Shown here piece after piece: positions 1 through 34,095 of a stretch of DNA of 34,095 nucleotides; position 1 is the stretch's first letter, and every line of letters begins with the position of its first letter. Position numbers and translations under genes: made by a program. Where the stretch lies: contig JAXLQJ010000071.1 in assembly GCA_046331705.1 (NCBI GenBank), positions 1 through 34,095 on the forward strand. The letters run 5' to 3'. Source of the DNA: a bacterium (lineage in GTDB: Bacteria > JADJOY01). The notes below the pieces were generated by a model. The model saw only the letters and a list, made by a program, of their open reading frames with translations. It was not told where the DNA came from and did no database searches.

Positions 1-125
1 TGGTGCGCGAGCCCAACCTGCGGGCACGGATGGCAGCGGCGGCCCGCGAGCGCATGCGGACCGATCTCGCGCGGGGCGGCCTCCTGGAACGCGTCCTCGA
101 CGTCTATCGCCACGCGCGCGCCTGA
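1..125 (+). CDS. 3' end of a probable GT4-type glycosyltransferase (partial)
   Basis: Frame from base 3 reads VREPNLRARMAAAARERMRTDLARGGLLERVLDVYRHARA* (TGA 123-125), like the C-terminal helices of GT-B/GT4 enzymes; sits before a glycosyltransferase cluster. Confidence 0.6.
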   Translation, partial: VREPNLRARMAAAARERMRTDLARGGLLERVLDVYRHARA

Positions 126-211
126 CGGCAGCGTGGGAGCGCGGCACGCGTGGGCCATGGACCGCCCGGCGGAAACCGATTAGAAACCCGCCGCACGACC
201 GAGTCACGAGC

Positions 212-1084
212 ATGCCGAGCACGATCGATCTGCACCTGCACACCACGCTTTCCGACGGCACGTTGCCGCCGGAAGCGGTGGTCGCGTTGGCGGCCGAGGA
301 AGGCCTGAGCGCCATCAGCCTGACCGATCACGACACCATCCGCTCCCTCGACGCCGGTCGCCGCGCCGCGGATCGCCTCGGCATCGAGTACCTGGCGGGC
401 ACCGAGATCAGCCTGGTCGTGCGGGATTGCTCGGTGCACCTGCTCGTCTATCTCTTCGACGAGTCGAGCCCCATGACGCAGGCCCTCGAGCGTCTGGAGC
501 GAAGTCGCGCCAACCGGTTGCCGCGGCTTCTGGCGCGGCTCGAGAGCCTCGACCTGCCGCTCACCGAGGCGGAGGCCCGGGCGGAGGCGGGCGGCGAGCT
601 GGTGGGGCGTCTGCACATCGCCCACGCGATGTTGCGGAAAGGCTACGTGCGCTCGATCGGCGAGGCATTCGAGCGCTGGCTGAGCCGGGGCCGGCCCGCG
701 CACGTCGAGCGCGATCGCCTGGCGGCGCACGAGGCGATCGAGCTGGCCCACGCCTCGGGCGGGGTGGCGTCGGTGGCGCACCCCGGGCTGATCGGTGCGG
801 ATCTCGAGCAATCGATCGCGGTCGTCGAGGATCTGCTCGCCCTGGGGCTCGATGGCATCGAGGTGTGGCATCCGTCGCACGCGCCCGAGGTCGAGCGACG
901 CCTTCTCGATCTGGCGCGCGCGACCGATCGAGTGGCGACGGGTGGCTCGGATTTCCACGGCGACAAGAAGCCGGGCCTGCGCGTCGGGCGAGGGCGCGGG
1001 GGGATGGCCGTCGCCCACGAGGTGGTCTCCGCGCTGCGGGCACGTCGTGTCGGCCTGGCGCGGGCCGCGGGAGGCGCGTCGTGA
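212..1084 (+). CDS. PHP-domain metallophosphoesterase (TrpH/YciV-like)
   Basis: Motifs DLHLHTTLSDG, TDHDT, GTEIS, AHPG, GIEVWHPSH, GGSDFHG. Confidence 0.9.
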   Translation: MPSTIDLHLHTTLSDGTLPPEAVVALAAEEGLSAISLTDHDTIRSLDAGRRAADRLGIEYLAGTEISLVVRDCSVHLLVYLFDESSPMTQALERLERSRANRLPRLLARLESLDLPLTEAEARAEAGGELVGRLHIAHAMLRKGYVRSIGEAFERWLSRGRPAHVERDRLAAHEAIELAHASGGVASVAHPGLIGADLEQSIAVVEDLLALGLDGIEVWHPSHAPEVERRLLDLARATDRVATGGSDFHGDKKPGLRVGRGRGGMAVAHEVVSALRARRVGLARAAGGAS

Positions 1085-1971
1085 CCGAAGTCGCCGGGGG
1101 GTGGGTGCAACCGCTGGTCGCGTCGATGCGCCCACACCAATGGGTGAAGAACGGGCTCTTGTTCGCCGCCATCGTCTTCGCGCAGAAGCTCGGCGATCCG
1201 CGCCGGGTGCTCACGGTGTGCGTCGCCTTCGCGCTGTGGTGCCTGATGGCGAGCGCCGTCTACCTGTGGAACGACCTCTTCGACCTCGAGGAGGACCGTC
1301 ATCACCCCGAGAAGGCGAGCCGCCCCATCGCGAGCGGTGCCTTGCCCGTGGCGCTGGCGCGCAAGGCTTGCGCGGTGCTGACCGCGGCGGCGCTGGTGGG
1401 TGCCTTCGCGCTCGACGGGCGGTTCGGCGTGGTGATGCTCGTGTATGCGTTCATGAACGTCGCGTACACGATCCGGCTCAAGCACGTGGTGATCCTCGAC
1501 GTCATGACGCTCGCCGCCGGCTTCGTGCTGCGGGCGGTGGGTGGTGGCGTGGTGATCCACGTCGAGGTGTCGCCGTGGTTGGTGATCTGCACGATCCTCT
1601 TGGCGCTCTTCCTGGGCTTCGGCAAGCGTCGCCACGAGCTGGTGCTGCTCGAGGGACGGGCCGCCGAGCACCGCAAGATCCTCGACGAGTACAGCCCTTA
1701 TTTCCTCGACCAGATGATCTCGGTGGTCACCGCATCCACGGTGGTCGCGTATTGCCTCTACACGCTTTCCCCCGAGGTCGCGAGCAAGTTGCACGTGCGG
1801 CACCTCTATCTCACGGTGCCGTTCGTGCTGTACGGGATCTTCCGCTATCTCTACCTGGTGCACCAGAAAGGGCAGGGGGGAAACCCGTCGAAGGTGTTGT
1901 TGACGGACCCCCCCCTCATCACTACGATTGCGCTCTGGTTGCTGACCGCGACGATCATTCTCTACCGCTGA
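1081..1971 (+). CDS. UbiA-family decaprenyl/polyprenyl-phosphate phosphoribosyltransferase
   Basis: GTG start overlaps the PHP stop (GTGA); motifs MRPHQWVKN, YLWNDLFDLEEDRHHPEKASRPIASG, LFLGFGKRRHEL, PFVLYGIFRYLYLV; multiple hydrophobic segments. Confidence 0.88.
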   Translation: MTEVAGGWVQPLVASMRPHQWVKNGLLFAAIVFAQKLGDPRRVLTVCVAFALWCLMASAVYLWNDLFDLEEDRHHPEKASRPIASGALPVALARKACAVLTAAALVGAFALDGRFGVVMLVYAFMNVAYTIRLKHVVILDVMTLAAGFVLRAVGGGVVIHVEVSPWLVICTILLALFLGFGKRRHELVLLEGRAAEHRKILDEYSPYFLDQMISVVTASTVVAYCLYTLSPEVASKLHVRHLYLTVPFVLYGIFRYLYLVHQKGQGGNPSKVLLTDPPLITTIALWLLTATIILYR

Positions 1972-2053
1972 TCGTCGCCACGAATTCACGTCTCTTCCGA
2001 GCGAGCGAAGCCGGGATCCTGTCGTCGCGTCCTGCAGTGCTTCGCCACACCTC

Positions 2054-2671
2054 ATGAGCGAGCGTCCCGAGCGAAGCGCGACGTCGGCCGCGCCGGTTCC
2101 CGCCACCCGCGCCGTCGGCAAGGACGGCCGCGAGCACCCGAAGCGCGCCGCCGACACCTCGCCGGTGGACGTGGATCAATTGCTCTCCTCCGTGCGTGCT
2201 CGGCTCGAGAGCGGCCGGGACCCCGGCGCGCCATCGGAACCCGCGGCGCCCGCCACCGTCCGTGAGGCGCGAGCCGGCGACGCGCCGCTGCCCGCGGAGG
2301 CGCTGGCGCGGAGCTTCGAGCTCTTGAAGCGCGCGGGCCCACTCGACCCCAAGCTACCCATCCAATCGCATCGCGCGCTCGTCGGGCCGCTCATCGTGGG
2401 CGTGAAGGCGTTGCTGCGACGGCTGCTGTCGCCCGCGTTCTCGGCGCTCTTCGAGCACCAGGCGCGCTTCGACCAAGCCTCGATCGACTACGGCGACGAG
2501 GTCTATCGACGCATCGTCGGCATGGAAGCGGACCTGCGCACGCGACTCGAGCGCGTCGAGGCTCGCCACGCGCTCGAGCTCGAGACGATCGAACGCCGGC
2601 TCGGGCGGCTCGAAAGCCTCGTGAGCGCCCCTGCCGACGCGCCGCCGCCGAGGTCTCGGGACGGCGGATGA
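2054..2671 (+). CDS. Hypothetical glycan-cluster protein with amphipathic helix and C-terminal coiled coil
   Basis: Motif SHRALVGPLIVGVKALLRRLL...QARFD followed by heptad-like LRTRLERVEARHALELETIERRLGRLESL; stop overlaps next ATG (ATGA). Confidence 0.7.
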   Translation: MSERPERSATSAAPVPATRAVGKDGREHPKRAADTSPVDVDQLLSSVRARLESGRDPGAPSEPAAPATVREARAGDAPLPAEALARSFELLKRAGPLDPKLPIQSHRALVGPLIVGVKALLRRLLSPAFSALFEHQARFDQASIDYGDEVYRRIVGMEADLRTRLERVEARHALELETIERRLGRLESLVSAPADAPPPRSRDGG

Positions 2672-4959
2672 CCACGCCCGTTCCGATCCACCAATTCCTT
2701 CCCACGCTCAACCCGGGCGACGCCATCGGGAACGTGACGCGCGCGATGCGCGACGCGATGCGCGCGCTCGGGCACCCCTCGGAGATCTTCGCCGAGAACG
2801 TGGACCCCTCGCTCACCGGCGAGGCCCATCGCTATCAGGACTATCCGCACTTCGAGGATCCGCGAAACGTGATCCTCTACCACTACAGCGTGGCGTCGGT
2901 GCTGAGCGAGTTCCTACGGCTCACCTGGGAGCGCAAGGTCCTCATCTACCACAACGTGACGCCGCCGCATTTCTACGACGGGCTCGAGCCGCACATTCGC
3001 GCGGTGCTTTCCCGCAGCGAGGACGAGCTCAAGAGCCTCGTCCCCGTGACCGACCTGGCGGTCGGCGACTCGGGCTTCAACTGCGCCGAGCTCGAGCGCT
3101 TCGGCTTCCGCGACCCGCAGGTGCTGCCGATTCTCCTCGACCTGCACAAGCTCGAGCGCGAGATGGACGGCGACACGCTCATCGACGAGTCGGGCGCCGA
3201 GCACCGCATCCTGTTCGTGGGCAAGCTCGGACCGAACAAGCGGTTCGAGGACCTCATGGTGTGCTTCGAGCACTACCGGCGCACCCGCGACCCCAAGGCC
3301 AAGCTGGTGTTGATCGGTGGCTCGTTCAGCCCGCTCTACGAGGAGCGGCTGCGCGCGCTCAAGCACAAGCTCGGCCCCGACTCGATCGTGCTCAAGGGCG
3401 CCGTCTCCCAAGGAGTGCTGAACGCCTATTACCGCAAGGCCGCGCTCTTTCTCTGTCTCAGCGATCACGAGGGCTACTGCGTGCCGCTGGTCGAGTGCAT
3501 GTACCTCGGCCTGCCGGTGGTGGCGTATCGCCACCCCGGCGTCGAGTGGACGCTCGGTGGCAGCGGCGTGCTCCTCGACCGCAAGGATCCCGAGACCGTG
3601 GCGGCCGCGATGGAGCACGTGCTCACCGATGCCGCGTTTCGCAAGCAGGTGGTGGACGGCCAGAAGAAGCGCCTCGAGGAGCTCTCGCCCACGCGGGTCA
3701 AGGCGCGGCTCGCCGAGATCCTGGATCGCGTGCTGGCGCTGCCCGTGCGCAAGCCCAGGATCGCGTTCGTGGTCCAGCGCTACGGTGCCGAGGTGAGCGG
3801 CGGTAGCGAGGCGCATTGCCGGCTGGTCGCCGAGCATCTGCGCGACAAGGCCGAGGTCGAGGTGCTCACCACCACCGCGCTCGACTACGAGACCTGGCGC
3901 GATCACTTTCCCGCGGGTCCCGCGGAGGTGAACGGCGTGCGCGTGGAGCGCTTCCCGGTGCTGGCGACCCGAGAGTTGGCAAGCTTCTCGGTGCAGAGCG
4001 AGCGGTTCTTCGCGGAGCCGGTGCGAACCATCGCGGACGAGGCGCGCTGGATCGTGGAGCAGGGCCCGTTCGCCCCGGCGCTGGTGGATGCCGTCAGCGA
4101 GCGCTTCGATCGCGTCGACGCCTTCGTCTTCTTCACGTACCTCTACTACCCGACGGTCCTGGGGCTCTTGCGCGCCGGGCACAAGGGCTTGCTCGTCCCC
4201 ACCGCCCACGACGAGGTGCCGTTTCACTTCCGCGCCGTCCAGACCGCGCTCAAGCGCGCGGCGGGGATGATCTTCAACACCGAGGAAGAGCGCGCGCTGA
4301 TCGAAGGCACACAGGGCGGCGCACGCGGGATCGGGATCATCACGGGTGTCGGGATCGAGGAGCCCGAGGGCTACTCGGCGGCGCGGTTTCGCGAGCGCAC
4401 CGGCATCGAGCGGCCGTTTCTGCTCTACGTGGGGCGGATCAGCGCCGCGAAGGGATGTCTGCAGATCCTCGACTTCTACTCGGTCATGCGCGCGAGCTGG
4501 CCCGAGGCACCGGAGCTGGTGTTCATCGGCAAGGGCGACATCGATCTCGAGGGTCGTCCCGGAGTGCACGCCTTGGGCTTCGTCCAGGAGGAGCGCGAGA
4601 AGTTCGATGCCCTCGCCGCGGCGATTGCGCTGGTGAATCCGTCGCCGATGGAAAGCCTGTCGATGGTGCTCCTGGAAGCGTGGTTGGCGGGCACGCCCAC
4701 GCTCGCCAACGCCGCGTGTCCAGCCCTCGTCGGCCAGAGTCGCCGCTCGAAGGCGGGGCTCTGGTACGGCTCGTACGAGGAGTTCGAGGCATTGGTGCGC
4801 TTGCTGGCCGGCGACGCGGAGCTGCGCGCGCGCCTCGGCCGCGCGGGTCGCGAGTTCGTTCGCGGCCACTACCACTGGGACCTGATCGTCCACAAATACC
4901 TGGTGGCGCTGCGCTACCTCGCGCTCGACGCGCGGGCGCCCGCGGCGGAGGCGGCGTGA
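2668..4959 (+). CDS. Two-domain (tandem) GT4 glycosyltransferase
   Basis: Two GT-B units, each with a E-x7-E motif (HEGYCVPLVE; MESLSMVLLE) and ILFVGK / LLYVGRI strands. Confidence 0.9.
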   Translation: MTTPVPIHQFLPTLNPGDAIGNVTRAMRDAMRALGHPSEIFAENVDPSLTGEAHRYQDYPHFEDPRNVILYHYSVASVLSEFLRLTWERKVLIYHNVTPPHFYDGLEPHIRAVLSRSEDELKSLVPVTDLAVGDSGFNCAELERFGFRDPQVLPILLDLHKLEREMDGDTLIDESGAEHRILFVGKLGPNKRFEDLMVCFEHYRRTRDPKAKLVLIGGSFSPLYEERLRALKHKLGPDSIVLKGAVSQGVLNAYYRKAALFLCLSDHEGYCVPLVECMYLGLPVVAYRHPGVEWTLGGSGVLLDRKDPETVAAAMEHVLTDAAFRKQVVDGQKKRLEELSPTRVKARLAEILDRVLALPVRKPRIAFVVQRYGAEVSGGSEAHCRLVAEHLRDKAEVEVLTTTALDYETWRDHFPAGPAEVNGVRVERFPVLATRELASFSVQSERFFAEPVRTIADEARWIVEQGPFAPALVDAVSERFDRVDAFVFFTYLYYPTVLGLLRAGHKGLLVPTAHDEVPFHFRAVQTALKRAAGMIFNTEEERALIEGTQGGARGIGIITGVGIEEPEGYSAARFRERTGIERPFLLYVGRISAAKGCLQILDFYSVMRASWPEAPELVFIGKGDIDLEGRPGVHALGFVQEEREKFDALAAAIALVNPSPMESLSMVLLEAWLAGTPTLANAACPALVGQSRRSKAGLWYGSYEEFEALVRLLAGDAELRARLGRAGREFVRGHYHWDLIVHKYLVALRYLALDARAPAAEAA

Positions 4960-5780
4960 TGAGCGAAGCGGAACCGGTCCAGCTCACGTCCCTCGACGAA
5001 TCCTTCGACGAGGCCATGAAGGCGCTGCTCGGTGGGCTCGACGTGCGCGCCGTCACCACGGCCAAGGTGGGCGAGCCGCCCGCCGCCGCGAAGCTCGACC
5101 GAGTCTTCGCGTATCTGCGCTCCACGTTCGGCCTCACGGCGCTCGGCGGCGAGGTGCCGAGCGCGCCGGCGCACACGAGCGGCGTCGGCGGATGGATTCG
5201 CCGCCTGGCCCGGCGGCTGTTCGTGTCCCGCACCTACCACGCGACGCTGGTGACGGCGCTCGGCGAGCTCGCGGCGCGACAGAGTGCAAGCGAGCAGCGC
5301 CTCGAGGCGCTCGCGGCGGCTCAGAGCCTCGCGAACGAGCGCTCGGCGCGCGTCCTCTTCCGGCTCTGGGGCGACTACAACCACCTGGTGCGGGTGGTGC
5401 TGAATCACCACGTCAACGAGGTGTTCCAGGCGTTCCAACGGCATTTCCAGGCCTTCGAGGGACACCACACCGCGTTCGAGAAGCACTTCGCGGCGTTCGA
5501 GAAGCACTTTCACGCCTTCGAGGGACATCACGGCGCGTTCGAGAAGAACTTTCAGGCGTTCCAGGATCACTTTGCCCAGCAGGCGGCCACCGTCGCCGAG
5601 CTGACCGAGGCGCTGCGCAAGCTCGAGCACGCGGTTCACCGGATCGAAGGCCCCCACGACGAGCTGGTGCGCTCGGTGAGCGAGCTGCTCGCGGCGCGCG
5701 TGCGGGAAGAGGCGCTGGCGCGGCGCCTCGAGGCGCTGGAGGACGCGCGACGCGGCGGGGAGTCGCCGACGCCGTCGTGA
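4959..5780 (+). CDS. Hypothetical coiled-coil protein with Phe/His heptad repeat
   Basis: ATG at 4959 overlaps upstream TGA; MSEAEPVQL...; contains seven AFxxH-type heptads; stop overlaps next GTG. Confidence 0.75.
   Translation: MSEAEPVQLTSLDESFDEAMKALLGGLDVRAVTTAKVGEPPAAAKLDRVFAYLRSTFGLTALGGEVPSAPAHTSGVGGWIRRLARRLFVSRTYHATLVTALGELAARQSASEQRLEALAAAQSLANERSARVLFRLWGDYNHLVRVVLNHHVNEVFQAFQRHFQAFEGHHTAFEKHFAAFEKHFHAFEGHHGAFEKNFQAFQDHFAQQAATVAELTEALRKLEHAVHRIEGPHDELVRSVSELLAARVREEALARRLEALEDARRGGESPTPS
5430..5576 (+). repeat. Seven imperfect 21-nt tandem repeats (coding heptads)
   Basis: Units translate AFQRHFQ, AFEGHHT, AFEKHFA, AFEKHFH, AFEGHHG, AFEKNFQ, AFQDHFA. Confidence 0.9.
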
Positions 5781-6985
5781 GGATCGGCGCGATCGTCCAG
5801 CGCTACGGCACCCGGGTTGCCGGCGGCGCGGAACGGCTCGCCCGCGAGGTCTGCACGCGGCTCGCGGCTCGCGATCCGGTCACCGTCTTCACGACCACCG
5901 CCCTCGATTACCTGACCTGGCGAAACGCCTTCGCGCCTGGCGTCGAGACCCTCGACGGCGTGGAGGTGCGGCGTTTCCCGGTGGCGCACGAGCGCGACGC
6001 TGCCGAGTTCCGGGCACGCAGCGCTGCACTCTTCGCCGGTCCCGCGACCCTCGACGACGAGCTCGCCTGGATTCGCTCGCAGGGACCCGACTCGCCCGCG
6101 CTCTACGCGGCGGTGGCGCGCTCGCGTGACGACTTCGACGCCTGGCTGGTGTTCACGTACCTCTACTCGCCGACGGTCTTCGGCCTGGCCGAGCTCGGGA
6201 CGCGCGCGGTGTTGGTGCCGCTCGCCCACAACGAGGCGCCGCTCTACCTGCGAATCTTCAAGAACGCGTTTCGCCTGCCAGGCCAGCTCCTCTTCCAAAC
6301 TCCCGAGGAGCGCGACCTGGTGGAACGCGTGGTGCCGCGCTCGCGAGTCGCTGGCGAGGTGGTGGGCTACGGCGTCGACGCGCGCGCAGGCGACGGCGAT
6401 TGGCCCTGGCCGCGCTCGGTTCCCGAGGGTCAGCGCTACGCGCTCTACCTGGGTCGGCTCGATCCCTCGAAGGGAGTCGGCGTGCTGGTCGAGCAGTTCC
6501 GCGCGTTTCGCGAGCGGCGCGGACCGGCCCTCGCGTTGGTGCTGGCGGGCGAGGTCGCCATGGAGCTGGCGGAGGTCGAAGGCGTGGTTCGACCGGGCTT
6601 CGTATCGGAGGAGGAGCGGGAGCGCTTGCTCGCCCACGCGGAGGTGATCGTGCAGCCGTCGCGCTTCGAGAGCTTGTCGATCGTCGCGCTGGAAGCGTGG
6701 TCGCACGGGCGGCCGGTGCTCGCGTCGAGCGGCTCGGACGTGCTGGTGGGGCAGATCGAACGCAGCGGCGGCGGCTTCGTCTACGCGGACGGCGACGAGC
6801 TCGCGGCGCTTCTCGATCGGCTCCTTGCCGCCGACGCGGCGTTCGCGCGCGCCGGCGGCGCCGGCCAGCATTACGTGCGGGCCACGTGCTCCTGGGACGT
6901 CGTGATCGATCGCTATCGGGCCGCCCTCGAGCACGTCGCGGCGCGTTCGGCGCGCAGCGGGCGGGAAGGCGGGCGAGAAAATTGA
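5777..6985 (+). CDS. GT4 glycosyltransferase
   Basis: GTG at 5777; MRIGAIVQRYG..GGAE, LYLGRLDPSKG, FESLSIVALE; clearly paralogous to the C-terminal half of 2668-4959. Confidence 0.9.
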   Translation: MRIGAIVQRYGTRVAGGAERLAREVCTRLAARDPVTVFTTTALDYLTWRNAFAPGVETLDGVEVRRFPVAHERDAAEFRARSAALFAGPATLDDELAWIRSQGPDSPALYAAVARSRDDFDAWLVFTYLYSPTVFGLAELGTRAVLVPLAHNEAPLYLRIFKNAFRLPGQLLFQTPEERDLVERVVPRSRVAGEVVGYGVDARAGDGDWPWPRSVPEGQRYALYLGRLDPSKGVGVLVEQFRAFRERRGPALALVLAGEVAMELAEVEGVVRPGFVSEEERERLLAHAEVIVQPSRFESLSIVALEAWSHGRPVLASSGSDVLVGQIERSGGGFVYADGDELAALLDRLLAADAAFARAGGAGQHYVRATCSWDVVIDRYRAALEHVAARSARSGREGGREN

Positions 6986-7010
6986 CGACCACCGGGACGG
7001 ATGGTAGATA
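6982..7010 (+). promoter_or_regulatory. Sigma70-type promoter upstream of the pyr operon
   Basis: TTGACG (6982-6987), 17-nt spacer, TAGATA (7005-7010) preceded by TGn. Confidence 0.6.
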
Positions 7011-7070
7011 GCGCGCGGCATCACACCGGAGGCGCCCGGTGCTCGGGTTCGCCGCGCGGGTTTCGGCCCG

Positions 7071-7105
7071 ACCTCGCTTCCCTTCGGGGAAGGAGGTTTT
7101 TTTTT
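7071..7105 (+). terminator. Intrinsic terminator / candidate attenuator in the pyrR leader
   Basis: ACCTC-G-CTTCCC [TTCG] GGGAAG-GAGGT hairpin running into a 9-T tract (7097-7105). Confidence 0.85.
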
Positions 7106-7133
7106 AACCTGAGTGCCGTCTGAGCAGGGACGG

Positions 7134-7739
7134 ATGACCGAGACCAACCCCAAGCGGCGGCGCATGCCGACGGGCTACCGAATCGCCCGCACGCTCGTGG
7201 ATTCGCGTGGGATCGAGGCAGCCCTCGATGCGCTCGCGAGCCAGATCCGCGGACGAAACCCGGAGCCGGGGCGGTTGGCGCTGATCGGCGTGCGGCGCGG
7301 CGGCGTCCACCTCGCGCAGCGGCTGGCGAGACGCCTGAGCACGCCCGGGCACGAGGTCCCCATCGGCGTCGTCGACATCACGCTCTACCGCGACGACCTG
7401 GATCGCGTGGGCGCGAACCCGATCGTCGGCCCGACCGAGATCCCGTTCGAGATCGAAGGCATCACGGTGGTGCTGGTCGACGACGTGCTCTACACCGGCC
7501 GCACCATCCGCGCCGCGCTCGACGCGCTGCTGGATTACGGTCGTCCGCGCTGCGTGCAGCTCGCGGTGCTGGTCGACCGCGGCCATCGCGAGCTTCCGAT
7601 CCAGGCGGACTACGTGGGACAGCGCATCGAGACCCGCCCGGACGAGCAGGTCGAGGTGCTGCTCGTGGAGGAGGGCGGCGACGACAGCGCCGTGCTGCTC
7701 GAGCGGCAGCCGGGTGCGGGGGGCGCGGGCCATGCGTGA
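7134..7739 (+). CDS. pyrR: PyrR-family uracil phosphoribosyltransferase / pyr regulator
   Basis: DITLYRDDL, VLVDDVLYTGRTIRAALDAL, LAVLVDRGHRELPI; start could alternatively be ATG 7164. Confidence 0.93.
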   Translation: MTETNPKRRRMPTGYRIARTLVDSRGIEAALDALASQIRGRNPEPGRLALIGVRRGGVHLAQRLARRLSTPGHEVPIGVVDITLYRDDLDRVGANPIVGPTEIPFEIEGITVVLVDDVLYTGRTIRAALDALLDYGRPRCVQLAVLVDRGHRELPIQADYVGQRIETRPDEQVEVLLVEEGGDDSAVLLERQPGAGGAGHA

Positions 7740-8745
7740 GCGAGGGATCGTCGGGAGGGCGCCGGCTTCCCAGGTTCCGCTCGATTTCGGCAGCGGCGAG
7801 GCCCACCCTCCGCTGCTCGGGCGCCACATGCTCGGGCTGGAAGGCCTGAGCCGCGAGCAGATCCTCGGCGTGCTCGACGTCGCGCGGAGCATGAAGGAGG
7901 TCTCGGAGCGGCCGGTCAAGAAGGTTCCCACCCTGCGGGGCAAGACCATCGTCTGCCTCTTCCAGGAGCCGTCCACCCGAACTCGCGCGAGCTTCGAGAT
8001 CGCGGCCAAGCGCCTCTCGGCCGACACCATCAACGTCGGCGGCTCGAGCTCGAGCTCGACCAAGGGCGAGACGCTGCTGGACACCGCGCTCAACCTGGAG
8101 GCGATGCGCCCGGACGCGATCGTCGTGCGTCACTCGGAGTCGGGGGCGTGCCATTTCCTGGCGCGTCGGGTCGAGTGCGCGGTGGTGAACGCGGGAGACG
8201 GTGCCCACGAGCATCCCAGTCAGGCGCTGCTCGATCTCTTCACGATGCAGGAGCGGCTGGGCTCGCTCGAGGGGCTCAAGGTCGCGATCGTGGGTGATCT
8301 GCTCCACAGCCGCGTGGTGCGCTCGAACCTGATCGGTCTCAAGGCGGTGGGCGCCGAGGCCCACGTGTGCGGCCCCGGCACGCTGATCTCGTCGCACTTC
8401 GAGGGCTACGGAGCGCGCGTGCATCGGCGCATCGAGCCCGCCATCGAGGGCGCCGACGTGATCATGATGCTGCGCATCCAACGCGAGCGTCAGGGCGCGA
8501 GCACGATCCCCTCGTTGCGCGAGTACGCTCGCTTCTACGGGCTCTCGCGGCAGCGGGTGGCGCTGGCCAAGCCGGACGTGCTCATCATGCACCCCGGTCC
8601 CATGAACCGCGGCGTGGAGATCTCCCCGGAGGTCGCCGACGGCCCGTATTCGGTGATCCTCGACCAGGTCACGAACGGAGTCGCGGTGCGAATGGCGCTG
8701 CTCTATCTCTTGGTCGCGCGAGGATCCGATGCGCCTCGTGGTTGA
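7732..8745 (+). CDS. pyrB: Aspartate carbamoyltransferase catalytic subunit
   Basis: FQEPSTRTRASFE, NAGDGAHEHPSQALLD, GDLLHSRVVRSN, MHPGPMNRG. Confidence 0.96.
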   Translation: MRERGIVGRAPASQVPLDFGSGEAHPPLLGRHMLGLEGLSREQILGVLDVARSMKEVSERPVKKVPTLRGKTIVCLFQEPSTRTRASFEIAAKRLSADTINVGGSSSSSTKGETLLDTALNLEAMRPDAIVVRHSESGACHFLARRVECAVVNAGDGAHEHPSQALLDLFTMQERLGSLEGLKVAIVGDLLHSRVVRSNLIGLKAVGAEAHVCGPGTLISSHFEGYGARVHRRIEPAIEGADVIMMLRIQRERQGASTIPSLREYARFYGLSRQRVALAKPDVLIMHPGPMNRGVEISPEVADGPYSVILDQVTNGVAVRMALLYLLVARGSDAPRG

Positions 8746-10027
8746 AGGTGGGCTGGTGATCGATCCCGCGTCGCGGCTCGAAGCGCGGCGCGACGTGGTG
8801 ATCGAGGACGGCAAGATCGCGGCGTTGACCGCGCCGGGCGAGGTTCAGGCGGCGGATGCGCGGATCGACGCCTCCGGTGCGTGGGTCATCCCGGGGCTCG
8901 TGGACATGCACGTCCACCTGCGCGAGCCGGGCGAGGAGCACAAGGAAACCATCGGCAGTGGCACCCGTGCCGCGGCGGCGGGGGGCGTCACCACCGTCGC
9001 CTGCATGGCGAACACGGCGCCGGTCAACGACAACGCGGCGGTCACCGACTACATCCTCCGCAAGGCGCGCACCGAGGGCGTGGTGAACGTGCTGCCGATC
9101 GGCGCCGTGACCCGCGGGCTCAAGGGCGAGGAGCTCGCGGACCTGGGCGAGCTCGCCGAGGCCGGCTGCGTCGCGTTCTCCGACGATGGTCAGCCGGTCA
9201 TGAACTCGCGCCTCGCGCGCCACGCCCTCGAATACGCGCGCTCGTTCGAACGGCTGGTGATCTCGCATTGCGAGGACCGGAACCTCACCCGCGGCGGCGC
9301 GATGAACGAAGGGGAGCTCTCGGTGCGGCTCGGGCTCGGCGGCATGCCGACGGTGGCCGAGGACATCATGGTGGCGCGCGACGTGGCGCTCGCGGCCTAC
9401 ACCGGCTCGCGGGTCCACATCGCGCATCTTTCGACGGCTGGCGCCGTGGACATCGTGCGGCGCGCCAAGCGCTCGGGGATCGCGGTGACCGCGGAGGCGA
9501 CGCCGCATCACTTCACGCTCACCGAGGAAGCCGTGGGGGAGTACGACACTCACGCCAAGATGAACCCGCCGCTGCGCGCGCGACGCGATCGCGAGGCGCT
9601 GCTCGCAGGTCTCGCCGACGGCACCATCGACGCGATCGCCACCGATCACGCGCCCCACGACGCCACTTGCAAGCACGTCGAGTTCGGCCTCGCCGCGTTC
9701 GGCATCGTCGGGCTCGAGACCGTCGTGCCGCTCACGCTGGAGCTGGTGCGCACGGGCGTGCTCACGCGCCTGCGGGCGATCGAGCTCTTGGCGCTGGGCG
9801 CGGCTCGGGTGCTGGGAGTCGCGAAAGGGACGCTGGCGGTGGGTGCCGAGGCCGACCTGGTGATCGTGGACCCCGAGCGCGAATGGGTGGTGCCGGTGGA
9901 CGGGCTCAAGAGCAAGTCGCGCAACAGCCCCTTCACCGACTGGAAGCTGCGCGGGCAAGTGCTCACGACGCTGGTGGGCGGACGCGTGGTGCACGCGCTC
10001 GCGCCCGCAGACGTGGAGCCGGCGTGA
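8729..10027 (+). CDS. pyrC: Dihydroorotase (multifunctional-complex type)
   Basis: [39 protein letters not shown]. Confidence 0.95.
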
Positions 10028-10044
10028 AGGGAAAGGGAAAACCG

Positions 10045-11193
10045 ATGACGCGGGCGAACCGCCCACTCAAGCTGGCGCTGGCCGACGGCACGGTCCTCGA
10101 AGGTCGGGGATTCGGCGCCGAGATCGAGTCCGGCGGAGAGCTGGTCTTCAACACCGGCCTGACCGGCTATCAGGAGGTGCTGACCGACCCCTCCTATCGT
10201 GGACAGATCGTCGCGATGACGTACCCACACATCGGCAACGTGGGCGTGAACCCCGAAGACATGGAGTCCTCGAAGGTCCACCTCGCGGGCTTCGTGGTTC
10301 ACGAGCTGAGCCCGGTGGCGAGCAACTGGCGCTCGCGCCAGGACCTCGACTCGTGGCTCGCCGAGCAGGGCGTGGTCGGCATCGAGGGCATCGACACCCG
10401 CAGCCTGACGCGCAAGCTGCGTGAATCGGGCTGCCTGATGGCGGTGATCGGCTCCGGCTCGGAGTCGGGCGACACGCTCGTGGATCGCGCTCGCGCGCTA
10501 CCGGGGCTCGAGGGGCGCGATCTGGTCGCGGAGGTGACCGCGCCGGCCGTGTTCCCGTGGACGCAAGGGGGCTGGGAGCTCGGTCGCGGCTACGTCGAGG
10601 CGAGCGGCGGCATGGATGCGGCGCCGCACGTGGTCGCGTTCGACTTCGGCATCAAGTACAACATCCTGCGCCGGCTGGTCGCAACGGGATTCCGCGTCAC
10701 GGTGGTGCCGGCGAGCACCAGCGCCGATCGGGTGCTGGCCCTCGAGCCGGATGGGATCTTTCTCTCGAACGGTCCAGGCGATCCGGCGGGCGTGCCCTAC
10801 GTGGTGAAGACGGTGCGCGAGCTGATGGGCAAGCGACCGATCTTCGGGATCTGTCTCGGCCACCAGATCCTCGGGCTCGCGCTGGGCGGAGAGACGTACA
10901 AGCTGCGCTTCGGTCACCACGGGATCAACCATCCGGTTCGCGACGAGTCGACGGGCAAGGTGGAGATCACGTCGCAGAACCACAACTTCTGCGTGGACGT
11001 TCGATCGCTCAAGGGCCGCGCGGTGGTGACGCACGTGAACCTCAACGACCAGACCGTGGAAGGGCTCGAGGTCCCGGACGCGAGCTTGTTCTCGGTGCAA
11101 TACCATCCGGAGGCGTCTCCGGGTCCCCACGATGCGGGCTATCTCTTCCGCCGCTTTCTCACCCGAGTCGAGGCGTCGCGAGCGGCCCGCTGA
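10045..11193 (+). CDS. carA: Carbamoyl-phosphate synthase small subunit
   Basis: [49 protein letters not shown]; purine-rich RBS before ATG 10045. Confidence 0.97.
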
Positions 11194-11398
11194 CTCGCCG
11201 GAAGCAGGCGCATCGAGCGATCCCGAGACATGCAGATGGCCACGCCGGCGCGCGCTCGAGGCTTGACTCTGGGCATTCGACCCCCGAGCGTGGCGAGCCG
11301 CCGAGAGGGTTGGCCCTCACGAAAACCACGCTTTTCGCCGGGTGAGGGCTCGAGAAGCCGCCCGGGAAAAACATCGCGACTGAACGAGGAGTGAGTCG

Positions 11399-14300
11399 GT
11401 GCCGCGTCGAGACGACCTGAAGTCGGTGCTGATCCTGGGTTCCGGGCCGATCGTGATCGGCCAGGCCTGCGAGTTCGACTATTCGGGCACGCAAGCCGTG
11501 AAGGCCATCCGCGAGGAAGGCATTCGCGTGGTGCTGCTCAACTCGAACCCCGCCACGATCATGACCGATCCCGAGTTCGCGGATCGAACCTACGTCGAGC
11601 CGCTCACGCCGGAAGTGGTCGAACGCATCCTGGAGATCGAGCGTCCCACGGCGCTCCTGCCCACGCTCGGTGGGCAGACCGCGCTCAATCTGGCGGTGGC
11701 CGTGGCCAAGCGCGGCTCACTGGCGCGGCTCGGCGTCGAGCTCATCGGGGCCACGGTCGAGGTGATCGACAAGGCCGAGGACCGGCAGCTCTTCAAGGAG
11801 GCGATGACGCGCATCGGCCTCGAGGTCCCGCAGAGCCGCTACGTGACGAGCCTCGAGGAGGGGCGGGCGGCGGCGGACGCGCTCGGTTTCCCGGCGATCA
11901 TCCGACCCTCGTTCACGCTCGGCGGATCCGGCGGAAGCATCGCGTTCAATCGCGAGGAGCTGGATCGGCTGGTCGCGTGGGGGCTGCAGGCGAGCCCGGT
12001 TCACTCGGTGCTGATCGAGGAATCGGTGCTCGGCTGGAAGGAGTTCGAGCTCGAGGTGATGCGCGACCGGAAGGACAACGTCGTCATCGTCTGCTCGATC
12101 GAGAACTTCGACCCGATGGGGGTCCACACCGGCGACTCGATCACGGTGGCGCCGGCGCAGACGCTCACCGACAAGGAGTACCAGGGGCTGCGCGACGCGG
12201 CGATCCGAATCATCCGCGAGATCGGCGTCGAGACCGGTGGCTCGAACATCCAGTTCGCGGTGTCGCCCGAGACCGGCCGGGTGGTGGTGATCGAGATGAA
12301 CCCGCGGGTGTCGCGCTCCTCGGCGCTGGCGTCGAAGGCCACCGGATTCCCGATCGCGAAGATCGCCGCGAAGCTCGCCATCGGCTACACGCTCGACGAG
12401 ATCCCGAACGACATCACGCGCGAGACGCCGGCCTGCTTCGAGCCCACCATCGATTACGTGGTGACCAAGATCCCGCGTTTCGCCTTCGAGAAGTTTCCCG
12501 GCGCCAAGCCCGACCTCGGCCCGCAGATGAAGTCGGTGGGCGAGGCGATGGCGATGGGGCGGACCTTCAAGGAATCGCTGTCGAAGGCCGTGCAGTCACT
12601 CGAGATCGGCCGCCTCAAGCTCACCGGCCCCGACGATTCGCCCATCGCGCTCGAGACGCGATTGCGCGAGCCGCAGGCCGACCGGCTGTGGGCGATCGCC
12701 GAGGCGATGGCCGAAGGCATGAGCCTCGAGCGCATCCACGAGCTCACCGCGATCGATCCGTGGTTCCTGGATCAGATGCTCGCCGTGGTCGTGGCCGAGA
12801 CCTCGCTCGCGACCGCCGGCAACGTACCGATCGAGCGCGCGACCGCCGACGAGCTGCGCGGCTGGAAGGCGCTCGGGCTCTCCGACGTGGTCATCGCCGA
12901 GCGGCTGGGTTGCTCGGCTGCCGAGGTGCGCGCGCGCCGCAAGGCGCTGGGGGTCGAGCCGACCTTCCTGCGGGTGGACACCTGCGCTGCCGAGTTCGAG
13001 GCGCACACGCCGTATCTCTACTCGACCTACGAGGACCGCTGCGAGGCACAGCCGACCGACCGCAAGAAGGTGATGATCCTGGGCGGCGGCCCGAACCGGA
13101 TCGGGCAGGGCATCGAGTTCGACTATTGCTGCGTGCACGCGGCGTTCGCGCTTCGCGAGGACGGGTTCGAGACCATCATGGTCAACTGCAACCCGGAGAC
13201 CGTGAGCACCGACTACGACACCTCGGACCGCCTCTATTTCGAGCCGCTCACCTTCGAGCACGTGATGAACATCGTCGACCGCGAGCGGCCGAGCGGTGTG
13301 ATCGTCCAGTTCGGTGGGCAGACGCCGCTCAGGCTCGCGGTGGCGCTCGAGAAGGCGGGCGTCCCGATCGTCGGGACGTCGCCGGACTCGATCGATCGCG
13401 CCGAGGACCGCGAGCGCTTCCACGAGCTGCTCGAGCGCTTGCGGCTGGATCAGCCGCCGGGCGGAACGGCGCGCTCGCGCGACGAGGCGCTGGCGGTCGC
13501 GGACGGGCTCGGCTACCCCGTGCTGGTGCGGCCGTCGTACGTGCTCGGCGGCCGCGCGATGACGATCGTCTACGAGCGGCGCAACCTCGAGCGCTTCATG
13601 CAGGAGGCGATCCGCGCGGCACCCGAGCATCCGGTGCTGATCGACCATTTCCTGGAGGACGCGATCGAGGTCGACGTCGACGCGATCTGCGACGGCAAGG
13701 ACGTCTTCGTCGCCGGCGTGCTCGAGCACATCGAGCACGCGGGCGTGCACTCCGGTGACAGCGCCATGTGCCTGCCGCCGCACTCGCTGCCGCCTTCGGT
13801 GGTGGCCGAGGTCGAGCGTCAGACCCGGGCGCTCGCCCTCGAGCTGGGCGTGCGCGGCCTGATGAACGTTCAGTTCGCGATCCAGGGCGAGCGGATCTTC
13901 ATCCTCGAGGTGAACCCGCGCGCCTCGCGCACCGTGCCGTTCATCAGCAAGGCGATCGGCATCCCGCTGGCGAAGGTCGCGGCGCGGATCATGCTGGGCC
14001 AATCGCTGGCCGCGCAGGGAATCGGCGAGCGGCCGACGCTCGCGCATGCGTTCGTGAAGGAGTCGGTCTTCCCGTTCGTGAAGTTCCCCGGGGTCGACAC
14101 GTTGCTCGGCCCCGAGATGCGTTCCACCGGCGAGGTGATGGGGATCGGCAAGAGCTTCCCGCTCGCCTTCGCCAAGGCCCAGCTCGGCGCCGGCAGCCTC
14201 TTGCCGCGCGGCGGCACCGTGTTCGTGAGCGTGCGCGACGAGGACAAGCCCGGGCTGGTGGCGACCGCGCGCAAGCTTCAGGCGCGGGGCTTCAAGATCA

Positions 14301-14635
14301 TCGCGACGGGCGGCACCCAGGAATACCTGGCCGCGCAGGGCGTCGACGCCGTGCGCGTGAACAAGGTCACCGAGGCGCGTCCGCACGTCGTCGACGCGAT
14401 CCGGGATGGACGCGTCGATCTGGTCATCAACACACCGCAGGGAGGGCAGTCCCTCGCGGACAGCTTCTCGATCCGGCGCACCGCGCTCGAGCGAGGAATT
14501 CCACTCGTCACGAGCCTGACCGCCGCCCATGCCACCGCCGACGCCATCGAGGCGCTCGAGCGAGGCGAGCAGGGCGTGGTCGCGCTGCAGGACTTGCACG
14601 CGGTGCTCGGCAACGCACGTTCCGGAGGACGGTGA
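11399..14635 (+). CDS. carB: Carbamoyl-phosphate synthase large subunit
   Basis: [47 protein letters not shown]-terminal MGS domain. Confidence 0.98.
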
Positions 14636-15114
14636 TGGCGGATGGAAAGGTTCCGATGACGCCCGAGGGCCACGAGGCCCTCAAGCGCGAGCTGCAACGC
14701 CTCAAGTCGGAGGAGCGGCCGCGGGTGATCCGTGCCATCGAGGAGGCGCGTGGGCACGGTGATCTCTCGGAGAACGCCGAGTACGACGCGGCGAAAGAGC
14801 GCCAGGGCTTCATCGAGGCGCGAATCCGCGACCTCGACGACAAGCTCGCCCGCGCCGAGGTCATCGATCCCAGCAAGCACAAGGGAGAGCGGGTGGTGTT
14901 CGGCGCCACGGTGCACCTCGAGGACATGGCGAGCGGCGATCGCGTGACGTATCGCATCGTCGGCGAGGACGAGGCGGACCTCGCGGTGGGGAAGATCTCC
15001 GTCACCTCGCCGGTGGCGCGAGCGTTGATCGGATCCGAGGAAGGTGACGAGGTGACGGTGCGCGTGCCGAGCGGAACCCGCAAGCTCGGCATCCTGAAGA
15101 TCGAGTTCGTGTGA
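14635..15114 (+). CDS. greA: Transcription elongation factor GreA
   Basis: [42 protein letters not shown] overlaps carB stop. Confidence 0.96.
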
Positions 15115-15159
15115 GACGCGGGATGGGACCATCGTGCGCGCACTGCCGCGGCGAGTCGC

Positions 15160-15189
15160 TTGAAAGGCCGCGGCGGCGTGCAATAGCTT
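15160..15189 (+). promoter_or_regulatory. Possible sigma70-type promoter for the aminotransferase-hom-glpX operon
   Basis: TTGAAA (15160-15165), 18-nt spacer, TAGCTT (15184-15189) in the intergenic gap. Confidence 0.4.
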
Positions 15190-15273
15190 GGGTCTGAATC
15201 CTCGGAAGCGTGCGCATGCCGGCCGCGATGTGCGCGGCCGGCTTGGCTTTTCCGGGGCCGAACGAGGACTGCA

Positions 15274-16490
15274 ATGACGGATTTTCCACGCATCGACCGC
15301 CTGCCGACCTACGTCTTCGCGGAGGTCAACGACCTCAAGATGAAGGCCCGTCGACGCGGCGAGGACATCATCGATCTCGGGATGGGGAACCCGGATCAGC
15401 CCACGCCCCAGCACATCGTGGACAAGCTGATCGAGGCGGCCGCCAAGGGACGCAACAATCGCTACTCGATCTCGCGCGGCATCCCGAATCTGAGGCGGGC
15501 GATCGCCGAGCATTACGAGGAGCAATACGGCGTCCAGATCGACGCCGAGACCGAGGCCATCGCCACGATGGGCGCCAAGGAGGGTCTCTTCCACCTGATC
15601 CTCGCCGGTACCGGCCCGGGCGACGCCGTGCTCGTGCCCACGCCCAACTACCCGATTCACAGCTACGCGGCGGTGATCGCCGGCGCCGAGCTGGTGACCG
15701 TGCCGCTGCTCGCGGGCGTGGACGACTTCTTCGACCGGCTGCGCAGCGCCTTCGAGCGCCATTGGCCGCGCCCCAAGTTCGTGATCCTCTCGTTCCCGAA
15801 CAACCCGACCACGAAGGTCGTGGATCTCGATTTCTTCGAGCGCGTGGTGCGCTTCGCCACCGACCAGAAGACCTGGGTGATCCACGATTTCGCGTACGCG
15901 GATCTCGGTTTCGACGGCTACCGGCCGCCCAGCTTCCTGCAGGTCCCGGGTGCGAAGAAGGTCGGTGTCGAGTTCTACTCGCTCTCGAAGAGCTTCAACA
16001 TGCCGGGCTGGCGCGTCGCCTTCTGCCTCGGCAACCGTGAGCTCGTCGGCGTCCTGGGGCGGCTCAAGAGCTACATCGATTACGGGATCTACCAGCCAGT
16101 CCAGATCGCCGCGACGGTGGCGCTGCGCGGCCCGAAGGAATGCATCACCGAGATCTGCGAGCTCTACCGTCACCGCCGCGACGTCCTCATCCAGGGCCTC
16201 GCGCGGGCCGGGTGGGCGGTCGAGCCGCCCAAGGCCACGATGTTCGTGTGGGCGCCGATCCCGGCGCAGTACCAGGCCTTGGGCAGCGTCGAGTTCGCCA
16301 AGCTGCTGCTGCGCGAGGCGAAGGTGGCGGTGTCGCCAGGGGTCGGATTCGGGCCCGACGGCGAGGGCTTCGTGCGCTTCGCCCTGGTCGAGAACGACCA
16401 GCGGACGCGCCAGGCCACGCGCAGCATCCGCGCGATGTTCCAGGGCACGGTGGTCGACGCGGAGGCGCCGCTTTCCGTCGGGGCCAGTGC

Positions 16491-16494
<4 letters not shown>
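15274..16494 (+). CDS. alaC: Class I PLP aminotransferase, AlaC-like
   Basis: [51 protein letters not shown] (PLP Lys), KSYIDYG; adjacent to hom. Confidence 0.8.
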
Positions 16495-17788
<1,294 letters not shown>

Positions 17789-17792
<4 letters not shown>

Positions 17793-18772
17793 GACGCACG
17801 CTCGCGCTCGAGCTGGTTCACGCGACCGAGTCGGCGGCGATCGCCGCGGCCCGCAGGATGGGACGCGGCGAGGAGCAAGCGACGTTCCTCGCCGCATTCG
17901 AGGCGATGCACGCCGCGCTGGCCGCTGCGCGCATCCCGGGGCACGTGGTGGTGGGTCCGGCGGAAGCCGACGTCCCGCACGAGCTCGAGCTGGGTGGCGA
18001 TCGCGACGGCGCGAACGACGCCGAGGGAGACGGACGCGTCGAGCTCACCGCGATCCCGCTCGAGGGTACCGGTGCGTGCGCCGCTGGCGACCCCAACGCG
18101 CTCAGCGTGGTGGTGGCCACCGGCGCGGGTGCCACGCGCCGCGTACCAGCGGTCTACATGGACAAGATCGCGGTGCGCCCCGGTGCCGTGGGCGTGGTCG
18201 ACATCACCGCGCCGCCTGCCGAGAACTTGAATCGGATCGCCAAGGCGCTCGGCACCCGGGTCGCCGAGCTCACGGTGGCGATCCTGGACCGACCTCGGCA
18301 TCGCGATCTCATTCGCAAGGTCCGCGAGTGCGGAGCCCGCATCCGGCTCATCAAGGACGGCGACGTGAGCGCCGCGCTCGCGACGCTGATTCCGAGCTCG
18401 GGCATCGATGTCCTGCTGGGGATCGGCGGCGCCCTCCAGGGGATGATCGCCGCGACCGCGTTGCGCTGCGGGGGCGGAGACATCCAGGCGCGTTTCCTCG
18501 CCGCGGACGCCGAGGAGCGCGCCGCCATCGAGGCCGCGGGCTTCGGCGGTCCGGAAACCATCCTCACTCCCGACAGCTTCTCGACCGGCGACGCCATCGT
18601 GGCGGCAACCGGCGTCACGCTCGGCGACGCGTTGCGCGGCGTGCGTCTCTCCGGTGGACGCGCCGTGACCCATTCCATGGTGGTGCGCGGCGAGACCGGA
18701 ACGCTGCGCTTCATCGAGTCCCACGTTCGCCTCGACGCGTTCGATCAATCGCGGGAAGCGGGGCGCTCGTGA
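17789..18772 (+). CDS. glpX: Class II fructose-1,6-bisphosphatase (GlpX) homologue with degenerate metal ligands
   Basis: Full-length GlpX fold motifs (ATESAAIAA, PLEGT, YMDKIAV, LDRPRH, IKDGDV, GIGG, ATGVTLGD) but acidic metal ligands are substituted. Confidence 0.85.
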
Positions 18773-18915
18773 GCGTCCCGGGCGGTCCCGGGTTGCCGGC
18801 ACGAACGGCCGAGGTGCCCGGTCCCGCGCCCCGGCGACACGGGCGCGGATCGCAGCGCTCGGACCGCCGAGGCCCCGGCTGTTGCGCGGTTCGGGCGGCG
18901 CGACGCATCGAATGC

Positions 18916-18945
18916 TTGCGGCGCTCGGAAACGCGGAGATAAAGT
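18916..18945 (+). promoter_or_regulatory. Possible sigma70-type promoter for the J-protein/dnaK unit
   Basis: TTGCGG (18916-18921), 18-nt spacer, TAAAGT (18940-18945). Confidence 0.3.
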
Positions 18946-18973
18946 CACCCGTCTGCCTGTCGACTCCCCCTGC

Positions 18974-20248
18974 ATGGTCATCATCTGCCCGAACTGCAAC
19001 GCGCGATTTCGGATCGATACTTCCGGAATCAAGCTCGAACGTTTCAAAGTCCGCTGTCCGAAGTGCTCCGACGCGATCGTCGTCGAGAATCCTCCCGAGG
19101 TGGAGGTCCCGGTGGCGCTCGAGGACGGTGGCTCGGCCGCGCCCACTCCCGTGCGCGCACCGGCGCCGAGCGCCCCGCCAGCCGCCGCTGCGGCGCCAGG
19201 TCGTGAGGACGTCGAGCCGAGCACCCGTGCGCTCGGCACGGTGGAGGACGAGCCGCCCACCGATCGCGTGGGGGCACCACCGGACGACGAGTCCGACCGC
19301 ACGCGAACCGCGGAGATCGACCCGCGCTGGGCGGAAGAGCCGAGCACGGACGATCTGCTCGCGAGCTCGGCGGCCGCCACGCCCGCCGCACCGCAGCCGG
19401 ATGGGAACGTGCGGATCGCGACTCGCCGGAAGGACACCGGTCCGGTCACGGGCGCCGTCGAGGCCGAAGAGCGCACCAAGGAGCCGAAGGACACGATCGA
19501 GGGCGTGCGCGCGGAGCTGAACGAGCGCTTCGACGCGCTGATGAAGCAGAACTACTTCGAGCTCTTGAGCGTCACGAAGGACGCCGCGGCCGACGAGGTC
19601 AAGGCGGCCTACTTCAAGCTCGCGAAGAAGTACCACCCCGATCGTTACGTCTCGCACTTCTCGGACGAGGAGATGCGCCGCCTTCTCGAGGTCTCCTCGC
19701 GTCTCAACCTGGCGTTCAACGAGCTGCGCGACCCCGATCGGCACAAGCAGTACGTCCTCAAGATCACCCAGCCGGAACGCTACGAGAAGCAGCAGAGCGC
19801 CAATCGGGTGATGGAAGCGATGATGCAGTACGAGAAGGGCAAGGTGCTCTTCAACAAGCAGAACTTCCCCGAGGCGCTCAAGTGCTTCGAGTGGGCGATC
19901 GAGCTGCACGCCACCGAGGCCGAGTACCACTACATGGTGGGGCAAGCCTGCCTGCGCGCCAGCGAAGGCGTGAAGCCGGACTACGAACGAATCCTTTCCG
20001 CGCTCGAGAAGGCCGCGGATCTGCAGCCGCAGACGGCCAAGTACCACCTGGGCTTGGGCTACTACTGGAAGCTGCGGGGCGAGACCAAGCGCGCCATGCG
20101 CTACTTCAAGAACGTGAAGGAGCTCGACCCCAAGCACCACGAAGCGAACCGCGAGATCCGGCTCTATCTGGACCGCAAGCGCAAGGCAGAGGAGAAGGAG
20201 TCCGCGTCCGGGAAGCTCAAGAAGCTTTTCGGCTCCGGAAAGAAGTAG
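18974..20248 (+). CDS. Zinc-ribbon (MJ0042-type) + disordered linker + DnaJ J-domain + TPR protein
   Basis: CPNC...VRCPKC at N-terminus; Pro/Ala/acidic linker; NYFELL..VKAAYFKLAKKYHPD..LNLAFNELRDP; TPR-like helices at C-terminus. Confidence 0.88.
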   Translation: MVIICPNCNARFRIDTSGIKLERFKVRCPKCSDAIVVENPPEVEVPVALEDGGSAAPTPVRAPAPSAPPAAAAAPGREDVEPSTRALGTVEDEPPTDRVGAPPDDESDRTRTAEIDPRWAEEPSTDDLLASSAAATPAAPQPDGNVRIATRRKDTGPVTGAVEAEERTKEPKDTIEGVRAELNERFDALMKQNYFELLSVTKDAAADEVKAAYFKLAKKYHPDRYVSHFSDEEMRRLLEVSSRLNLAFNELRDPDRHKQYVLKITQPERYEKQQSANRVMEAMMQYEKGKVLFNKQNFPEALKCFEWAIELHATEAEYHYMVGQACLRASEGVKPDYERILSALEKAADLQPQTAKYHLGLGYYWKLRGETKRAMRYFKNVKELDPKHHEANREIRLYLDRKRKAEEKESASGKLKKLFGSGKK

Positions 20249-20333
20249 ACATCGGGATCGGGCGTCGGACCACGCTCGCGGCGTGGTCCGCGGCAGTGCT
20301 CGACGGCGTCCGCGTTAGCGAAAAGGGCTGGGG

Positions 20334-22127
<1,794 letters not shown>

Positions 22128-22242
22128 AGCACGCGCGACGCGGACTTCGACCACGCCGTCTCCACGACCGCGCGTCGTGGAGACGCTCAACGATCACTGC
22201 ACCCCGGGCACGGCCTGCCGCCGCGCTCGTCCGGAGGCGGTC

Positions 22243-23037
22243 ATGTCGGAAGCCAGCACGTCACCGCTCGTCACGCTCGAACGCCAAGGCGCGATCGCGC
22301 GAATCACCATCCAGCGTCCCAAGGCGTTGAACGCGCTCAACTCGACCGTCCTGCGCGAGCTCGACGCGTGCGTCGCCGAGCTCGAGCGCGATGCGGACAC
22401 GCGAGTCGTGATCGTGTGCGGCTCGGGTGACCGCAGCTTCGTCGCAGGTGCGGACATCGCCGAGATGGTCGGGCTCGGCGCGGAACAGGCGCGCGACTTC
22501 GCGACCCAGGGCCAGCGCGTGTTCTCGCGACTCGAAGCGCTGCCGCAGATGGTGATCGCGGAAGTGCAGGGCTTCGCGCTGGGCGGCGGGCTCGAGCTGG
22601 CGATGGCGTGCGATTGGATGATCGCCTCCTCGAAGGCGCTCTTCGGCCAGCCCGAGATCGATCTCGGGATCATCCCGGGATTCGGTGGAACACAGCGGCT
22701 GTCACGGCGAATCGGCGCGGCGCGCGCACGCGACCTCATCGCCACCGGTCGGCGCATCGGTGCGGAGGAAGCGCGCAGCATCGGCCTCGTCGATCAGGTG
22801 CACGCACCGGAGGCGTTGCGCGGCGCCGTCGAGGCGCTGGCGGCGACGCTGGCGGCGAAGGCACCGCTGGCGCTGCGCGCGGCCAAGCGCGCGATCGCCG
22901 AGGGCGTCGACACGGATCTCGCCTCGGGGCTCGCGATCGAGGCGCGCTCGTTCGGCGACTGCTTCGGCACCGAGGACGCGCGCGAAGGGCTGCGCGCGTT
23001 TCTCGAGAAGCGCCCCGCCGAGTTCCGCGGACGCTGA
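22243..23037 (+). CDS. Enoyl-CoA hydratase (crotonase family)
   Basis: RPKALNALN, FVAGADIAEM, GFALGGGLELAMACD, GQPEIDLGIIPGFGGTQRL (both catalytic Glu present). Confidence 0.93.
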   Translation: MSEASTSPLVTLERQGAIARITIQRPKALNALNSTVLRELDACVAELERDADTRVVIVCGSGDRSFVAGADIAEMVGLGAEQARDFATQGQRVFSRLEALPQMVIAEVQGFALGGGLELAMACDWMIASSKALFGQPEIDLGIIPGFGGTQRLSRRIGAARARDLIATGRRIGAEEARSIGLVDQVHAPEALRGAVEALAATLAAKAPLALRAAKRAIAEGVDTDLASGLAIEARSFGDCFGTEDAREGLRAFLEKRPAEFRGR

Positions 23038-23109
23038 CGGAGCCGCCGCGGCGCGCGTCCACAGAGGCGGTGAGCCGCGATTCACCGCGCTCGCTCGAAC
23101 GCGCCGGGC

Positions 23110-23550
23110 TCAGTTGCGGCGACGAATCACCGTCACGGTGCGCATCCGATAGATCGGCGCGCCGTTCTCGTCGGATCCCGTGGTCTCGGTGACGATGAAG
23201 TCCATGGCGCCCGAGCGCCCGGACTTCTCGTAGACGTCGACGAGCTCGGCCTGCACCGTCACGCGATCGCCCGCAACCAGCGGTCGCGCGTAGGAAAATC
23301 GCTGCTCGCCGTGGAGCACGTCGCGCCAGTCGATGGCCAGCGACGCGCGCACGTCGCTCCCCGGGCGCAGCGTGAAGGCGAAGGTCGGTGGCGCAACCAG
23401 CGAGCGGAAGCCGCGGGCGCGCGCCTGCACCTCGTCGTGATAGAGCGGGTTGTGATCGCCAATTGCCTCGGCAAATCGGCGAATTGCGCCCTTCTCGATG
23501 TCGTGCGTCGCCGCTTCGGAGCGCACCCCGCGGACGTTCGGGTCGAGCAT
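23110..23550 (-). CDS. MaoC-like dehydratase N-terminal-type hot-dog protein
   Basis: IRRFAEAIGDHNPLYHD..ARARGFRSLVAPPTF, VLHGEQRFSYARPLVAGD. Confidence 0.85.
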   Translation of the reverse strand: MLDPNVRGVRSEAATHDIEKGAIRRFAEAIGDHNPLYHDEVQARARGFRSLVAPPTFAFTLRPGSDVRASLAIDWRDVLHGEQRFSYARPLVAGDRVTVQAELVDVYEKSGRSGAMDFIVTETTGSDENGAPIYRMRTVTVIRRRN

Positions 23551-23653
23551 TTTCCGCTTCTCCTGGGCACCGCACCGCACCCCTCGTCGGGGGCGCCCCA
23601 GGCTCGAGCCCGCGCCCCCGCAGGAGGACAGTCGTTTTCCCCCAAGTTTTCCG

Positions 23654-23683
23654 TTGCTTACGCCGAACCGTTTCGCTTAAGAT
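23654..23683 (+). promoter_or_regulatory. Possible sigma70-type promoter for ihfA
   Basis: TTGCTT (23654-23659), 18-nt spacer, TAAGAT (23678-23683) in an AT-richer divergent intergenic region. Confidence 0.45.
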
Positions 23684-23726
23684 GCAACGTGCTGGCGGGC
23701 GACGCAAGCGCTCGGCGGGAGGAAGG

Positions 23727-24002
23727 ATGACCAAGGACGATCTCGTTCTCCTCATCCATGAACGAACCGGATTCTCGAAGGTCGAGTCGGCCGAGATTCT
23801 CGAGGAGATCCTCAACTTGTTGAAGGAGCGCCTCGCCGACGGCGACCACGTCAAGCTGAGTGGTTTCGGTAAGTTCCAGGTGAGCCACAAGCGTGCGCGC
23901 AAGGGCCGCAACCCGATCACGGGCAAAGAGATCGAGATCAGCGCGCGCCGCGTGTTGACCTTCAAGCCGAGCCAGAAGTTGCGCAAGGCGCTGAATCACT
24001 GA
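23727..24002 (+). CDS. ihfA: Integration host factor subunit alpha (HU/IHF family)
   Basis: MTKDDL, VKLSGFGKF, RKGRNPITGKEIEISARRVLTFKPSQKL; GGAGG RBS. Confidence 0.88.
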   Translation: MTKDDLVLLIHERTGFSKVESAEILEEILNLLKERLADGDHVKLSGFGKFQVSHKRARKGRNPITGKEIEISARRVLTFKPSQKLRKALNH

Positions 24003-24138
24003 GAGTTTCCGCCCGGCCGAGCCACATCCCCGACGGCTCGCGGCCGCGAGCGTGTGAGCCGTCGTTGGCGCCCCGGTACTCGACAACCCGGACTCGTCCT
24101 CGCGCTCAGCGCCGCGGCGTCGCAACCCGGGGCGCGAC

Positions 24139-26784
24139 GTGAAGTCGAGCCATCGCGATGCGTTGCGTGGCGTCGTCACGACGTCCGCGCTCGGCGTGTT
24201 GCTGGTGCTGGGCGCGCTGCAGGTCGTCGTGCCGGCAGGCGTCGGCACGGGGGCCATCGAGAGCGCGGGGACGAGTGGCGCGTGGCCCGAGGGCTCCTGG
24301 TCGTTCCAGATCGCTTGGCTTCGGCTGGTTCCCGTCGCGGTTCTCCTCGGTTGCGCGTTCCAGGTTGCGGTGCTGCTGGCCTTGCTTCGGGCTTCCGTCG
24401 GAGCACCGGACGGGGCGGGGGAGGTAGACGCCGAGCACGGCCTTGCGGCCCTGAAGCGCCTGCCGCTGCTGTCGTTGCTGGCGACGCTCGGCGGCTGGGC
24501 GGCGAGCGCAGGCATCGTCGCCGCGCGAGTCCGATCGGCGGCGAATCCAGCGATCGGCGCTCCCGCCGCGCTGGCGCTCACCGTGCTCGCCGTGGGCGTC
24601 GCGGTGGCCCCGCTTCGCTACTACGCCACGCGCGCCGCTCTCCGACGTCGCTTTCGAGATGGGATTGAACCCGCGGCGAGCGCCACGGCGCCGCTCGCGG
24701 CCGCGAGCCTGCCGTTGCGCGTCAAGCTCTGGCTGGGCGTGGTGCTGCCGAGCTTCGCGGTGCTGGTCCTCGTCGCCTGCGCGACGCTCGCGCTGGGCGC
24801 TCGAGCGAGCTTCGAGGCGGCGCGCTGGCACGTCGACGAGTCGGCGCACCAGCTGGCCGGGCTGGTGGATGCCGCGGTGCGCAAGCTCGAGCTCCCTGGC
24901 GCCGCGGCGCAGCGCGCCGCCAGCGAGCTCATGAATCAGCTCGATCGCCGGGCCGCGCAGGGCGAGCTCGCCCTGGTGGACCGCGCCGGCCGAGTGATCG
25001 CGGGACGGCTGGCGCTCCTCGATCCACGGCGCGCGCTCGCCGCCCTGGAGAACGGCGTCGCGGTCTCGCGGCTCGGCGAACCCGTGGCGAGCGGCGCGAA
25101 GCTGGACACCGCCGATCTGTGGTTGATCGTGGTGCAGCCATCGCCCGTGGCGGGCGTGTTCACGAGCCTGCTCGATCCACGCGTCGGGTTGCTCGGCCTG
25201 GCCGGCACCTTCTGGCTGCTCGCGCTCGCTTGGCTCGCGGCGCGCGACGTGGTGAGCGATGCAGCCATGATCCGCTCCCGGGTGGCCGATCTGGCGGCGC
25301 ACGGGAGCACGCCCACCCGGCTGGCCGACTTCCTGCTCGACGACGAGCTGGCGGCGGCCAGTGGCGCGATCCAGGACGTGGCCCACGAGCTGCGACGGCA
25401 GCATCGACGCCAGACCAAGCTCGCCAGCGCGTACGAGTCGAGCGCGCAACGGGCCAAGCAGCTCGCGCGCGAGGCGATGGCGGCGTTCCGCGACTCCCTC
25501 GCACGAGTCGACGGGACACGCCGCGCGGTCGTCGAGCTCGACGAGGCCGGGAACGCGCTCGCCGAGCTCTGGACGAGCGTGGCGCGAAACGTGAGCGCCG
25601 TGGCGCCGCTCAGCTCCGCGACCGCGCTCGCGCTCGAGGGAACGCTGGCGACGTGCGATCAGATGGCGCGCGACGTGAACGACGCCCGCGCGCGGATCGC
25701 CGAGCTGGTTGCGGCGGCGCGGCCCGTCCTGGAGTCGGCGCAAGCGCTCCGCGCGACGGCGGAATCGGCGACCAGCGCCGCGGCGGTCGCCGAGGATCTG
25801 CAGCGCGCGCTCACCCGCGAGATCCGAGCGTCGCGCGAGGGCATGCAGCCGCTCGAGGACCAGGCGCGCGTCGTGGAACGCGCCCTCGCGACCGCCAGCG
25901 AGCGCGGCGATCGCGTGCGCGTGGCGATGGGTGACGTCGGCCAGGCCGTGCACCGGATCGAGGAAGCGGTGGGCGGCGTGGCGCACAGCATCGCGGTGAT
26001 GGAGGAGATCGCCGATCGCAGCGCGCTGCTGGCGGTCAACGTCGCGATCCTCGCGGCGCGCTCGGGGGCGGGAGCAGGGGGCTTCGGGATCGTCGCCGAC
26101 GAGATGCGAGACCTGGCGCAGCGCGCGGGCGACGGCGTTCGGGAAGCGGGCGGCACCGCCGCAGCGCTGAGCCGCGACACCCACGCAGCCGTGCTCGGAG
26201 TCGAGGCGGTGCTCGCGCGCCTCGAGCAAGCGGCCGCTGGGGTGCGCGAGGCGCGCGCCGCCAGTCACGACCTCGGCGGCGTCGTTGCCCTGGCCACGGC
26301 CGCCGCCGAGCGCATCGAGGAGACGGTGGCCAGGGGTGCCGCCGACACGTTGCGCGCGCGCGAGCAGCTCGATCTCCTGGTGACCACGGGCCAGCGAATG
26401 CTCGTCGGACAGGAACCGATGGCGGCCGAGCTGGACCGCAGCGTCGCCGTGGACACCGTGCTGCGCATGGCGAGCGCCGAGCTGAGCGGCTCGATTCGGT
26501 CGGCGCTGGCGCGCGGGCGAGATCGGCTGCGCGAGCCGATGCTCGCCGCCGAAGGCGTCGAGCGGGTGTCCGCCCTCACGCGCCAGGTGCGGCAGCTCGT
26601 GAGTGGAATCGTGTCCAGCGCGAGCGGTGCCGACGAAGCGTCCGTGCGCGCGCTGAGCCAGCTCGAGGCCTCGATCGCCGAGCTCGAGCGCGCCAGTCGA
26701 CCGCACGCCGAGGCGGCGGAAGCGAGCGCCGCTGCGAATGCCAACGCGCCCGGTGAACGGTCCGAATCGTCGCGTTTCACCTAG
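24139..26784 (+). CDS. Multi-TM methyl-accepting chemotaxis-like protein with degenerate signalling tip
   Basis: About six hydrophobic segments, HAMP-like DDELAAAS, long Ala-rich coiled coil with EIADRSALLAVNVAILAARSGAGAGGFGIVADEMRDLAQR; start codon uncertain. Confidence 0.75.
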   Translation: MKSSHRDALRGVVTTSALGVLLVLGALQVVVPAGVGTGAIESAGTSGAWPEGSWSFQIAWLRLVPVAVLLGCAFQVAVLLALLRASVGAPDGAGEVDAEHGLAALKRLPLLSLLATLGGWAASAGIVAARVRSAANPAIGAPAALALTVLAVGVAVAPLRYYATRAALRRRFRDGIEPAASATAPLAAASLPLRVKLWLGVVLPSFAVLVLVACATLALGARASFEAARWHVDESAHQLAGLVDAAVRKLELPGAAAQRAASELMNQLDRRAAQGELALVDRAGRVIAGRLALLDPRRALAALENGVAVSRLGEPVASGAKLDTADLWLIVVQPSPVAGVFTSLLDPRVGLLGLAGTFWLLALAWLAARDVVSDAAMIRSRVADLAAHGSTPTRLADFLLDDELAAASGAIQDVAHELRRQHRRQTKLASAYESSAQRAKQLAREAMAAFRDSLARVDGTRRAVVELDEAGNALAELWTSVARNVSAVAPLSSATALALEGTLATCDQMARDVNDARARIAELVAAARPVLESAQALRATAESATSAAAVAEDLQRALTREIRASREGMQPLEDQARVVERALATASERGDRVRVAMGDVGQAVHRIEEAVGGVAHSIAVMEEIADRSALLAVNVAILAARSGAGAGGFGIVADEMRDLAQRAGDGVREAGGTAAALSRDTHAAVLGVEAVLARLEQAAAGVREARAASHDLGGVVALATAAAERIEETVARGAADTLRAREQLDLLVTTGQRMLVGQEPMAAELDRSVAVDTVLRMASAELSGSIRSALARGRDRLREPMLAAEGVERVSALTRQVRQLVSGIVSSASGADEASVRALSQLEASIAELERASRPHAEAAEASAAANANAPGERSESSRFT

Positions 26785-26889
26785 CGCCGAGTGTCAAGTC
26801 CGCCCGATCCACTCGGGCGCACGTGGTCTCCCGCCGATTCAAGCCTCCATAATCACGGGCTTTTCCGCGAACTTTCCGAACGGTGCCGC

Positions 26890-26905
26890 TGGCATCCCGG
26901 TTGCT
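26890..26905 (+). promoter_or_regulatory. Sigma54 (-24/-12) promoter
   Basis: TGGCATCCCGGTTGCT: GG and GC separated by exactly 10 nt, matching TGGCAC-N5-TTGC; 36 nt before ATG 26942. Confidence 0.72.
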
Positions 26906-26941
26906 TTCCTCGGTGGTGGGGGAGACGCCCGGAGATGCCCG

Positions 26942-27367
26942 ATGCCGAGTAACCGAACGCACGCGCTCGCCACGCGCGAAACCACCAAGAGTCGCGCCGC
27001 GCGGCGCGGGACGAGAGTGGCGGAGCCGACCAGCGCCGGGCCGACACCCGCGGAGCTGCGCAAGGAGCTCGCCGAGCTACCGGTGCAGGTGCGACGTCAG
27101 AGCTGGCAGATTCAGTTTCTCGTCGAGGAGCTGCGCAGCGTCTCCACCGATGTCGAGCGGAACGTGATCCTCGACTGGCTCGACGACGCGAAGCGCAAGC
27201 GCAACGAGCTCGAATCCACGCTGCGCGAACGGCAAGCGCTCTACGAGGGCCTCATGCGACAGCGGCGCCGCCGCACGGCGGGCGCGCGTCATCGCCCGAG
27301 CGCGAAGGGTGCCGATGCCGGGGCCGCCGTGGCGATTCGCGCGGTGAGCGCGACGAAACGCGGCTGA
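26942..27367 (+). CDS. Hypothetical basic protein with central helical hairpin
   Basis: GGAG 7 nt before ATG; 141 aa; amphipathic helices LRKELAELPVQVRRQSWQIQFLVEELR / VILDWLDDAKRKRNELESTLRERQALYEGL; Arg-rich ends. Confidence 0.65.
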   Translation: MPSNRTHALATRETTKSRAARRGTRVAEPTSAGPTPAELRKELAELPVQVRRQSWQIQFLVEELRSVSTDVERNVILDWLDDAKRKRNELESTLRERQALYEGLMRQRRRRTAGARHRPSAKGADAGAAVAIRAVSATKRG

Positions 27368-27582
27368 GCCTCGGGGCGCAGCGGGCTTCCAGGTCGACGG
27401 ACGATCGCGCCCGATCGCACTGGGTAGCGGGTCCGGCGTCCTTCCGCCGTCGCTCGCTCCCGATCGTCCGCTCGTCGCCCGCGCGATCTCGCCTTCCCGC
27501 GGAACGCGTTCGGTGCGCGTGTCTCGCCGTCGCTCACGGCCCGCAGTATTCTGCCCGCGGAGTCCACCCGAACTCGGCGCGC

Positions 27583-27897
27583 ATGAGCTCGACACCGCAT
27601 TCCTTCGCAGCCACGATCGGGCTCACGCTCCTCGTCGCCGCTTTCTCGGCGCGGTCCGCGCTCGCCGCGCCGCCCGTGGCGCCCGGTGCAGCGACGCCGA
27701 TCACGCTCGGCAGCCCCGCCGTCGATTTCTCGGTCGGCAGCGCCGGGGTGGGCAGCGACGCGGCGGTCTATTTCTGGATCGACCAGAGCGGCGTGACGCA
27801 CTTCACCGACGAGCCGGGTGAGTTCGGCAAGCGCTATCGCGACTTCTTCCGTCCCATCGATCTCTTCGTCAACACGGCAGGCCAGCCGAAGCGGTGA
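27583..27897 (+). CDS. Small exported protein with DUF4124-like motif
   Basis: Signal-peptide-like N-terminus (IGLTLLVAAFSARSALA), motif VYFWIDQSGVTHFTDEP. Confidence 0.65.
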   Translation: MSSTPHSFAATIGLTLLVAAFSARSALAAPPVAPGAATPITLGSPAVDFSVGSAGVGSDAAVYFWIDQSGVTHFTDEPGEFGKRYRDFFRPIDLFVNTAGQPKR

Positions 27898-27927
27898 GCG
27901 AGCGCGCGCTCGTTCACCGGGAACGTC

Positions 27928-29259
27928 GTGACTCGCCCGCACCCGCCATCGATCGCGGGACGCGTGCGGGCGTGGCTCGGCGCGCGACTCGGCGCCCGTG
28001 GAGTGCGCCTTCGATTCGAGGCGTTCGGCGGGGTGATCGCCCTCGAGCGGCCGCCGCTGCTGGCCTTCGTCGACCGCGACTTCCTGCGTCGGCTGGGCTT
28101 CGGTGAGCAACCAGTCTGGAAATCCTCGCGAACCCAGCTCAGCGCTCCCACGGAAGTCCACCTCACGCTGACCCGTGCGTGTCCCGTCGGCTGTCGCGGC
28201 TGCTACGTCGACGCGGCGGCGCCCGCGCCGGGCGAGCTCTCGACGGCGCAGGTCTGCGCGTTGCTCGACGATCTCGCAAGCGCCGGCGTGCTGCACGTCG
28301 CCATGGGGGGCGGCGAGTCGTATCTGCGCCCGGATCTCTTCACGCTTGCGGCCCACGCCCGCGAGCGAGGGATGGTGCCGAACGTGACCACCAGCGGGCT
28401 GGGCATGACCGCGGAGCTGGCCAAGCGTTCGCGCGTGTTCGGCCAGGTGAACGTGAGCGTCGATGGCTGCGAAGGCTGGGACGACGCCGCCGGCCGACCC
28501 GCGGGTTCCTGGCGGACCGCCGCGAGCGCCTTGGCACTGCTGCGCGCTGCGGGGGTGCGGGCGGGCGTCAACTGCGTCGTCACGCGACACAACGTGGATC
28601 GCCTCGAGACGCTGGCCCGCGCCGTGCGCGCCCTCGGCGTGCGCGAGATCGAGTTCCTGCGGCTCAAGCCCACCGGTCGCGGCGCGGTCGACTACGCCCG
28701 CCTGGTGCTGACTCCCGCTCAGGCGCGCGCGGTCTATCCGCTCGTCCTCGGGCTCGCTCGCTCCGCGCGGATCCGGCCTCGCATCGACTGCTCGTTCCTG
28801 CCGATGGCGTGTCATCACCGACCCGATCCCGAACGGATGCGCTTGCTGGGCATGCTGGGATGCGAGGCTGGGCATCATCTGGCTTCCGTCGACTCGGTGG
28901 GACGCGTGCACGCTTGCAGCTTCCTCGACGATGGCCAGGTGCTCGCCGGCGGGCTCGCGGCCGAGTGGGACGCGGCCGACGCGCTGGTGCGCTACCGGAG
29001 CTTCAAGAGCGTTGCGCCGGAGCCGTGCCGCTCGTGCGAGTACCTCGACGTCTGCGGCGGCGGCTGCCGAGCGGTGGCGCGATTCGTCTCGGGAGACGCG
29101 CTCAGCCCCGATCCGGAATGCCCACGGGTCGAGGATTGGCGCGCGCGGCAGGACCCCGGCTCACCCACGCTCGCGCGGCGCGACGAGCTCCTCGTCGACC
29201 CAGCGCACCAGGCTGCCCACGCAGGCGATCCCGTCGTGTCGCCACATCATCGAGGGTAA
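27928..29259 (+). CDS. Radical SAM enzyme with SPASM domain (MftC/PqqE-like)
   Basis: CPVGCRGC (CxxxCxxC), MGGGE, VSVDG, GCEAG..VHACSF, CRSCEYLDVCGGGCR, DPECP. Confidence 0.9.
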   Translation: MTRPHPPSIAGRVRAWLGARLGARGVRLRFEAFGGVIALERPPLLAFVDRDFLRRLGFGEQPVWKSSRTQLSAPTEVHLTLTRACPVGCRGCYVDAAAPAPGELSTAQVCALLDDLASAGVLHVAMGGGESYLRPDLFTLAAHARERGMVPNVTTSGLGMTAELAKRSRVFGQVNVSVDGCEGWDDAAGRPAGSWRTAASALALLRAAGVRAGVNCVVTRHNVDRLETLARAVRALGVREIEFLRLKPTGRGAVDYARLVLTPAQARAVYPLVLGLARSARIRPRIDCSFLPMACHHRPDPERMRLLGMLGCEAGHHLASVDSVGRVHACSFLDDGQVLAGGLAAEWDAADALVRYRSFKSVAPEPCRSCEYLDVCGGGCRAVARFVSGDALSPDPECPRVEDWRARQDPGSPTLARRDELLVDPAHQAAHAGDPVVSPHHRG

Positions 29260-30612
29260 GCCGGCGAGCCCGGGGCGCGTGATGCGCGTGACACCCAGCG
29301 CCGCCAACGCGCGTGCGAGCGCCACGCGGCGCTCCTCGCATGCCTCGATGCACGCCACCTGAAGGTGGGCGCCGGCGGGTCGGACGCGATCGACGACGTC
29401 CTCGATCGTCGGCACCGACACGATCCGCACGAATCGCCCACGCGGCGCCGGCGCGAGCGACGCCGCGTCCTCCAGCACCACCGCGAAGCCGGGCGCATCG
29501 GCGATCACCTCGACGGCTTCCCCCGCCGCGCCGCGAAGCGCCAGGGTGTCGAGCGATTGCCGAAAGCGCGCGCGATCGCCGAGCGGAAGGCGTGCAGGCG
29601 GGAGGCGCTCGGCCCACACGCACATGGCGTCGGCCACCGCGTGGGCGAACGCGCGCGGCGAACCCTCCCCCCCGGCCTCGACGAACGCCAGCTGCGGGCT
29701 CAGGCACGCCTCCCGGTCGAAGAGCGAGAAATCGTACGCGACGCGATCGGCGAGCTCTCGAACGTCGCCCGCCAACGCCTCGCGTCCGATCGCCGTGAAC
29801 CCGAGTCGATGGCCGTGCCAGGTCGCGCGCTTGCCCACCGGCACGCGGCGCGCGAGCCCGGCGAGCGCGGCCGTGCCGCCGTACGCGATCAGGTGCTCGC
29901 TGTGCTCGAGGAACGCGTCGAGGAGCGCGGCGTGGTCGGGATCGAAGTCCACGATCGCGAGCGCCGCCCCGAGCTCGCCGTCGACGCGCGCCAGCGTGCG
30001 CGCGAAGAGCGGCAGGAAGATCGGCTCGTCTCGCGAGCTGCGGATCCAGCACGCCGATTTGACGAGCAGCGCGCGGGTCGCGATCAGGTGCGGAAGCCCC
30101 GGGATGTTGGCGCTCGCGATGCCGCCGACCAGCAGCGGCGCGACGGCGTGGCGCCGCCCGCCGAGCGCCGGGTCGTCGACGAAGCCGTCGAGGACACCGG
30201 CGCCACCGAGCTCGGAGCGCAGCGCGCGCTCGAGGTGAGGGCCAAGGCTCGACTCGAACTCGAGGTCGAGGGCATGCGCGACCATGGGCGCGGAAAAGCC
30301 CGTCCACGCGGCGATCGCCTCGATGGCCGTGCGACGCTCGGGCGTCGCCGGATCGAGCCAGAGCCGCGCCACCCGATCCAGGGCGGCGATGATCGAGGCC
30401 ACGGGGCGCAGTCGCAGCCGGTCGCGCGCCTCGGTCGCGAGCACCGTCGCGACCTGGGCGAGTTCCGCGCGGCCGAGCCCGACCCGCCGCAGCGTGAGCG
30501 AAACACCCGCCGGGCCGCGCCGCTCGACGGTTTCGACCTGCGCCGCGACGTTCGCGAGTGCCGCGACCCGCGGCGGGAGCCAGCAGGTGTCGAGGAGTTC
30601 GGCGACGCTCAC
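29161..30612 (-). CDS. LuxC-like acyl-CoA/acyl-protein reductase
   Basis: GTG overlaps the luxE-like stop; IASANIPG, ALLVKS, IAYGGTAA, FDREACLSPQ (catalytic Cys), GVTRITRPG, WRHDG. Confidence 0.85.
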   Translation of the reverse strand: MSVAELLDTCWLPPRVAALANVAAQVETVERRGPAGVSLTLRRVGLGRAELAQVATVLATEARDRLRLRPVASIIAALDRVARLWLDPATPERRTAIEAIAAWTGFSAPMVAHALDLEFESSLGPHLERALRSELGGAGVLDGFVDDPALGGRRHAVAPLLVGGIASANIPGLPHLIATRALLVKSACWIRSSRDEPIFLPLFARTLARVDGELGAALAIVDFDPDHAALLDAFLEHSEHLIAYGGTAALAGLARRVPVGKRATWHGHRLGFTAIGREALAGDVRELADRVAYDFSLFDREACLSPQLAFVEAGGEGSPRAFAHAVADAMCVWAERLPPARLPLGDRARFRQSLDTLALRGAAGEAVEVIADAPGFAVVLEDAASLAPAPRGRFVRIVSVPTIEDVVDRVRPAGAHLQVACIEACEERRVALARALAALGVTRITRPGLAGLPSMMWRHDGIACVGSLVRWVDEELVAPRERG

Positions 30613-31751
30613 GAGCCTGCCTGCGCGGCGCGCCAGTCCTCGAGATCGAGCGAGCACCCGCGGGCCTCCGCACCCGCGGCGCGCCCCAGGATCTCGAAGC
30701 GGCCGTCCGGGAATGCCACTCCCACGTCGTCGCTCTGGACGCAGAGCGGCCGCTCGACGTTGGCGAGATCGAGGTGGCGCAGCACGCCGATCTCGCCGCG
30801 AGGCAACGGCTCGCCGCGCTCGGGGTCGACGACCCAGGTGCGAGCCCAGGGTGCCGGCTCCTTGCCGCGCGACCTCGACCCGTCTCCCGCCAGCGAATCC
30901 GCCAGCATGCCGTCGTAGTGCTGGCTCGCGAGCTCGGTCATGCCGAGCAGGTTGATGCAGCGGTCCGACGGGATGCCGAGAAGCTCCGCGACCCGCGCAC
31001 GCACGACCGAGCCATCGATCGGTGCGCCCTCCCGCTTGGCGCCACCGGCGTGCATCACGCGACTTCCCACCGGCAGACGGAAGGGGCGACCACGCGCCGC
31101 CGTGGCATCGAGGATCGCCACCAGCGCCGACGATGCGCCGGCGAGCGTGACGGGAACCGCATCGGCCTCGGCGCCGGCGAGCGCGGCGGCCACGCGCGCC
31201 ACGTCGAGGCCCGCCGGGCCGACACAGAACTCGCTGCCGGCCGAGCCGAACCGCTCGATGAGGTGTGCGATCCCGTAGGCCATGATGCGCTCGGGATCGG
31301 CGGTGGGCGAGGGCGCGAGCGCGAGGATTCGCGTCCCGAGCGCGTCGGGAAAGAGCATCGCGCCGGCGCGGACCTCGATCGCGACGTCCATGAGCGCCAA
31401 TCCCTCGCGGGAAAAGCACGCTTCACCACGAGCGGCACCGCTGGTGCCGCTGGTGCGAAAGACGCGGACGACGTCGGCATCGTCACCGGCGAAGAGACGC
31501 AGCTGCTTGAACGCCTCGGTGGGAACGGCGGGGATGTCGGCGAGGGTGCGAACGGACGTGGCCTCGACGCCGCGAGTGCCGCACCAGCGTCCGTACGCGG
31601 GAATCGCCCGACACTGGAACGCGAAGACCTCGCGCGCCAGCTCGTCCCAGTCGACGACGGGAGCGCCCGGGCGGGTACCGCTCGCGCGAATCGCGTCCGC
31701 GACACGCTCGGTGAGCACGGCGCGCTGCGCGGCGATGGAGGTCCCGTTCAT
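30609..31751 (-). CDS. LuxE-like acyl-protein synthetase
   Basis: IPAVPTEAFK, FRTSGTSG, LGMTELASQ, LDLAN..VQSDDVG, FEILGRAAGAEARGCS (acyl-accepting Cys). Confidence 0.87.
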   Translation of the reverse strand: MNGTSIAAQRAVLTERVADAIRASGTRPGAPVVDWDELAREVFAFQCRAIPAYGRWCGTRGVEATSVRTLADIPAVPTEAFKQLRLFAGDDADVVRVFRTSGTSGAARGEACFSREGLALMDVAIEVRAGAMLFPDALGTRILALAPSPTADPERIMAYGIAHLIERFGSAGSEFCVGPAGLDVARVAAALAGAEADAVPVTLAGASSALVAILDATAARGRPFRLPVGSRVMHAGGAKREGAPIDGSVVRARVAELLGIPSDRCINLLGMTELASQHYDGMLADSLAGDGSRSRGKEPAPWARTWVVDPERGEPLPRGEIGVLRHLDLANVERPLCVQSDDVGVAFPDGRFEILGRAAGAEARGCSLDLEDWRAAQAGS

Positions 31752-31763
31752 CGCGGGTCTCGT

Positions 31764-33074
31764 TCAGACGCCAGCCGCGATCGCAGGCGCCGCTGGATCG
31801 CGATGCAGCGCAAGCTCGCGGCCGTGCACTCCCGCGCGAACCGCGGTACGCACGTCGTCGCTCGACACGCCGACGGAGACGGCGAGGCGCGCGAGCGGCA
31901 CGTCGTCTCGAGCGAGCTGTTCGGTGAGCGCACGGGCCGCCGCGCCCGCGAGGTGTCGGGAGAAGAGCTCTTCCGCTCGCGCGGCGTCGCCCACGAGCAC
32001 CGCGACGCTGTCGAGCGGCGGCAGCCACCGTGGGGACGCGGACGTGGGGATGGGCCGCGCCGAGCCGCGATACGCGAAGAGATCGGGCTCCTCGCCGAAC
32101 TTGCACACATGGGCGTGCCGGTGGGCGCCGAATCCCGCGGCCACACCGTCCCCCAACGCGGTCAACGTGGCCGCGTACCGGCCCGTGACGTCGCCGGCGG
32201 CGAACACACCCGGCGCCGTCGTCGCGCCATTCGCGTCGACGTGGAGGAAGCCGTTGGGGTCACGACGCACGCCCAGCGCATCGAGCCCGGCGAACGAGAT
32301 CGCGGGCTCGATCTCGAAGCCGTGATAGTCGAGGAACACGGCGCTGCACGCGATCTCCGCCGTCCCGTCGGCGGTCTCGGCGAGGATGGCCTCCACGGCC
32401 GTGGCGCCGCGGAGCCCCCGCAATCGTCCGTCGAGCTGGCGGCCGGGCCACCGTGCCGGCGGCGCGGCGGGCGCCGCGCGACCCGCCGGCTCGATCAGCC
32501 AGGTCACGGCCGTGCGGCCCTCGTCCCTGGCGAGCAACGGGATCAGCAGTGCGCTGTGGGCGTTCCCGACGATCACGAGCCCGCGCTCTCGGCCCAGCTC
32601 GAGCGCCCGCGCCAGCAGCGCTTCCAGGTGAGCGCGACCCTTCATCGCGATCAGCACGCTCGCGGGGAAGAAGCGTTGCTCGTCGCCGAGCGCGCGAAAT
32701 CCCGGCGCCAGCACCGCGGACAGGCATTGGTACACGCGGCTCCCCGCGTGGATCCGAAGTAGCGCGCCCACGCGTTCGATGCGCTCGACGCGCTCGGGTA
32801 CGTGCGGGATCGAGAGAGCCGCGATGTCGGTGGTGAGCCGCGTCACCAGCTCGTCGCCACCCAGCGCCCAGCCGGGACCGGTGAGGACGCACGAGCCGAA
32901 ACGACCCAGGCCACCGAGCGGCGCGGGGTCGAACACCACCACGCTCGACGGAAAGGGATCGAAGCCCTTGACCCAGCGCACGCGAATCGCCGCGGCCAGT
33001 CCCGCCGGGCCACCGCCGACCACGGCCACGTCGTAGTCGTAGGGCGTTCGCCCGGATCGAAGCGCGACGGTCAC
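31764..33074 (-). CDS. FAD-dependent oxidoreductase, thioredoxin-reductase fold without CxxC, with C-terminal extension
   Basis: YDVAVVGGGPAGLAAA, TTAPGVFAAGDVTG..ALGDGVAAG; GTG overlaps the leuD-like stop. Confidence 0.8.
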   Translation of the reverse strand: MTVALRSGRTPYDYDVAVVGGGPAGLAAAIRVRWVKGFDPFPSSVVVFDPAPLGGLGRFGSCVLTGPGWALGGDELVTRLTTDIAALSIPHVPERVERIERVGALLRIHAGSRVYQCLSAVLAPGFRALGDEQRFFPASVLIAMKGRAHLEALLARALELGRERGLVIVGNAHSALLIPLLARDEGRTAVTWLIEPAGRAAPAAPPARWPGRQLDGRLRGLRGATAVEAILAETADGTAEIACSAVFLDYHGFEIEPAISFAGLDALGVRRDPNGFLHVDANGATTAPGVFAAGDVTGRYAATLTALGDGVAAGFGAHRHAHVCKFGEEPDLFAYRGSARPIPTSASPRWLPPLDSVAVLVGDAARAEELFSRHLAGAAARALTEQLARDDVPLARLAVSVGVSSDDVRTAVRAGVHGRELALHRDPAAPAIAAGV

Positions 33075-33586
33075 CGCGACGGCTCCCGTAGCCAGGCGAG
33101 CAGACCGCCCGCCGCCAGCACCGCCTCGACGTAGGGGTCGCGCGGCAAGAGCGCGATCGACGACCCGCGATCGCACCGGATCAGGAGCCGCGCGGCGGGA
33201 TCGAGGTGCACCGACTCGTGAGTCGCGATGTCCACGTCGGGCGCGTCGGGATCGATCGTCCAGCACGGTAGGCCGCGGGCGATCGCGCTGCGCTGGAAGA
33301 TGCGGCCGAAGCTCCGCGCGACCACGGCGCGCACGCCGTTTTGCGACAGGGATTGCAGTGTCGTCTCGCGACTCGACCCGCAGCCGAAGTTCCGGCCGGC
33401 GACGATGATCCAGCTCGGGTCGGCGACGGCACCGGCCGCATTGTCGGCGAGGCCGGCCAGGAAGCCCCGCTGCACGTGCGCCGGATCGAGCGAGAAGAAT
33501 GCGGGCGGATGAAGCTGGTCGGCGTTGACGTGATCGCCGAACACGAGCGCGCGCGCGGCGGGGAAGGGTGCGACGGACGAAATCAT
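33071..33586 (-). CDS. LeuD/HacB-like aconitase-family dehydratase small subunit (divergent)
   Basis: FGDHVNADQLHP, IIVAGRNFGCGSSRE, VVARSFGRIF, VLAAGGLL. Confidence 0.88.
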   Translation of the reverse strand: MISSVAPFPAARALVFGDHVNADQLHPPAFFSLDPAHVQRGFLAGLADNAAGAVADPSWIIVAGRNFGCGSSRETTLQSLSQNGVRAVVARSFGRIFQRSAIARGLPCWTIDPDAPDVDIATHESVHLDPAARLLIRCDRGSSIALLPRDPYVEAVLAAGGLLAWLREPSR

Positions 33587-33605
33587 CGGGCGCGTCCGGT
33601 CGTGA

Positions 33606-34095
33606 TCACGCTGCCGAGGCCGGTGCCTTCGCCACGAGGAACGAACGGGGATCCGCGATCTCCCCCGCGATGGCCGACGCGGCCACGGTCGCGGCGCTCG
33701 CCAGCACGATCCGCGCGTCGCGATGACCCATTCGCCCAGGTCCGTTCCGATTCGAGGTGCTGATGCAGGTCTCGCCCGCGGCGAGGATGCCCTTGTCGAT
33801 CCCGCCGCACGCGCCACACGAGGAGTTGGTGATGAGCGCCCCCGCGGCGCTGAGCGCCTCGAGCGCACCGCTCGCGACGCTGGCGCGCCACACCCGCTCG
33901 CTCGCCGGAGTCACGATCAAGCGCACCCCGGGTGCCACCCGTCGTCCCCGCAGCACGCGCGCAGCGGCTTCGATCTCCTGGGCACGTCCCCCGGCACACG
34001 AGCCGATGAAGGCCTGCTGGATGCCGAGGCCGGCGAGCTCGCTGACGGGCACGACGTCGGCCGGCGAGCCGGGACGCGCGGCGAGCGGCACCAGC
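33606..34095 (-). CDS. LeuC/HacA-like aconitase-family dehydratase large subunit, 3' part (partial)
   Basis: FIGSCAGGR, SSCGACGG (three Fe-S Cys), STSNRN.GRMG, LASAATVAASAIAG. Confidence 0.9.
   Translation of the reverse strand, partial: LVPLAARPGSPADVVPVSELAGLGIQQAFIGSCAGGRAQEIEAAARVLRGRRVAPGVRLIVTPASERVWRASVASGALEALSAAGALITNSSCGACGGIDKGILAAGETCISTSNRNGPGRMGHRDARIVLASAATVAASAIAGEIADPRSFLVAKAPASAA

Follow-up and report, generated by a model that had tools for sequence, protein, structure and literature searches.

We propose that a cassette that a little-known bacterium from wastewater has in common with a few myxobacteria encodes what looks like an undescribed pathway, in which an operon of seven genes would build an unusual small carboxylic acid and reduce it to an aldehyde. 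We hold this reading with moderate confidence, and the window, by which we mean the whole 34,095-nucleotide stretch of DNA that was analysed, carries the five genes of the 3' end of the operon. The proposal is founded on gene content, gene order, conservation, co-occurrence and the retention of catalytic residues, all of which were observed directly, and it lends support to the original prediction of an operon that makes and reduces an acid; which acid and which aldehyde these are we infer. If the reading is true, the product would be a specialised metabolite, a signal or a cofactor precursor. No published description of this gene combination was found in literature searches.

Gene order, distribution and neighbouring genes

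The window is one entire contig, and its last position, 34095, is the contig end and lies inside the LeuC-like gene. Pfam assigns five co-oriented genes to the minus strand, namely the C-terminal 162 codons of a LeuC-like aconitase-family large subunit (33606..34095, that is >34094..33606; Aconitase, E 1.6e-31), a LeuD-like small subunit of 171 aa (33071..33586; Aconitase_C), a thioredoxin reductase (TrxR)-fold FAD protein of 436 aa (31764..33074; Pyr_redox_2), a LuxE-like adenylating acyl-protein synthetase of 380 aa (30609..31751; PF04443, 48.1 bits against a cut-off of 24.9) and a LuxC-like acyl-thioester reductase of 483 aa (29161..30612; PF05893, 231 bits against 21). As read from the sequence, LeuC and LeuD are separated by 19 nt and the flavoprotein and LuxE by 12 nt, while LeuD and the flavoprotein, and again LuxE and LuxC, share a GTGA overlap; the predicted co-oriented set of five, with overlaps or gaps of 12-19 nt, is thus real. 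The absence of luciferase and thioesterase genes, which had also been remarked upon, is borne out in that Pfam names no luxA, luxB or luxD-type gene for any ORF in the window or at the related loci. The description of the operon as five genes stands as regards the five, but the unit comprises seven, and although nothing can be read past position 34095 on the contig itself, the operon resumes on contig C79, the beginning of which supplies the N-terminus of LeuC and, beyond it, the genes for an HCS/LeuA-like synthase and a B12-binding radical SAM enzyme. The N-terminal part of LeuC occupies G000:C79:1-814, with its ATG at 814, shares 69% identity with its orthologue in G002, and is joined to the part in the window by a 5-nt overlap (CCAGC) to give an in-frame protein of 432 aa. 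The full order is accordingly B12-binding radical SAM enzyme, HCS/LeuA-type synthase, LeuC, LeuD, flavoprotein, LuxE and LuxC.

All seven genes are present in 6/6 genomes of the small phylum of the window, and they are co-linear in the five relatives (5/5), but this conservation adds little since it comes from close kin. Outside the phylum, 12 of the 401 Myxococcota genomes sampled have the cassette, as do, in full, two of 395 other sampled genomes (G566 and G719), with proteins 35-58% identical to those of the window, which answers the suspicion voiced with the original prediction that the gene set might be conserved nowhere else. The flavoprotein profile matches 14 of the 401 Myxococcota genomes, 12 of them strongly; at seven of these 12 strong loci the seven genes share one contig, and at the other five a contig end interrupts the cassette or its genes form two separate modules. 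In three genomes with split cassettes (G380, G208 and G280) the flavoprotein is kept with LeuD, LuxE and LuxC, and LeuC belongs to the same module in G380 and G208 and to the other one in G280, but since most of the genomes are MAGs, the splits may partly be assembly breaks. Since the same order recurs in all five relatives and in other phyla, the arrangement is beyond chance. That the cassette is moreover self-contained is the best explanation of the facts that flanking genes vary from locus to locus and are not conserved, and that the cassette junctions overlap or nearly touch across loci, and we consider such autonomy reasonably likely. Five metatranscriptomic contigs from one run (151-245 nt, at least 99% alike) fall on the window, three of them mapping to LeuC, the LeuD/flavoprotein junction and the flavoprotein and two at 27322-27616, where they reach from ahead of the DUF4124 gene described below into its first part; no contig among the five spans a gene junction by 31 nt. 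Expression of the cassette is possible, and the RNA contigs may derive from library DNA.

A SPASM radical SAM gene (27928..29259, plus strand; Pfam Radical_SAM, NCBIfam SPASM domain) does converge on LuxC as had been stated, overlapping its 3' end by 99 nt, and it adjoins LuxC in the five relatives as well, that is in 6/6 genomes of the phylum. A search of 18 loci outside the phylum did not find it at any of them, however, so that it does not form part of the conserved set and is probably a neighbour rather than a member of the cassette. Directly upstream of it, and conserved in the relatives, is a gene for a small protein of 104 aa (27583..27897, plus strand; ORF translation, Pfam DUF4124 motif at E 1.2e-5), the N-terminus of which (…LLVAAFSARSALA) looks like a signal peptide and which belongs to the neighbouring plus-strand unit. 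The notion that the SPASM enzyme and this small protein engage the cassette in peptide (RiPP) maturation could be drawn from the likeness of the enzyme to peptide maturases (its best NCBIfam match is the mycofactocin maturase MftC, 157 bits against a cut-off of 265; StsB scores 128 bits), from the 104-aa ORF ahead of it and from the linkage to LuxC throughout the phylum. This is nevertheless made highly improbable by the lack of the gene at the out-of-phylum loci, by its location on the opposite strand to the cassette, by the small protein, which with its DUF4124 motif and, in our own reading, signal-peptide-like start is not a typical precursor, and by the fact that HCS- and LeuCD-type enzymes work on small acids.

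Synthase, hydro-lyase, flavoprotein and radical SAM enzyme

The LeuA- or homocitrate synthase-like gene that had been expected upstream is found at C79:823-2079, outside the window. Its product was rejected as a homocitrate synthase (NifV/LysS), since it falls below the cut-offs of TIGR02660, the NifV-type model that is its best NCBIfam match (328.5 against 462.9), and of TIGR02146 (233 against 414), and likewise as a 2-isopropylmalate synthase (LeuA; at best 311 against 517 with PRK00915.1-2). In its pocket an invariant Ser83 occupies a position that is His in two solved HCS and Leu or Ile in four solved IPMS, and the position of Arg133 of the T. thermophilus HCS is variable (Q, R, N, F, E or S). 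His72 and Arg133 of the latter enzyme are presumably the residues that bind the distal carboxylate of 2-oxoglutarate.

The following two genes encode an aconitase-family heterodimer, with Aconitase in the large subunit and Aconitase_C with a GSSRE motif, invariant in 18 orthologues, in the small one, and direct reading of the translation of the window reveals the motifs GSCAGG and SCGACGG, the cysteines of which we take to be cluster ligands. The full-length G002 orthologue of LeuC passes the NCBIfam model hacA_fam (388.4 against 385.7) as well as PRK00402 (410.9 against 385), and the closest solved chain to LeuD is the homoaconitase small subunit of M. jannaschii (2pkp, E 4.6e-19). The substrate-recognition loop of LeuD is however of its own kind, LHP(P/S)xF(F/Y)SLD, conserved in the 18 orthologues with the S and L of the core F(F/Y)SL in at least 17 of them, so that FFSL or FYSL takes the place of the YLRT of M. 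jannaschii HacB and the YLVY of LeuD; a role of this small-subunit loop in substrate recognition is described in an excerpt of PMC7308503. Homoaconitase (HacAB) was rejected on this loop, which is not of the HACN type, and on the scores with HacA_Meth (298 against 550) and HacB (72 against 230), and the leucine-pathway enzymes on those with TIGR00170 (172 against 560) and TIGR00171 (34 against 116). A canonical LeuC (642 bits with TIGR00170, above the cut-off of 560) with a LeuD beside it is moreover found on contig C27, and the worry that the cassette pair might be the housekeeping leucine enzymes is thereby removed. Since the LeuD loop differs from those of HacB and LeuD and the synthase has a Ser in place of the His of solved HCS, we think it rather probable, as the best explanation of these residues, that the cassette does not encode a tricarboxylate pathway. 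The LeuB-like gene that had also been predicted is absent: when the three Iso_dh paralogues of the genome (G000), all of which are on other contigs, served as tblastn queries, no homologue came up in 28 loci (425 kb).

It could be argued that the cassette is a variant alpha-aminoadipate/homocitrate pathway leading to a C6-C7 tricarboxylate or to aminoadipate, with LuxE and LuxC acting like the fungal aminoadipate reductase, since carboxylate reduction is required in the AAA pathway according to an excerpt of PMC12041015. The NifV-type best match of the synthase, the hacA_fam membership of LeuC and the homoaconitase relative of LeuD would fit as well. This variant is nonetheless quite improbable, given that the NifV score is under its cut-off, that the LeuD loop has Ser-Leu and not the Arg-Thr of HacB, that the synthase has Ser for the His of solved HCS and does not conserve the position of Arg133 of the T. 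thermophilus HCS, both of them presumably substrate-binding residues, that the 28 loci are devoid of a LeuB-type gene, that Pfam scans name no aminotransferase in the flanks of the out-of-phylum cassettes, that a patchy distribution (12/401) is ill-suited to an essential amino-acid pathway, and that the B12 enzyme is left without explanation.

The flavoprotein has FAD motifs, GGGPAG and FAAGD, that are invariant in the family consensus, whereas direct reading shows a degenerate second nucleotide motif, for which the consensus is VVVGNxKT and the counterpart in thioredoxin reductase is presumably GGGNSA. Its sequence contains no CxxC pair, and it has an extra C-terminal domain of ~80 residues, for which Foldseek gives weak winged-helix-like matches with TM below 0.5. 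It was rejected as a thioredoxin reductase for lack of the CxxC, for the degenerate NADPH motif and for its score with TIGR01292 (55.7 against a cut-off of 343). An AF2 model (pLDDT 90.8) has its best Foldseek matches in TrxR and TrxR-type FNR at 17-24% identity and E about 1e-18. The family is sharply bounded, with E jumping from at most 7.6e-51 for its 51 clusters to 2.3e-11 for the match that follows, and it is rare, as 103 of 1.84 billion representatives reach E<=1e-30; the flavoprotein is a marker of the cassette.

The B12 enzyme orthologues match PF02310 and PF04055, and the radical SAM CxxxCxxC (C238, C242 and C245) is invariant in 14 sequences together with C11, C287, C491, C495 and C514. 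Among solved structures the enzyme is closest to TokK (E 1.2e-5), OxsB and CysS, a single-sequence PDB search gave no match, and with TIGR04190, its best NCBIfam model, it reaches 142 where the cut-off is 500. In the Myxococcota sample (n=401), the 12 genomes with strong flavoprotein matches are exactly those that have an orthologue (>460 bits), and paralogues (210-330 bits) occur elsewhere.

A variant in one other lineage (G564, 96% complete) consists of a PaaK-like ligase, the synthase, LeuC and LeuD and the flavoprotein with overlapping junctions, and contains no B12-enzyme orthologue, LuxE or LuxC. This variant, together with the retention of the flavoprotein beside LeuD in the three split genomes, is best explained if the flavoprotein acts with LeuCD, a function we regard as fairly probable, and the variant further suggests that synthase, LeuCD and flavoprotein may build an acid that is then activated by an adenylating enzyme. 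We know of no TrxR-fold flavoprotein that replaces LeuB or reduces maleates. It should also be mentioned that the degenerate second nucleotide-binding motif speaks against our main reading, as does a shorter paralogue of 328 aa, the gene of which stands directly behind one B12 radical SAM gene and opposite another, with a YcaO adjoining, since this context points to electron donation. The cassette could indeed make the same acid and aldehyde with the flavoprotein serving as a donor, similar to TrxR-type ferredoxin or flavodoxin reductases, that maintains the B12 radical SAM enzyme in its reduced state, in which case a LeuB-type step would be needless or borrowed from the housekeeping LeuB. Such a donor would be in agreement with the perfect co-occurrence of flavoprotein and B12 enzyme in 401 genomes, with the paralogue, with Foldseek matches that include TrxR-type ferredoxin-NADP reductases and ferredoxin-dependent TrxR-like proteins (2zbw, 6gas, 3lzw, 5ygq and 6gnc) and, as regards a borrowed LeuB, with the three Iso_dh paralogues elsewhere in the genome. 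We find it rather unlikely, however, because LeuD and the flavoprotein overlap in G564 where the B12 orthologue is missing, because the flavoprotein is apart from B12 enzyme and synthase in the three split genomes, because the cassette has no ferredoxin or flavodoxin gene and the flavoprotein a degenerate NAD(P)H motif, and because the paralogue context was seen in just 1/401 genomes.

The LuxE/LuxC pair and the proposed route

The sole PDB matches of the last two proteins are the LuxE and LuxC chains of one structure. RGCSLDL of the LuxE-like protein aligns with KGCSLSM ending at residue 368 of 7xc6_E, which places its GCSL on the GCSL at Cys364, and the cysteine concerned, Cys366 near the C-terminus, is like the SGT motif invariant in 18 orthologues; in the LuxC-like protein ACLSP aligns with ACFST of 7xc6_A, and the active-site Cys303 is again invariant in 18. 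The C-terminal Cys364 of the P. phosphoreum LuxE carries the acyl thioester in the relay between LuxE and LuxC that is described in an excerpt of the review PMC12041015. As both Pfam families are passed and both cysteines conserved, the relay from adenylate via LuxE-thioester and LuxC-thioester to aldehyde is probably kept. A bioluminescence-type pair for long-chain fatty acids was rejected, the equivalogs NF052244 and NF052251 giving 54.9 against 550 for LuxE and 59.4 against 750 for LuxC.

The pair might instead make ordinary long-chain fatty aldehydes for ether lipids, wax esters or alkanes beside an unrelated 2-oxo-acid module, and indeed the sole characterised LuxE/LuxC pair in the excerpt of PMC12041015 reduces myristic acid, lone LuxE-LuxC pairs occur in housekeeping contexts in other phyla (G038 and G035), and an acyl-CoA dehydrogenase gene is ahead of the cassette in two loci. 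This is however improbable in view of the low fatty-acid equivalog scores, of the merely 24-36% identity between the cassette proteins and stand-alone pairs, of the G564 operon, where a PaaK-like ligase precedes the synthase and LuxE/LuxC are missing, and of GTGA start/stop overlaps and a fixed order kept across phyla, the pair following the flavoprotein (and LeuD) in 14/14 further cassette genomes. The original prediction allowed for LuxE and LuxC being independent of the other genes, and the overlapping codons and constant association tie them to these instead. Since the pair is found in an operon with 2-oxo-acid enzymes, its substrate is probably no plain fatty acid.

In the acid-to-aldehyde route that we favour, for which we infer all substrates and the order of steps, the synthase would condense acetyl-CoA with a 2-oxo acid other than 2-oxoglutarate to a 2-substituted malate, and LeuCD would by dehydration and rehydration give a maleate or 3-substituted malate. 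The flavoprotein would take over the redox step of LeuB, either as an oxidative decarboxylation or as reduction of an ene-intermediate, to yield a carboxylic acid, and the B12 radical SAM enzyme may methylate, or perform another radical step on, an unactivated carbon of a precursor or intermediate. LuxE would finally adenylate the acid, hold it as a thioester on Cys366 and pass it to Cys303 of LuxC for NADPH-dependent reduction, the product being a small aldehyde or aldehyde-acid, probably methyl-branched. That the cassette has no aldehyde-consuming enzyme is unusual and speaks against the main reading.

Comparison with known systems

Chain elongation of 2-oxo acids is known from leucine, from lysine via aminoadipate, and from coenzyme B, homophenylalanine (HphABCD) and glucosinolate (MAM-IPMI-IPMDH) biosynthesis. 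The cassette resembles LeuABCD and HCS-HACN-HICDH in that a two-subunit isomerase of the aconitase family comes after a Claisen synthase of the HMGL type that has an HCS_D2 domain, and in its metal ligands (D19, H206 and H208), GSSRE motif and cluster cysteines, but its enzymes pass no equivalog model, the LeuD loop and the pocket residue of the synthase are of neither the HCS/HACN nor the IPMS/IPMI type, and Iso_dh is missing, its place in the gene order being occupied by the TrxR-fold flavoprotein. The latter shares the two-domain fold and FAD motifs of low-molecular-weight TrxR and TrxR-type ferredoxin-NADP reductases, but differs by the lack of a CxxC disulfide, the degenerate NADPH motif, the additional C-terminal domain, the low identity and by forming a rare family of its own. 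With class B cobalamin-dependent radical SAM enzymes (TokK, CysS and the non-methylating OxsB) the B12 enzyme shares an N-terminal B12-binding domain and the CxxxCxxC radical SAM core, but the kinship with these methyltransferases is very remote and its methyl transfer putative. The LuxC-LuxE pair corresponds to the lux fatty acid reductase (7xc6) in both Pfam families, in the C-terminal Cys of LuxE and in the active-site Cys of LuxC, but its equivalog scores are about one tenth of the cut-offs, it sits among 2-oxo-acid enzymes, and the luxA/B luciferase and luxD thioesterase of the lux operon are missing at the cassette locus. Carboxylic acid reductases (CAR, fungal Lys2) and the LuxE/LuxC type both reduce acids to aldehydes with ATP and NADPH, and the net reaction of the cassette, from free acid to aldehyde, would be the same. 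A CAR, however, combines a phosphopantetheine arm and a reductase domain of the SDR type in a single polypeptide, whereas the cassette has two separate proteins, with a cysteine relay between them and a reductase of the ALDH fold.

The gene unit across the assembly break

Since the G+C content of the cassette region is 70-74%, the lists of open reading frames are crowded, and the real genes of the window were told from other ORFs by Pfam. On the minus strand these are an aconitase-family large subunit (LeuC-like, >34094..33606), an Aconitase_C small subunit (LeuD-like, 33586..33071), a Pyr_redox_2 flavoprotein (33074..31764), a LuxE-family protein (31751..30609) and a LuxC-family protein (30612..29161). 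All five genes of the original prediction are hence present in the order it gave, and its junctions were likewise recovered, with a 19-nt gap between LeuC and LeuD, a GTGA overlap of LeuD and the flavoprotein, a 12-nt gap before LuxE and a second GTGA overlap of LuxE and LuxC, but the unit it described is incomplete. The window is the full contig C71 of genome G000, and the assembly break falls mid-operon, inside LeuC. Comparison with the orthologous locus in a relative led to the continuation on contig C79 of the same genome, which carries the LeuC N-terminus at its start (ATG at C79:814), a synthase with HMGL-like and HCS_D2 domains (C79:2079..823) and a B12-binding radical SAM protein (C79:3794..2076), and the unit therefore consists of seven genes. 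The two contigs have CCAGC in common (C71 34091-34095 and C79 1-5), and with this overlap LeuC is in frame at 432 aa, whereas the frame is broken without it; furthermore, a DNA contig of another run extends about 990 nt past the end of the window. The LeuA/homocitrate-synthase-like gene expected upstream is thus present, while the LeuB-like gene that was expected with it is absent. Beyond the B12 enzyme follow a divergent PilZ gene and then fructose-bisphosphatase.

The rest of the window is of a housekeeping nature, with pyrimidine genes, carB, an aminotransferase, homoserine dehydrogenase, Hsp70, an enoyl-CoA hydratase, a MaoC-type dehydratase and a chemoreceptor. The radical SAM/SPASM gene that converges on LuxC (27928..29259, plus strand) overlaps it tail to tail by 99 nt (29161-29259), and the overlap is about 80-100 nt in five relatives of the window's small GTDB phylum. 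It is not part of the conserved gene set, since it is linked in 6/6 genomes of the phylum but absent from all 18 of the out-of-phylum loci searched. The SPASM gene is separated from the chemoreceptor gene by two conserved ORFs, one for a 209-aa protein without a Pfam family (26738..27367, plus strand) and one for a 104-aa protein with the DUF4124 motif (27583..27897, plus strand), the N-terminus of which looks like a signal peptide, and these two are treated together with the SPASM gene as a neighbouring unit.

Conservation of the cassette and its habitat

The phylum of G000, itself a genome of 8.2 Mb with roughly 70% G+C, is represented in the collection by just six species-level genomes from a single GTDB family, and the seven genes occur in one order together with the converging SPASM gene in all six. 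Because these genomes are close kin, conservation was sought outside the phylum, for which the flavoprotein serves well as a marker: a set of 5.8 billion proteins contains 51 relatives at E<=7.6e-51, with the next match at 2.3e-11 among generic thioredoxin reductases, and 103 proteins reach E<=1e-30 in 1.84 billion representatives. Those relatives that carry a name belong to MAGs of Myxococcota and Acidobacteriota. An alignment of the flavoprotein run against genome contigs gave 59 loci with generic FAD motifs and no true relative among the matches listed. In a Myxococcota sample of 401 genomes, centred on record L026, a flavoprotein profile of 40 members (A1) matches 14 genomes, and the surroundings of its matches were searched with eight window proteins. 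All seven genes lie on one contig at seven of these loci (L097, L098, L102, L103, L104, L105 and L106), the first gene being cut by the contig start in L105 and the cassette halves swapped in L104. The cassette is cut by contig ends in L107 and L110; genomes G380, G208 and G280 have LeuC/D, flavoprotein, LuxE and LuxC at the locus and the pair of B12 enzyme and synthase on another contig; and L108 and L109 are weaker matches with the flavoprotein alone. Among 395 other genomes of a broad sample, the full cassette is found in G566 and G719, of one family, and a variant in G564. The predicted gene set is indeed kept elsewhere, as a seven-gene cassette in some Myxococcota and in G566 and G719.

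Outside the phylum, sequence identity with the window's proteins is 49-59% for the B12 enzyme, 43-49% for the synthase, 43-54% for LeuC, 40-52% for LeuD, 36-45% for the flavoprotein, 40-49% for LuxE and 35-47% for LuxC; the B12 radical SAM enzyme (L017, C79 2076-3794) is the best conserved cassette protein when phyla are compared, at 52-57% identity. When a profile of this enzyme (A2) was run on the same 401 Myxococcota genomes, the scores were two-humped, with orthologues above 460 bits and paralogues at 210-330 bits, and the 12 genomes with orthologues are exactly the 12 with strong flavoprotein matches. The paralogues occur in 11 further genomes and as second copies in four of the 12, and an orthologue is missing from both genomes with only a weak flavoprotein match. 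The cassette is self-contained, since its flanking genes vary between loci, and no transporter, aminotransferase or regulator recurs in its flanks, where TetR, acyl-CoA dehydrogenase, hybrid kinase and ABC-F genes are single cases. It should also be mentioned that insertions are tolerated: at L126 (G566:C27, 10451-14361) about 4 kb of opposite-strand genes, including a beta-helix protein and an unknown, separate the flavoprotein from LuxE, and at L106 (G067:C170, 3655-4896) a DUF4143 ATPase gene lies between synthase and LeuC.

With at least half of the sampled words matching, near-identical DNA of the locus was found in 19 runs from 12 studies, or 13 studies if an RNA run with a small share is counted, and the sources are activated sludge, wastewater, a digester, biofilm and one unspecified metagenome. 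One metatranscriptomic run (X20), in which stretches lacking RNA contigs carry no meaning, gave five contigs of 151-245 nt that are 99% or more alike, three of them mapping to LeuC, the LeuD/flavoprotein junction and the flavoprotein, and two lying upstream of the DUF4124 gene. These contigs are a weak indication of cassette expression, as DNA carry-over is possible and none bridges a junction by 31 nt.

Enzyme features and the role of the flavoprotein

The cassette LeuCD had been proposed to be divergent, and they are indeed not the housekeeping leucine pair, since contig C27 of G000 carries a canonical LeuC (642 bits on TIGR00170, where the cut-off is 560) and an adjoining LeuD, while the cassette LeuC orthologue scores 172 bits on the same model. 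The three Iso_dh genes of G000 are all on contigs other than those of the cassette, and no Iso_dh was found when these three genes were used in tblastn against 28 cassette loci covering 425 kb. A route to pantoate (citramalate to methylmalate, radical methylation and reduction) was considered and rejected; gene complementarity lends it no support, because an ordinary panB is present in the genome (332 bits against 207.6).

All enzymes of the cassette appear intact. In LuxE, the SGT(S)G loop is retained, as is a cysteine that lies 15 residues before the C-terminal end and aligns with Cys364 of the solved Photobacterium phosphoreum LuxE, and LuxC keeps the cysteine aligned with the active-site cysteine of the solved LuxC; a published review describes the acyl group as relayed over the LuxE and LuxC cysteines and then reduced with NADPH (PMC12041015). 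Unrelated small genomes also carry LuxE-LuxC pairs on their own, in housekeeping surroundings and at 24-36% identity (L015, G038:C8 9655-12210; L016, G035:C2 1708-3048 and 9757-12121), and at one of these loci the LuxE gene and a class I/II aminotransferase gene overlap. The synthase keeps its metal ligands and has an invariant Ser at a site occupied by His in two solved homocitrate synthases and by Leu or Ile in four solved isopropylmalate synthases, and the position of Arg133 of the Thermus enzyme is variable. The His and Arg133 positions of homocitrate synthases are those which we take to hold the distal carboxylate of 2-oxoglutarate, a role on which our literature search returned no paper. 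LeuD keeps GSSRE, and its recognition loop reads F(F/Y)SL as opposed to YLRT in Methanocaldococcus jannaschii HacB and YLVY in LeuD; substrate preference is reported to be set by this small-subunit loop (PMC7308503). These features combined make it probable that the substrate is something other than homocitrate or isopropylmalate. In the B12 enzyme the CxxxCxxC motif is invariant, and so are five further cysteines (C11, C287, C491, C495 and C514) that may constitute a second metal site; among solved proteins, TokK, OxsB and CysS are nearest to this enzyme, with weak scores, and the Protein Atlas places it in generic 'B12-binding radical SAM' clusters only.

The predicted model of the flavoprotein is confident (pLDDT 90.8), and its matches are thioredoxin reductases and ferredoxin reductases of the TrxR type, with identities of 17-24%, but the protein is without CxxC, its second nucleotide motif is degenerate, and its added C-terminal domain gives weak winged-helix-like matches with TM below 0.5 (Protein Atlas). 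The notion that its sole role is to supply electrons to the B12 enzyme carries some weight, since the flavoprotein shares its fold with ferredoxin reductases and since a 328-aa paralogue is found between two B12 radical SAM genes, beside YcaO. This paralogue (L109, G109:C360 1055-7458) lacks the C-terminal domain, its cluster looks RiPP-type, and a group of about 328-aa relatives occurs in the search of representatives too; among the 401 Myxococcota genomes, the context beside B12 radical SAM genes is found in the query's own genome only. However, in the out-of-phylum genome G564 (96% complete, the variant locus having 47% G+C) the flavoprotein occurs with synthase and LeuCD, and no B12-enzyme orthologue and no LuxE or LuxC were found there. 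Its variant operon, the gene junctions of which overlap, has a PaaK-like ligase (341 bits on TIGR02155 versus 646), synthase and LeuC at one contig end (L139, G564:C198 3358-7080) and LeuD and flavoprotein at the end of another (L128, G564:C146 7485-9174); a DltB-like MBOAT gene lies divergent upstream. The combination of synthase, LeuCD and flavoprotein can thus exist independently of the B12 enzyme, and here too it is linked to an adenylating enzyme; on account of G564 we rank action of the flavoprotein on a pathway intermediate above a function in merely feeding electrons to the B12 enzyme.

A tentative pathway and its relation to known systems

The cassette is real, and the proposal that the operon builds or rearranges an unusual carboxylic acid and reduces it to an aldehyde stands after the computational tests run. 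Our more specific reading, which we offer tentatively and with more doubt than confidence, is an alkylmalate pathway without LeuB, in which a new TrxR-fold flavoprotein family and a B12 methyl branch are combined with LuxE/LuxC in converting a small branched (di)acid into an aldehyde. Here the flavoprotein would carry out the redox step after LeuCD, the remote B12 radical SAM enzyme would install the methyl branch, and LuxE/LuxC would reduce the small branched (di)acid to the aldehyde. The resulting aldehyde-acid could close to a molecule of the hydroxybutenolide or lactol type, and for Myxococcota and an uncultured phylum from wastewater the closed product might be a diffusible signal or a cofactor precursor of a new class.

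To our knowledge, the only task described so far for LuxE/LuxC is the reduction of fatty acids in light emission, and if the reading is true, this would be the first biosynthetic role of the pair beyond fatty aldehyde supply, as well as a two-protein carboxylate reductase for a small acid, useful in biocatalysis. A flavoprotein would furthermore take the place of isopropylmalate-type dehydrogenases, and a compact, transferable seven-gene cassette, carried by a barely known phylum of activated-sludge bacteria and by Myxococcota, would yield an unknown metabolite. No description of the gene combination was found in open-access papers and bioRxiv, subscription journals lying outside this coverage, and two of the literature matches were reporter uses of lux and not descriptions of the cassette. 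All parts of the cassette belong to known enzyme families, and we class it as the chain-building logic of synthase and isomerase joined to a LuxCE-type carboxylate reductase. The logic of synthase, isomerase and dehydrogenase is otherwise very conservative; what is new here is that LeuB is absent and that a private flavoprotein family and a remote B12 radical SAM enzyme are present.
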